Assembly: GCA_963845755.1 (NCBI GenBank)
Contig: CAWJTV010000049.1
Coordinates: 1-64,000 of the forward strand
DNA length: 64,000 nt
Source of the DNA: an uncultured Planctomycetota bacterium
GTDB taxonomy: Bacteria > Planctomycetota > Planctomycetia > Isosphaerales > Isosphaeraceae
Reading direction: 5' to 3'
Each line of letters starts with the position of its first letter. Positions within the stretch are counted from its first letter, which is position 1. The notes under the pieces are model-generated. The model worked only from the letters and a program-made list of their open reading frames with translations. It was not told the DNA's origin and ran no database searches. The position numbers were made by a program, and so were the translations under genes. Below, piece by piece: positions 1 to 64,000 of the stretch.

Positions 1-2393
1 TGAACGACGTCAACGAATACACCAGCTCCACGACCAACGGTGTAACCACGACCTACCAGTATGACAACAACGGGAACCTGGTCGCGGCGACCAACAGCGG
101 CCAGACGACCTCGTACACGTTCAATGCGCTCAATCAATTGACTGGGGTGAGTGGTCTAAACGGCACGTTCTCGTACACGTATGACGCTTTGGGCCATCAG
201 ATTTCTTCGACCGTCAACGGTCAGACATCGAACAACCTGATCGATCCCTTCGGATTGGGCAACGTCGCGGCGCAGTTCGACGGTTCGGGGAACCTGGTCG
301 CGGAATATACGTATGGGCTGGGGCTGGTCAGCCAGGTCACCGCGAGCGGGACGGCGTACTACTATGATTACAATCTCCAGGGATCGACGGTCGGGATCAC
401 GAATGCGGCAGGAGCGTATGTCAACCAGTACAGCTACGATCCCTTCGGGCAGGTGACGACGATCAGCGCGGAGATTGCGAATCCGTTTACGTTTGTCGGG
501 CAATTTGGGATTTCGAGCGACGGGAACGGGCTGATCTACATGCGGGCTCGGTATTACGACCCGGGCACGGGCAGTTTGTGTCGGATGATCCAATCGGGCT
601 GAGCGGTGGTGATTCCAATATTCGACGCTACGCCCTGAACTCGCCACTGTCTCTCATAGATCCCTCGGGCCTGGCCAGCGGCGAGAAATGCGACGGGACC
701 CCACAGGCGAGCATCCAGAAAAGAAGACGAAGAAAGAAAACGACTCGGATCCTAATGATCCAGAGACAACCCCCCAGAGGAGTCGCCTGAGGATAAACTT
801 AGAGAAGATTATTTGAAGACACTTGATGAATTGGGAAAGAACATTAATAAATATACGCCTATAATTTGGGGAATCGGAGCTGCGGAGCCACCTTTTCATT
901 CTGGCCAAACCCTGAGCTCTGGCCCGTTGTTGGCGCCAGCGGCTGCGGCCGCAGCGGATGACCCTGGCAACGATCCCACACCCCCTGACTGCAACTGCAC
1001 GCCCCCGCCGCCCCCGAGCCAACCCGACCCGCCAGCCCCTCCAGGTGCTCCAGGCCCAAAGCCCCCGCCAAGCATCAACCAACCTCCCCACGACCCCAAC
1101 GACCTCCTCGGCCCCTCCGGCTACGGCTCCGCGAGTTACCTCACTCCCAGTGGGGCTCTCCCCTACACGATCGAGTTCTCCAACGAGAAGACCGCCGAGG
1201 TCCCCGCGGACAACGTCGTCGTCACCGAGCAGCTCAGCCCGAATCTGAATTGGAGCACGTTCCAGCTCGGCACGATCGGGTTTGGCAACTACGTCGTCAA
1301 CGTGCCGCCGGGCTTGACGTCGTACAGCACGCGGGTCGATGCCACGGCCACGCTCGGCCTCTATGTCGACATCGATGCCAGTCTGAACCTGAGCACCGGC
1401 CTGCTGACGGTCACGTTCACGTCGCTCGACCCGACGACGCTGGATACGCCGTCGAACCCGCTCGTCGGCTTTCTGCCGCCCGACACGGACCCGCCCAACG
1501 GCGAGGGGACCATCAACTACACGATCCAGCCCAAGCCGGGCCTGGCCACCGGCGCGGCGATCGACGCCCAGGCGAGCATCGTCTTCGACACCAACGCCCC
1601 GATCGCCACGCCGCAGGTCGTCAACACCATCGACGCCAGCCCGCCGACGAGCGCCGTCGCCGCGCTCCCCGCGACCACGACCACGCCCAGCTTCACGGTC
1701 TCCTGGTCCGGCTCCGACGGCGCCGGCCCGGGCATCGCCAGCTATAACGTGTATGTCTCCGACGACAGCGGGCCGTTCACGATCTGGCAGTCGGACACCT
1801 CGGCGACGTCGGCGACCTATCCGGGTCAGGCCGGTCACACCTACGCCTTCACCAGCGTCGCGACCGACCACCTCGGCCTCGTCCAGCCGGCGCCGACGTC
1901 TGCCCAGGCGACGACCGCGGTCAAGGTCCCAACGGTCACGCCGACACCCACACCAACGCCTCCTCCCACGATCATCGGCGAGCAGGTCCTGTTCACCCGC
2001 AAGCTCAACAAGCGCGGGAAGCCGACGGGTAAGCCGGTGCTGAGCGGGTTCGCGCTCGAGTTCAGCGCGGCGATGAACGCCGCCACGGCGGGGAATGCGA
2101 GCAACTACCAGTTGGGTTGGACCTCCACCAAGAAGGTCAAGAAGAAGGTCGTGACGTTCCTTCATCCCGTCGCGTTCCGCGTGCAGTACAGCGATTCGAA
2201 CGACTCGGTGAGCTTGCTCCTGAGCGGGAAACAGGCGTTCGCGAAGGGCGGGGAGATCACGGTGGTCGCCGCGCCTCCGGATGGGGTCAGCAGCGCCGCG
2301 GGCGTCTTGCTGGATGGGAACGACGAAGGGATCGCGGGCGATAACGGGGTATTCACGATCCTGCCCAAGGCGCGGGAGATCACGCGGGGGTAG
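1..2393 (+). CDS. C-terminal part of a large RHS/YD-repeat protein (RHS core, variable segment, Pro linker, DPND-type/FN3-like beta domains, basic C-terminal domain); 5'-truncated by window, frameshifted
   Basis: YD repeats (YTYDALG, YYYDYNLQGSTVGIT, YSYDPFG), core end YMRARYYDPGTG..SDDPIGL..NIRRYALNSPLSLIDPSGL spread over ORFs 138-602, 578-790 and 813-2393; then PHDPNDLLGPSGYG..YTIEFSN..ASIVFDTNAPI and an FN3-like FTVSWSGSD. Confidence 0.85.
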
Positions 2394-2593
2394 TGATCGG
2401 TGGTTACGCCAAAGGCGTCTCACAGCAGAGTCCAGGGTCGCGCAGCGCACCCTGGGAAAGCGTCGTTGTCTCGATCGTACGGGAGCCAGCATGCGTCCCG
2501 GGCTTTCTCGGGCCACGGCCGTTGCAAGAGACTCGACCGCGGGCGCGGGCCGGAGATTGCCGGCTCGCGGATCACGGTTGACGACGTACTGCC

Positions 2594-2872
2594 GGCTTGC
2601 CGCTCAACGCCTCGGATGACGCGATCTGGAGGACTTGCCAGCGGGAGCCACTCGTGCTGATCATGGAGAACCGGCACGCCGATGAACCGGACTCACTGGA
2701 AGTGGTCATCCGAGCCGAGAATTAGCCGGAGGGTCTGCCCGTCGTGACACTGGCGGATCCCCGCCGCGTCACGCGGGATCGTCTCTATGCGCAGCAGGTG
2801 GCCAAGCGCTTGCTCGACTACCTGATGCGAATCGATGAGGTCCGCGGCACGGGGCGGATCTTCTTCCGGTGA
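2594..2872 (+). pseudogene. Remnant of a PIN-like (DUF5615-related) toxin-type gene with an in-frame stop
   Basis: Manual translation GLPLNASDDAIWRTCQREPLVLIMENRHADEPDSLEVVIRAEN*PEGLPVVTLADPRRVTRDRLYAQQVAKRLLDYLMRIDEVRGTGRIFFR*; TAG at 2723-2725; no N-terminus or start codon. Confidence 0.6.
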
Positions 2873-2896
2873 TCCCGATGGACCGGGCGATGGCAT

Positions 2897-5800
2897 TCAC
2901 GGAGGCGCGAACGGATCGGCGGGGAATCGGAGGTCTCCGTAGATCCGCTTCACGCCGGGATCGGCGAGGATTCTCTCGAGGTCGGCCCGGTGCTCGAGCG
3001 GTCCGGCCTCTTCCGTAAGAATGATGATCTGTTCGATCGTCCAGCGCATCTCGGCCTGTTGCTCGACACTGATGCCCGGCTCGCGCTCCTTTAGACCCCG
3101 ATAAGCGAGGAGCAAACAAGACTCGGCCTCTCGGTACTTCCTCTGCCCGAGCAGGCTGGCGCCGAGGCGTGCCTCGGCCATGAACCGGTTCCAATGGTCG
3201 GGCTCTGCCGTCGTTCGGAAATCCCGCTCCTCGCGGAAGTAGGGCTCGGCTTTCGCGGGGTCTTTCCGCTTGAGATGATACATCCCGACGGCCCGGTCCA
3301 TCCCCACCGTGATGCCGTCGACGCCGTGTCGGGCGTGCCAGATTTCGCGGGCCTCCCGCAGGACGGGCCCCATCTTCTTCTCATCCCCTTTCAGACGGTA
3401 GACGTGGTAGAGCTGCGACAGGACGGCTGAAAGCAGTTCGTGGTTGGGATCGAGGACGGCTCGGGCGCCTTTCGCCGCTTCGATCAATAACCCCTCGGCC
3501 TTGTCGAGCTGTCCTTCGTACTTGTAGAACTCTCCCAGATCGTGAAGGGTACGCACCGTATCGGCATGCGTGTTGCCCAGGATCCGCCGTTGCACTTTCA
3601 AGACGTCTTCGAGGATCTGCTGCTTCTCAGTCGGCCGTTTCAGGTAACCGTAAAACCTCGCCAGGTTCGTTTTCGCCAGGAGCGTATCGGGATGTTCGTC
3701 TCGCCCGATACGCGTCATCGATTTGACGACGCCTTCCAGGAGTTCCACAGCCTCGGGGAACTTTTTCCGTTCCGTATAAGCCATGGCCAGGTCATTGAGT
3801 ACGCCGAGTGTTTTGGGATCGGCGTCGCCTTTGGCCTTCCGGAAGGCGGCATACACCCGCTCGAGCATTGGTTCGGAATCGGCGTACTTCCCCTGGAGAT
3901 AGTAAAGTTGGCCCACCAGATAGTACGCCTCGTACGTGTCGAGGTGCTCAAATCCCCGTGCCCGTTCGAGGCCCTTTCGCGCGCCCAGGAGGAGCGTCTC
4001 GGCTTCCTTCAGCTTACCGTCGGCAAGATCCAGGGAACCCAGGGCAGCTTGTGCATTGAGCGTATCGGGATGATCGTCGCCGAGCCCCCGCCGGCGAAGG
4101 TCCCACGCGGCTTCGAGCTGCCGGGACGCCACGGGGTACAAGCCAAGCTGTTGGTAGGTCTCCCCGATCGTCAATTGGATCGAGGCCCGGAGCAAAGGCC
4201 GTTTCGCGAATCTCGCGTTGACGATCGCGGCGGCGGCGTCGAGCACCGTCCGCACCTTGAGATCGGGATCCGGCCGGGCTTGATTATACACGCTGGCGTG
4301 GCCGAGCAGATCCTTGGTGAGGAACTCGTTGAGCGACGATGCGTTGGCCGCCTCGAACTCGGCCCGGTCGCGCTGACCACGCGCTTCCGATTCGGCCTTG
4401 ATCGCTCGGACGGCCTGCCAGCCGCTGACGACAATTCCCACCACCAAGGTCACGATCGATGCGGCCACCCACGGATTTCGCCGGCACCAGCGTATCAGGC
4501 GTTCGGAAAGTCGTCGCGCGCCGCGCGAGGATCGTTCGCCCATCGAGGAACCGTCGCAAGTCATCGGCTAGCGCCGCCGCCGCCGCGTAACGCCGATCCG
4601 GCTCACGCGCGATGGCCTTGTGGATGATCGTCTCCAGGTCCCGGGGAACCTTCGGCGCCTGCGATCCCAGCCGCGCCGGCCCTTCGTATCGAATGCGTTC
4701 GATCAATCGGAAGCGATCCCCGTCGGTAAAAGCCGCGCGCTGGGCCGCCAGCTCGTACAGGCTCAGGCCCAGGCTGTAGATGTCGGACCGCGCATCGCAC
4801 TGACCCTGAAACCGTTCGGGCGCCATGTAACGGACCGTGCCCACGACGTCGCCGGTGGCCGTCAAGTCATCAACTCCGATCGTCTTCGCCAATCCGAAGT
4901 CGGTGACCCAGACGGTTCCTCCGCCGTCCAGCAGCAGATTCGAAGGCTTGATATCGCGATGAAGGACACCCTGGCGGTTGGCGTATTCCAGCGCCTCCGC
5001 GACCTGAACGCCGATACGAGCCACGAACTGGAAATACGGACGCCTGGGATCCGATTGCGTTGAACAGTTCGCCGGACCCGGTCCGGATCACGGAAGCGTG
5101 ATAGGGGCGAAGGAACTCCGAAGGAACGAGCGGCGGAGGGAATTCGGCGGTCTGCGCCCGAGTTGGCGTCGGTCGCAGTCCCCGACCGGCGGAAGTGATG
5201 CACTCTCGGGGAACTGGCCACCCTCCAGCGCTCGCGCCACATCGGTCACGCTGATCGTGGGATGGGAGGGAATCCCGGCCGGATCCCGGACGTCGGGCCG
5301 ACCCGGGCCATTGAGCCGTTCGGAACACTTGGTCCCCAGTGAGGCTGACTCAGCCTCACGGAGCCGGCGCAACTCGTCGAGGACGGCGTCGAGTCCGAAG
5401 CCGTCAATGTACTGCATGAGATAATAGTGGTGCCCATCCTGCTCGCCCACGCCGAAGACGGGGACGATGTTGGTGTGATGCAGTCGCGCCGCGGCCTGGG
5501 CTTCGCGCTGGAATCGCTTGACTTGCCCGGCCAGGATGGGCGAGTGGAAGGGCAACACCTTGAGCGCCACGAGCCGGTTCAGTCTCAGGTCCTCGGCCTC
5601 GTACACGATCCCCATTCCGCCGCGGCCGATCTCGCGAATGATCCGCAGGCCATCGATTCTTGGGTAGCCCTCGAACGATGACGGGGACCGAATTCCATTA
5701 GCCGGCTCTACTCCTTCCGATCCCCCGATCAAGAAACCGGCCGCGTTCGGCCCGGGTGGGCAATCGTCATGATTTCCCCATCGAGGCCCCTTCGCCTCGA

Positions 5801-6008
5801 CGCGATCGAGCAGGCGCGCAATCCGTTCGTCGTTCTCGCGGTTTGAAGGCAAGGACTCGGCCGGATCGCGGAGATTCGTCATCTGTTCCAGGAGCTGCTG
5901 ACACGAATCGCATTGCTCGATGTGGGCTTCGACCGCCAGATGCTCCGAAGGTTCCAACTGATCGAAGAGGAACCGCTCGAGTTGTTGTTTGGTCGCGCAG
6001 GGGCTCAT
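2897..6008 (-). CDS. Ser/Thr protein kinase with N-terminal zinc-binding anti-sigma-like motif, TM helix and C-terminal TPR repeats (frameshifted into 3 ORFs)
   Basis: HIEQCDSC; IGRGGMGIVY, VALKVL, HHTNIV (5088-6008); HRDIKPSN, DFGLAK, GTVRYMAPE (4284-5024); RWCRRNP + TM + HPDTL-type TPRs (2897-4564). Confidence 0.9.
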
Positions 6009-6040
6009 GGCGGAATCTCGACGGTGGGTGAGGTCCGGGT

Positions 6041-6658
6041 TCAGTTCGGATCGCCAGTATCGCAGACATGTTCGAGTTTTCGGATCTCTTCTTGAAGCAT
6101 CTGGCGAACGCTCGACTTCGCCTTGTAGACGGTGCCGACCTTCATTCCCAGGTCCTCGGCGACCTCGCGGGTGGGTCGTCCATCACACGCCGTGGACTGG
6201 TAAGCGTCCCAGGTCTTCGCCTCCACGCGGTTCCGGACGGCTCGGGTCGCCTCCTCGAGCAGTTCGAGGTCGAATTCCCGCTCGATCCGCGAGACCAGGT
6301 CGTCGCGCGCCTGCTGGCTCGCGAGGAGGTCGAGGTTCTCGCTGCCGCCGGCGGCACCCTGCCGCTGGTTTCTCCGCCATGCATCGTGGAAGGCGTCGGC
6401 GGCGACCTTTTTCAGGTAGTTGCGGAACTTCCGTGACGGATCGCGACGGAATCCGGGCAGCTTCACGGAAAGCCTGGTGAGAACGGCCTGGGTGATGTCC
6501 TCGGCATCGGCGTCCTGGGCCCCCCAGGTGCAGCACCAGCGCAGGATGCATGGGCCGTAACGCTTGGCGAATTGCCTCCAGGCGTCCTGGTCCGGTGGCA
6601 ACAGCGCCACGCGGAGGAGCAGAGAGGAACTCGTTTGCAAGGCACTGCGAGCCGGCAT
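6041..6658 (-). CDS. ECF sigma-70 factor, kinase-associated planctomycete type
   Basis: TSSSLLLRV..DQDAWRQF..DAEDITQAV region 2 and EVAEDLGMKVGTVYKAKSSV region 4 HTH; directly upstream of the kinase. Confidence 0.9.
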   Translation of the reverse strand: MPARSALQTSSSLLLRVALLPPDQDAWRQFAKRYGPCILRWCCTWGAQDADAEDITQAVLTRLSVKLPGFRRDPSRKFRNYLKKVAADAFHDAWRRNQRQGAAGGSENLDLLASQQARDDLVSRIEREFDLELLEEATRAVRNRVEAKTWDAYQSTACDGRPTREVAEDLGMKVGTVYKAKSSVRQMLQEEIRKLEHVCDTGDPN

Positions 6659-6961
6659 TGGCGATACCAGGCTCCCTGGGTGTTGGTGTGCGATCGGGAT
6701 CGCGACGCGTCGGGTCCGGCCGTTCGATGCCGGCCTGGCCTCGCTTGGTCCATCGCCTGGGCTATCGAGATTTTTTAAGTGCCGCGACTCAGATTCGGGC
6801 GAGATCGAACGGATTCTTATTACGGTAAACGCAGATCACGCCCGAATCAACCAGATTTCCGCTCGAACGCGTGGCTCATGCCACCCTGCGCCCGGGAACC
6901 GCCGATGGCGATCTCTTTCGCACTGAACCCGATTAAGTCGCCCCTCACAGGAGCAGCCGTC

Positions 6962-9900
6962 ATGAACGTTCGGCCTTTCCGTCGCCTACTCCATCTCCTC
7001 TCGCCTCGCGACCGCTCCCGTCGCTCGAGGGCCTGTCGACGCCTGACGATCGAGTCCCTGGAGCCCCGGGAACTGCTCACCGCGACGTTCACGGTGACCA
7101 GCGCCGGCGACAACGGGAATAACCTCTCCCCGTTGACCGGCTCGCTCCGCTGGGCTGTCGTTCAGGCCGACAAGCTGGCGGCCGGCACCGCCAGTACGAT
7201 CCAGTTCGCCATCCCCGGCGGGACGTTCCAGACGATCAGTCTCCAGGCCCCGCTCCCCCAGATCACGACGCCGGCGACCATCGACGGCACGACCCAGACC
7301 GGGTACACGGGCACGCCGCTGATCGAACTCGACGGCTCGTCGGCGGGCGCCGGTGCCAACGGCCTGAGCTACGCCAGCACGGCCTCGGGCACCGCGGCCG
7401 TCTTGACGCAATTGAAGGGGCTACAGATCTTCTCGTTCAGCGGTGCGGGCGTGACGAACTCCGGGGCTGCGTACCTCTCGTTGACCAACGACTACGTCGG
7501 CGTCCAGAGACCCGCGACGTACTACCTCGCTCGCGGGAACACCGGTGGCGGTGTCGCGATCTCCGGTGGCGCCCACAACGACACGATCACGTCCTGCGTG
7601 ATCTCCGCCAACGTCGGTAACGGAGTCACCATCACGGGCAGCGGCACCAACAACGAAACGCTCAGCGGCGACGAGATCGGCACTGACGGCGGCGGCGTCA
7701 CGATCGTCGACCACAACGGCAAGAGCCTGGCGAACAGCGAGAATGGCGTGCTGATCTCGGCGGGGGCGAACCACAACACGGTGACCACCTCGGTCCTCTC
7801 GAACAACAACGGCGATGGCGTCGAGCTCACCGGCTCGGGCACCTCGTCCAACGTCGTCACGAGCGATCACATCGGCACCGACATCTTCGGTATGGTCGCG
7901 CTGCCGAACCTGTACAACGGCGTCGAGGTCACCAGCAGCGCGAGCGCCAACACTGTCGGCGGGACCACCGCCACGGCCCGGGACGTGATCTCCGGGAACA
8001 CCGATAGCGGCGTCTCCATCAGCGCCAGTGCGACGACCACCGTGGTCGAGGGCGACTTCATCGGGACGGACGGCACCGGCACCGTGGCGATCCCGAACCA
8101 TACCGGGGTTCTCGTCGGCGCGGGGACGACCAACACCGTCGGCGGGACGACGGCCGGCAGCGGCGACGTGATCTCGGGGAACACCGGAATCGGGGTCTGG
8201 CTCACGTCGGGAGCCTCGAAGGATCTCGTCGCGGGGGACGACATCGGGACCGACCTGACCGGCTCGACGAGCGTCTCGAATGGGACCGGTGTGCAGGTCG
8301 ACGCCGGTTCGAGTTCCAACACCGTCGGCGGGACGACGAAGGCCGCCCGCGACGTCATCTCGGGCAACACCGGCGCCGGCGTGTCCGTCAGCGACTCGGG
8401 CACGAACAACAACGTCGTGGAGGGGGACTATATCGGCACCGACGTGACCGGCTCCGTCGCCATCGGCAACGGCAGCGGCGGTATCCTGATCGCCAACTCC
8501 GCGCACGGCAACACCGTCGGCGGGACATCGGCCGCCGCACGCAACATCATCTCGGGCAACCCCGATACCGGCGTCAACATCAACAACGGAGTCACCGGCA
8601 CAACGATCGCCGGGAACTACATCGGGACCGACGTGACGGGGTTGCTGGGCCTCCCGAACCAGGCGGGCGTGAACATCGGCGGCGGTTCGACCTCCAACAC
8701 GATCGGCGGGACGGTCGCCGGCTCGCTGAACGTGATCTCGGCCAACGTGCATAAGGCCGTGAGCCTCACGGACGCGGGCACTAATCACAACGTCGTGGAG
8801 GGGAACTACCTCGGCACCGACGCCACTGGCACCCACGCCCTCGGCAACGGCGGCGCCGGGGTAAGCATCGCGAGTGGGGCACAACATAACACCGTGGGCG
8901 GGACGACGGCCGCCGCACGCAACGTCATGGCGGCCAGCACCGGCAACGGCGTGATCATGGGCGGGACGGGCGCCAACAACGCGAGTACCAGCGATAACCT
9001 CGTGGAGGGGAACTACATCGGCACCGACAAGACCGGCACAGCGAACCTGAGCGAGGGCATCGCCGGAGTGAACATCGAATCCGGGGCGACGGACAACACC
9101 ATCGGCGGGACGACGGCCGCGGCTCGTAACATACTCCTGGGTAGAGTCGCCGACGTGTACATCGGCGGCATGGGCGCCAGCGACAACCTCGTGGAGGGGA
9201 ACTACCTCGGCACGGACGTGACCGGCTCCGTCGCCCTCGGCAATAACTTCGATGGAATCCTCCTGATCGACGGGGCGACGGACAACACCATCGGCGGGAC
9301 GACGGCCGCCGCACGCAACATCATCTCGGGCAACACCGCCCCAGGCGTGGGCATGGACGGCTCGGGCACGACGGGCAATCTGGTGGAGGGGAACTACATC
9401 GGCACCGACGTCTCCGGCGCCCACGCCCTCGGCAATGGCGACGCCGGGGTGTGGATTTCCGACGGGGCGTCGGACAACACCATCGGCGGGGCGACGGCCG
9501 CTGCCGGCAACCTCATCTCGGGGAACATCGGCGACGGCGTGGCCATCATCGGCCCGGGCTCCAACGACAATGTGGTGGCCGGTAACGACATCGGCACCGA
9601 CGCCACCGGCACCCACGCCCTCGGCAACACCATCTGCGGAATCGCCCTCTCCGGCGCGGCGTCGAACAACACGATCGGCGGGACGACGGCCGCCAGGCGT
9701 AACGTCGTCTCGGGCAACGCCGGACCGGGCGTGTACCTCTCTGACTCGGGCACGAACAACAACCTCGTGGAGGGGGACTACATCGGCACCGACGCCACCG
9801 GCAGCCACGCCCTCGGCAACGGCGGCGCCGGGGTGGAGGTCACTAACGGGGCGCAGTATAACACCGTCGGCGGGACGTCGGCCGCCGCGCGTAACATCAT

Positions 9901-11752
9901 CTCGGGCAGTGCCTATGGCCTGTACATCATCGGCATGGGCGCCAGCGACAACCTGGTGGAGGGCGACTACATCGGCACCGACGTGACCGGCGCCCACGCT
10001 CTCGGCAATAGCATCGGCGGGGTCCTCATTGCCAACGGGGCGCAGTACAACACCGTCGGCGGGACGTCGGCCGCCGCGCGTAACATCATCTCGGGTAATG
10101 GCTTCGGTGTGTACATCGGCGCCGGGGGCACCAAAGACAACCTGGTGGAGGGGGACTACATCGGCACCGACGTGGCCGGCACCCACGCCCTCGGCAACGC
10201 CAGCGGCGGGGTCTTCGTCCTCGACGGGGCGTCGGACAACACCATTGGCGGGACGACGGCCGCTGCCGGCAACGTCATCTCGGGAAACATCGGCGACGGC
10301 GTGGTCATCATCGGCTCGGGCACCAACGACAATCTGGTGGCCGCCAACGACATCGGCACCGACGCCACCGGCACCCACGCCCTGGGCAACACCATGTGCG
10401 GAATCGCCGTCGCCGAGACGGCGTCGAACAACACGATCGGCGGGACGACGGCCGCCGCGCGTAACGTCATCTCGGGCGGCGCATCCGGCGTGGACCTCTC
10501 AAACCCGGGCACAATCAACAACGTCGTGGAGGGGGACTACATCGGGACGGACGTGACCGGCACCGTCGCCATCGGCAACAGCAACGTCGGGGTCTACCTC
10601 GTCAACGGGGCGTCGGACAACACCGTGGGCGGGACGACGGCCGCCGCACGCGACGTCATCTCGGGCAACGTCGGCAACGGTGTGTGCCTCGACGGCTCGG
10701 GCACGACGGGCAACCTGGTGGAGGGCGACTACATCGGCACGGACGTGACCGGCTCCCGCGCGCTCGGCAACGGCGACGCCACCAACGGCGCCGATGGGGT
10801 GTTGATTTCCGACGGGGCTTCGCACAACACGGTCGGCGGGACGTCAACGGGAGCCAGCAACGTCATCTCGGCCAACGCCGGCAGCGGCGTGGCCATCACC
10901 GGCCCGCTCTCGAAGGACAATGTGGTAGCCGGCGATCGCATCGGCACCGACGCCGGTGGCACCCATGCCCTGGGCAACAGCGGCGGTGGAGTCGTCCTCG
11001 CCAATGCGACGTCGAGCAACACCATCGGCGGGACAACGGCCGCCGCGCGCGACGTCATCTCGGGCAACACCGGCAGCGGCGTGTCCATCGTCGGCCCGGG
11101 CGCGACGGGCAACCTGGTGGAGGGGGACTATGTCGGCACCGACGCAACCGGCTCCCTCGCCCTCGGCAACAGCTTCGATGGAATCGCTCTGATCGACGCG
11201 GCATCGAACAACACGATCGGCGGGACGACGGCCGCCGCCCGTAACGTTATCTCGGACAACACCGGCCCAGGCGTGGCCATGGACGGCTCGGGCACGACGG
11301 GAAATCTGGTGGAGGGGGACTACATCGGTACCGACGCCTCCGGTGCCCATGCCCTCGGCAATGGCGGCGCCGGGGTGTGGATTTCCGGCGGGGCGCAGCA
11401 GAACACGATCGGTGGGACGTCGGCCGCCGCACGCGACGTCATCTCGGGCAACGTCGGCAACGGCGTGTACATCACGGATTCGGGCACGACGGGCAACGTT
11501 GTCACCGGCGACTACATCGGCACCGCCGCGAACGGGACCGGGAGCGTGGGCAACAGCGGGGACGGGGTCTTGCTGGACGGCGTCAGCGGGAACTCGATCA
11601 CGAACTCGCTGATCTGCTTCAACGCCGCCTACGGCATCGAGGGGACCTCCGGCAGCAACGCCACGAACAACACCGTCACCGGCGACACGTTCACCGTCAC
11701 GATCGGCACGACGACGTACGGGAACAAACTTGGGGCCACGCACTACCATTGA
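6962..11752 (+). CDS. Large secreted right-handed beta-helix repeat protein (adhesin-like) with planctomycete extracellular signal
   Basis: RRLTIESLEPRELLT motif, GSLRWAV motif, then about 20 or more repeats of NTIGGTTAAARNVISGN..GNLVEGDYIGTDxTG. Confidence 0.85.
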   Translation: MNVRPFRRLLHLLSPRDRSRRSRACRRLTIESLEPRELLTATFTVTSAGDNGNNLSPLTGSLRWAVVQADKLAAGTASTIQFAIPGGTFQTISLQAPLPQITTPATIDGTTQTGYTGTPLIELDGSSAGAGANGLSYASTASGTAAVLTQLKGLQIFSFSGAGVTNSGAAYLSLTNDYVGVQRPATYYLARGNTGGGVAISGGAHNDTITSCVISANVGNGVTITGSGTNNETLSGDEIGTDGGGVTIVDHNGKSLANSENGVLISAGANHNTVTTSVLSNNNGDGVELTGSGTSSNVVTSDHIGTDIFGMVALPNLYNGVEVTSSASANTVGGTTATARDVISGNTDSGVSISASATTTVVEGDFIGTDGTGTVAIPNHTGVLVGAGTTNTVGGTTAGSGDVISGNTGIGVWLTSGASKDLVAGDDIGTDLTGSTSVSNGTGVQVDAGSSSNTVGGTTKAARDVISGNTGAGVSVSDSGTNNNVVEGDYIGTDVTGSVAIGNGSGGILIANSAHGNTVGGTSAAARNIISGNPDTGVNINNGVTGTTIAGNYIGTDVTGLLGLPNQAGVNIGGGSTSNTIGGTVAGSLNVISANVHKAVSLTDAGTNHNVVEGNYLGTDATGTHALGNGGAGVSIASGAQHNTVGGTTAAARNVMAASTGNGVIMGGTGANNASTSDNLVEGNYIGTDKTGTANLSEGIAGVNIESGATDNTIGGTTAAARNILLGRVADVYIGGMGASDNLVEGNYLGTDVTGSVALGNNFDGILLIDGATDNTIGGTTAAARNIISGNTAPGVGMDGSGTTGNLVEGNYIGTDVSGAHALGNGDAGVWISDGASDNTIGGATAAAGNLISGNIGDGVAIIGPGSNDNVVAGNDIGTDATGTHALGNTICGIALSGAASNNTIGGTTAARRNVVSGNAGPGVYLSDSGTNNNLVEGDYIGTDATGSHALGNGGAGVEVTNGAQYNTVGGTSAAARNIISGSAYGLYIIGMGASDNLVEGDYIGTDVTGAHALGNSIGGVLIANGAQYNTVGGTSAAARNIISGNGFGVYIGAGGTKDNLVEGDYIGTDVAGTHALGNASGGVFVLDGASDNTIGGTTAAAGNVISGNIGDGVVIIGSGTNDNLVAANDIGTDATGTHALGNTMCGIAVAETASNNTIGGTTAAARNVISGGASGVDLSNPGTINNVVEGDYIGTDVTGTVAIGNSNVGVYLVNGASDNTVGGTTAAARDVISGNVGNGVCLDGSGTTGNLVEGDYIGTDVTGSRALGNGDATNGADGVLISDGASHNTVGGTSTGASNVISANAGSGVAITGPLSKDNVVAGDRIGTDAGGTHALGNSGGGVVLANATSSNTIGGTTAAARDVISGNTGSGVSIVGPGATGNLVEGDYVGTDATGSLALGNSFDGIALIDAASNNTIGGTTAAARNVISDNTGPGVAMDGSGTTGNLVEGDYIGTDASGAHALGNGGAGVWISGGAQQNTIGGTSAAARDVISGNVGNGVYITDSGTTGNVVTGDYIGTAANGTGSVGNSGDGVLLDGVSGNSITNSLICFNAAYGIEGTSGSNATNNTVTGDTFTVTIGTTTYGNKLGATHYH

Positions 11753-11847
11753 GAGTCTGTTCCCGAACGGTCAGGTTCGGGCGGGCGGGGGGCGTCAGCC
11801 CCCTGTCCGGTGGGCGACGGACCTCGAAGACAGGGGGCTGACGCCCC

Positions 11848-13229
11848 TGTCACCCGACAGTAGGTTTTGCCGCGAATCCCGACAAAAAGGTTTTGCCGCC
11901 TCGTGGCGGGGGGTAGTCTGTGATGGTCCGATCCTGCCAACTCCTGCGAGGGTCACTATGCCCGCTCCACTCCCGCCGACAACCCGGCGCCTCGATCTTG
12001 CTACGATCCCGTCGCGGCCAGACCGCGGCGGCCATCGCGGACGCCCTGCATCTCTGCCCCCGCACGGTCCGGCACCTGCTCCAGCGGGCTCGCGACCCGG
12101 CGAGCCCTCAGGGGACCGCTTATCGGCCCGGTCCGGGGCGGCCCGACGACGACCACCCGCTCCGAGCCCAGGCCCTGGCCCTGCGACAGCAGCATCCGAC
12201 CTGGGGAGCGGGCTACATCCGCGTCCGCCTGGCCACCGAGGCCGACCCGGCGACGGTGCCCAGCGAGCGCACGTTGCAGCGCTGGTTCCGCCGCCAGCGG
12301 CACCCGCCTGCGGCGGGGGGACGGCGGTCGCCGTCGGCCGCCGACCGTGCCATCGCCCCGCATGACATCTGGCAGAGGGACGCCGCGGAGCAACTCCGCA
12401 CGGCCGACGGCCAGGGCGCCTGCTGGCTGCGGCTGGTGGATGAATATACGGGGGCCTTCCTGGGCACCACGGTTTTCCCCCCACTACTACTGGGCCCACG
12501 TCCCCGAGGCCGAGGTGCAGCGGCACTTGCGCCGCGCCTTCGAGCGGTGGGGGCTGCCGCGCCGCATGCGGGTCGATAACGGCAAGCCGTGGGGGTCCTG
12601 GAGCGACCTGCCCCCCGCGCTGGCGTTGTGGCTGATCGGCCTGGGGGTCGGCGTGATCTGGAACGACCCGCGGCGGCCGCAACAGAACGGCGTGGTGGAG
12701 CGGTCGCAGGGGACGGCCAAGCGGTGGGCGGAGCCGCACGCCTGCGGCAACCCGGCGGAGCTGCAGGCCCGCCTGGACGCCGACGACCGGCTGCAGCGGG
12801 AGCGGTATCCCGTCGCCGGGGGACACAGCCGTTGGGAGCTGTTCCCCGGTCTGGCGCACAGCGGCCGCGCCTACCGCGAGGCGGACGAGGCCGGCGCGTG
12901 GTGCCTGGGGCGGGTGCGCGACCACCTGGCGGAGTGGGCCGTGCCGCGCCGGGTGGACAGCCAGGGAAAGGTGTCGATCTATAACAGGAATATCTATGTA
13001 GGAGTGTTGTATGCGGGCCGGGACGTCTGGGTCCAGTTCGACCCGGGGCACGGCGAGTGGCTGATCAACGACGGCGGGGGCCAGCAGCTGCGGGCCCGGC
13101 CGGCCCCCGAGATCGACGCGGAGTCGATCCGCGGGTTGCGATTGTCGGGACGGAAGTAGGGACCGCCGGGTGTCCATGCGGCAAAACCTTTATGTCGGGA
13201 TTCGCGGCAAAACCTACTGTCGGGTGACA
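11848..13229 (+). mobile_element. IS481/rve-type insertion sequence with 52-bp terminal inverted repeats and 5-bp TSD
   Basis: TGT..ACA ends; TIRs 11848-11899 and 13178-13229 differ at one base; GCCCC at 11843-11847 and 13230-13234. Confidence 0.9.
11920..13159 (+). CDS. DDE transposase (HTH + rve core + Mu-like C-terminus), split at TTTTCCCCCC near 12473-12482
   Basis: HTH AAIADALHLCPRTVRH; HPTWGAGYI; IWQRD..RMRVDNG..QQNGVVERSQGT; RRVDSQGKVSI. Confidence 0.85.
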
Positions 13230-13259
13230 GCCCCCCGCTCGCCCTTTCGGAACAGACTC

Positions 13260-13793
13260 TTAGACTGTCCCCGGCTCCGGCGGAGAACCGTTCTGGTGGG
13301 TGTCGGTACGTCGGAACGTCTCGCGGAGGATCTCCAGGCGCTCGCTCGCCAGGGCCAGGCGCTGGCGACGGGCATAGCGACGGGTCGCCCGCCAGTCGAA
13401 GAGCGCCAGGGCGAGCAGAACCAGGAGGGTGACAATCGTCACGAACCAGAGTGCGGCAAATCGCGGGTTCGCCTGTCCATTGATCCAGGTCACGACCCAG
13501 GCGCCGGCAAATGCCTCAATGGATTGCTTGAAGTCGGCGTCGAGTGGGAAGTCCGAGATCCTCGGCGGGATTCGCGAACCGATGTAGATCCCGGCGGCAA
13601 GGATCCCCATCAAGAGCACCCCGATGATCCGCCGCAGATCTTGCCAGAAGAAGTGTTTGCGATCGGCATCGGAGAGATCGGCACTCCTCGCGCGATGCTC
13701 CCACCACTGGCCCAGGCCCAGGAGGACCGCAATTGCCGCCACGGCGACCGACAACATCAGGCTGGTCGAGGCCAGGCCGCTCGTCGTCGGCAT
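13260..13793 (-). CDS. Hypothetical membrane protein (3 TM)
   Basis: Three hydrophobic segments in a 177-aa ORF. Confidence 0.7.
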   Translation of the reverse strand: MPTTSGLASTSLMLSVAVAAIAVLLGLGQWWEHRARSADLSDADRKHFFWQDLRRIIGVLLMGILAAGIYIGSRIPPRISDFPLDADFKQSIEAFAGAWVVTWINGQANPRFAALWFVTIVTLLVLLALALFDWRATRRYARRQRLALASERLEILRETFRRTDTHQNGSPPEPGTV

Positions 13794-13850
13794 GGGTACG
13801 GCTCCGGGGCTGGGAGGTTCTTACGCGAGTCTCGATCCCAATCCGATCGG

Positions 13851-14066
13851 GATTCCGGATTCCGAATTCGAGATTCCGGATTCCGGATTCGAGATTCCGG
13901 ATTCCGAATTCGAGATTCCGGATTCGAGATTCCGGATTCCGAATTCGAGATTCCGGATTCGAGATTCCGGATTCCGGATTCGAGATTCCGGATTCGAGAT
14001 TCCGGATTCGAGATTCCGGATTCGAGATTCCGGATTCCGGATTGGGATTCCCGATTCGGGATTACC
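13851..14066. repeat. Heptamer tandem repeat (GATTCCG/GATTCGA/AATTCGA), about 30 units
   Basis: Directly visible 7-bp periodicity in the intergenic region. Confidence 0.95.
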
Positions 14067-14124
14067 GATCACGCGAACCTCTCCCGGGAATCCCGAGTTT
14101 CCACTGACGGCTCACCACGGATCT

Positions 14125-15435
14125 TTAATATTGGTCCAGACTCGTGATCTGCTTCTCGATGCGGTCGGACCGGCGCGCGATTTCGACCACGGCGTGCCGG
14201 AGGTCCTCCGGACTCACCGTGTCGCGGAGGAACGTTCGGGTCATGACGAACATCGGCGTCTCGAGCACGTTGTGTACCGAGATGCTCCCGTAGGTCAGGT
14301 GGGAGTTCAACCTCAGAGCATACTCGTAGTACGTCGGATCCGCGGGGCCGCACACAGAGAATACCGAGAGCAGACGCTCCTGGTTCTTTCCCTCGGACGA
14401 CTCAACGATCACTTCCTGGAGCCGGTCGCCGGGGAGAGAAAGGATCAGGCGGAACGTGTCGCGACAGCCCTGGATGAAACAATCCAGACCCTCCGCACAT
14501 TCTCGGACCAGGGTCTCGGTATCGCGCAGATGATAGATCGCGACCTGGAGCGCCTCGGCCAGTTCGGCGGCGTTTGCATAACGGGCGTCGGGCGACTTGG
14601 CGAGACATCGGGCGAGGATCTCGGCCAGGGCGTCGGGGATCGTCGGGACGAACTCGCGGATATCCGGGACCGACTGGCTCCGATGGAGCTGGATCAACTG
14701 GCCGACGCTATCGGCGACCAGTGGCAACCGGCCGGACAGGGTATGGAACAGGAGCACGCCGACCGCGTAGATGTCGGACCGCGCGCTGGCCGGGGTGCGC
14801 TGGAACAGCTCCGGGGCCATGAACGTCGGTGTGCCCGCGAGCGGGGCGCCCCCCTGGACCAGGTCGGCGAGCCGGCGGACCAGCCCGAAATCGGCGAGCT
14901 TGGCGTCGCCGCCGGGGGTCAGCAGGACGTTCGCCGGCTTGATGTCGCGATGGATCAATCCCGAGTCGTGGGCGGCGCCGAGTGCCAGGACGACCTGACG
15001 GGTCAGGACCGCGGCCCGGGCCGGGTCGAGCGGGCCTTCGCGCACCAGCGTCTCGCGCAAGGTCCGGCCACCGACGATGAATTCCATCTCGATGAAATGG
15101 TAGCCGTCCACGCTCCCCAGGTTATGGACCGTCACCACATGAGGATGGACGAGGTTCGCCGCCGCGCGCGCCTCCGCCCAGAATTGCTCCCGGCTCTCCC
15201 GCTCCGTCCCGACGACCTCCGTATCCAGGATCTTCAACGCACAGGGCCGGTGCAGGCCCAGGTGCTCCGCCTTGTAGACGCACGCCATCGAGCCTTGACC
15301 CAGGATCGACTCGATGCGATAGAAACCCATCCGCCGGCCGATCAGCCGGTTCGAAGTCGCACAGACCGTGCGTTCGTCCTTGTGCTCACGTTTATCACCA
15401 TTCTGTACAACCGTATCTTCCAGGGCGGACTGCAT
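14125..15435 (-). CDS. Ser/Thr protein kinase with C-terminal YbjN/T3SS-chaperone-like domain
   Basis: LGQGSMACVY, CALK, HRDIKPAN, DFGL, GTPTFMAPE; C-terminal SVCGPA..ALRLNSHLTYGSI..EIARRSDRIEKQIT. Confidence 0.85.
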   Translation of the reverse strand: MQSALEDTVVQNGDKREHKDERTVCATSNRLIGRRMGFYRIESILGQGSMACVYKAEHLGLHRPCALKILDTEVVGTERESREQFWAEARAAANLVHPHVVTVHNLGSVDGYHFIEMEFIVGGRTLRETLVREGPLDPARAAVLTRQVVLALGAAHDSGLIHRDIKPANVLLTPGGDAKLADFGLVRRLADLVQGGAPLAGTPTFMAPELFQRTPASARSDIYAVGVLLFHTLSGRLPLVADSVGQLIQLHRSQSVPDIREFVPTIPDALAEILARCLAKSPDARYANAAELAEALQVAIYHLRDTETLVRECAEGLDCFIQGCRDTFRLILSLPGDRLQEVIVESSEGKNQERLLSVFSVCGPADPTYYEYALRLNSHLTYGSISVHNVLETPMFVMTRTFLRDTVSPEDLRHAVVEIARRSDRIEKQITSLDQY

Positions 15436-15659
15436 TGCGATCGGTTTCCTCGGGGCGCGTCTCGACGACGCAAGCGGGTCACATGATTCGTAGTATTATT
15501 CGACACCTTTGGCCGAGAATCGACAAGGCCTGACGTGGTTCTGACGCAAGTGCTTGAGAGAAAGAACCTTACAAAGGCGTCTTTTTTTCAGACCATGGGG
15601 TTTCGAGCGATGGGGCGGAGGGGAATCGTTGCGCAACGCCGTCGGCGTAGATACCAGTA

Positions 15660-17129
15660 TTACACATTATACGACGACGAGGCGGTCGAACCGCCGCGAC
15701 CGGTCCAATTCGTATGAAAGAACTTGCCGCGCGGCTGGTCGACGCGCTCATACGTATGGGCGCCGAAATAGTCGCGCTGGGCCTGGAGCAGGTTCGCGGG
15801 GAGCCGCTCGCTGCGATAACCGTCGTAATACCCCAGCGCGGAGGTCATGGCCGGCAGGGGGATCCCCTGGGCGATGGCCGCCGCGCAGGTCTGACGCCAG
15901 CCCGCTTGGCAGTGCTCGATCTCGTCGCGGAAATAGGGGTCGAGCAGGAGGTTGGTCAGCTTCGGATCGCGTTCGAACGCCTCCTTGATCTTGCCCAGGA
16001 AGGCGCTGCGGATGATACACCCGCCGCGCCACATCAGGGCGACGCCTCCTCGGTTGATCTCCCACTTCGCTTCTCTCGCCTGGGCGTCCATGAGCGCGAA
16101 GCCCTGGGCGTAGGAGATGATCTTGCTGGCGTAGAGGGCCTGCTCGATGCCGTCGATCAGGTTCTTGCGGTCGATCTTGATGACGGCCTGCGCGGGGCCT
16201 TTGAGGATTTTCGACGCGACCGCGCGTTCGTCCTTTTGGGCCGAGAGGCAGCGGGCGAAGACCGCTTCGCCGATCAAGGTCAGGGGCACGCCCTGATGGC
16301 AGGCGGTGATCACCGTCCACTTCCCGGTGCCTTTCTGACCGGCCGTGTCGAGGATCAGGTCGATCATCGGCTGGCCGGTCTCCGGATCCTTGTAGGCGAG
16401 GATGTCGCGCGTGATCTCGATCAGGTAGCTATCGAGCTTTCCCGTGTTCCAGCGGGCGAAGACGTCGTGGATGGCGTCCGGCTCCATGCCGAGCAGCTCG
16501 CGCAACAGGTGGTACGCCTCGCAGATGAGTTGCATGTCGCCGTACTCGATGCCGTTGTGCACCATCTTGACGAAATGGCCGGCGCCTTCGGGCCCGACCC
16601 AATCGCAGCAGGGGGTGCCGTCGGCGACCTTGGCGGCGATGGCCTGGAAGATCGGCTTGACGTGCGGCCAGGCTTCGGGGTTGCCGCCGGGCATGATCGA
16701 AGGGCCCTTGAGCGCACCCTCTTCGCCGCCGGAGACGCCGGTGCCGATGTAGAGGAGCCCCTTGGCCGCGAGCTCCTTGGTGCGCCGGGTCGAGTCGGCG
16801 AACTCCGAGTTGCCGCCGTCGATGAGGATGTCGCCGGGCTGGAGGAGCGGGACGAGCTCCTTGATCACGTCGTCCACCGCGGCGCCCGCCTTGACCATGA
16901 TCATGATCTTGCGCGGAGTCTTGAGCGCGGCGACCAGCTCCTGGGGCGAGCGCGTGCCGATGATCTGCTTCCCCTTGGCTCGCCCCTCGACGAAGGCGTC
17001 GACCTTCGACGTCGTCCGGTTGAACACGGCGACGGTGAACCCATGGCTCTCCATGTTCAGGACCAGGTTCTCTCCCATCACGGCCAGGCCGATCAGGCCG
17101 ATGTCGGCGCTCGTCGGGTTCGTCGCCAT
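15660..17129 (-). CDS. gnd: 6-phosphogluconate dehydrogenase, NADP-dependent, decarboxylating
   Basis: IGLIGLAVMGENL, GVSGGEEGA, GHFVKMVHNGIEYGDMQ, GQKGTGKWT, QAQRDYFGAHTYER. Confidence 0.97.
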   Translation of the reverse strand: MATNPTSADIGLIGLAVMGENLVLNMESHGFTVAVFNRTTSKVDAFVEGRAKGKQIIGTRSPQELVAALKTPRKIMIMVKAGAAVDDVIKELVPLLQPGDILIDGGNSEFADSTRRTKELAAKGLLYIGTGVSGGEEGALKGPSIMPGGNPEAWPHVKPIFQAIAAKVADGTPCCDWVGPEGAGHFVKMVHNGIEYGDMQLICEAYHLLRELLGMEPDAIHDVFARWNTGKLDSYLIEITRDILAYKDPETGQPMIDLILDTAGQKGTGKWTVITACHQGVPLTLIGEAVFARCLSAQKDERAVASKILKGPAQAVIKIDRKNLIDGIEQALYASKIISYAQGFALMDAQAREAKWEINRGGVALMWRGGCIIRSAFLGKIKEAFERDPKLTNLLLDPYFRDEIEHCQAGWRQTCAAAIAQGIPLPAMTSALGYYDGYRSERLPANLLQAQRDYFGAHTYERVDQPRGKFFHTNWTGRGGSTASSSYNV

Positions 17130-17260
17130 TCTCGTTTTCCTCGGATCTACGGGTTTCTTGAGGACGCTGCGAATTCGGATTGTAACAATCCCACGGCGTG
17201 TTTTCGACAGGGCGCGAGAGGCGGTCCCGGTCCGGTTATCGTCGCATCCACAAAGCATGC

Positions 17261-18160
17261 TCAGGTATAGCGCCAGGTCGGCCGTTCCGGGAGGAGGTCC
17301 TCGAAGCGGTCGAGCTGAGCTTGCATGTAATCACCGGCGTAAGCGCCCGCGAAGAACCGAGGGAGCGCCTCCTCGAAGAATCGCTGCCAGGAAGCGTCCT
17401 CGTTGCCGGGGTCGATCGGGTAGAAGAGCGCGCCGTTGGCCTGCGCGGCCTTCCAGTCGCCGGGGGCGTCGCCGACCATCAGGATTCTCTCCGGCTCGTA
17501 GCGGCCGGCTGCGGCCAGGGCGAGGTGCTCTTGCTTGCTCCCCATCTCCTGGCCGGCGATCAGCGAAACCCAGGGACAGAGCCCGTGCTCTTCCCACTCG
17601 CGCATCAGGGCCTCGCCGGGCGTGGCCGAGACGACCATCACGTCGGCCTTGGCCTGCATGCTCTCCAGCGACTCCCGCACGAATGGGAACGGTGGGACGT
17701 GTTTCACCGTGTCGCCGATCGATCGATTGACCGCTTCGCTCCATTCGAGCGCCAGGGCCAGGTCCGGGTCGCCGGACGCCTCGACCTCGGCCTTCAGCGC
17801 GGGGTTCGAGAGCCGGGTCTCCCGCTCGATCCAGTTGCGCAGACCCGCCAGGGCCGGGAGCCGTGGACGCCTCCGCAAGACCTCGGCACGCTCCGAAAGC
17901 AGGTCGATGGTCAAGACCAACCCGGGGAACCGGTTGACCCCCCGATGGATCGAGTAGAGATTGACGAACTCGGCCGTCTCGCGCACATACTTGGAAATCG
18001 CGTCGAGCTGGTAAGTCCGGATGATGTTCGGTATGAAGCACTCCTTGTGCTTCACCTCCATGGTGTCGAACGCGCATCCATCACTGTCGATACCGACGAA
18101 GAAATCGTGCGATTTGACGAACTCTTTCAGAGGAGACCGAGGATCAATCGGCGCAGTCAT
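17261..18160 (-). CDS. HAD-family hydrolase (probable sugar phosphatase)
   Basis: DSDGCAFDTM motif I and LMVGDAPGD motif IV; upstream of gnd. Confidence 0.85.
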   Translation of the reverse strand: MTAPIDPRSPLKEFVKSHDFFVGIDSDGCAFDTMEVKHKECFIPNIIRTYQLDAISKYVRETAEFVNLYSIHRGVNRFPGLVLTIDLLSERAEVLRRRPRLPALAGLRNWIERETRLSNPALKAEVEASGDPDLALALEWSEAVNRSIGDTVKHVPPFPFVRESLESMQAKADVMVVSATPGEALMREWEEHGLCPWVSLIAGQEMGSKQEHLALAAAGRYEPERILMVGDAPGDWKAAQANGALFYPIDPGNEDASWQRFFEEALPRFFAGAYAGDYMQAQLDRFEDLLPERPTWRYT

Positions 18161-18618
18161 ACAGGGTCCTCCCCAATCGAGCGACGAAGCCGAGACCGGG
18201 CGGTCGGAGATCGCGAAGATTGGTGGCGTAATGCAATTCTCAGGAGTGGGCTTGGAGCGGGCGGACCGGCTGGATCCGAGTCATCGGAACAGCTTGAGCG
18301 AATGGTAGTGCGTCAGGATGAACTTGTCCAGTCAATGGTGGACTGGTTTGTGGTCGAGGAATCCGGTCTGAGCGGCCTGGTAAGAGTCGTACAACTACAT
18401 GGTGTGGCGTGACTTTCGTCGATCCCCTAGCTTTGAAAACCCTCACCTTCCGGCCCGCGACCCGACGCGATTGAGCATCCTCGCATGATCTGGTATCGTC
18501 ATGGTCACGAGCCGATCGGGGCAGCGTACGCATTTCGGTATCTTCGTGTCACGTTGAGACTTAGTAGACGTCTTCCGCGGTGCATCCGTCGTTTCGAGCC
18601 AGTCCGGGGAGGCCCTTG

Positions 18619-19929
18619 ATGGCGACCTTCGAACGACCGAAGTCGGCGGACGGCGTCCCGCTCGACCTGCTGGCGGTCATCCGCAACTCCGGCGTGCTCT
18701 CCGAGAAGGTGCTCGGCGAGATCCGCACCAAGGTGCTCCAGGGTGACTACCCCATGGACGCGGGCGACCTGGCCGAGCGATTGGTGCGAGATAAGATCCT
18801 TACGTCCTATCAGACCAAGCGGTTCTTGAACAATCGGTCCAACGGGTTGATCGTCGGCCGCTATATCATTCTCGACCGGATCGGGTCGGGCTCGATGGGC
18901 CGAGTTTACAAGGCCCATCACGTCATGATGGATCGATTCGTCGCGCTCAAGATCATCTCGCCGGAGATCGCGTCGAACGAACGCGTGGTCGCCCGGTTCC
19001 AGCGGGAGATGAAGCTGGTGGGGCGGCTCGATCATCCCAATGTGGTACGCGCCTACGACGCCGATCAGATCCAGAGAGTCCTGTACATCGTCATGGAGTA
19101 CGTGCCGGGCACCAGCCTGGGCGAGCGGTTGAAGAAGGGACCGATTCCCCCGCTGGAGATGATCGACTACGCCGCGCAGGCGGCCCTGGGGCTGGCCCAC
19201 GCGCACGAGCAGGGGATTGTCCATCGGGACATCAAGCCCTCGAACATCCTGCTGAGCGCGGAGGGCCGGATCAAGATCCTGGATCTGGGGCTGGGCGTCC
19301 TGATGGAGGCGGATCAGGCGGCGACGTTCGCGACCGCCGACGGCATCGCCGTGGGGACCGTCGATTACATGTCGCCCGAGCAGGCGTGCGGACGGGAGGT
19401 CGACGGCCGGAGCGACGTGTATGGGCTGGGCTGCGCGATGTACCACCTGATCACGGGGAAGCTGCCGTTCCCCGGGACATCGCCGATCGAGCGCCTGGGC
19501 AAGCGAATCAGTGGCCGTCATGTCCCCATCACGGAATATCTCCCGGACGCCCCCCCGAATTTCGTCCGCGTCCTCGACAAGATGATGGCACACAAGCCGC
19601 ACGAACGGTTCGCTACAGCGGCCGAAGTGGCCGATGCGCTACAATACTTGATCCGGCCCAAGGCCAAGAACGCCGGGCGCGCGCCGCCGAGGCGCCGGGC
19701 CAGGCCGCCGGCAAGACGGCTCCTGCCGGCGCCAAGGCCATCGGCGAGAAGGCTACCGCCCCGTCGCCGTCGCCCGCCATCGTGAAGGTCCAGCCCACGT
19801 ATCCCGCGTGGTTCGGACCCCTTGCTCGCTTCGCCGAACAACGTCCGCGCACGCGCGCTGGCCGGTGCGATCCTGACGGTGGCGCTGACGTTCGTCGCGG
19901 GACTCGTGCTGGGGCTTGCCCTCAAGTAG
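18619..19929 (+). CDS. Ser/Thr protein kinase with C-terminal TM anchor (3' end frameshifted)
   Basis: IGSGSMGRVY, VALK, HRDIKPSN, DLGLG, GTVDYMSPE; a hydrophobic tail AILTVALTFVAGLVLGLALK* in another frame ends at 19929. Confidence 0.88.
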
Positions 19930-19959
19930 AGTCTTGCTCCGTAGGCTCCCTTCGCCGTG

Positions 19960-20363
19960 CGCACATCTGGAGATTCCGAATTCCGGATTCGAGATTCCCG
20001 AATCATTCCCCTTCGGGAATCGGGAATCGCGAATCGAGTATCCCTCTTCGGTTGCGGCCGAAGGCCACGTCTGCGTCTTCCTGCGTAGGGTCCCTGCCGA
20101 ACGCATCTGGAGATTCCGAATTCCGGATTCGAGATTCCGGATTCCCGAATCACTCCCCTTCGGGAATCCGGAATCGCGAATCGGGTATCCCTCTTCGGTT
20201 GCGGCCGAAGGCCACGTCCGCGTCTTCCTGCGTGCGGTCCCTGCGCCGAACGCATCTGGGGATTCCGAAATCCGGATTCGAGATTCCCGATTCATTCCCC
20301 TTCCGGAATCCGGAATCTCGAATCGGGAATCTCTCTTGGGTTGCGGCCGAAGGCCGCGTTAGG
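19960..20363. repeat. Three tandem copies of an about 145-bp composite repeat (inverted heptamer tracts + GTTGCGGCCGAAGGCC motif)
   Basis: CATCTGG(A/G)GATTCCGAA at about 19964, 20104 and 20253; GTTGCGGCCGAAGGCC at 20051, 20198 and 20340. Confidence 0.9.
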
Positions 20364-20383
20364 TGAGAGGGTGGCGCCGTCGT

Positions 20384-21408
20384 TCAGTGGTGTGAGCCCG
20401 CGCCGGCGGCGACGGGGTGACTGGGTGCCGGCGACGGCTTGGGCTTTGGCGTGAAGATTTCGCGCAGGGCGCCGGCCAGATCCGGATACCGGAACGCATA
20501 TCCGAGCTGGAGTGCCTTCGCGGGGAGTACCTTCTGTCCGGTCGCTATGACCTTGGCGACCTCGCCGAGGAGGAGCTGGAGCATCGCGTCGGGTGGCCCG
20601 ACGGGAAGGAAGAATCTCCAGGGTGTCGCCCGGGTCTTGAGGACGGCCGAGAACGTCTTGGCGAACTCGGCGTTGCGTACGGGATGGGGCGCGGTCCCGT
20701 TGATGGGTCCGATGGCGTCCGGGTTCTCAATGGCCAGGCGGAGGATGCCGACGATATCGTCGATGTGGATCCAGCTCATCCATTGCTGGCCCTCGGCCGG
20801 CCCGAACTTGCCTTTGCTGCCGATCGGGACGCCCGGGCCGAACTTGAACAGCGGAGTCATGATTTCGAAGCGCGCCACCGTCGGGCGACAGTACGATCCC
20901 GGTCCGGACGACCGCCCGGCGCACGCCCAGGCCCTCGAGCGACTCGGAGGCTTCCTCCATCTCCCGACAGACGACCGCCAGGAAATCGGCTCCGGAGGGA
21001 GCGGCTTCGGTCAATTCCTCATCGCTGTGAGGACCGTAGTAGCCGATCGCCGAACCCTGGATGTAGACCTGGGGTCGCGAATGGGCCTGCTTGATGGCCG
21101 CGACGAGCTGCTCAGCACCGTGGACGCGGCTGTCGCGGATCCTGGACTTGACCGCCGCGCTCCAGCGTTCGGCGAAGATGTTGTGCCCCGCCAGGTTGAC
21201 GACTGCGTCGCAGCCGTCAACCGCGTCCTGCCAGCGGCCCGGCTGGGTCGGGTCGCCCGGCACGACCTGGTAGGCCCACATCTCCGGCTCGCGACGGAGG
21301 TGGTCCGCATTCCGCGACAGTATCACCGGATGGTGGCCCGCGCCGAGCAGAGTGCTGCGCCAGTTGGCGACCGATTAATCCCGAGCCTCCCGTGATCAAT
21401 ACACGCAT
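20384..21408 (-). CDS. TIGR01777-family NAD-dependent epimerase/oxidoreductase (YfcH-like), frameshifted
   Basis: MRVLITGGSGLIG, DAVVNLAG, GSAIGYYG, QWMSWIHIDD, GPINGTAPHPVRNAEF over three ORFs. Confidence 0.9.
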
Positions 21409-21773
21409 GGTCTTCAACCTTCGTCGATGCCTGGTGCGCCTTGGTGAGCCTCAACGTCCGGTGATGGATTCGATTCGGTCCGGACGGAGAACAATCGGTC
21501 CTCAGGGACCGCCGCGATGACCGAGCCGCGCCGTTGCCGCCTGAAGCCGATGCGCGTCAGCGTGTCGCGATGCAACATCATGGTGCACCGAGGGGCCGAT
21601 CGTCAAGGAGCGTGAAAACTCGTCAAGGGTGCCCAGTTCATCCGCTTCACGAAGAAGTGTTTATGGTCGTTTGAAACCCCGATGAAGTTCGTTCGCGATC
21701 GTTGGACGTCCGGCTCGTCCGTGATAACATCCTGGAATCAAGAGCGAAATAATCCCGAGGGATCTGCTCGATC

Positions 21774-22736
21774 GTGTTCGACGCCGACGCGGACGAGCCC
21801 GGTCGGGCGACGTCTCGACATCCGGGAGATAAGCAAGACATGGATCCGAACGTCAGAAAGTGGTTCGATCTGCCTGGGATGTTGCGTCGCTACAAGCGTC
21901 GCATGCCATTGATCCTGGTCAATGGTCTCGCGGAGCAATCGGAAAGCTGGTTCCAGAACCGGATTTCCCTGACGCGCCATTTCGACGTGGAGGTCCCGGA
22001 GATCCTGGTCTACGACGGTGAGGCGCTCCACAGCCGGATTGATGCCGGTGGTGAGGTGACGGTCGATTATCTCACCGAGCGACTGAGCCGATTCCTGGAC
22101 GAGTTTGTCCAGCGCCCCCCTTACCACTTCGTGGGGTCGAGCCTCGGTTGTCAGGTCATCTTGACCTACGCCGTTCATCATCCGCAGAAAGTCTCCAAGC
22201 TGGTCCTGATCTGCCCATCGGGCTTCCATGGGGACGAACACCTGCCGATGATCGAGGGCGTCCGCCGCAGCAACTACGACGCACTGGTCAAGTCCGTGTT
22301 CCACCACGGCCATTTCGCGACCGAAGAACTCGTCGAGGCCATCCGGGGTAAGTTCCAGAATCGTCGATGGAAGATGGGCATGCTACGGACCCTGAGGGGC
22401 ACGGTCGGCCACTCGGTGGCGTCGTTGCTGCCGGAGGTGACGCAGCCCACGCTGGTCATCTGGGGCGCCGATGATCGCGTGCTCTCCGACGTCCCAGGAT
22501 CGATCCGGGCGGCCGACCGGCTGCGACATGTCCGCCAGGTGGTGATCCCCAGATGCGGCCATGCCCCGCAGATCGAGAAGCCGCGGCTGGTCAATCATCT
22601 GATCTCCCGCTATCTCCGCGACACGCTCAGGACGATCCCTCTTGCGATGGATCCCCAGCGTGCTCTGGCCCGGAAACTCCAGACCGTCGGCCGGCGCTCG
22701 GGTTTCCTCACCGCCTCCTTGCGCAGCTTCTTTTGA
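21774..22736 (+). CDS. Alpha/beta fold hydrolase
   Basis: GSSLG nucleophile motif, TLVIWGADD, CGHAPQIEKP. Confidence 0.9.
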   Translation: MFDADADEPGRATSRHPGDKQDMDPNVRKWFDLPGMLRRYKRRMPLILVNGLAEQSESWFQNRISLTRHFDVEVPEILVYDGEALHSRIDAGGEVTVDYLTERLSRFLDEFVQRPPYHFVGSSLGCQVILTYAVHHPQKVSKLVLICPSGFHGDEHLPMIEGVRRSNYDALVKSVFHHGHFATEELVEAIRGKFQNRRWKMGMLRTLRGTVGHSVASLLPEVTQPTLVIWGADDRVLSDVPGSIRAADRLRHVRQVVIPRCGHAPQIEKPRLVNHLISRYLRDTLRTIPLAMDPQRALARKLQTVGRRSGFLTASLRSFF

Positions 22737-22740
22737 TCCC

Positions 22741-23329
22741 ATGAACGATTTCACACTCTTCCTTGGCAAGTTCCTGACCCAGATCCCTCGGGGGAACCCG
22801 ATTGCCAGTATTGCCCCGAGTAGCCGTTGGTTATCGCGGACGACCGTCCGCAACATCGCCTGGGACCGGGTGAACGTGCTGCTCGAGCTGGGAGCGGGGA
22901 CCGGCCCGATCACCCGCGTCATGGCCGAGCGGGCCCGCCGCGAATGCCGCATTGTGGTCGTCGAGCGCGACCACGACTTCGTTCGCCTGTTGCAACAGCG
23001 GTTCGGGGACCGGTCCAACGTCGAGGTTGTTGAGGGGGACGTACGCGACCTGGGCTCGATCCTCAAGGATCGCGGGATCCACCGGGTTGACCACGTGGTC
23101 TCGGGCCTGCCGGTCCCGTCCTTTCCGGAGGAATTGCAGCACGCCCTGTTTCAGAATGTCCGCTCGATCCTCCACCCCGAAGGGACCTTCAACCAGATCA
23201 CGGAGCTTGCCTGGGTCTACTGGAGGTTCTATCGTCAATTCTTCGATCGCGTGGATTTCGTGTTCGAAACCCCGCAACCTGCCTCCCTCCGGGGCTTATT
23301 TCTGTCGGGGCCCCAAGGCCCTCCGCTGA
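22741..23329 (+). CDS. SAM-dependent lipid N-methyltransferase (PmtA/OlsG-like), C-terminal frameshift
   Basis: IASIAPSSRWLS, LLELGAGTGPIT, VVSGLP, GTFNQIT, then RNLPP in the shifted frame. Confidence 0.8.
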
Positions 23330-23335
23330 TCGGCC

Positions 23336-24939
23336 ATGAAAACGATAGCCGGTTCATCGTCGGGCTGGTCGCGGCTTTCGAGCCATGGGGCGTTCCGCAA
23401 CCTCGTCAACCTGGGCTCCCACCTCGAGGCGCGGCTTCGCACCGCCGGGCTCGAGGAGGCCGACCCGGTCCGCATCCAGGCGCGGACGCTCCGCGGCCTG
23501 GTTCGCCGCGCGCGGGCCACGCGTTTCGGCCGCGACCACCACTTTGACCGCATCGACTCGGCGGCGACGTTTCAGGCCGCAGTCCCGATCCGAACCTACG
23601 AATCCCTCTGGGACGATTACCTGCGGGATCGGTACCCGGTCTTCGAGGACCTGACCTGGCCGGGCCGTATTCCGTACCTGGCCCTGACGAGCGGGACGAC
23701 GCAGGGAGCCACCAAGTACATCCCGGTCTCCGCCGAGATGGTCGCGTCCAATCGGAAGGCGGCCCGCACGCTGCTGGCCTTCCATTTCCGCGAGAATCCG
23801 CAATCCCGGCTGTTCCAGGGCCGCCTGTTCTTCCTGGGAGGATCGGCGGAATTGCGCCCCGTCGCCCCCGGAGTCTCGGAGGGCGACCTGAGCGGGATCG
23901 CGGCGGTGGAGCTGGCACCGTTCTTCCGCCCCTACACGTTTCCCCCCCTGGAACTGGCGCTGGAGCCGGACTGGGATCGGAAGCTCACTCGGCTCGCCGA
24001 GGCGAGTTGTCGCGAGCGGATCACGCTGGTCGGCGGCGTGCCGAGCTGGCTCTTGATGCTCTTCGAGCGGATCCTCGCCCATACCGGCAAATCGACAATC
24101 GCCGACGTCTGGCCCGAGCTTGAGGTCGTCGTCCACGGGGGGGTGAAATTCGATCCCTACCGAGAGGCCTTTCGCTCGATCCTGGGCCCGTCCCGGATCG
24201 GATTGCTGGAGACGTATGCTTGTTCCGAGGGCTTCGTCGCCGTCGGCGACCCGCGGACCGAGCTGCTTCGCCTGATGTTCGACCACGGCATTTTCTATGA
24301 GTTCATCCCGGTCGCCGAGCTGGATGCCCCTCGGCCGACTCGGCGCTGGCTTGGCACGGTCAACTGCGGGGTGAACTATGCTGTGATCGTCTCGACGTGC
24401 GCCGGGATGTGGGGGCATGTCATTGGGGACACCATCAGGTTCGAGTCGCTCGATCCACCGCTGCTCACTTTCACGGGCCGGACGAAGCAAACCCTCTCGG
24501 CCTTCGGCGAACATCTGATCGTCGAGGAACTGGAAGGAGCCATCGCCCAGGCGGCCCGGGACACGGGAGCGTCGGTGCGTGACTGGCACGTCGGCCCAAT
24601 CTTCTCCGGTGCGCTGGGCTATCACCAGTTTGTCGTCGAATTCCTCACCGAGCCGCCGGACCCGTGGCAATTCCGCGACCTTCTGGACGCGGATCTCTCT
24701 TTGCGGAATGCCGACTATCAGGCCCACCGGACCCCTGCGCCTGCCTGCCATCGCCGGGGCTGCTGGTGACCCGTCGCGGTGCCTTCGAGGGCTGGATGCG
24801 CCGGCGCGGGAAGCTTGGCGGCCAGAACAAGGTCCCGCGGGTTGACAATACCGGGATGCTCACCCGGGATCTGCTGGCATACATCGATAAGAGCCGGCAG
24901 GCCGGAGTCCGCGTGATGAGCAGCGTAGGTGTCATCTGA
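23336..24939 (+). CDS. GH3-family acyl-amido synthetase, C-terminal frameshift
   Basis: ALTSGTTQGATKYIPVS, GDLSGI, GVPSW, ETYACSEGF, IGDTIRF, FTGRTK..AFGEHL, GKLGGQNKVPR. Confidence 0.9.
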
Positions 24940-25016
24940 CCCTGTGGATCGCCGGCTGATGGATAGGATCGCCTGGACACGAAGCACGACACCCGTATCA
25001 GCCTCCTGGCTGCGAA

Positions 25017-25907
25017 TTACGGCGAGACCCGCTCAAGGTACGCCGTGCTGAATCGGCATCGATTCTCGCCGGTCTTGCGATCGAACGCCTCAACGTAAAC
25101 GGCGCTGCCGGAGAACCCGAAAACCACGAGCGTCTCACCGGATAATCGCATTGTGGCTACGTGCCAATCGCTCCCGGAATGATTCACAAGAACACCGGGA
25201 GGGTTGATCCTGGATGTCCCCCACACATGAGATGACCACAGAAGCTTGCCGGTGGCTTGTTCGATGGCGAACAATTTGTAGTCGGAATCAGGCAGCGAGC
25301 TGTACACGGCGGCATAGACCCATTCGCCCGCGAGTTCTACCGTCACATGGCTCGCCGGTTCCAGAACGGTTCCTTCAGGAAGTTTGATCAACTGCTTATC
25401 ATTCTTTACAAGTAAGTGGTTGCCATCCCGCTCCAGGAGCCATTTCGCTTTCCTTCGTTCCACCAGTACCCCATCCCAGCGCGGAAACCAGATTCTCTTT
25501 GGGCCGTGTCCCCTGGCCGACTTCAAGGCGTCTTCCCAAGTCTTCGGAACGGAAACTTCGAGTCGCCCTTCGATCAATCCCAGAAAAAGAGAGATCGCCT
25601 GCAAGTGAGGACGGACGACGTCCTTTTCCTCGGTGTCGGGCATCGTCCGACGGACCCTTTCCCATCCGGCAGCCAATGCGGCGGTGCAATCAGAGACGGA
25701 CATCAGTCCGTCCAGATCGCTCATCCGGGTAGACGACAGTAACTTGGCAATCCGGTCTGCCAGCTCTTCCGGAGAACGCGTCCCGCTCAGGCACGTGGTA
25801 TCCGACTGTTTGGTGCCTGGTTCCTCGGAGGCCCCCGCCACGGAATCCAAGGCCACTCCATGCACCACCAGGCTCAAGATCACGATGGCGAACGGACGGC
25901 AGCACAT
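25017..25907 (-). CDS. Secreted hypothetical protein with PQQ-like beta-propeller repeats
   Basis: N-terminal hydrophobic signal; LFAIEQATGKLLWS, AFDRKTGE. Confidence 0.6.
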   Translation of the reverse strand: MCCRPFAIVILSLVVHGVALDSVAGASEEPGTKQSDTTCLSGTRSPEELADRIAKLLSSTRMSDLDGLMSVSDCTAALAAGWERVRRTMPDTEEKDVVRPHLQAISLFLGLIEGRLEVSVPKTWEDALKSARGHGPKRIWFPRWDGVLVERRKAKWLLERDGNHLLVKNDKQLIKLPEGTVLEPASHVTVELAGEWVYAAVYSSLPDSDYKLFAIEQATGKLLWSSHVWGTSRINPPGVLVNHSGSDWHVATMRLSGETLVVFGFSGSAVYVEAFDRKTGENRCRFSTAYLERVSP

Positions 25908-26012
25908 CGAGAAATCCTCCCATTGCCTCCCAAGGCCCGGATTCCATCCCACGCGTCTAATCTGGATTTGCAGAGGCGACTGAGCGGGTTGCGACAAGCA
26001 GCGGCGAAACCC

Positions 26013-26277
26013 CTACGAGCAGGGCATGTCGAGGACCCGGCGGCGCATCTCGGCCGCCGACAGTTCTCCTTCTTCGCGCGCGGTCTCTCGACCGCTCGAT
26101 AAGGGCGAGGAATTCGGGGTTGGTCCCTAGCGCGATGGATTCCAGGTCCACATTGGTGAGAGGCAGGATCACTGCCGTTGGTGTTCCTTGATCGGTGATG
26201 ACCAATGGCTCGGTTTGTACTCCGGGAAGATAATCCGCCAGAGGGTGGGTCGCCTCGGTGATCTCGACGGTCTTCAT
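26013..26277 (-). CDS. Phd/YefM-like antitoxin (copy 1; C-terminal frameshift)
   Basis: MKTVEITEAT..EPLVITDQGTPTAVI..DLESIALGTNPEFLALIERSR; overlaps the toxin stop by 4 bp. Confidence 0.75.
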
Positions 26278-26573
26278 AGCTGATAGATACTCCCGCCGAT
26301 CCGCAGCTCGTTATGGTCCTTGATGCCGACCGCTCGCACGTGCACGATGGGTTCGGGATCCTCTTCGACATCGTAGTAAACGCGCAGGTTGCCAACGCGT
26401 AGCTCCCACGGAGCGAGCGGATTGGGTCGCAGAAGCTTGCGCTTCCGCGTCTCCACGGTCGGCTGATGGGCCAATTGATCCTCGACGGCGTCCAGTACGA
26501 TGACACGATCGTGTGCAACCAGAGCGCGGAGATGATCCTCACATTCTGGCGAGTACACGATGCGATAGGTCAC
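26274..26573 (-). CDS. RelE/ParE-family toxin (copy 1)
   Basis: YRIVYS..RKLLRPNPLAPWELRVGNLRVYYDV..VRAVGIK. Confidence 0.85.
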   Translation of the reverse strand: MTYRIVYSPECEDHLRALVAHDRVIVLDAVEDQLAHQPTVETRKRKLLRPNPLAPWELRVGNLRVYYDVEEDPEPIVHVRAVGIKDHNELRIGGSIYQL

Positions 26574-26621
26574 GGCCGATTCCCTTCGACGTCATGGGAC
26601 CAGCCGGAGACCGACTATCCG

Positions 26622-26650
26622 ATCATACGGGGCGCAGCCGCGACCGTCAA
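26622..26650 (-). promoter_or_regulatory. Putative sigma70 promoter of TA module 1
   Basis: TTGACG-17bp-TATGAT on the minus strand about 50 bp upstream of the toxin start. Confidence 0.55.
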
Positions 26651-26699
26651 AGAAGTGAGTCAATCGAGGTACTCCACCTGTCAGTCGCGACACCGGCTA

Positions 26700-26957
26700 T
26701 CACGCGGCGTGCTTTTGCTTGCCGGCGACCAGCTCCGCGATCTGACCGATCGAGTCGAGGTGGTCGACGCCGGCCTCGAACGCTTCGATCGTGATCCCGA
26801 AGTTCTCCTCCAGGAAGACGACCAGTTTCAGAGTGCTGATCGAGTCCAGGACGCCTCCGGTGATCAGCGGAGTCCGGAGCGTGAGCTCGTCCGGATCCTC
26901 GCCCGGGAGGAATTCTCGCAAGATGAAGTGATGGACGACCTTGGCGATATCTTCCAT
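26700..26957 (-). CDS. Acyl carrier protein
   Basis: GGVLDSISTLKLVVFLEENFGI phosphopantetheine motif. Confidence 0.88.
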   Translation of the reverse strand: MEDIAKVVHHFILREFLPGEDPDELTLRTPLITGGVLDSISTLKLVVFLEENFGITIEAFEAGVDHLDSIGQIAELVAGKQKHAA

Positions 26958-27314
26958 GATGGCCTCGAAGGATTCGTGAAACCGGCCTGCAGCGACGATC
27001 CAATCGCGCAACGCCTTTCGGCCGAAGATTCACGGCTCGCAAGTTAATCTCTCGACGATTTCCGGTCAATGTCCACTTTATCCTCAAGATCCCTCCAAAC
27101 CTCAGTCGATATACCCAAATAAGAAGACCCTCTCGCGCTGAATCCCCGCCCACGAGACTCAAGTCGAACCTTCGCGACTACTTAAGTTGACAAGTCGGCC
27201 CCAATGCCTTACACACGGGGCCACGGATGTGACACGGCTCGTCGTCACCACCGCCAGCGACCCCTGCTGATCGGGAGGCCGGGCCCGCTTCGCCAAAGGA
27301 ATCGTTAAGGTGGC

Positions 27315-28052
27315 ATGCCCATGACTGCAAGGATGCGTTTTGCCGGAGGCGGCCGACCTGGACCGTGGATGGGTGTCCTGGTGCTCTTGACCGTCACGGG
27401 CTGCCAGTCGATCAGCCGGGATCACGAGGCCAAACGCATCCCGCAGTACGGGGTGATCGACCCCAACCAGCCGAGGGAGCTCCTGAAGGCACCGCTTCCT
27501 CCTTACGTCATCGAGCCGCCCGATGAGCTGGAGATCGCCATCAAGCCAGCGATGGAGGACCCGGCTCCCTCGACAATCGTGGTCCAGCCCGATGGATTCA
27601 TCGACCTGGGATTCTCGGGCAGCGTGTACGTGGTCGGCTTAAACCTGGCGGAAGCGGAGGACCGGATCGCGGATCACCTGGATGCCTTGCCGAAGAAGAC
27701 CGGCGAGACGAAGGAGAAGTATCAAGTCTCGGTCCGGCTGACGAACAACCAAAGCAAGTTTTATTATGTCCTGGGAACGGTCGGCAACCAGGGCCGGTTC
27801 AAATTGACGGGGAATGAGACCGTTCTGGATGCGATCCTCCTGGCCCAGCTCCGCTCGAACAGCCTGCCTGAGAAGGCTTATGTGTCGAGGCCGCATCCCG
27901 CCGGAGGCCCGGACTGCATCCTGAAGATCGACTGGTTCGGGATCCGGGATCGGGGTGACACCTTGACCAATTACCAGATCCAGCCCGGAGATCGGATCAT
28001 CGTCCCGGGCACGAAGCCGCCGGGACTGCTCGGCAGCCTGCTGGGACAGTGA
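27315..28052 (+). CDS. Polysaccharide biosynthesis/export (Wza/Poly_export-like) lipoprotein
   Basis: Lipobox-like VTGC; PYVIEPPDEL, VQPDGFIDLG, GNETVLDAI, TNYQIQPGDRI. Confidence 0.85.
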   Translation: MPMTARMRFAGGGRPGPWMGVLVLLTVTGCQSISRDHEAKRIPQYGVIDPNQPRELLKAPLPPYVIEPPDELEIAIKPAMEDPAPSTIVVQPDGFIDLGFSGSVYVVGLNLAEAEDRIADHLDALPKKTGETKEKYQVSVRLTNNQSKFYYVLGTVGNQGRFKLTGNETVLDAILLAQLRSNSLPEKAYVSRPHPAGGPDCILKIDWFGIRDRGDTLTNYQIQPGDRIIVPGTKPPGLLGSLLGQ

Positions 28053-28073
28053 TGCGCGGAAGTGCCCACTTCA

Positions 28074-28331
28074 TCACGGGATTCCCAGCTCGCGGCGTAC
28101 GTCTTCAGCCGACAGGCTGCCACCGTTGCGGTATTCCGCTCGGGAGCGTTCGATCACGGCCTGGAACTTCGGGTTCAGACTCAGCGCCAGGGATTCGAGT
28201 TCCGCGTCATCCATGGGATACAGCGCCGCGATGGCATGGCCGCCCTCGGTCAAGACCAGTGGTTCCTGATCGAGCTCGCGGGCATAGTGTTCCAGGGAGT
28301 TCGTCGCCTGGGTGATTTCGATCGTTTTCAT
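28074..28331 (-). CDS. Phd/YefM-like antitoxin (copy 2)
   Basis: MKTIEITQAT..EPLVLTEGGHAIAAL..LESLALSLNPKFQAVIERSR; paralog of 26013-26277. Confidence 0.8.
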   Translation of the reverse strand: MKTIEITQATNSLEHYARELDQEPLVLTEGGHAIAALYPMDDAELESLALSLNPKFQAVIERSRAEYRNGGSLSAEDVRRELGIP

Positions 28332-28639
28332 AGCTCATGTTCCTCTCCGCCGATCCAGACCCGGTTCCTTATCTTGAGGCCGATGGCCAGGACCACGACT
28401 TCGGGCTTCCCCGCCTCTTCAGCCTCCAGTACGACATCATAGAACACACGGTAATCCCCAACTCGAAGCTCCCAGGGAGCCACGGGATTATTCCGCATTC
28501 GCTTTCGACGGCGAGTGGGCACGTCGGGCTGGTGTCGAAGTTGGTCGTCCACCGCGTCCACGAGCGTTGTCCTGTCCCTTGCCGACAAATCGCGCAAGTG
28601 CTCCAAAGCCGTCACCGTGTATCGAATCCCATACTCCAC
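28328..28639 (-). CDS. RelE/ParE-family toxin (copy 2)
   Basis: RKRMRNNPVAPWELRVGDYRVFYDV..VLAIGLK; paralog of 26274-26573. Confidence 0.85.
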   Translation of the reverse strand: MEYGIRYTVTALEHLRDLSARDRTTLVDAVDDQLRHQPDVPTRRRKRMRNNPVAPWELRVGDYRVFYDVVLEAEEAGKPEVVVLAIGLKIRNRVWIGGEEHEL

Positions 28640-28681
28640 AAAGGGATCCTCAAGGGTGGGTCGCGGGTTTCTCCTCTCACA

Positions 28682-28710
28682 ATCATAGCGAAATCACGAG
28701 GTGTATCGAA
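28682..28710 (-). promoter_or_regulatory. Putative sigma70 promoter of TA module 2
   Basis: TTCGAT-17bp-TATGAT on the minus strand, positioned like the promoter of module 1. Confidence 0.45.
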
Positions 28711-28746
28711 AGAGATTCCGCGGAAGGCACGTCTTCGTGTCCTGCG

Positions 28747-29448
28747 TCAGAGCTCGGAGAACATCCGAGCGATCGCGAACGCGGCGGCGGCGGCGATGCC
28801 GCCGATGAGCGTCGTTTGGAGCGCGCTGCGGGCGGGTCGCGTGCCGGTGAACCGCCCCTTGATGTAGCCGAAGACGGCCAGCGCGATCGCCGTCACGGCG
28901 ATCGAGATCATCAATCCCTCGCGCGGGCTCCTGACGAACATGTACGGGCTCAGGGGAATCATGCCGCCGGCGATGTAGGCGCCGGCGATGGTCAACGCAC
29001 TTCGGTGCGCGCGACGAGGATCGGGTTCCTCCAGACCCAGCTCGAACCGCATCATGAAATCCACCCACGCCGTAGGATTCCGCTCGAACGCTTGAAGGAT
29101 CGGCTCGATCTCCGACTCGCCGAGACCATAATCGCGAAAGACGATGGCGACCTCCTCACGCTCGATGTCGGGCTTCTCGACGACTTCGATCTCCTCGCGG
29201 CGTTTTTCGCTGACGTAGTGCTCGGCGTCGCTCCTGGCGGCGAGATAGCCGCCCAGGCCCATGGCGATCGAGCCGGCAGCAACCTCGGCTAACCCGGCGA
29301 TGACCACCACCGCGGTCGTCACGTTCGTACCCGTAAGGCCCGCTGCCAGGGCGAACGGCACGGTCAGGCCGTCGGACATGCCGATCACGAGATCTCGGAC
29401 CAGCTCGCTGGCCGTGAAGTGCCGTTCGACATGGAGGGTCTGATGCAT
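28747..29448 (-). CDS. VIT1/CCC1 iron/manganese transporter
   Basis: RDLVIGMSDGLTVPFALAAG, AGSIAMGLGGYLAA, FMMRFELGL. Confidence 0.93.
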   Translation of the reverse strand: MHQTLHVERHFTASELVRDLVIGMSDGLTVPFALAAGLTGTNVTTAVVVIAGLAEVAAGSIAMGLGGYLAARSDAEHYVSEKRREEIEVVEKPDIEREEVAIVFRDYGLGESEIEPILQAFERNPTAWVDFMMRFELGLEEPDPRRAHRSALTIAGAYIAGGMIPLSPYMFVRSPREGLMISIAVTAIALAVFGYIKGRFTGTRPARSALQTTLIGGIAAAAAFAIARMFSEL

Positions 29449-29499
29449 CGATTCTCCTAGCTGGGGATCCCTACCGGGGACGCGGCCCGAAGGGTTGGA

Positions 29500-29886
29500 T
29501 CAATCGGGTTCGCCGCAGGCGCGTCGCGCGTCGCGTTCGAACCAGTTGTCGCGATAGTAATGCTCGCCCCGCCGCCACGCCAAGACACTCGCGAGCAGGT
29601 AGGCCGGGATGAACGCCGGGCCCCAGCGCTCGACTTGCCGGACATGGGCCTGCTCGTGATCGCGGCAGAATTCGAGACACCACGGATCCCGGCCGATAAT
29701 CGCGTGGCCCAGCGTCATCGCCGAGAATCCGCCCTTTTCCGCCAGCCAGCGGGAGAAGCCGCCGTGGAATTCCAGCGCCCCGCGGCGCCGCTGGACCTGT
29801 CCTCCCGTGCAGAGGGTCAGTGCGCCGGCGAGGATTCCCAGCATGGTGGTCGGCGCAGCCCACGTGTACCGCAAGATCCGAGACAC
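29500..29886 (-). CDS. Conserved hypothetical protein with HExxH motif
   Basis: WAAPTTMLG..AMTLGHAI..HEQAHVRQ..WGPAFIPAY..YYRDNWFE. Confidence 0.7.
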   Translation of the reverse strand: MSRILRYTWAAPTTMLGILAGALTLCTGGQVQRRRGALEFHGGFSRWLAEKGGFSAMTLGHAIIGRDPWCLEFCRDHEQAHVRQVERWGPAFIPAYLLASVLAWRRGEHYYRDNWFERDARRACGEPD

Positions 29887-30055
29887 GGCATCATCCCCAG
29901 CGACGCGATTCAACCCCTTACAACCGGCCGAACTCGATGCACAGAAGCGACTAACCCCTGGCAAACGCTCCGCCACTCGGTTATCTAAAAACAATTCACG
30001 ACATTTTCCAATCCCCTGGCGCGATGAAGCCGCGTCCGTCCCGGAGATTCTGCGC

Positions 30056-31526
30056 ATGAGTCCGCGTCGACTGTTCGTGGCCAGTTGCATCGCCCTGGTG
30101 GCCTCGGCGTTCTCATTCGTGACTCGGGGAGATATCCTGCCCGCCCTCGGCGCGACCTTCGATCTGAATCAGACGAGCCTCGGCGAGATCGCGGGCAAGG
30201 CGTTCCTGGGCATGGCGATCTCGATGTTCATCGGAGCCCCGATCTGCGATGCGCTCGGGATGAAGCGGATGCTGGGATTGGCCTTCCTTTGCCATATCGT
30301 CGGCAGCATCTTGACGGTCGCGTCTCCCTACCTGATCCCTGCCACCGCCGATCCCCACACCCGGACCGCGATCGCCTACTGGATCCTTTACGCCGCGATG
30401 CTGCTGGTGGGGGCCGCGAACGGCTTCGTCGAGATCGGCATCAATCCCTTGACGGCGACGCTCTATCCTACGGAAAAGACGCACCGCCTCAATATTCTAC
30501 ACGCCTGGTGGCCCGGAGGGCTGCTCCTCGGCGGCTTCCTGGCCTCGATCCTCATCAACAAAGGGATGGGGTTGCCCAACGACGGGATCGCGGTGGTCAA
30601 GGGTGCCGATGGGGCAGCCACCGTGGACGCAGCCAAGACGCTCCTGGGCTGGCAGATCAAGGCGGCCCTGGTCTTCATCCCCACCGTGATCTACGGGGCG
30701 TTGTTCCTCTTCGCGAAGCTGCCGGTGAGCGAACGTGTCGAGGCGGGGGTCTCGTCGAAGGAGATGTACCTGCAAGTGCTCCGGCCGATGTTCATCGTCT
30801 GGGCCATCTGCATGCTCATGACCGCCTCCGTCGAGCTCGGGCCCCAGCAGTGGCAGAACTCGGTGCTGACGAAGACCTCGGGAATCAGCGGGACCTACAT
30901 CATCATGTACACGAGCTTCATGATGTTCCTGCTCCGCCATTTTGCCGGGCCGATCGCTCATCGCTTCTCGCCGGTGGGGATGCTCACCGGCTCGGCGGTC
31001 TTGACGGGGATCGGACTCTACCTGCTCAGCTACGCCAATCAGCGCCCTGACCGCCTTTACTTATGCGACGATCTACGGCCTGGGGATCGTGTATTTCTGG
31101 CCGACGATGCTCGGGGTGACGGCCGAACGCTTCCCCAAGGGCGGCGCCTTCTTGCTGGGCCTGATGGGTTGCGTCGGCAATCTGGCCATCGCGCTGATCC
31201 TACCGGTCATGGGCCAGATCTATGACAACGGGACCTTGGCGGCCCTCCGTCCCGATACGCAGGCCGTCGTCCGCACGACCGGCGGCCAGATCGACCAGAA
31301 CAAGCTCCAGGCGATCCGCAAGATCGAACCGGCCGCCGTCGACGAGGCGGAAGCCAGCGGAGCCCAGCAAGCTTTCCGCAGGGTGTCGCTCCTTCCAATC
31401 GTCCTGGTCGTGATCTTCGGGTCCATCGCGATCGCGGACCGGCTCCGAGGAGGCTACAAACCGGAAGAGTTGATCTCGTCCAAGTCCAAGGAGTTCACGG
31501 AGTCCGAGCTCGCCTCGGACTTCTAG
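30056..31526 (+). CDS. MFS transporter (sugar permease-like), frameshifted
   Basis: Multiple TMs; DALGMKR, NGFVEIGINP, HAWWPGG, FWPTMLG..ERFPKGG. Confidence 0.88.
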
Positions 31527-31569
31527 CGTTGCTTTCCCGTTCGTCGGGTATATCACACATAGCAGAGCC

Positions 31570-33165
31570 TTGAGTGACACTTCCGAACAACCCTCGGAGT
31601 CGAGCCTCGCCCTCCCGCCGATTCTCCGCGCCGAGCGGGCGAGCGCGCCGCTCTTCAGGCGGCCGTGGTACCTCGGCGTCGGGCCGGCATACCTGACCCT
31701 CTTCGTCTGGGCGCCGTTCTTCGACCCGCTCTGGGCCTACGACCTGCCCCGCGCCAGCCTCCCGTGGCTCGTCGGTACGGCGGTCCTGGCATCGATCCTT
31801 TGCTACGCGTGCTTCTACTACCCCACCGCGATCTGGGGACACCAGACCGGCCGGGGGTTAGGGCTCGTGGCGGCGTCAACGTTCGGCACGATGGGATCCG
31901 AGTGGATTACGGGAGTCGCCATCGGGGTTGCACAGCTCATCTGGTTCGCCGTGGCGATCGATTATGGAGTTTCATCGACGTTCGCTGGACTGATGACATG
32001 CGGATTAATATCTGCGGACGTGCTGGACCGACGGCACCTCGGCCCGCTCAGCCTGCGCAGCCCGGTCTTCCTGGCCACGGCGGCATTCTGGATCTTCATC
32101 ACGAGTTCGGCGAGTCTGCTCCGCCTGGTGGGAATCATCGCGGCCCTGATGAGGGTCTACGCGCCGGTCGCGCTCGTGTTGCTCACGGCAACGGCGTTCT
32201 GGCTGCTCCCGACGCTGGCCGATTATCGGGTCGAGAACGCGGTCGACATCGCACGCGCATCGGGCCTCGCCGAGGGAGGAGTGCCGACCGATTCGGCGCT
32301 CTCGCTGTTCACGGGATTCTTCGCCATGCTGGGCTTGCTGAGCGTGGACTGGGGTGCCGCCTCGTCGCGGCGCCGCGACGTGACGGCCGGGGGACTGGCC
32401 ACCATCGTGGTGACTGGGGCGTGGACGGCGACGATGGCCCTCATCGTGGTCGCGGGCGCAGTGGGGCGGGTCCGAGGGGTCGATCCGGTCTGGGCGGAAA
32501 CCACCGCCGAGCCGCCGCCACTCTCGTTTCGATGGGGGGTCATTCATGGGATCGGAGGTTACCCGGCGAGTCTCATCCTGATCCTCTTCGGCCTGGCCGC
32601 GCTCGCGCCCGCGTGCTATGCCTCATGGGTCTTTTCGTTCCGGTTCGCGGCCCACTGGCCGGGCATCCGTCGCTTGAACTGGACCTGGATCGGGGATGGG
32701 ATTGCCCTCTTGCTGATCGCCCTGTGCTGGTCGAGCCGGCTCGACACGATTGACCGCATGATGGGATTGGTCTTCGCGCCGGCCGTGGGTGCGATGACCG
32801 GCGATTTCCTGAGCCAACAGAGCCGTTGGGGCGGTGTACGTCGTGGCCTCAACGCCGCCGGAGTTCTCGCCTGGTCGGCCGGACTAACATTTCAAGGGAG
32901 CGTCGAGTTCCTGGCGAACCGCAATCCGGAGAGCGTCGCCCGCTTCATCCCGTCGCCGCTCGTCGGATTCGCGACGGCGGCGATTCTCTACGTATTGCTG
33001 GCCCGGATCGGACTGGTACGACTGCCAATTCCTCACGACGGTCTCGAGAACCCCGGCGCCTCGCTTTCGACCGTCTCCGTTGCCGAGATTCCGACATCGA
33101 GTCGCGACTCGATCGCGGCCGGCGGCCCTGAACCGACATCGCCTGGAGCTTGTCGAGATGGATAA
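31570..33165 (+). CDS. Purine/cytosine permease-like (NCS1) membrane protein
   Basis: About 12 TMs; GHQTGRGLGLVAASTFGTMGS, WFAVA, APAVGAMTGDF. Confidence 0.65.
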   Translation: MSDTSEQPSESSLALPPILRAERASAPLFRRPWYLGVGPAYLTLFVWAPFFDPLWAYDLPRASLPWLVGTAVLASILCYACFYYPTAIWGHQTGRGLGLVAASTFGTMGSEWITGVAIGVAQLIWFAVAIDYGVSSTFAGLMTCGLISADVLDRRHLGPLSLRSPVFLATAAFWIFITSSASLLRLVGIIAALMRVYAPVALVLLTATAFWLLPTLADYRVENAVDIARASGLAEGGVPTDSALSLFTGFFAMLGLLSVDWGAASSRRRDVTAGGLATIVVTGAWTATMALIVVAGAVGRVRGVDPVWAETTAEPPPLSFRWGVIHGIGGYPASLILILFGLAALAPACYASWVFSFRFAAHWPGIRRLNWTWIGDGIALLLIALCWSSRLDTIDRMMGLVFAPAVGAMTGDFLSQQSRWGGVRRGLNAAGVLAWSAGLTFQGSVEFLANRNPESVARFIPSPLVGFATAAILYVLLARIGLVRLPIPHDGLENPGASLSTVSVAEIPTSSRDSIAAGGPEPTSPGACRDG

Positions 33166-33189
33166 CCTACTTCGAGGGCGCCTCGGCCG

Positions 33190-34572
33190 TTGCCGACGGC
33201 GCCGGGCTCCGCTTCGTCGATCTCGACCGGCCCAGAGTCAGACGCAATGACCGAATCCCGGCCGTCCTCCCGATCCTTCCGCGCGGTCCCTGCCCGGACC
33301 TTCGCCGCGCTGGGGCATCCCGGATTTCGACGCTACTACATGGGGCAGGGGATCAGCCTGGTGGGGACCTGGCTCCAGGCCGCGGCCGTGCGCTGGCTCA
33401 TCTTCGACCAGACCCAGTCCGAATTCATGCTGGGCGTCGTCGAGGTCGCATCGCTGATGCCCGGCCTGCTGGTCGGCCTGGTTGCGGGGGCCCTGGCCGA
33501 CCGGGTCGTGCCGCTGACCATGATCGTGCTGATGGAATGCGGCCAGATGCTGCTGACGTTCCTCCTGACGCTGCTGGTTGGGCTGGGGAGCGTGCAGATC
33601 TGGCACATGGCCCTGATCCTGGCCTTGACGCGAATCTGCGTGACGTTCGAGCTGCCCAGCCGTCAGGTGTTCTTCTACGAGCTGGTGGGAGCGGATGTCC
33701 TGCCCAATGCGATCGCGCTCAACTCGGGATTGTTCAATGCCACGCGCGTCCTCGGCCCGGCGCTGGCGGGCGTCTGCCTGACGTTCCTGGGGGCCACGGG
33801 TTGCTTCGCGTTGAACGGGATCAGCTACCTGGCCGCAATCGTCGCAATTTCATCCATCAGGGTGGAGCGGCGGACGACGTCTCAGCCGCATGCCAACTTC
33901 ACGCTCAAGGAAGTCCTGGGCGGCCTCCATTACTTGCGGACCGACCGGCGGATCCTCGCCTTCTTCCTGCTCGTGACGTTCTTCGGCGTGGTCGGTATGG
34001 GCTACGAGGCGATGGTCCCGGCCTATACGAGGCGCATTATCCGGGCGAACGTCGAGGGTTACAGCATCCTGCTGGCCGCCAGCGGGGTTGGTGCGACCCT
34101 GGGTGCCGTCATCGTCGCTTCGCACGGGGCACATCGGCGGAAAGATCGCTGGGCGATCGGTGGGATGATCGTGTTCGCCGCATTCCTGGCCGGAGCGGCC
34201 CTCTTCCCGCTGGCGATCGAGTCGAAGTCGTGGGCCTTCGCGCGACTCTGGGCTGCCGCGGCCTGCCTGCTCGGCATGGGATTTGGCGCCGTGGTCTTCT
34301 ATGCCTCGTGCTTGACGGTGATCCAGTTAAATGTACCCGACCATCTCCGGGGCCGCATAATGGGCATCTGGATGATCGTGTATTCGGGATCCGTTCCGCT
34401 GGGCGCCCTCTGGACCGGCCGGGCCGCCGTCGCGTGGGGCGTCGCCGCCGTGATGGCGTTCTCGGCCTTCCTCTGCGTGGTTGTAGGACTGGTGGTACTC
34501 GCCTCGGGAGTCTTGAACCCGCGCCATCTTGGCAAGGATTCGATTGACGACGACGGCCCACCAGGCCTGTGA
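33190..34572 (+). CDS. MFS transporter (DHA3/EntS-like)
   Basis: FRRYYMGQGISLVGTWLQ, GALADRV, NAIALNS..FNATRVLGPALAG, VPDHLRGRIMG. Confidence 0.9.
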   Translation: MPTAPGSASSISTGPESDAMTESRPSSRSFRAVPARTFAALGHPGFRRYYMGQGISLVGTWLQAAAVRWLIFDQTQSEFMLGVVEVASLMPGLLVGLVAGALADRVVPLTMIVLMECGQMLLTFLLTLLVGLGSVQIWHMALILALTRICVTFELPSRQVFFYELVGADVLPNAIALNSGLFNATRVLGPALAGVCLTFLGATGCFALNGISYLAAIVAISSIRVERRTTSQPHANFTLKEVLGGLHYLRTDRRILAFFLLVTFFGVVGMGYEAMVPAYTRRIIRANVEGYSILLAASGVGATLGAVIVASHGAHRRKDRWAIGGMIVFAAFLAGAALFPLAIESKSWAFARLWAAAACLLGMGFGAVVFYASCLTVIQLNVPDHLRGRIMGIWMIVYSGSVPLGALWTGRAAVAWGVAAVMAFSAFLCVVVGLVVLASGVLNPRHLGKDSIDDDGPPGL

Positions 34573-34658
34573 TCTGAGTAGGCCCGGTTCGGTTCGGCTC
34601 GACTTGACATCTTGGATCGAGCATCCGAACTCTGGCACGTGCCGAGAAAAGGCAGGTT

Positions 34659-36177
34659 ATGCGACTTCCACGAGTCCGGTTCACGATTCGATCTCTCATC
34701 CTCGTCGTGGCGCTGGAGGCATTGAACCTCGGCGCGATCATCGCCACTCCACGAGTCAACTTTCGTCGCAGGCCGTGGACCTCCTCACGTGGGTTAATCT
34801 ATGCCGACCAACGCAGGGAGTACGGCGTCTCCTGCACCTATGCAACGCCCAGCGCGGAAACGCACAAGACGATCGGAGCGAGGATCGTCTCGGTGGGGCG
34901 AAACTTCGAACCAACCGTGCTCCAGGTCTGGTCCCGAGCCATCGCCAGCGCGTCGATCACGCTCCTGGTACTGACCGGCTCCGCGTGGGATTGGGGCACG
35001 GTCCGCCGTAGCACGACGACTCACACCGGAGAAGTGGCTCACGGTCGACGGGCCAGATCATGGCTGGTAGCGAGACTGGGGGTGATGGTCATCGCCCTGA
35101 TCACCATTGCGATTATTGGCATGGTCTTCCGGCCGATTGTGAACGACTACCGAGCGGCAATCGTGGGTCTGATCCTCATGGCCGTCTTGTGGGATTGGGT
35201 CCCGGTGATGCCCCGCGTGTGGCCCGTGGTGCGGTGGGTGTTGCTCGTCATCGGCCTGGTCGCCCTGAACCTGGCCGGCGCCGCCTTTCCGCCCGCCTTC
35301 AACGTCTACGAGCGCACTTGGTCCAATAGCTCGCCTCGGCCACCGCGCGGATTTGGTATCAGGTTCGTGGGCGATTTCAGCCCGAATCCTTCGTTGACCG
35401 CCCGGCCGATCGAACCGCCTCCAGGCACGCGTCTGGAGCTCGACTATTGCGATCTCTTCGAGGGCCTTCCTCGCGTGCTCAACCTCAGCGTCGATGGAAC
35501 TCTGGTGCAACGGAGCCCCATGGAAGTGGCCCTCCCCCCGCCGAACCGGCTGCCAGAGGTTATCTTCCAGGATGATCCGATCGGCGAGGCCACGATCGAA
35601 TTCGGAGAGGACGGCCGCGTCGTCGGGTATGTGGGCCGACCGGGGAAGATGATGTCGGCGCCCCGCTTGCTCCGTCCGCCATCGATTTCGTTCCTGGACA
35701 TGCACTTGCCCATCATGTCCAGCGCGAGCTTCACCCTCCTCGCGTTCGTCATCGCTCGTTCAACGGCTGACGACGCGACAATTCCGAACTCTGGTTACTG
35801 TCATGGTCTTGACAGGCACAAATTTCGCCGGTGCAATCGCGTCCCACGGTAAGTTGCATCCGCGTCTCTTGAGTGCAACATGGGGCTATGCCAAGGAAGG
35901 AGAGAAGTATTACTCGGATGGCAGCAGGCACTTTTTCGAGTGGGCGCCAGGGATCTCCTGGCAAGCGACTGAGTTCGACGGACCCATCCCGCTGATGACT
36001 CTCCTGCAAGCCGGATGGCCGGTCATCGCCAGTGCGTCGATCACCCTTCTGGTCCTCGTGTTCTGGCGGCGCCGGTCCCTGACGACCCAGGCCGAGGCAC
36101 CTTCGGGTTTGCTCATTGGCGGGCTCGCCGCGTCGTCGCGTCCGAATCGGGAAGGGCTGCAGGACCCAGGTCGTTGA
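34659..36177 (+). CDS. Hypothetical membrane protein with three internal TM-loop-TM units (frameshift near 35780-35800)
   Basis: Planctomycete-type N-terminus MRLPRVRFTIRSLIL; motif (I/M)(A/S)SAS(I/F)TLL occurs three times. Confidence 0.6.
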
Positions 36178-39100
36178 CGTCCCAGACCAGGGCGGTGGCG
36201 TCGTCGCTTCCGGAAACGACCGACTTGTCGTCAGCCGTGAAGGCGACGACATTGACGGCCTCGCGGTGCCCCGCAAACCGGCGCAGCTCCTTGCCTGTCG
36301 AGATCTCCCAGACGCTGACCGTCCCGCCGCGGCTTGCGTCGTCGTTTCGGCTCCCTGAGGCGAGGAGGCGGCCGTCGGCGGAAAACGCGACGCTTTCGAA
36401 GGTGCTCCCGGCTACCCCTTCGAGCGCGGCGACCTCTCGGCCCGATGCCAGATCCCAGATGTGGATCGCCCGGTCGATGCTTCCCTGGTTGTTGCCTGTC
36501 TCTCCACCACATGTGGCCACGAGCCTGCCGTCGGCCGAGAAGGCCGTCTGATGACCGAAGCCGTTGGTCGGGTTGAGCTTCGCTCGGACGGCCCAGCGCA
36601 CGGCTCGACCAGACGCGATATCCCAGATCCGGATTCCTTTGGTTTGGACCGTGATGATCTGCTTCCCATCCGGGGAATACGCGATGGGGCAACTGTCGAG
36701 GATCGGCGGTTCGGGCTTTTGAGCGGGCTGGGGTCCAAACGAGGGATTCACCGGTATAGGGATGCCGAAATTGAGCGCGTTTGTCTCAGGCCCGGGAATC
36801 GGGCCGAGGAGGGTGAGCAGGACGTTACCGGTGGCGACATCCCAGACCCTCCCTTCCGCAACCACGGTCTTGCCGTCCGGGGAATACGCAACGTGGCACC
36901 AATTCCCGGGATCGTGATAAGCCAGACGGCGAATCTCCCGTCGATCGGCCACGTTCCATAACGTGACCCCTCGGTACGTGCCCGCGAGGAGGATCTTGCC
37001 ATCCGGAGAGAAATCCATCGTGCAGGCCGGAAGATCAAGTCGGGCCACGATGCCGAGCTCTCGACCTGAAGACGGATCCCACCGCCGGATCGTGCGGTCA
37101 CTCCCGCCGGTGTAGACGGTCCCGTCGGTCGGGGAGACGGCCAGGCACCAGATCGAAGTTTGGTGCCCGACATGGGGGATTCGCTCGCGCCCGGTGGAGA
37201 CCTCCCATAGCCGGATCACCGGCTCGAGCCCGATCGAGGCGAGCGAGTTTCCGTCAGGAGCAAACGACAGCGCGCGGACAAGATCCGGGTGCGCGGGGAA
37301 GTGACGAAGCTCTTTGCCCGAGGCGAGGTCCCACAAATGGATCAGGCTCTGCGACCTCGTCGGGGGAGGCGATCCGAAGCCACCCACGGCGAGGATCGAT
37401 CCGTCCGAGGAAAACGTCAAGCAATACTTCAGATCCCAGGCATTGGTTGATTGGTCGGGTTGCCCTCCAGGCTGGGGACGTGGCACGTGACCGAGCTTCG
37501 GACCACGTTCCTGTCCCGAGGCCACGTCAAGGATCCGGATCGCCCCATCGTTGGCGCTACTGGCCAGAAGGGTCCCATCTGCCGAAAAGGCGAACGGGGC
37601 GGCCAGGATTCCTGGGAGGTCGATACGCCTCCGTTCTTCCCCGGTCGGGACGTCGAAACGGCGTAGGCTGATACGATCGCGAACCGGCAGAGCGGCGAAG
37701 ACCTCGGCAGGCGGCTGGCGAAAAACTTCCTCCAGGATGACCAGGGCCTTGCCGTCGGCAGAGAGCTTGAAGCACGTGGAGTACGAGAGGTCCACTCGCA
37801 GACGGCGCCGATACTCTGTACGGCTGGTGACGTCCCAGAGCGTGATGAACTCCCACGTGTGGCCGACCTCACTGCGCTTCCCGGTGCACGCCGCCAGCGT
37901 AAGGCCGTCCGGAGAGAAGCTCAGCCCCTGGTACGTTTCTCCCGGCATTGCGTGCCAGCGCCGACGCAAATTCCCGGTGACCACATTCCAGAGGTTCAGC
38001 CGATGATCCGCGTCAAAAGCCGCCAGGGTCGCCCCGTCGGGTGAGAGTGCAATCTCCCCGGGGATCTCCGTGATCTTGTGGAGGAGTCGGCCCGTGATCG
38101 CATCCCAGACGCAGGCGTTCGTCCCGATCGACGTGACCAGGAGTTTGCCGTCGTGCGAGTGAAGGACCTGACCGAACTCCGAAGGGTAATCGAGTCCCGG
38201 TCCCTTTGCCAGGAACTCAAGGGTCCCGAGGCGCGCTAGGGCATGTCCGGGAAGGGGATAAGCCGGTAGATTGGGCGGAGACCTCTCGAGGATTCCCGTC
38301 CCGGCCGGACTGGGATCGGATCGAGACGATCCTGGCACGTCGAGTGCAGTCCCCAGTACGAGCGCGACGCCGCTCGCGAGCAGCGCCATCGTCAACGTGG
38401 TCATCTTCAAGCGAGTCATGAAGAGGTTTCTCAACACGCTCGAGACGAATGAAACGAGGCCAGCCGCTGCTGAGACGTCTTGCGTCGCGATGGTGACCGT
38501 TGCGTTATGCAAGGTCACAGGAACCTCTGCCCGGGCGCCTGGCTCCAGCAGGGCGGCCCCGATCATCCCCGCCGGCGCCAGTCCGCGGCGGATCAATCGC
38601 CTTCGGAGGAGATCCCTGGCCCGCGCCAGCCGGCCGCGGACTGTCCCGACCGGCCAGCGGAGCGCGGCGGCAGCCTGGGCATGCGTCCGCCCTTCCAGAT
38701 AGCAGAGCACCACGGGATCGCGATACTTGGCCGGCAGCCGGTTGATCTCGGCTTGCACCGTGGCGCGGAGATCGTCGAGCTCGACCATTGGGGCGACCCG
38801 ATCCGCCGCGGCATTCCGCGTCGCGATACGACGCTCGCGCGCCAATCGCCGGACCCGGCTGCGCCGCGCCTTCGAGGCGGTATGGTAGGCGACTCCATGA
38901 AGCCAGGGTCCTAACGATTCGGTCCCCCGCACCCGGAGCGTACCGGCGCGGTGGAGCAGGACCAGGAAGGTGGCCTGGAACGCGTCCTCGGCGGCGTGAT
39001 GGTCGCCCAGGACCTGCCGGCAGACGTTCAAGACCATCGAGCCATGCCGCGTCAGGATCGTCGCGAACGCCCCCTCGGCCGACTCCCGATCGCGGTTCGC

Positions 39101-39202
39101 CAGTTGCTGGACGAGCTGACTGTCGGCCAGTCCCGTGGCACTCCCCGTGCCGAAGAGACGGATCAAATGACGGCCGAGATCGCCTTTCACTCCGTTTGCC
39201 AT
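36113..39202 (-). CDS. ECF sigma factor fused to TM segment and WD40 repeats
   Basis: RHGSMVLNVCRQVLGDHHAAEDAFQATFLVL, LPAKYRDPVVLCYLEG..WPVGTVRGRLARAR, then many FSPDG..IRLWD WD40 repeats. Confidence 0.92.
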   Translation of the reverse strand: MANGVKGDLGRHLIRLFGTGSATGLADSQLVQQLANRDRESAEGAFATILTRHGSMVLNVCRQVLGDHHAAEDAFQATFLVLLHRAGTLRVRGTESLGPWLHGVAYHTASKARRSRVRRLARERRIATRNAAADRVAPMVELDDLRATVQAEINRLPAKYRDPVVLCYLEGRTHAQAAAALRWPVGTVRGRLARARDLLRRRLIRRGLAPAGMIGAALLEPGARAEVPVTLHNATVTIATQDVSAAAGLVSFVSSVLRNLFMTRLKMTTLTMALLASGVALVLGTALDVPGSSRSDPSPAGTGILERSPPNLPAYPLPGHALARLGTLEFLAKGPGLDYPSEFGQVLHSHDGKLLVTSIGTNACVWDAITGRLLHKITEIPGEIALSPDGATLAAFDADHRLNLWNVVTGNLRRRWHAMPGETYQGLSFSPDGLTLAACTGKRSEVGHTWEFITLWDVTSRTEYRRRLRVDLSYSTCFKLSADGKALVILEEVFRQPPAEVFAALPVRDRISLRRFDVPTGEERRRIDLPGILAAPFAFSADGTLLASSANDGAIRILDVASGQERGPKLGHVPRPQPGGQPDQSTNAWDLKYCLTFSSDGSILAVGGFGSPPPTRSQSLIHLWDLASGKELRHFPAHPDLVRALSFAPDGNSLASIGLEPVIRLWEVSTGRERIPHVGHQTSIWCLAVSPTDGTVYTGGSDRTIRRWDPSSGRELGIVARLDLPACTMDFSPDGKILLAGTYRGVTLWNVADRREIRRLAYHDPGNWCHVAYSPDGKTVVAEGRVWDVATGNVLLTLLGPIPGPETNALNFGIPIPVNPSFGPQPAQKPEPPILDSCPIAYSPDGKQIITVQTKGIRIWDIASGRAVRWAVRAKLNPTNGFGHQTAFSADGRLVATCGGETGNNQGSIDRAIHIWDLASGREVAALEGVAGSTFESVAFSADGRLLASGSRNDDASRGGTVSVWEISTGKELRRFAGHREAVNVVAFTADDKSVVSGSDDATALVWDVNDLGPAALPDSDATTRRARQ

Positions 39203-39377
39203 CCTCCTCGACCCTCCTGCTCGAGAGTGCCGTGATCCCGGACTCCTCCCTATACTCCCCGCGGGCGAGGATCTCAATACACTTTGTGGTGCGAGATCTG
39301 GCGAAAATCAAGCGATTCTGCGAGGGTGTACCCGAATCGCCAGCCGTGCCCCGACCCGCCTCGTCCACCCCTGAGAT

Positions 39378-40985
39378 GTGATTCTTATGCTGATCGCCTA
39401 CGTCAGCGACGAGCGTTATGTCGCACTGGCCGATGTCCTTCTGGAGTTCGAGGGGGAATCCGGCTCGTTCGAGGCCAGCTCACGAGCCACGGGTTCGGTG
39501 CATGTCGACCTGGCGCCGGGCCGCTACAAGGTCACACTCCAGAAGCCTGGTTTCGGGTCCAAAAGCGTGCACATGGACGTCGTGCCGGGGCAGCCGCCTT
39601 ATCAGTTCCGACTCCTGACGGATGGCCTGCTCGGCTACGCCTGGCCCAAGTGGGTCAAGGTGGGTGCGAAGTCCGAGTTTCGGGTCCACTCCGTCGAGCC
39701 GTATCAGCTCAGCCTCTGGCGGTATGGAATCCAGAAGGAGTTCATCCGCAGCCTCGGATGGTTCGACGAACATGGACCCAGGGCCACGATGCAGATCACG
39801 CCCGACGGCGACTACACTCAGACCGGCGTCTTCTGGAACAAGTTCGGCTACGCCAACCCGCATTTGCACCAGTACGTCGAGGCGCCCTCCCGCTCGGGGT
39901 TGTACTATTTCCGTGCGCGGACGGCCCGGGGAGCCGAATTCAGCTTTCCCTGGATCGTTGCGCCGGAACAGCCGACGTCGCCCGTCGCGGTGCTGGCATC
40001 GAACATCACCTGGAATGCCTACAACAACTTCGGCGGCCGGAGCAACTACATCAATCCGGACCGGTTGCCGACGACTCCCACGGTCAACGCCCGGCTCGAG
40101 CTGAAGCGATACACCGATCCGGACAGCATCACGTACGACACCGAGGACTATGCCCCACTCTCCTTCGACCGCCCCGAACCGATCAATCACATCGATGCGA
40201 ACACCGAGATCACCGACCCGATCGAGGGCCGCGCCGCGTGTCATCTCGCGCCGGCCGAGTGGCGGTTCCTTGGCTGGCTCGAACGCGAGCGCCTGGCCTA
40301 CGACTACTTCGCCGAGACGCAACTCCACGACGGGACGCTCGACCTCGACGCCTACAAGGTCTTGATCCTCTCGACGCATCCCGAATACTGGTCGCGGGAG
40401 ATGTATTTCCGTGTCAGGTCGTGGATCAACGAGCGAGGCGGCCGGCTCATGTACCTGGGAGGTAACGGACTGAACTGCGAGGCGGAGTTCGTCGACTCGA
40501 GCGCCGTGATCTACCGCAACGGCGACGGCCGCGCCCTGAAGCGTGGAGGCTACGAGAGCCGGTTCCACATGCGCGTCGAATCGGAGGCCAACCTGCTGGG
40601 CGTGGTGTTCACCGACACCGGGATCATGACCGGTGCGCCGTATCGCGCGATCGATTCCGCGCACTGGGCTTTCGCCGGCACGAGCCTCGAGAACGGCAAC
40701 CTTTTCGGCCAGTCGAGCTTGCATATGCGGTGTCCCGGCGGCGCATCCGGCCACGAGACCGACAAGGTCTCGCCCAGCTCGCCGACGAACGTCGTGCGAT
40801 TGGCCAAGGGGACCAATATCGACGAAGGCGGCGCCGAACTGGCCTACTACGAGACGCCTTCCGGCGGCGCGGTCTTCTCCGTCGGCTCGATCGCCTGGCC
40901 CAGCGCGATCCTCGTCGACGATAATGTCTCCCGGATGACGGCCAATGTGTTGAGGCAATTCCTGAGCGCTCTGGTCTCTGGCTGA
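39378..40985 (+). CDS. N,N-dimethylformamidase beta-subunit-like protein with N-terminal carboxypeptidase-regulatory-like domain
   Basis: TWNAYNNFGGRSNY, LSFDRP, FLGWLERE, HPEYWS, LGGN, GGAVFSVGSIAW. Confidence 0.8.
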   Translation: MILMLIAYVSDERYVALADVLLEFEGESGSFEASSRATGSVHVDLAPGRYKVTLQKPGFGSKSVHMDVVPGQPPYQFRLLTDGLLGYAWPKWVKVGAKSEFRVHSVEPYQLSLWRYGIQKEFIRSLGWFDEHGPRATMQITPDGDYTQTGVFWNKFGYANPHLHQYVEAPSRSGLYYFRARTARGAEFSFPWIVAPEQPTSPVAVLASNITWNAYNNFGGRSNYINPDRLPTTPTVNARLELKRYTDPDSITYDTEDYAPLSFDRPEPINHIDANTEITDPIEGRAACHLAPAEWRFLGWLERERLAYDYFAETQLHDGTLDLDAYKVLILSTHPEYWSREMYFRVRSWINERGGRLMYLGGNGLNCEAEFVDSSAVIYRNGDGRALKRGGYESRFHMRVESEANLLGVVFTDTGIMTGAPYRAIDSAHWAFAGTSLENGNLFGQSSLHMRCPGGASGHETDKVSPSSPTNVVRLAKGTNIDEGGAELAYYETPSGGAVFSVGSIAWPSAILVDDNVSRMTANVLRQFLSALVSG

Positions 40986-41111
40986 TAGCGTCGCTCTGCG
41001 AATTCCCCGGAAGACTCGGGATGCTGACTTGGGTAGAATTGATCAACATCCTGCCTGACGTCAAGCGGTAGTCGAGAAACCGACCATGCTTCCGAAAAGA
41101 GTCATTCGTCT

Positions 41112-41600
41112 ATGAAACCAGTTCGGCGCCTCAACCTCGATGCGTTCGAAGGAGATAGTAAAGTCGGCTCTGAAACGAATCGCGAGTATTTCCGGCGCGA
41201 TCAACGTGATGGCATCAGCCCTCCGGATTTATCCAAGCAGTGCACGTTCGCCGAGCATATCGTGCATGCACGGGGCAAACGAACCCGATACACAAGTGTC
41301 TCGCTTGATCTGACGAGGATCAAAGACTTCGGGGACACCGACTTTCGTCTGGAACGGCAAATCCTCCTTCAGGATCGGCACGAATTGGTCGAGCATGAGA
41401 TGTTACTCGGCGAACTTCGAAGAGTGATCCGCGAAGGTGAGAAGGCAGAGCGTCAGCGAGCGATCCAGGCGATGAGATACGCAACAAGGCGCAAAGAGGG
41501 TCTGGTGAACTGGTCCTTCGACATCACGCGAGTCGCGCCGAAGAACCTCTTGACCTGGACCAAGGCTCGAATTCAATCCTACTTCAGACGGCTAAAATGA
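41112..41600 (+). CDS. Hypothetical protein, putative R-S-E ADP-ribosyltransferase fold
   Basis: N-terminal VRR strand, GISP..EHIVHARG..YTSVSLD, and AMRYATRRKEGLV. Confidence 0.5.
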   Translation: MKPVRRLNLDAFEGDSKVGSETNREYFRRDQRDGISPPDLSKQCTFAEHIVHARGKRTRYTSVSLDLTRIKDFGDTDFRLERQILLQDRHELVEHEMLLGELRRVIREGEKAERQRAIQAMRYATRRKEGLVNWSFDITRVAPKNLLTWTKARIQSYFRRLK

Positions 41601-42412
41601 TGGATGAGCTATTCTCTTGCCGCAATTGCATTCACAACGCCGGGCAGAGTCTCCTGATCGGCCAGGGCTCAGGATTCTGCTTGCAGCACGAATCCGTCGT
41701 TTGGGAACCCGATCGAACGACCTGCAAATATCTTCACCGCAAGGATCTGCCTTACTTCGTCGTGGAGGAAGGGATTCGCGAACACGCTGCCGAGTTCGCC
41801 GGATTCCCGTTTCTGGTTTCGCTTCATGAGAAGAAATCGATCGAGCGGATTCCCTACAGCGAGAAGCTTCGATGGGAAAAAAAGTCCTTCGATCCAGTCG
41901 TTCATTCGCTGGCCCAGTATTACAAGGTCCAACCGAGGTGGATCTTGATTTCGGCTCTTTCCGGAGGCGTGGACGGCCGGCGTTCACTCACTCACAGCTC
42001 TCTTGTTCGACATTATATGTATCAGTGTAATACCTGGAAGAGTTCGTATCGCCTAGTACTCGGCCTCTTGGAGGAGATCGACATCAAGCCCCAATTCGAG
42101 CCCCGAGAGATCGTCCGTTCGGAGGGCACTTCCGACGCGGAGGCGGCCGAGGAAGCAACTTGGGATGTGGTCTTCGCTCGCTTGAATGCGGTTCAAGAAT
42201 ATGGCTGGCACGCGGGTCTCGAAACCCTCATGTGGGCCAGCGACGCACTCAACGGCAGCCTGGCTGAGTTGAACTGGCCAGGTCTGCAAGCCGAGTTGGC
42301 GACACATCGCGCGTCGTGGATCAAGCTGATCATCTCGAGTGCGAAGAAGCACCACGAATTCTTCCCGACGCCGGAACCCGGTTCAGGGAGGGCCTCCGAT
42401 GTTGAAGAATGA
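41597..42412 (+). CDS. Hypothetical protein with N-terminal Cys/His metal-binding cluster
   Basis: CRNCIH..FCLQH..TCKYLH; ATGA-type overlap with the upstream gene's end (41597-41600). Confidence 0.7.
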   Translation: MMDELFSCRNCIHNAGQSLLIGQGSGFCLQHESVVWEPDRTTCKYLHRKDLPYFVVEEGIREHAAEFAGFPFLVSLHEKKSIERIPYSEKLRWEKKSFDPVVHSLAQYYKVQPRWILISALSGGVDGRRSLTHSSLVRHYMYQCNTWKSSYRLVLGLLEEIDIKPQFEPREIVRSEGTSDAEAAEEATWDVVFARLNAVQEYGWHAGLETLMWASDALNGSLAELNWPGLQAELATHRASWIKLIISSAKKHHEFFPTPEPGSGRASDVEE

Positions 42413-42452
42413 GTGCCGACGACGCCGATCGCTTTGATTTTCGAAAACTCGT

Positions 42453-43584
42453 ATGAGAACCTCCATGCGGATTACCCGAGTTGAAGCCATCCCCGTCCGC
42501 GTACCACTCAAGGCGGGGATGACCACGAAGACAGCCCACGGCGACCATCACACGTCCGACTACGTGATCGTCCGGGTCCACACCGACGAGGGGATCGTCG
42601 GGTTGGGCGAGGCGACCGTCTCGGCTCTCTGGAGTGGCGAGACAAGCCGGAGCTGTGTCGCCGCCATCGATGACCTGATCGGCCCGGCGCCGTTCGGCTC
42701 CGATCCGACCGGGATTACGGCGATCCGGAAACAGATGGATTACCTCATCAAGCTCAATCCTTTCACGAAGTCGGCCATCGAGATGGCGCTCTGGGACATC
42801 GCGGGCAAGTCCCTGAATGTCCCGGTCTACCAGCTCCTGGGTGGCAAGGTCCGGGACGTCATCCCGACCAAGATGATGATCGGGGCCTTCGACCTGCCTC
42901 GCGTCCGTTCGCTGGCCGAACAATTCCTGAACTGGGGCATCCGCTGCCTCAAGGTCAAGGTCGGGATCGACGTGGCGGGCGATGTCGCGCGGGTTAGGGC
43001 CGTGCGCGACCTGGCCGGCCCCGATATCCCGATCACCATCGATGCGAATTGCGGCTGGAACGTCACCACGGCACGACTCGCGCTGGAACAACTCCGCCCG
43101 TTCCGCTTGCTTGTGGCCGAACAGCCAATCGGGACGGGAGATACCGAGGCGATGGCCAATCTGCGGACGGCCTGCGGCATCCCGATCATGGCCGACGAGA
43201 GCGTGTTCACGCTTGCCGACGCCTGGAATGTGCTCCGCGCACAAGCGGCCGACGTGATCAGCGTTTATCCTGGCAAGAACGGTGGGATTGTTGCATCGAT
43301 CGAGATCGCCCAGGTGGCCCAGGCGGCGGGGATCTCCTGCCACGTCGGCAGTAACCTGGAATTGGGCATCGGCTCGGCCGCGATGCTGCATCTGGCCTGT
43401 GCCGTGCCGAACATCGATAGCGCGACGTACCCTGCCGACATCCTCGGCCCGCATTATCACGAGGCCGATCTGCTCACCGAGCCGCTGGCACTGAACCCGG
43501 ACGGAGCCGCGCGTGCCGGATGGCCCCGGACTCGGAGTCGCGCTGGACGAGGATCAGCTCAATCGGTTCCGAGTCGATCGTTGA
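42453..43584 (+). CDS. Mandelate racemase/muconate lactonizing enzyme family protein (frameshift near 43510)
   Basis: TDEGIVGLGE, SAIEMALWDIAGK, LKVKVG, IDANCGW, EQP, MADESV; end VPDGPGLGVALDE in the shifted frame. Confidence 0.9.
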
Positions 43585-43651
43585 GGGATCGATCGAGCCC
43601 AGCGGTCTTGTGGTACCGTCCGACCTCATCACTCCGAGGGAGACCTCCACG

Positions 43652-44445
43652 ATGCAGCCCGCCGACCCCACCCCGGTCCCGCCACCAGGCTCGATCGAGT
43701 CGCCGTTGGTCACCCCCGGAGCCTCTCTCAAGGTCCCTGTGGGCCGCGGTCGGCTCTGGTCCTGGCGCTGGGAGCGGGACTGGTGGCCGGTCTCCTTTCC
43801 TGGCTCGGTGGTGAGGAGTGCCTCGAACTGATCAAGCCACCGCGCCACTCGGTGAACTCGAAGGGGCTGACTTTGAGGGTCACCAGTCGCCGCGAGGAAG
43901 CGGCCGTCGTCGCCAAGAACGCGGGGCTGGCGTTCCTTCTCCTCGGTGCCGCGCTCGGCGGCGCACTGGGAGCGGCCGGCGGACTGTCCCGCCGGTCCCG
44001 CCGGGCGGCCGTGCAGGCGGCCTGGATTGGCGGGGTGATGGGCGTGGTCGCGGCAGCTGGGATGTCCTTGGCTCTCTTGCCCGCGTACAACGCCTACCAG
44101 CGACGCTATCCGGATGAGGCATCGCGCGACCTGGTCTTGCCCCTGCTTGTCCACGCCGGTATCTGGTCGGCTCTGGGTGCCGCGGGCGGCCTGGCGCTCG
44201 GCGTGGGCCTGGGCGAGCGCGCTCGGATCCCCCGGATCGCGCTGGGCGGATTCCTCGGCGCGGCTGTTGGCGCCGCAGCCTACGAGGTCATCGGTGCTTT
44301 CTTTCCCGCGGCCAGGACCGCGCAGTTCGTATCCGCGACCTGGGAGACCCGCCTGCTCGCCCGCCTCGTCGTCACGCTCCTCGCCTCCGCCGGCGCGGCG
44401 ATAGGTGTGTCCTCACCTTACGCACAGCCGGATTCCACGGGCTGA
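43652..44445 (+). CDS. Hypothetical Gly/Ala-rich membrane protein (frameshift near 43780)
   Basis: Multiple GA-rich TM helices; RBS-like GAGGGAG before ATG 43652. Confidence 0.65.
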
Positions 44446-46137
44446 GTTCGACTTTTGCCGATTGTTTGGCTTCCGCGGGGCTGCGCCTCCTTGGTGCAAT
44501 AGAGGGTAGGGATCTCCTCTCACATCGCACACAAGGAGGCCGCCATGACTATTGTAACACCTCGACGCCGGAAGCGGATCTCTCGAAAAGACCTCCGCGT
44601 CTTGCGACGGCGACAAGCCCAAAAGGCGCGGGCCGCTCGACACCTACTCGACCGCAATCACGACCAACTCCCCGCGCCGGTCCGCGCCCTCTTCGACCCC
44701 CTGCAACCGGCCTTTCGCCGCACCGTCTACCGCCGGTGGGTTCTGCTGGCGCTGGCCGCCATCCTCACGGTGGGCGGACGCACTCTCTCCAATCTGCTCC
44801 GATGCCTCGGCGGCTTGGCCCCCGGTCATTCGAGTAGTTATCACCGCATCTTCTCCCAGCGCCGCTGGTCCTCCCGCACCCTGGCGCGGCGATACATCGC
44901 CGCCGTGCTGGCGCGATTCGCACCCCAGGGCCTCGTGCCCGTGGTCGGCGACGATACCGTCACCGAACATCCCGGGCCCCGGGTCTACGGCAAAGGGTGT
45001 CACCGCGATCCCGTCCGTTCCACTCACTCGTTCACCGCCTTCCGCTGGGGACACAAGTGGGTCGTCCTGGCCCTGCTGGTCCACTTGCCGTTTTCCCGCC
45101 GGCCCTGGGCTTTGCCGTTGATGGTGTCGTTGTATCGGCCCGAGGACAAGGCGACCGACGGGGTTACCAAGCGGTGCGCACAAGACCCCGGCGGATTTGC
45201 TGGCACAGATGCTCCGCATCCTGATCCGCTGGTTCCCGGAGCGAACGTGGCTCGCCACGGCCGACGGCGATTACGCGACCCACGAACTGGCCGAATTGGC
45301 CACGGCCAACCCCAAGCGGCTGACGTTCGTCAGCAAGTTCTACCCCAACGCCAATCTGTTCGAGCCGTCGCCGCCGGTCTCGGGCAAGCGGCCGGCCCAT
45401 CGTCCCCGCAAGAAGGGGAAGGCACTGCCCAAGCCGGCCCAGGTGGTGCGCGACTGCCGTCAGCCCTCGGTGCTGAAGGTCGCTTGGTACGGAGGGGGAC
45501 GCCGCCGTGTGGAAGTAGTCAGTGGCCGAGGTCACTGGTATCGCGGTGGTCGGCCCTTGGTGCCGGTGCTCTGGGTCTTCGTCCGCGACCGGACTGGGAC
45601 GCACCGGGACGAGTATTTCTTCACGACCGACCTGACCATGAGCCCCCAGGCGGTGATCGAGACCTACACCGGTCGCTGGTCGATCGAGACGACCTTTCAA
45701 GAAGTCCGTTCCTACCTCGGCCTGGAGACGACGCGGGGCTGGAGTCGGCGGACCGTCTTGCGGGCGGCACCGTGCCTGTTTTGCCTGTATACCGTGGTGG
45801 CGTGGTTGTACACGGAGATGCCCAGACGGTACACACGCGCGGGTGGTGGATTGGCCGGGAAAGTGCGACGTGACGTTCTCGGATGCCATCACGGCGGTAC
45901 GGCGCTGGCTGTGGGTGGAATGGGTTTTTGCAATCCCTGGTCATCGCGAAGCCTTTTCAAAACTCGGTCGTCCTTTGAGGCAGATCCTGCTCAATGGACT
46001 GGCCCCGGCCGCCTGAGACGGGCCGCCGGGCCACGTTAAGGAAGCCCGCGCGGGGCGAATTGCGGTCGTGCGGCGCCCCCGCTCGATCGCGGTGTGCGCC
46101 GCGGGCGTCGAGGTGTTAGAATCGGCCAAAGTCGAAC
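44446..46137 (+). mobile_element. IS701/IS4-superfamily insertion sequence with DDE transposase 44545-46016 (frameshifted)
   Basis: TIRs GTTCGACTTTTGCCGATT / AATCGGCCAAAGTCGAAC; TGA duplicated (44443-45, 46138-40); VGDDT, ADGDY, YTGRWSIETTFQE. Confidence 0.88.
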
Positions 46138-46140
46138 TGA

Positions 46141-46260
46141 GAGTCTGTTCCAGAAGGGGCCGGTCCGGGCGAGCGGGGGGGCGTCAGCCCCCTGTCTTGG
46201 AGGTCCGTCGCTCACCGGACAGGGGGCTGACGCCCCCGCTCGCCCTTCTGGGACAGACTC
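46141..46260. mobile_element. 120-bp palindromic MITE/REP-like element (copy 2, intact)
   Basis: GAGTCTGT...ACAGACTC ends flanked by TGA on both sides; inner GC-rich stem shared with copy 1. Confidence 0.85.
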
Positions 46261-46318
46261 TGAGAGGTCGGGCAGAATCCATTTAAAATTCCAAATTAGA
46301 TTGATATCATTGATTCGC

Positions 46319-48211
46319 TTACTTCTCGCGCGGTTCGACGACCCGGTAGGTCGCATTGGGCGAGAGGTGCTCCCGGGCGCTGACCGTTCCCGACGGCCAG
46401 CGGATGCTCAGCCGCGTGACCTCATCGACCGGGCCCAGGCCGATCAGCAATCGCGGGTCGTTGGTTGACTGCATGCTACACCCCCCCTGGCGCTGCCGGG
46501 TGATGGTCCGGCCGCCGGCTTCGACCTCCACGCGGGCGCCGATGGCGTCGCGGTTGCTCCGGGTCCCGACCAGGATCAGGCGGATCCAACGGTTCGCGCC
46601 CGGCGTGTCATTGCGGAGGATGGCCGGGGCGTCGTCCATGTGGTTGACGACGATGTCGATATCGCCATCGTCGTCGAGGTCGCCGAACGCGGCGCCGCGG
46701 GCGACGTGCCTGGTGGCGAAGTACGGCCCCACGTCGCGCGTGGACAGCTCGAACCGACGCGCGTCGTCCCCCTTGGCCCCCGCGGCCGGGACGTTGCGGT
46801 ACAGGAGCGGCGGTTCCGAGTAACTGAGCGTGGGCGCGAGGTCCTTCCGGTTGTCGTCGATGTGTCCGTTGGCGACGAACACGTCGGGCCAACCATCCGT
46901 GTCGAAGTCCGCGAGCTGCGCAGCCCCAACCCACCCACGGCTTGCTGTCGGCGACCAGTCCGACGGCGGCCGACGCGTCGCGAAACAAGACCGGCGCGAT
47001 CGTCCGGTCGGCCGGGATCGGATCCTGTGACGGGCCGGAGCAGTTCCGATAATAGGCCGTGTATTCGTTCTGGAAGTTGGTCACGAGCAACTCGGGGCGA
47101 CCGTCACCGTCGCAGTCCTGGGCGTTGACCCCCATGCTCGACTGCGCCAGTCCCCGATCGTCGTATGCGGCGCCCGAGGTGTCGGTCGCGTCCTCGAACG
47201 TCCCATCGCCCCGGTTGAGGAACAGGAAATTGGGGTTCCGGTCGTTTGCGACATACAGGTTGACCCGGCCGTCGCCGTTGAGATCGGACGCGACTACACC
47301 GAAGCCATGTCCGTCGGTGCGGCCGACGCCGGCCTGGTCGGTCACGTCGCGGAAGGTGCCGTCGCCGTTGTTTCGGTAGAGAAAGTGCTTGGTCGTGCGG
47401 ACGTCCCAGGGCGAACAGAAGAGCGGGACCCGCTCGTTGCCGCAGCGATGCTCATCTTGCGGGTAGATCCAATCCCCATAGTTCGCGACGTAAATATCCA
47501 GGTCGCCGTCGTTGTCATAATCGAGCATCGCCCCGCCGGAGGACCAGCTCGGCCGGTCAATGCCGGCCGAACGACTCACGTCCCGGAACGAGCCGTCGCC
47601 GTTGTTGAGGTACAGGACATTCGGCCCGTAATTGCACAGGAAGACATCCGGGTCGGCGTCGTTGTCGACGTCGCCGACGATGATCCCGTGGCAGAACCCT
47701 CGGTATCCGAGGCCCGATGAATCGGTCACGTCGCAGAACGTGCCACCGCCGAGGTTCTTGTACAGCCGGTTCGGGCCCGTCTCGCGCTTCCCAGCGGGAT
47801 CGCGGTGCAGGTGGCGAAGTAGAGATCCACCCGGCCGTCGCCGTCATAGTCGAAGATCGCCACGCCCGAACCGAAGGCCGTCGGATAGAGCTTCCGCCGG
47901 TCCATGCCCGAGACGTGGACGAAGTCGATGCCGCAGGTAGGGCGGATGTCGTGGAACCGGAACGGGCTCGGATCCTTCGAGATGCTCGACGTGGTATCCC
48001 CGAGGGCGAAGAACGTGGCGTGGGCGCTCAAGCCCGGCTGGCGGTGGACGCCGAGGTGGCGCATCCGGGGATCCTCCGTCGGAGCGGGAGCCGAGGTGGT
48101 TTCGGGCGAGGGATCGGCGGCAGGCTCCTCGCAGCCGATGGGCAGCGCGCCGAAGCAGGCGATGGCCAGATAGCCGGCCGCGAGGCGACCATGGCGAGTC
48201 GGGCGCGCCAT
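46319..48211 (-). CDS. CRTAC1/ASPIC-UnbV family FG-GAP repeat protein (frameshifted)
   Basis: FGSGVAIFDYDGDG, DYDNDGDLDIYVANY, RGAAFGDLDDDGDIDIVV, SNRDAIGARV, IRWPSG. Confidence 0.9.
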
Positions 48212-48236
48212 ACGTTCTTGCGCTCCTCGGCCGCAA

Positions 48237-48461
48237 TTATGGCTTGCTGAGGTTGGGGTTCTTCATCCCGGGTTTCATCTGGTATCGCCCATCCTTGCCG
48301 ATCAGCTTCTTGTAGTCATCCCCGGGCTCCTTGAGCCCACGGTTGCCACCGACCTTGCTCAGATCGACCTTGGATGCCGGAATTTCCGGTTCCGACCCGC
48401 AGCCGGAACCGAGGCCCATCAGGACGACGAGACCGAGCGTCGCGCGAAGACATCGCTTCAA
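48237..48461 (-). CDS. Small lipoprotein downstream of a DUF1559 gene
   Basis: Signal peptide with LGSGC lipobox. Confidence 0.7.
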   Translation of the reverse strand: MKRCLRATLGLVVLMGLGSGCGSEPEIPASKVDLSKVGGNRGLKEPGDDYKKLIGKDGRYQMKPGMKNPNLSKP

Positions 48462-48469
48462 GGGACACT

Positions 48470-48610
48470 CCTAACGCGACCTTCGGCCGCAAGGCAGGTG
48501 GGATTCTCGATTCCGGATTCCGGATTCCAGATTCAAAATCCAAGATTCCGGATTCCGGATTCCAGATTCAAAATCCAAGATTCAAGATGTCGGAATCGTC
48601 TTCTTGGATC
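48470..48610. repeat. Composite repeat: CCTAACGCGACCTTCGGCCGCAA motif + heptamer tract (GATTCCG/GATTCAA/AATCCAA)
   Basis: The motif is the near reverse complement of TTGCGGCCGAAGGCCGCGTTAGG at 20341-20363 and is followed by heptamer repeats. Confidence 0.85.
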
Positions 48611-48691
48611 ATCTGGAATCCTTTGAATCTTCAATGTTGAAGCGACAACACGCCAGATGCATGCGAGGGGCCGGACCCCGCGGAGCAACGA

Positions 48692-49849
48692 TCAATACGA
48701 ATCGGAGCTGATGACCTCGCCGCGATTGCGGGAGCCCAGCGCCCACCACGTCTGCAAGTTGACCGTGTCCTTGATGAACTGCACGTGGCCGTCGCCCATG
48801 CAGACGTTGACACCGCCGGGATGATTGCTGTTGGCCGTGGACGCCCCCAGCCAGCCGCCGCCCGAGCCGTCGGAGGTGAAATTGCCCTGGGCACCGAAGA
48901 AGCCACTCTCCGCGCCGGTACACGTGTAGCCATTCGGCGTCATCACGTGTGAGTAAGAGAGGTTGATGGTGTCGTAGCCCTGGGTGTAGAGCCAGGCGTA
49001 TCCGCTGCCGGAATCCTCCGAGGGCGCTGTCCCGCCGGGGATGCTCTTGCACAACGCGACGAGCTGCGTCGCCACAGCGACGCCCGCGGCGCCCTGGTCT
49101 GGCAACGGAGCCACCGAGCTGATCTGGAAGAGAGCTCGCTTCGCCAACCCGGTGCCGGCAACATAGGGTGAGACGTAGCCGGATTGCAGGCCGTCAAGGC
49201 CATTGCCGGCGCCCAGCAGGTGCTCGCTGAACATCGCCGTATTGCTCGTCCCATCCGTGACCGAGGCGATCGAGACCGGGGCGAGGTTGGGGCTGGTCAC
49301 GAATTCATCTCCGCGAGACGGCACGATGATGCCGTTGCACGAGGAGATCATGCCCGGGCCGCCGTAGTTACCGGCGTAGTTGCACATGGCCCAGTCGCCG
49401 GAGTAGCTCACCTGGTGCGAGATGCTCTCCGAGGGGCAGAGCAGGCTCGCGATCGACATCAAGCCGGCCGTCGAGTTGGCCATGCCGCCGATCGGGTTCG
49501 GGCTGACGAAGCCGATCTCGAGCATCGGAAGGTTGAAGTTGATCGCATTATAGGCGGGCTGCTGCTCCATTTCCGGCAGGATGAAGGTGACCCACGAGGG
49601 CTCCCACGCCCAGCCCGGATTGATGGTGTTGTTGATCGACTGGCTCGGGTAGACGTTCATTATCGAGATGTAATTATGCGAAGCCAAGCCGAGCTGCTTG
49701 AGATTGTTGGTGCACTGCGCGCGCCGGGCGGCCTCGCGCGCCGATTGCACGGCCGGCAATAACAAGGCGATCAACACCGCGATGATGGCAATGACGACGA
49801 GCAATTCGATGAGGGTAAATCCTCGCCTCTTGCGGCTGGAATAGCTCAT
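48692..49849 (-). CDS. DUF1559 prepilin-type N-terminal cleavage/methylation protein (H-X9-DG)
   Basis: [68 protein letters not shown]. Confidence 0.95.
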
Positions 49850-49965
49850 GAAATCGGTCCTTTCGATCGAGCGCACGACCCTTGACGATGAAGCGAGATG
49901 AGCAACTTAATTGTAAAGCAATCTTCAAAATACCGTCAAGGGAGCAGACAATCAGCAACCCTCGT

Positions 49966-52317
49966 TCACGGCATCCGGATCGGTGGGGCATCGAGGATTT
50001 GGAGGTCCTCCCGCCCTTCGGTGATCTCGATGGAGCGGTCGATGGGGACGTGGGAAAACGTCTGGCGGATCCCACTGGTCGGCCAGAAGACCTGGAGCGC
50101 GCGGATCATCTCGGCCCGACCCAGACCGACGGTGCAGGCCAGGGGATTGCCGCCGAAGCTTGATCCGGACGTGATGGTCCGGTAGCGGGAGACGACCGAT
50201 TCGCCGGTACCCGGTAGGTCGACCCGGATGCGGGCGCCAGGGCGGCGCGGTTGGTCCGAACGCCGATGAGCTTGACGGTCAGCCAGTGGTGACCGGACCC
50301 GGGGTTCTGGAACAGAACATTATGGGCCCGATCGCCCGGGGCGGCGCCACCGGCTTCGAGGAAGATGTCGGCGTCGCCGTCGCGGTCCCAATCGGCGAAG
50401 GCCACGCCATGACCCTTCTGGAGATGGCCGGTCCCCGTCAACGCGGTGATGTCCTCGAATCGCTGGCCGTCCTCGTTGCGGAGCAGCACGTTGGGCATCA
50501 GGTAGGAATACGACGGCCGCCCGGTCGCCAGGTAGATGTCCAGGAAGCCGTCATTGTCGATGTCGCCGAAGTTCGAGCCCATCGGCAAGACGACCCGATC
50601 GAGCCCGACCTCGGCCGTCACGTCGAGGAAGGACCGCGATGCGCCGAGATTGCGATACAGGCGAGGCCGCTCACCCGACGCCGGCCGGCCGAGCTGGTCG
50701 CGAATGACCTCGGACAACGTCGCGTGGTTCGGGTTGACCCAGAGATCGAGCCGGCCGTCGTTATCGAAGTCCCAGAACCAGCAGGCGAAGCCATTGATCG
50801 GCCCCGTCACACCCAGCGCGGTGGCGACGTCGAGGAACGTGCCGTCGCCCTGATTGTGATAGAGGCGAGGAGGCTGACCGAGATTCGAGACGAACAGGTC
50901 GGGCCGGCCGTCGTCGTCGTAGTCGCCCCAGGCGACCCCTTTGCCGAACTGATCGTTGGTCACGCCGGCCGCCTCGGCAACATCGAGGAACGTGCCATCG
51001 CCCCGATTGTGGTAGAGCCGGCCCCGGTTGCGACGGTCGGGGCGCTGGGGATCGAGCTCGCCCGCGACGTACAGATCGACGTGACCGTCGTTGTCGTAGT
51101 CGGCCCAGCCGGCCGCCTGCGACGCGATCGGCTCGCGCAGGCCGGCCGACAGGGTGACGTCCTCGAATCGGCCGCCGCGATTGCGGAGCAACGTCATCCG
51201 CCGAGGGAGTTCCCAGGCACCTCGGAGCATCAGGATGTCGAGCTTGCCGTCGTTGTCGTAATCGGCGTGGCAGGCATTGAGCGACAGGACCTGGTCGGCC
51301 AGGCCGGCTGCGTCGGAGAGGTCCTCAAACCGCCCGTCGCCACGGTTCCGAAGCAGCAAGGCCCCGCGCTCGGGGTCGGTCGTCGGCATGAAGACGTCGA
51401 GGCGCCCGTCGCCGTCGAAGTCGTCAACCAGGCAAGCGCCGGCCATCGACTCACCGCGCGGCGTTGAGCCCGACGCGGGATGCTACGTTGACCATCCTGT
51501 GCGGGCTGTCCCCCGTCGTGGCGAACCGGCCCAGCGGCAGGAGAAACCTGGGTGGGACACGTTCGGGGTATTCGCCCAGGGTCATGTAGGCGACGTTCAA
51601 GAGCCAGCGAACTCCCAGGTCTTCCGGCCGTTGCCGGAGGTAGCGCGTGAAGTGCTCGATGGCCTCGCGCGAGCCGGCAGTCCGCTGGTGGACCGCGGAA
51701 GCCGCCAGGGGGAAGATGCAGCTCGCCTCGTTGCAGCAGGCCACGCAGTTCTCGATCTCGCCGCGCCGCAGGGCGGCGACGCCCCGCAACGCGTCCATGT
51801 TGGCCCGCGCCAGCGACGAGCGCGCGGGATCGGCGTCCTGCGCCTGGGCGAACTCGGCGCCGGCCTCTTGCCAACGGCCGTCGTACATCAGCAACGAACC
51901 GATGATGAGGTGGATGTTCGCCGTTGTGGACGGAGTCGCCGGATCGCCGGGCGGCAGGCTGGCAAGCTTGTCCTCCAGGTAGGTAATCCCCCGCTGACCT
52001 CGCCCCACGACCGACTCTCGAATCTGCGTCAGCGAAGTTGGGTCGGTGATGGGTTTCGAGAAGCGGATCGCGGTCGCGTAGCCGCTGTCATCGAAGTTGA
52101 TGTCCGAGAATGGCGGCTCCTCGGCGTCCGGTCGCGCCGCGGCTGGCCGCGGCGCCGGCGGTCGCCGGGTCCGGACCACGACCCATCGCCAGGCCCGCAG
52201 GGGTAAGGTCGCCGGGTCCGCGTCCGTCAGCGCGAGGCACACTCCCAGGCATAGAGCGACCAGCCCCAGGCCGATCAGGGGGACCTTCCATAGGACGCGA
52301 CCTCGACCATGTTTCAT
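49966..52317 (-). CDS. CRTAC1/ASPIC-UnbV family protein with N-terminal TPR-like region (frameshifted)
   Basis: RRGEIENC..CIFPL, WLLNVAYMTLGEYP, DFDGDGRLD, MGSNFGDIDNDGFLD, GHLQKGHG, NVLFQNPG, SGSSFGGNP. Confidence 0.88.
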
Positions 52318-52361
52318 GGTCTTGCTCCCGGAGGCAGCCCAGATGGGGCTTCCGATCGAGG

Positions 52362-53624
52362 TCACGCGGCCGGTGAATATTGCCGTACCGACATGCCTGT
52401 CAGCCGCACGACCGCTGCTGTAGGAGTTTCCCACCGTTTGGTGATCGGAGGGCACGTCGCCTGTTTGAATGCTGCCAGGTTTCCTCTCGCTCGGTCGTTC
52501 GAAGGATTCAGTCTTATCGATATTTCGAATGATGCCTTCACGAATTCCGAGGGGAACCCTAACTCGGCCTGGCTGATCGCAACCCATTCTGTCAATTCGC
52601 TCTTTACCGAGTCCGGAGCCGTCATTCGCAACGCTCCCTCGCAGGTGGCAAGAGAGTCCTTGAACCGCCCGTTGATTAGATAATGGTGAGCGAGGCAGTA
52701 ATAGGGCAAGATCACCTGTGTCCCTTTCGCGACCGCACGTTCGAAGTCAGCGATCGCCCGAGGGCTCAACCCGTAGAGCAGTATCCCTCGTGCTACGAGC
52801 ATCCCGTCATTATTCGGGTCAACTTGCAACCCTCGCGAGTAATTATCGAGGGCCTTCTGATTGTGTCCCAACCGCTCATAGCTAATTCCCAGCAGACCGA
52901 AGGTCAGGCCGTAGATCGATGGATCCAAGTCCTCTTCGTCACCGGCTTCAATCCTGGTGATGTTCCATTCAAGTACGGAGATAAGCCGCCTGGACCAGGA
53001 CGCGGCCTCGGTTTCATTGGATTGGCGAAGAGCCTTCAGCATGATATCGCACGCCCTCGTCACAGCGAAGGGCGGATATACTTCCGCATCCTGAAGAATC
53101 ACTTCTGACCTTCTGCGAGCCTCCATCGGATCGACTACGTCCAGTGCATGTAAGTAAGAGGCGAGGTGGTGGCCGTTCTGGGGTTCAAGACTAGCGGCGT
53201 GTCCGAAGAACAGTGCTGCGGTCTCGGGGTCGCCAGCATGCAGCCAAATCAACCCTCTGAGAGAACTACCCGATGCTGGGGGGAGATGTTTACCCCAACG
53301 CCTCACGAGTTCCAGTGCACGGTCCCATTCGCCGCGGTCGCGCGCCTCCCATGCTTCAAATAGTTTTGTCTGGGCTTGAGGATTCGACTCATGGACTTCG
53401 CCGACAGGCTCGCTGATCGAGTAAAGATCTTCGGAAAGGCCGCGGGCCCTTTCACGCTCAGTCTCGGACAGCGCCTCCCAGGGGCCATCGGTCGCATCAC
53501 GCACCGCTTCGGCCTCAGGTGAGTCGTCCCTACCCTGCAGCGCGAGCAGGTGCAACTCGCGGATCCCTCGCACGAATGCGAGATAACTCGGGCTGAAAGT
53601 GAGCGGTTGCCGGTGCATGTTCAA
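52362..53624 (-). CDS. TPR-repeat protein with distinctive N-terminal helical domain
   Basis: ELHLLALQGRDDSPEAEAVRD..W..LSE.ERE..GLSEDLY, then TPRs (ALDNYSRGLQVDPNN, AIADFERA). Confidence 0.8.
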   Translation of the reverse strand: MNMHRQPLTFSPSYLAFVRGIRELHLLALQGRDDSPEAEAVRDATDGPWEALSETERERARGLSEDLYSISEPVGEVHESNPQAQTKLFEAWEARDRGEWDRALELVRRWGKHLPPASGSSLRGLIWLHAGDPETAALFFGHAASLEPQNGHHLASYLHALDVVDPMEARRRSEVILQDAEVYPPFAVTRACDIMLKALRQSNETEAASWSRRLISVLEWNITRIEAGDEEDLDPSIYGLTFGLLGISYERLGHNQKALDNYSRGLQVDPNNDGMLVARGILLYGLSPRAIADFERAVAKGTQVILPYYCLAHHYLINGRFKDSLATCEGALRMTAPDSVKSELTEWVAISQAELGFPSEFVKASFEISIRLNPSNDRARGNLAAFKQATCPPITKRWETPTAAVVRLTGMSVRQYSPAA

Positions 53625-54058
53625 TTCTCATCGATCTGCCAACTGGAGAGGGTGGCCGCCAAGTCATTCTGATACTGGGAGAGCGGGACGGTTTGAGCCG
53701 GAGCAATACATCCATGACTTGAACTGTCGGGAACCAATTCTAACCCTGGAGCGAAGTCTCCTGCCTGGAATGGACCCGTGCCGGAACGGAAGCAGAAGGT
53801 GTTATTCGAGCCCCGAGCGCCCCGTACCTTGTCGCGCAGCCGCTTGGGTATCCGCAAGAGGGAGATGTCGCGCCAGGCGGGAGATACCGACATCCCCTTT
53901 CCGTTCGCGATCACGTCACCTTGCCGGTCCAGGTCAACATCGGTTCCCGGCCTCACGCCAAGGCCGCTGGCGGTTTGCTCGACAGTGGGCAGGTCGTCCT
54001 CGTCCTTCTTCATCACCCGATAGACCAAGGGCATGTCAACTCCGCGATAGTTTGTCAC
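53621..54058 (-). CDS. Tse2-like ADP-ribosyltransferase-fold toxin
   Basis: LVYRVM, LGVRPGTDV, GKGMSVS, GLELVPD..HGCIAPAQTVPLSQYQNDLAAT..W. Confidence 0.65.
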   Translation of the reverse strand: MTNYRGVDMPLVYRVMKKDEDDLPTVEQTASGLGVRPGTDVDLDRQGDVIANGKGMSVSPAWRDISLLRIPKRLRDKVRGARGSNNTFCFRSGTGPFQAGDFAPGLELVPDSSSHGCIAPAQTVPLSQYQNDLAATLSSWQIDEN

Positions 54059-54379
54059 GAATCGCTGTCATTATACCCACGGGGCGACAATCAAAGGAGG
54101 ACTTTCTTCTCACGTGTACGAGCGCCATCTTCACCAATCTCGCTCGGAAAGAAACATGGGACGGGAGTCGTGCTCACGCGAAGGTACCGCCGTCGAGGGA
54201 TCGCCGAGACCTTGTACAACTGTCGGTTTTCCGAGATAGTGAGGGGACATCAGGATCAGGTCCGGCCACGTGCTACCGGTGCGCTGTTCCACAATACTGC
54301 GGCGATAGCGGGCATTTCTCGATCTGCTGGAGCGCTGCGAAGTCGCGTCCTTCTTCGCTATCGGGCGGGAGATGAATCC

Positions 54380-56676
54380 ATGGTCCCCTACGAACTCGAT
54401 ACCGTCGATCGCGACCGTTTGCCCTGGGGACCAATCCCTATCGCGCAATGGCTGCTTGCGAGCCTCCTGGTGGTGCCATGGCTTGTCGGTTCGGCGTGGG
54501 GACAATTGGTGAGTTCCACATCGGCGCCCGCATGGACCGCCATCGGCCTGGGCGGTGGCGGGGCACTGTACACGCCTGCGATCTCCCCGGCCGATCCGAA
54601 GCGGATCCTGTTAGGCTGCGACATGAGTGGCGCTTACCGGTTGACCGACGGCGGCAAGAACTGGGAGATGATCCACTACCGGCATCTGATGGGTTCGACG
54701 ACCGTACGACCGGCGTGGCATCCCATCGACCCGGAGGTGGCCTTCGCCGTGAATGGCTGGCGCGGGTCGCTGAAGATGACGAAGGACGGCGGAAAAACCT
54801 GGGGCGACGTGCCGGGTGCCCCATCGTCCGTCAGCGCAATCGAGATCGACCCCGACTGTCCGGAACGGATGCTGCTCGGCACCCACCGCGGGATCGTCCG
54901 CTCGACCGACGGTGGCAAGAGCTGGGTCGAAGTCGGGACCGAGCGAGAGCGCGTGCTCGGCTTCCACTTCGATCGGACGAGCCCGGTCGAGAATCGGACC
55001 TGCTTCGCGGCCACTGGTCGGGGTATCTTGCGATCCGACGGTGGAGGAACCTCCTGGCGCGACGTCGGGGCGAAGTTTGCAACAGGACCGATCGTCTCCT
55101 TCTCGGGTGGGTCGAACCCCAAGGGTGGGGACTGCGTCCTCTATTGCTCGGTCGAGAGCCGTGAGAAACAGGGACAGATCACGGGCGGGATCTACCTATC
55201 CGACGATCGGGGCTCGACCTGGGCGGCGCGCGATGGGGCCGGGCATCGATCTGCGGACGGAACGAAGGAAGGGGCAGGAACCACAGCCCGCGCAGTACGA
55301 GTTCGTCCTGACCACGGATGTCGCTCCGTCACGGCTCTACGCCTCGCGCGGGTCGGACGGCTGCGTTTTCCGGAGCGACGATCGGGGCGCGACCTGGCGG
55401 AATGTCCTCATCCAGTCGATGAAGGCGCCCGGGTTCAATGTTGGCCCGAACTACCTCATCGACGAGCGAGGCGGCGGAGGTGATACTATCTCGGGCTTCG
55501 GCATCAACCCCGCGGACCCGGATAACCTGGTCGTTGCGGACTGGATGGACTGTTACATCACGGGAGACGGGGGGAAGAACTGGGAGACGGCCCACGCGGA
55601 GCGCCGAAGAGCCCGGTCGGCGCGGCAAGGGGATGCGCTGGATCCACACCGGGCTGGTTGTGACGACGGCTTGGAACTACTACCTCGACCCATTCGAGCC
55701 GAACCGGCATTACATCGCCTATACCGACATCGGTTACGCCCGATCCACCGATGCCGGCAAGACCTGGTACTGGCAAGACGGCAAACCCCTGCGCAACACG
55801 ACCTACGAACTGGCCTTCGACCCCGAGACGCCAGGTACGATCTGGGGAGCCTTCGCGGATCTCCACGATATCCCGAACAACAACGTCATCTCCGGCCGGC
55901 ATTACTTCGCGCGGGCGCCGGGGGGTGTCGGACTCAGTACGGACTTCGGCGTGACATGGAGAGACACCTCCCAGGGACTCCCGCGCAAGCCGATCACCTC
56001 CGTCGTCCTCGACCCGAAAAGCCCTAAGGCGAGTCGGACACTCTATACCTCCGTATTCGAGGGGGGCGTGTACAAGTCGATCGACGATGGGAAGAGCTGG
56101 TCCGAGTCATCGAACGGCCTCGGCGCGCCGGGGATCAACATGCGGGCCTGCCGGATCATCCTCCATCCCGACGGCACGCTCTTCTGCCTGGTGACCGCGC
56201 TTCGGAAGGACCGCAAGTACCTCGCCGACGGCCCCGGCCTTTATCGATCGAGAGATGGCGCCCGGACCTGGGAATGGATCAACCGGTCCCAGCCCCTCCT
56301 CTGGCCCAAGGACTACGACGTCGATCCGCGCGACAGCCAGGTCATCTACCTCGGTGCCGCGGATGCCGACAAGGCGGAAGGCGGCCTGTACAAGACGATA
56401 GACGGCGGAGCCAGTTGGTCCCGCGTCGCGCGGAAAGGTAGCGACTGTTTCGGCGCCACGGTCCATCCGCGCAAGCCGGACTGGATCTATCTCTGTATCG
56501 CCGAAGGGGACGACGGGCCCGGTCTCTGGCTGAGTCAGGACGCGGGCAAGAACTGGAAGGCCCTGGATGGCATGCCGTTCCGCAATGCCCAGCGCGTCAC
56601 CTTCGACCCCAGGGACGACGCGATCATCTACGTTTCGACCTTCGGCGGCAGCGTCTGGCGCGGGCCGGGGGAGTAG
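54380..56676 (+). CDS. Secreted BNR/Asp-box beta-propeller protein (GH74/VPS10/sialidase-like), frameshifted
   Basis: GGGGALYTPAISP..GCDMSG; many SxDGGKTW Asp-boxes; ends STFGGSVW. Confidence 0.85.
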
Positions 56677-56717
56677 GCGTGCTCGTTGCCAACTTCGCAC
56701 CAGGGGAGGTTACGGTC

Positions 56718-57922
56718 ATGTCTCGACGGCGGAGGCGCCTGTTTGGGCCGTTGTTCTATTCGACATTGGCCCTCGCGTTCCTCGCAACGGCGTATACGGG
56801 GGTCGTGACCATCGGGGGAGATCTCGTCCGGAAGGCCGAGGAACGGCAGCAGATGAAATCGATTGTCGGCATGCTACGGGACACGAACCCCAGCACGCGC
56901 GAGACGGGTGCGAAGCTTCTGATCACAAAAGGCCGAGAGGTCGCCCTGCCGTACCTGCTGGAGTCGGCCCGCGACCCGCACAGCAAGGCTCGGGCGCTGG
57001 CGTGCCAATCGCTGGTCCAGGAATACGCGGATCCGCGAGTCGTCATTCCGGTGCTGGCCGCTGCCGCAGACGATGATCGGGAAGAGGTCCGAATCGAGGT
57101 CGCTCGGGACTTGGGACGCGTGCACGCGTACGCCCGGTTGGTCGTCGCATCGAGCTCGGTCCCGACCGATTTGAAGTCGACCTGCATGACCGTCTTGATC
57201 CGCTTGCTCAAGGACCGGGCAGGCGAAGTACGGACTGCCGCCGCGGGGACGCTCGGAGACTTTGCCCCCGATCCGACGGCCGCTGCTGGACTCCTCGCAG
57301 CCACGCGCGATGCCGATCCCTCGGTTCGTTTTGTCGCGGCGTCTGCACTGTTAAAGTTCGAAGGGAGCGGGCATCGTTCGGCCATCCAGACGCTCCTCAC
57401 TCTGCTCGCCAACCCGGACACGGTTCCCGACCGCCGCGCGGTCCTCGACGTCTTGAATAAGGTCGGTGGCGCGGCCCAACACCAGGCCGTGACCACGCTC
57501 GCGGGGTTGCTCTCCCATGGCGAATCCACCGAGCCGCGGACGTGATCGACTGCATTCAGTCGGTCGGCCCCGGGGCGATGCCCGCCCTGCCTGTTCTCGA
57601 AGCTCAGTTGAGTGACGACGACCCCCTCATTCGCTACAACGCCGGACTGGCCGTGGTGGCGATACGTGGCAAGCAAGACCCCCGGTGCGTCGCGATCCTT
57701 GTCGGGATCATCATCGATGAACAGTTGCCAAGCGACTGGCGGACCAACGCCGTGGAGGCGCTCGGGCAGATCGTACCGGCGGCGCTGGCGAAGGCCACGC
57801 CGGGCCTGATCCGCCAGCTCGGTGATCCCAATCCAAATGTCCGACTTACCGCCCTCGCCTTACTGGAACAGATCGTTGGGACTATCCCCGCAGAGATGCC
57901 GAAACCGGTTGAAGGAAAATGA
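56718..57922 (+). CDS. HEAT-repeat protein with N-terminal TM (frameshifted)
   Basis: LKDRAGEVRTAAAGTLG, DADPSVRFVAASAL, LGDPNPNVRLTALALL. Confidence 0.8.
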
Positions 57923-58124
57923 CGTTCAGGCCCAGAAGAGCGCCATTCATGGCCGGTCCCACGAACTTGCGGCGAGAGGAAGCCTATCGGGAACTCTGCT
58001 CGACGACCCATTTCAGGCTCCGCGACCTGCTTGACATCGTGGTCGCCATCCGTTATTTAGACGATTGTCTAATTAGATGGCGATTGAACCATTGAGGAGC
58101 CGGCCTCCACCGGGAGATTCGACG

Positions 58125-59931
58125 ATGAAGAGGTTCACGACGTGGCTGACGCTGGTATGGGTCGGTTTCGCGCCCGCGTGGGCAGTCGCCCAGGGCACCA
58201 AGGCCGCCACGAGCGAAGGTGTGGCAGGGAACTGGCAGGGAGTGTTGAAAGCGACGCCCCAGATCGAGCTGCGGATCACGCTCGAGATCGCGAAGGAGAA
58301 GGATGGGTCCCTCTCGGGGACATGGGGCAGTCCTGACGAGGCGATCACGAAGCAGTCGCTCGCGTCCATCGCGCTGAAGGACGGCTTCTTGACGTTCACC
58401 ACGAAGCACGGCGTGACCTACAAGGGAAAGCGGAACCCGACGGGAAGCGAGGTCGTCGGCGAGTGGACCCAGCGCGGAAAGAGCTATCCGATTACGTTCC
58501 AGCGGTTCGATCCGTCGAAGGTCGTCGTGGTGCCGATCCCCAAGGAACTGGAAGGCATCTGGGAGGGGAAGATCAAGGTCGCCGGCGGCATCGAACTACG
58601 GCTCGCGTTGAAGGTCGAGAAAGGAAAGGACGGAGCATTGAAGGCGGTGCTGGCCAGCCCCGACCAGGGCGTGAACAACATCCCCATCAGTGCGATCGGC
58701 CTGAAGGACGGCTCGTTGAGCTTCTCGAGCAAGATCATCGGGGCGAACTTCGCAGGGAAGCGAAACAAGGACGGTGCGGCCTTCGAGGGTCAGTTCGAGC
58801 AAGGCGGTCTCAGGTTGCCGTTGACGCTCAAGAAGACGGAGAAGCTCACCGAGGCGATCCGTCCCCAGACGCCGAAGCCTCCGTTCCCGTATCACGCAGA
58901 GGACGTCACCTATCAGAATGAGGCCGCCAAGGTGAAGCTGGCCGGCACGCTGACGCTCCCCGGGGGAAACGGTCCCTTTCCCGCGGTCATCCTCCTCACC
59001 GGGTCGGGAGCCCAGGATCGGGATGAGACGATCCTGGGCCACAAGCCGTTCCTCGTCCTGGCGGATTATCTGACGCGGCGCGGGGTAGCGGTCCTCCGCG
59101 TTGACGACCGCGGTGTCGGTGGCTCGACCGATGGGAGCGCGTCGACGACCACCGAGGATTTCGCGGGCGATGCCCTCGCGGGCGTTACCTTCCTGAAGCA
59201 TCGGGCGGAGATCGATCCCGCGAGGATCGGCCTGATCGGCCATAGTGAAGGAGGCTTGATCGCGCCGATCGCGGCAGCCCGGTCGAAGGATGTGGCGTTC
59301 ATCGTCATGATGGCCGGGACGGGTCTGCCCGGGGCCGAGATCCTCGAAGCCCAGGGGCGGCTCATCCTCAAGGCTAACGGGGCGTCGGACTCCGAGCTGA
59401 AGCTTCAGCGCGAAGCTCAGCGGCGGATCATCGATATCATCGCGGGCGAGAAGGACGAGAAGACCGCCCGGACGAAGCTCGCGGCGGCCATGAAAGACGT
59501 CCTCGCCGCAGTCCCCGAGTCGGAGAAGAAAGCCCTGGGCGATGTCGGCGGCGCCGCTCTCCGAGGCGGCCCTCGACCAGGTCAACAACGCCTGGTTCCG
59601 CACGTTCCTCACCTTCGATCCGCGGAACGTGTTGCGTAAAGTGCAGTGCCCCGTCCTGGCGATTAATGGGGAGAAGGACCTGCAAGTCCCTCCCAAGGAA
59701 AACCTCGCGGAGATCGAGAAGGCCCTCAAGGCCGGCGGGAATCCGGATGTGAAGACGGTCGAGCTCGCAGGGTTGAATCACCTCTTTCAGCCCTGCAAAA
59801 CCGGTTCTCCCAGCGAGTATGCCGCGATCGAGACGACCATGGCTCCCGAAGCACTCAAGACCATTGGGGATTGGATCGCCGAACACACGGCGGGAAGGTC
59901 AGACCGTGTTCGAACGACAAGCGACCGCTAA
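58125..59931 (+). CDS. Secreted alpha/beta hydrolase (peptidase S9/S15-like) with two N-terminal beta domains (frameshifted)
   Basis: RPQTPKPPFPY, LAGTLTLP, GSGAQDRDE, DDRGVGGS, IGLIGHSEGG, NGEKDLQV, LNHLFQ. Confidence 0.9.
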
Positions 59932-59934
59932 CCC

Positions 59935-61423
59935 CAATACCGTTGAAATAGGCGCAAGCCACAGCCTCCTGTTACTTTGGGTTTACTCACGACCCAAGCA
60001 ACACGGAGGCCATGACTCGCATGCCGCACGGACATTGCACGCTGCCGCCCGATGCGTCGGGCCGGATCTTGGATCGCTTGGCGGGACTGGAACAGATTAT
60101 CTCGCCCGAGGCCGTTCGCCAAGTCCTCGCGGCCACCGGTAAAACCAATCAACGACGTTGCACACTGACCCACGAGATTGTTTGCTGGGTGGTCCTGGCC
60201 ATGGGGCTGTTGACCGACTTGCCGATCCGCCAAGTCTTCAAGCATGCACGCCGGCTCCGAGTCGGCGAGGAGAGTCCCCATCGATCCAGCCTGTGTGTGG
60301 CCCGGCAACGCCTGGGCATCGCGCCGGTCCGCCACCTGTTCGAGCACGTCGTTCATCCTCTGGCCCGGCCCGATACGCCCGGAGCCTTCTACCGCGGGTT
60401 CCGCCTGGTCGGCATCGATGGGACCGTCTACGATGTCCCCGACTCGGAGGCCAACGCCGCGGCCTTCGCGCGCCCTCGGCCGGGCCGCGCGGCGACGGCG
60501 CGTTCCCCCAAGTCCGCAAGCTGAGCCTGGTCGAATTGGGGACCCACATCGAACTGGCCTTCGTGGTCCGGTCGATCGCCCACGGCGAACCGTCGATGGT
60601 CGGCGGCTTGCTCCGCCATCTGACTCCGGAGATGCTCCTGTTGGAGGATCGCGGGTTTTTCAGCTATGACCACTGGAAAACGGCGATGTTGCGGGGCGTC
60701 CAGCTGTTGGCACGCGTGAAAAGCGGCTTGATCCTCAAGTCGATCCAAAACCTGGCGGATGGCTCGTACCTGGCCAAGATTTATCGGGGTTGCTACGACC
60801 GTCAGATCGATCGGGATGGGATCGTCGTCCGGGTGATCCGCTATACACTGGACGACCCGCAACGAGTCGGACACGGTGAAACTCATGTGCTGATCACGAA
60901 TCTCCTTGACGCGGAGCTTTATCCTGCTGAAGAATTGATTATTCTTTATCACGAGAGATGGGAACAGGAGTTGGTCTATGATGAGCAAAAGACCCATCAT
61001 GATCCGCGGCGGGCGACCAAGCCGGCACAGATGCGAAGCGAGACCCCGGCGGGGGTGATCCAGGAGATCTATGCGCTGTCGCTGGGTCATTTCGTGATCC
61101 GAGCCTTGATGGTTGCGGCCGCCGGGACCGTGGGGCTGGACCCGGATCGGCTGTCGTTTCTGGGGTGCTTCCAGATCCTCAAGTGCCGGTTGCCAGAATG
61201 CAACAGCTCGACCCCCGAGGCGTTCGAGGAGTGGTACCAGGGATTGTTGTGGGAGATGCAGGGGGAGCGCACCGATGACGAAATGCGGAGGAACCGGATC
61301 AATCCGCGAGTGATCAAGCGTAAAATGTCCAAGTGGAAAAAGAAACGATCCAAACATCGACACATTCCGCCCTTGAAGAAAACCTTTGCAGAGACAGTGG
61401 TTATGCTTCCTTAAACGGTATTG
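59935..61423 (+). mobile_element. IS4-family insertion sequence, transposase 60012-61414 (frameshifted)
   Basis: TIRs CAATACCGTT.AA / TT.AACGGTATTG; imperfect 10-bp TSD CCGCTAACCC / GCCCTAACCC; IDGT, DRGF, YHERWEQE..DEQK. Confidence 0.92.
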
Positions 61424-61426
61424 GCC

Positions 61427-63010
61427 CTAACCCCGAGGCCGAACGCGTCTCGCTGCGCCCTTGATGGCGGCCGCGATGGAGACCATCGCAAACAGGGCGA
61501 GCGTCCCGGGTTCGGGAGTATTCTGGGGGAGAACGATGGAAACCGGATTACCCCCGGTCGTATCGGGCGTACTTGTGGGGAGAACGGTAGGACTGGCCTG
61601 GATCGGCGGCAGTGCGGAGGAAGCGCTCAGCGGAATTGGTGCGACCAGAGGAATCGTCGCGGCCGTACTCGAGGTAAACGCAGTCGTCCCGCCGACGGCC
61701 GCATTGATCTGGCTGCTCGCCGAACCAGGAAGGGCGGAACCGTCTGTACCGCCCGACGTGCCCTGAGGACTCGCGGCCAGCGAGACCAGGCTTGCTGCGG
61801 CGGATTGGCTGGCCGGAGCCAACAGGCTACTCGAGCCGTCCGGGCCACCGGGCGCCGCGATCAAGGTCACCGTGGTCAACGTGGGACTGCCAGGATTCGT
61901 CGCGCCGACGGTCAACGAAGGTCCGATGTTGTTGCCCGGCGACGATGCCGGGTTGACCGTGCCGGTCGCCGAGAGGGCCGACCCTTGCCCGGATTGCCCC
62001 GCGACCGAGGCTGCGGAGCCCGCGGCCGTCGGGATCGCCGGAGCCGGTGCTGGCAGGGTGGTCGAGGAGGTGACTGATTGGGGAACCGAGGTCCCGGAGC
62101 CGGTCATCGGTCCCGCGGTGCTTGGAGATAGCGCCGGCGAAACACCGGCATTGGTCGAGGTAAAAGCAGGCGCTTGACTGAATGAAGCAGTGTTCGGAAT
62201 CGGGGACGTTCCGGTCCCGGGTGCCGCCGCGCCCTGGGCGGAAGGCGCCGACGTGGCACTTCCGGCTTGAGGTGGCACCGCCGCCGCAGTCTGGTTCGTC
62301 GGGACCGTTGTTGTTGTAGAACTCTGGGGTATCGATGAGGTGGAGCTTGCCGAGGATGTGGTGGATCCCAACGGAGACGAGCTGGGATTCAGGTTGGAGA
62401 CGCCACCAACTGGCGGCGTGATCCTGCCTTGACCGGCCGTATCCGGAACGATCGTCCCCGTTGCACGGTGCTCGGGATGCGCGACCGCCGAGACCGGATC
62501 GGAAGAGGCCGTTCCAGAGACCTGGCCGGCGCCAGGAGGTATCGACAGGTTGGCCACGGCCGGAGTCGCCCGATCGCCCGATACGGTTGGTCGCTCGGGG
62601 GACCGTCCGAGTGAGTTCGACCGAGTCTCCAGGGGGTTCGGAACTGCGGGTGAACTGTTGACCGGCGCGGACATCGAGGTGTTCTTGGCGCCCGGGGCAT
62701 CGGCCGGGCCCGAAGCGTCGACAGGCCCAATTCCCGTCGAGAAAGTTGCCAGATCTTGCGGCAGAACGCCTAAGACTCCGCTCGACGATTGGTGGACAGG
62801 AAGCGTCACACCAGACATTTCCTGACCCACGGCTGTGAGCAAGCGGGCTGTCAGGCCGCCACGGGTATCCCCCGGCGAGTCGCCGCTCCCGTGTCGGAAA
62901 GTCCCGCTCGCAGCCGTGATGATCGGCCCGGCCAGGGCCCCGGAAATCGGCCAGCAAAGGATCCCGATCAGAAGCAGTCCGAATCGGGTGGAAAACAGGG
63001 TGCGCGGCAT
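61427..63010 (-). CDS. PEP-CTERM protein, Ser/Thr/Pro/Ala-rich low-complexity surface protein
   Basis: Signal peptide (ALA-GPI); C-terminal TPEPGTLALFAMVSIAAAIKGAARRVRPRG. Confidence 0.85.
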   Translation of the reverse strand: MPRTLFSTRFGLLLIGILCWPISGALAGPIITAASGTFRHGSGDSPGDTRGGLTARLLTAVGQEMSGVTLPVHQSSSGVLGVLPQDLATFSTGIGPVDASGPADAPGAKNTSMSAPVNSSPAVPNPLETRSNSLGRSPERPTVSGDRATPAVANLSIPPGAGQVSGTASSDPVSAVAHPEHRATGTIVPDTAGQGRITPPVGGVSNLNPSSSPLGSTTSSASSTSSIPQSSTTTTVPTNQTAAAVPPQAGSATSAPSAQGAAAPGTGTSPIPNTASFSQAPAFTSTNAGVSPALSPSTAGPMTGSGTSVPQSVTSSTTLPAPAPAIPTAAGSAASVAGQSGQGSALSATGTVNPASSPGNNIGPSLTVGATNPGSPTLTTVTLIAAPGGPDGSSSLLAPASQSAAASLVSLAASPQGTSGGTDGSALPGSASSQINAAVGGTTAFTSSTAATIPLVAPIPLSASSALPPIQASPTVLPTSTPDTTGGNPVSIVLPQNTPEPGTLALFAMVSIAAAIKGAARRVRPRG

Positions 63011-63307
63011 CACATCGACCTCCTGGTGTGATGGCAACGGCTGAGGGCGGCTCGAGTCAAGCCAGGCGACATCCGTGTGCCCATACTCATGGGTGCGTGA
63101 GCGAATCGCGAGATGTTGACTCGAAGGTGCTGCTGGAAGTGTAGGCTCTTCGGGCGTCCCTGTCAATCAAAGAATACCCAAGTAGCGATTTTCTGACATG
63201 TCGGCTTTCGCGCAGGATCCCGTTGACGAACGGATGGATTCGTGCCGGCTTGAATCGCACAGTGCACGACATAGTCGAACTGGCCATCCGGGATTTCGCG
63301 TTTTTTT

Positions 63308-64000
63308 CTAGGCTGGCAAAGTTAGCTGGAGGCAGCGGTGCTCCAAGTCCTTGAGGTAGGCATCGGGATTGTGGCGGAACCGGCGTTGCTTCCGCCGCGA
63401 TTCCCGCCGCGCCTCCAGTTCCGCGCGCAGTCCCTTCCAATCCTCAACATAGCCCGGGCTCAGCACCAAGCCTTCGTCCGGCCGCAGCCGCGTCGCCAGC
63501 CCCGAGATCACCCGCGCCGAGCCCATCACCACCAGGCCCGGCGACCCCCGACGCCGACCGCTGGCCCGGCGACTCGTGGTAGCGATGACTGCCGAAGGTG
63601 TGCTCCAGGTCGTTATTCGTCCGCGGCAGATCCGACGACTCGTAGCAGGCAAACAAGCCCGGCCAGTAGCTCCGGGTCACCTTCACGAACTGCTTCAAAC
63701 CCGCCCGCACCGTGGGCTCGTCTGTCGTCGCCACCGCCCGGCGCATTCGCGCCAGCAGTTGCACCAGCCGCCGCCGCACCTTCTTCGCCGGCAGCCCCTC
63801 CTCGTTCTTGAGGATCCGGGCGGCGCGCTTGACCCATTGGTACGACTCGCGCACCGCCGGGAACAGCGCGGCCGTCTCCTCCAGCCCGCGCCGCAGCAAT
63901 TGCCTCAGCCGTTTCAAACCCCCGGGCAGGTCGCCCGCCTTGGCGACGACATCGTCCAAGTTGGCGGCAATCCGGCTCAATCGATCCTGCCGCTTCAGCC
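63308..64000 (-). mobile_element. 3' part of a transposase (planctomycete IS type), frameshifted, truncated by window
   Basis: VTRSYWPGLFACY..LPRTNNDLEHTFG..RRASGRR; RRKQRRFRHNPDAYL. Confidence 0.75.

Follow-up and report, generated by a model that had tools for sequence, protein, structure and literature searches.

A putative toxin-antitoxin module in Isosphaeraceae: a predicted ADP-ribosyltransferase-fold protein encoded with a four-cysteine partner

In DarTG and CmdTAC, toxin-antitoxin systems of phage defence, a cytoplasmic ADP-ribosyltransferase (ART) toxin is encoded together with its antidote. DarG is described as a macrodomain or NADAR hydrolase (PMC12945103), while CmdT is reported to carry an HY-[E,D,Q] triad and to be accompanied by a short helical or unstructured antitoxin and a SecB-like chaperone (PMC11618068). 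ParST and RES-Xre are likewise two-gene modules with an ART-fold toxin; RES toxins, as described, have Y and N in place of S and E and an HTH antitoxin as partner (PMC9503650). Small ARTs of the R-S-E class are also known from the tips of secreted Rhs proteins. TreX of Xenorhabdus bovienii (PDB 8S2M, with its immunity protein TriX) works in the bacterial cytoplasm, has an ExE motif and modifies FtsZ, and TreThr, whose closest structure is TreX, is reported to modify tRNA, so that a nucleic-acid target would not be without precedent; in both TreX-TriX and TreThr-RhsFI the inhibitor is encoded directly downstream of the toxin (PMC11606950, PMC13617354). The canonical ARTT loop of R-S-E enzymes is given as X-X-aromatic-X-X-E/Q-X-E (PMC7827354).

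The locus considered here lies in a 64,000-nucleotide stretch of DNA (the window) from an uncultured bacterium of the Isosphaeraceae (Planctomycetota). It consists of two genes on the forward strand that overlap at ATGA: gene 1 upstream (41112..41600; 162 aa) and gene 2 downstream (41597..42412; 270 or 271 aa, the conserved start being the second ATG). As an earlier note on this DNA had stated, the pair is low in GC and is flanked by a dimethylformamidase-like (DMFA2_C) gene on one side and a gene of the mandelate-racemase/enolase superfamily on the other. Its GC content is 55.1% against 64.1% for the window, a value equally low in 0.5% of 1300-nt windows, and GC3 is 0.62 and 0.66 in genes 1 and 2 compared with 0.84 and 0.82 in the flanking genes. 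We take both to be real genes because of their homologues (285 for gene 1, 456 for gene 2) and their pN/pS over 16 close pairs (0.158/0.723 for gene 1, 0.138/0.764 for gene 2). A candidate -10 promoter box, TAGAAT, lies upstream on the same strand (41034..41039). Orthologous loci have similar boxes upstream, which immediately precede gene 2 in those that lack gene 1 through deletion; TA[GTC]AAT occurs no more than 200 nt upstream at 12 of 41 loci versus 10% of shuffles. A consensus scan around the pair found no full sigma-70 promoter, and no terminator, terminal repeat or target-site duplication was found there; as regards autoregulation by a DNA-binding antitoxin, a type II trait, there was no clear operator repeat near the pair, and gene 2, the antitoxin candidate, matched no HTH family. 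We propose that the pair is a toxin-antitoxin module composed of a cytoplasmic ART toxin and an antitoxin that binds metal and represents a new family, a reading that we consider probable, if well short of assured.

Gene 1 and its predicted fold

The predicted toxin is a basic protein (pI 10.2) with no hydrophobic N-terminal stretch, in agreement with the earlier claim that it lacks a signal peptide. Its homologues measure 140-175 aa in 114 of 120 cases, and in 98 of the 120 they are 140-152 aa long, without the first ~14 residues. When its model (pLDDT 89) was searched against 48,161 chains, the first 22 rows were all ART-fold proteins, led by TreX (Z 7.0, rmsd 2.9, 95 residues aligned). Pertussis S1, EcPltA, CARDS, cholera A1 and Scabin scored Z 5-6.8 at 6-15% identity; DarT and ParT reached only Z 3.5 and 3.2. 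The ten best Foldseek rows were CARDS, TreX-type, pertussis and Scabin chains, and the language-model neighbours carried Pertussis_S1, Scabin and NarE families, with scores of 0.93-0.95. Individually these structural scores are weak, with no Foldseek E value at or below 0.001 and Z below the tool's threshold of 8. ART family HMMs gave no match to gene 1, including in a member-by-member search, and a search of its own genome for the Scabin-like Pfam family found no match, the control likewise matching nowhere. The matches, moderate in score, predict an ART split beta-sheet fold of the R-S-E (cholera/pertussis/Rhs-tip) class, to which the earlier note had assigned the protein from its motifs.

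The residues expected of an R-S-E ART fall on core strands of the model, with Arg28, Ser62 and Glu129 on strands 27-31, 60-64 and 129-133, respectively, an assignment that follows motif and strand order rather than residue-level superposition. Arg28, conserved in 120 of 121 sequences and by its class the putative NAD-binding arginine, belongs to YFRRD on the first strand (41187..41201, forward strand). The earlier note had instead placed the arginine strand at VRR, where Arg5 is present in 10 of 121 rows and 107 have a gap. Downstream on the same strand, AEHIVHARGKRTRYTSVSLD (41250..41309) comprises a conserved His helix (residues 46-52; His49 in 120/121), a basic loop and the S-x-S strand, with Ser62 in 120/121 and Ser64 in 119/121. 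The presumed catalytic Glu129 (118/121) lies in YATRRKEGLV (41478..41507, forward strand), where residues 111-127 are modelled as helical and Glu129 begins the next strand; Arg127 and Glu129 are both present in 39/39 intact pairs. This segment departs from the canonical ARTT loop: RYATRRKE has Ala at the aromatic place and Arg127 at the E/Q place (39/39), and the loop is helical in the model. A plasmid copy of gene 1, discussed below, has Trp at the Arg127 place. For want of a canonical E/Q-x-E and of an aromatic residue in the loop, transferase activity is not assured.

Indeed, gene 1 might be a destroyer of NAD+, a glycohydrolase or phosphorylase, rather than a modifier of macromolecules, while still being a toxin with an antitoxin. 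Such an activity would suit a protein that has Arg (or Trp), on a helical loop, in place of the acceptor-selecting Glu/Gln. For the ExE of TreX, the first glutamate is reported to be needed for transfer and the second for hydrolysis too (PMC11606950), and ART-fold NAD phosphorylases are described in toxin-antitoxin pairs (PMC9503650). However, the closest structures to gene 1 are transferases (TreX, pertussis S1, Scabin and Tpt1/KptA), Arg127 is invariant among the intact pairs, and conservation of the basic loop hints that the substrate bound there is anionic; we consequently regard NAD+ destruction as decidedly unlikely. The best structural match being an Rhs tip, with a toxin-then-immunity gene order typical of such loci, one might also suppose that the pair is a polymorphic-toxin cassette (Rhs/CDI/T6SS) orphaned from its carrier, in other words a spare tip with its immunity gene, to which the low GC of the pair would lend itself. 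Against this, gene 1 begins at a start codon of its own, its homologues are of rather constant length (above), and the same two genes stay at one metabolic-gene site across genera. Moreover, an Rhs/CdiA carrier family was found in none of the 99 neighbouring ORFs from 37 loci, and a search for longer proteins, a weak one in which 8000 candidates were scored, gave two longer forms, neither a carrier of the Rhs or haemagglutinin families. Membership in an Rhs/CDI cassette is thus largely disfavoured, and we would give it only the slightest chance of being correct.

Linkage, distribution and loss of the pair

Of 81 gene 2 loci, 69 have gene 1 immediately upstream; where the sequence before gene 2 extends for 300 nt or more, the figure is 67 of 73. 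The gap between the two genes is -1 to +9 nt in 45/45 intact loci; the co-occurrence of homologues on which the earlier note had staked its proposal is therefore borne out. Protein distances of the two genes correlate (rho 0.41, 0/999 permutations), as is also expected from shared ancestry. A distant subfamily of gene 2, for which the partner gene is known from one locus only, occurs on a 17.9-kb plasmid that carries a 23%-identical gene 2 alongside HicAB, ParDE and an integrase; the 143-aa ORF preceding this gene 2 scores 16.3 bits on the gene 1 profile, where 0 of 1000 shuffles exceeded 4.7. The distant subfamily also has records from Variovorax, Sorangium and Deltaproteobacteria. No other plasmids with it were found, nor did it appear in 400 genomes of the phylum, and the pair itself was found in 0/400 of a phylum-wide sample. 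A scan of the genome collection with a single protein returned two loci, of which one was true and the other (L002) spurious, and no homologues were found in annotated phages or viral contigs. The arrangement of adjacent, coupled and co-travelling genes (67/73 loci, gaps in 45/45, the plasmid copy) is that of a type II toxin-antitoxin system. The two proteins also contrast in charge, with a median pI of 9.4 for gene 1 and 5.4 for gene 2, but this contrast fails in the distant subfamily, where the gene 2 median is 8.75 and the plasmid pair has values of 8.0 and 8.2.

Several genera keep the pair at the same position, with metabolic genes on either side, and in five related genomes the flanking genes are adjacent without it, an empty site of the kind the earlier note had envisaged, so that the pair is an insertion there. 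At the orthologous site the pair is 76-92% identical and its metabolic neighbours 81-90%, a rate close to that of the neighbours and slower than would be expected of an arms race. Elsewhere, almost all distant loci have other flanking genes, and 59 locus groups held no recurrent third gene, none being seen outside the orthologous site. As for the defence islands that the earlier note had proposed to look for, toxin-antitoxin, defence or mobile genes lie near 14 of 37 loci, a raw count without a background rate. Only 4 of the 37 have a validated defence family in the vicinity, 23 have no conflict gene nearby, and the majority sit in housekeeping DNA.

The losses suffered by the pair are one-sided. 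Both genes were searched alike in 120 genomes of the family and 400 of the class, which yielded 11 other genomes with either gene, the only loss sample free of selection bias towards gene 2. Both genes are intact in two of these and both damaged in two; in the remaining seven, an intact gene 2 accompanies a gene 1 that is stopped, frameshifted, deleted or split, and an intact gene 1 alone occurs in none. The lesions vary between genomes, and one resembles an insertion with an 8-bp duplication. For seven one-sided losses 0.37^7 = 0.001, a value that overstates the case because two of the frameshifts could reflect read errors and a single event could account for two of the deletions. Over all loci, 17 of 60 scorable groups combine an unbroken gene 2 with a gene 1 that is broken or missing, where the metagenome loci are the best 80 of 115 gene 2 matches, a choice that favours intact gene 2. 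A possible counter-example is locus L080, in which a frameshifted gene 2 stands beside a gene 1 whose visible half is stop-free. By this genomic proxy, the type II rule that a toxin is not retained without its antitoxin holds at seven to none, with L080 unclear, and the one-sided loss of gene 1 fits a toxin plus antitoxin. The toxin-antitoxin half of the earlier proposal thus gains from these data; its anti-phage half is weakly supported, because defence families lie near so few loci (4/37) and housekeeping DNA surrounds most of them.

Slow vertical evolution at an orthologous site, and the many loci in housekeeping DNA, would also be compatible with a non-toxic regulatory pair of the DraT/DraG kind, or with a gene 2 effector modified by gene 1, perhaps tied to the flanking genes. 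A functional tie to the flanking metabolic genes was rejected, as flanks vary at distant loci and relatives possess them without the pair, and no third gene recurs. The losses are also difficult to reconcile with such a pair: a gene 2 harmful on its own could not persist alone, yet lone gene 2 is seen, and if neither gene were harmful the longer gene 2 should be lost at least as often, the opposite of what is seen. We accordingly judge a regulatory role very unlikely.

Gene 2 and its cysteines

The predicted antitoxin is an acidic protein (pI 5.9) with a four-cysteine N-terminal module and a helical body (model pLDDT 95). The module, Cys8-x2-Cys11-x16-Cys28-x14-Cys43 followed by RKD (48-50) and His63, spans 41618..41785 on the forward strand. 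Cys8, Cys11, Asn14, Cys28, Cys43, Arg48 and Asp50 are invariant in 142/142 gene 2 sequences, and Gln17, His63, Asp99 and Arg138 nearly so, in both cases down to ~20% identity. Judged by this invariance, the cysteines are likely a metal site, for Zn or Fe-S, and their spacing (CxxC-x~16-C-x~14-C) may resemble that of a HiPIP-like 4Fe-4S domain. The CxxCxH, CxxH and CxxxH grouping put forward in the earlier note does not extend across the family, where the four cysteines are invariant instead: in the distant subfamily His63 is kept in 37 of 41 sequences and His31 in 34, whereas His13 is kept in 17 and at the His47 position His is not among the three commonest residues. His13 and His47 were therefore rejected as general metal ligands.

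Fold searches with the whole gene 2 model, in which an absent match is not proof of a new fold, returned no clear match by Foldseek against the PDB (best E 1.1), generic helical repeats in the wide VIA search (best Z 5.9; 5.7 after re-ranking) and a best E of 0.32 against viral models, while the hits of an atlas search were small unnamed proteins that scored no more than 0.76-0.77, which is low. Sequence searches with the first 66 residues found no PDB or Pfam match. Nothing was found for gene 1 or gene 2 in Pfam, PADLOC, NCBIfam or PHROGs, also member by member, a single chance TARBP1 row appearing across both genes at E <= 1 in Pfam/NCBIfam/PADLOC, and PDB sequence searches with four alignments of the two genes gave chance rows only. 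Neither HMM nor structure searches matched gene 2 to a macrodomain, ARH or NADAR, so that the earlier remark on its dissimilarity to DarG macrodomains and ARH hydrolases stands for the searches run.

The same toxin could instead be countered by a gene 2 that is an enzymatic ADP-ribose eraser of a new metal-dependent fold, in a DarG/Tri1-like role, and not a plug. The polar residues conserved in gene 2 (Asn14, Arg48 and Asp50, with the near-invariant Gln17, His63, Asp99 and Arg138) exceed those usual for a pure binding partner, a broadly useful enzyme would explain why gene 2 is often intact long after the loss of gene 1, and ART toxin-eraser pairs are already described (PMC12945103, PMC11606950). 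Nevertheless, none of the three hydrolase families is matched, the invariant residues cluster around the cysteines in sequence and may be structural, and orphan antitoxins are reported to be common anyway (PMC10790755). An eraser is for these reasons unlikely.

Proposed working and relation to known systems

According to the toxin-antitoxin reading that we prefer, the predicted ART encoded by gene 1 would poison the cell that makes it by modifying some target there with NAD+, and the gene 2 protein would counter it, in all likelihood by binding it directly. The gene 2 cysteines may hold Zn or an Fe-S cluster, the loss of which through oxidation, metal shortage or infection could make the antitoxin unstable and so release the toxin, much as MqsA is affected by the loss of its zinc. 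The basic surface of gene 1, together with Arg127, would favour an anionic acceptor (RNA, DNA or a phosphate group) and not arginine. Selfish maintenance would be the likely benefit, with abortive phage defence a possible second role. A bolder version would make the pair an ADP-ribosylation switch of a new class, in which an R-x-E transferase acts on a phosphate or nucleic-acid acceptor under the control of a new-fold Fe-S/Zn protein. That protein would either detect a collapse of redox or metal balance in infection and let the toxin go, or add a fourth class to the ADP-ribose erasers known as macrodomain, ARH and NADAR; this version strikes us as unlikely. Target, metal and mechanism are directly testable, since the two proteins are small and soluble and their models are confident.

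MqsRA offers an analogy only: its genes are arranged toxin-first, as in the pair, and the cysteine spacing of MqsA, CxxC...CxxC, differs from that of gene 2. MqsR is an RNase, and no sequence or fold match of gene 2 to MqsA was returned. The point of likeness is that the N-terminal zinc site of MqsA is reported to govern the stability and degradation of the antitoxin (PMC8808172). TreX-TriX is nearer, in that gene 1 resembles TreX as a small R-S-E ART and gene 2 likewise follows directly downstream, but gene 1 stands alone and has R-x-E in place of ExE, and TriX shows no match to the 270-aa four-cysteine protein. With pertussis S1, EcPltA, CARDS, cholera A1 and Scabin, gene 1 shares the fold and the motif order R, H, S-x-S, E; it differs from the cholera-toxin-like ARTs in having no signal stretch, no nearby B-subunit or delivery gene and no E/Q-x-E, and in possessing a cytoplasmic partner.

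By analogy, the pair most likely works as DarTG and CmdTAC do. Membership in DarTG was rejected, since Pfam, NCBIfam and PADLOC returned nothing at E <= 1 beyond the chance TARBP1 row and the DarT score given above is low, as was membership in CmdTAC, given an R-S-E rather than HY-[E,D,Q] triad and no recurrent third gene. DarTG, CmdTAC and ParST/RES belong to other ART clades and employ macrodomain, NADAR, HTH or unstructured antitoxins. If our reading is correct, the pair would be a self-acting toxin-antitoxin system built on a cholera/pertussis-class enzyme whose non-canonical R-x-E motif may mark new acceptor chemistry, and it would extend the toxin-antitoxin inventory of the Planctomycetota and other under-studied phyla. 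Its partner, conserved, likely metal-binding and outside every family or fold searched, would add to ADP-ribosylation biology as a new inhibitor fold, a new eraser or a metal/redox sensor.

Genomic setting and linkage of the two genes

Gene 1 (41112-41600, + strand, an open reading frame (ORF) of 162 aa) and gene 2 (41597-42412, + strand, 271 aa) run in the same direction, overlap by ATGA, and are flanked, according to Pfam, by a dimethylformamidase-like gene (DMFA2_C, E 4e-57) and an enolase-superfamily gene (MR_MLE, E 4e-48). The pair has a GC content of 55.1% against 64.1% for the window, where just 0.5% of 1300-nt windows are equally low, which bears out the earlier note's description of two overlapping low-GC genes at this position. 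A TAGAAT box at 41034-41039 may be a -10 element. Neither gene gives more than chance rows in Pfam, PADLOC, NCBIfam or PHROGs. Relatives make up 285 of 315 candidates for gene 1 and 456 of 1749 for gene 2, and among the best 120 listed for each, those with names are listed as hypothetical proteins, from Planctomycetota and Acidobacteria. Purifying selection acts on both genes, and gene-1 and gene-2 distances correlate. Downstream, the enolase-superfamily ORF (42453-43814; 453 aa, vs 387 aa in locus L001) matches its L001 orthologue at 88% through residue 352 and ends in an unrelated tail, a pattern suggestive of a frameshift around 43510 that may itself be a read error. Transposase-like sequence at 44545-46039, so labelled from reading alone, is divided between overlapping ORFs of 442 and 280 aa, apparently by a frameshift.

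Twenty other genomes have the upstream flanking gene, and in five of them (G432, G420, G438, G425 and G408) it adjoins the enolase-family gene with nothing between, the arrangement that the earlier note had proposed to look for; the pair is therefore an insertion. It is retained at the orthologous site across several genera, diverging at about the rate of its neighbours, and its flanking genes in L001 are 81-88% identical to those of the window. This likeness, together with the names given to the relatives, makes a planctomycete the likely host. The pair is rare, and was absent from a phylum-wide sample (0 of 400). Linkage was assessed at 81 gene-2 loci, namely 79 metagenomic loci (the best of 115 confirmed), L001 and the window. 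A gene-1 match lies directly upstream at 69 of these and, where at least 300 nt are available upstream, at 67 of 73, so that the co-occurrence of homologues raised previously holds. The intergenic gap is -1 to +9 nt in all 45 intact loci, and no recurrent third gene was found outside the orthologous site. On plasmid NZ_CP135728.1, a gene 2 at 23% identity follows a 143-aa ORF that retains LLRGD, RHIL, YLSAS and RYAxxWxE. Against the gene-1 profile this ORF scores 16.3 bits, vs at most 4.7 in 1000 shuffles, and HicAB, ParDE, an integrase and IS66 lie nearby.

Neighbourhoods were scanned at 37 loci (Pfam on 99 of 132 roughly called ORFs, PADLOC on a chosen 34). Toxin-antitoxin, defence or mobile genes lie beside the pair at 14 loci, a raw count without background control, and four of these carry validated defence families (type I R-M, DruE, pAgo, IetAS); at the other 23 the scan detected no such neighbour. 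No copies were found in phages or viral contigs. At L044 (8407-11561), a gene with an HD-CE domain and, after it, one of 752 aa lie beside the pair and close to an integrase; they are possibly a further conflict system. Locus L029 carries the pair with a DUF1016/SNase gene (PADLOC PDC-S02) in two tandem copies (351-2812 and 4095-6556).

Predicted folds and conserved residues

Four gene-1 motifs are conserved across 121 aligned sequences: YFRRD (Arg28, 120), EHIVHARG (His49, 120), TSVSLD (Ser62, 120; Ser64, 119) and YAxRRKEGLV (Arg127, 119; Glu129, 118). The VRR previously taken for the Arg strand is a gap in 107 of the 121, and gives way to Arg28 of YFRRD. The AlphaFold2 model (pLDDT 89.0, pTM 0.80) places Arg28 on strand 27-31, Ser62/64 on 60-64 and Glu129 on 129-133, the last preceded by two long helices (95-108 and 111-127). 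Foldseek returned nothing at E <= 0.001; its ten best rows were CARDS, TreX-type, pertussis and Scabin chains. In a VIA wide search of 48,161 chains, the first 22 rows were all ART-fold proteins, including TreX (best; Z 7.0, rmsd 2.9, 95 aligned), EcPltA (6.8), pertussis S1 (6.6), Scabin (6.2) and KptA/Tpt1 (5.5), and a second VIA search had the same outcome. Because every Z lies under the tool's threshold of 8, the case for the ART fold proposed earlier rests on the consistency of these matches, motif placement and protein language-model (atlas) neighbours, which carry Pertussis_S1, Scabin and NarE families at scores of 0.93-0.95.

In the available part of PMC7827354, the ARTT loop of the R-S-E class reads X-X-aromatic-X-X-E/Q-X-E, its sixth residue picking the acceptor. 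The gene-1 loop, RYATRRKE, lacks the aromatic and has Arg at the sixth position in 39 of 39 intact copies. Our guess is an anionic acceptor, given Arg127, the basic loop, the Tpt1/KptA matches and the precedent of TreThr (available text of PMC13617354). That gene 1 is instead an NADase seems quite unlikely. The median pI of gene-1 proteins is a basic 9.4, and 105 of 107 lack a hydrophobic N-terminus. When longer proteins were searched, with 8000 scored, the domain matched two, neither a carrier toxin, and we regard an orphan Rhs cassette as highly improbable. In protein P0390 (374 aa), gene 1 follows a domain that matches PADLOC PDC-M31B, perhaps as a genuine fusion, perhaps by read-through of an adjoining gene.

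A gene-2 profile search of 1.84 billion representatives returned 149 proteins, including a distant subfamily (~270 aa, 19-27% identity); ten records looked up placed it in Variovorax and a deltaproteobacterium, with an intermediate form in Sorangium. The first two atlas rows of gene 1 are unnamed 143-aa Pseudomonadota clusters (97 and 63 members, 0.96), which may be the toxin of this subfamily, given that P0392, the partner on the plasmid, has the same length. In a 142-sequence gene-2 alignment (a near set of 115 rows, thinned, plus 54 full-length representatives), Cys8, Cys11, Asn14, Cys28, Cys43, Arg48 and Asp50 are invariant; His13 and His47 are not retained in the distant group, where His31 and His63 mostly are. 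The CxxCxH/CxxH/CxxxH reading thus survives in its cysteines and fails at His13 and His47, a pattern pointing to CxxC-x16-C-x14-C as the probable metal site. We presume a resemblance of this spacing to HiPIP 4Fe-4S proteins; the first 66 residues matched no PDB or Pfam entry. The model, of very high confidence (pLDDT 95.3, pTM 0.92), has an N-terminal module of loops and strands, then a helical body. Structure searches gave generic helical repeats alone (best Z 5.9). That gene 2 is an eraser enzyme seems unlikely.

One-sided loss of gene 1

Searching one and the same collection with both profiles (overlapping sets of 120 genomes from the family and 400 from the class) gave 11 genomes besides the window's that have either gene. 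Both genes are intact in G415 and G477. Gene 2 is intact beside a gene 1 that is interrupted by a stop (G401), frameshifted (G473, G479), internally deleted (G482), absent even on a deeper look (G435, G509) or split across two contigs with an 8-bp duplication (G713). G478 has frameshifts in all four genes, G480 holds a fragment of gene 1 alone, and none of the 11 has an intact gene 1 without gene 2. If lesions fall by length, the chance of this one-sided pattern is 0.001, an overstated figure, since some events may be common to several genomes or reflect read errors. A larger set, biased towards intact gene 2, comprises all 91 loci, which fall into 67 groups at 95% identity; 7 of these lack room for gene 1. 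Of the rest, 41 groups have an intact gene 1, 13 a broken one, 4 none and 2 a mixed state. Two of the 13 also have a broken gene 2, as does L080, whose gene 1, truncated by the contig end, may be intact.

Near-identical populations (L012-L020, L023/L024/L027/L028/L031), in which gene 1 is intact or stopped/deleted depending on the contig and gene 2 is intact, represent loss of the predicted toxin in progress. At L032 (9437-10810), a small ParE-like toxin gene and its likely antitoxin occupy the place of a mostly lost gene 1, with an intact gene 2 directly downstream.

A toxin paired with its antidote should show this one-sided loss, whereas neither a toxic gene 2 nor a harmless regulatory pair would lead one to expect it; a non-toxic pair is very unlikely. 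We lean towards a cytoplasmic ART toxin (gene 1) with a metal-binding antitoxin (gene 2). Gene 1 would act as an ART toxin in the cytoplasm, gene 2, holding metal, would bind it, and loss of the metal site would release the toxin. The analogy is with MqsA, where degradation hinges on zinc occupancy (PMC8808172, in the part available). An acidic gene 2 (median pI 5.4) and a basic gene 1 fit direct binding in the near subfamily, and not in the distant one.

Relation to known systems

The pair is a real, conserved two-gene system, and apparently an undescribed one: the available portions of the literature, including PMC9503650, PMC13069673, PMC10810742, PMC10790755 and PMC7764402, do not describe it, while supplementary ART or defence catalogues may list the family. 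It is proposed to work like DarTG and CmdTAC and belongs to neither, since CmdT falls in the HY-[E,D,Q] class and is accompanied by a chaperone gene (accessible text of PMC11618068) and DarG is a macrodomain or NADAR protein (accessible text of PMC12945103). The closest structure to gene 1 is TreX, of TreX-TriX; unlike gene 1, TreX is described in the available part of PMC11606950 as the tip of a secreted Rhs protein and has ExE.
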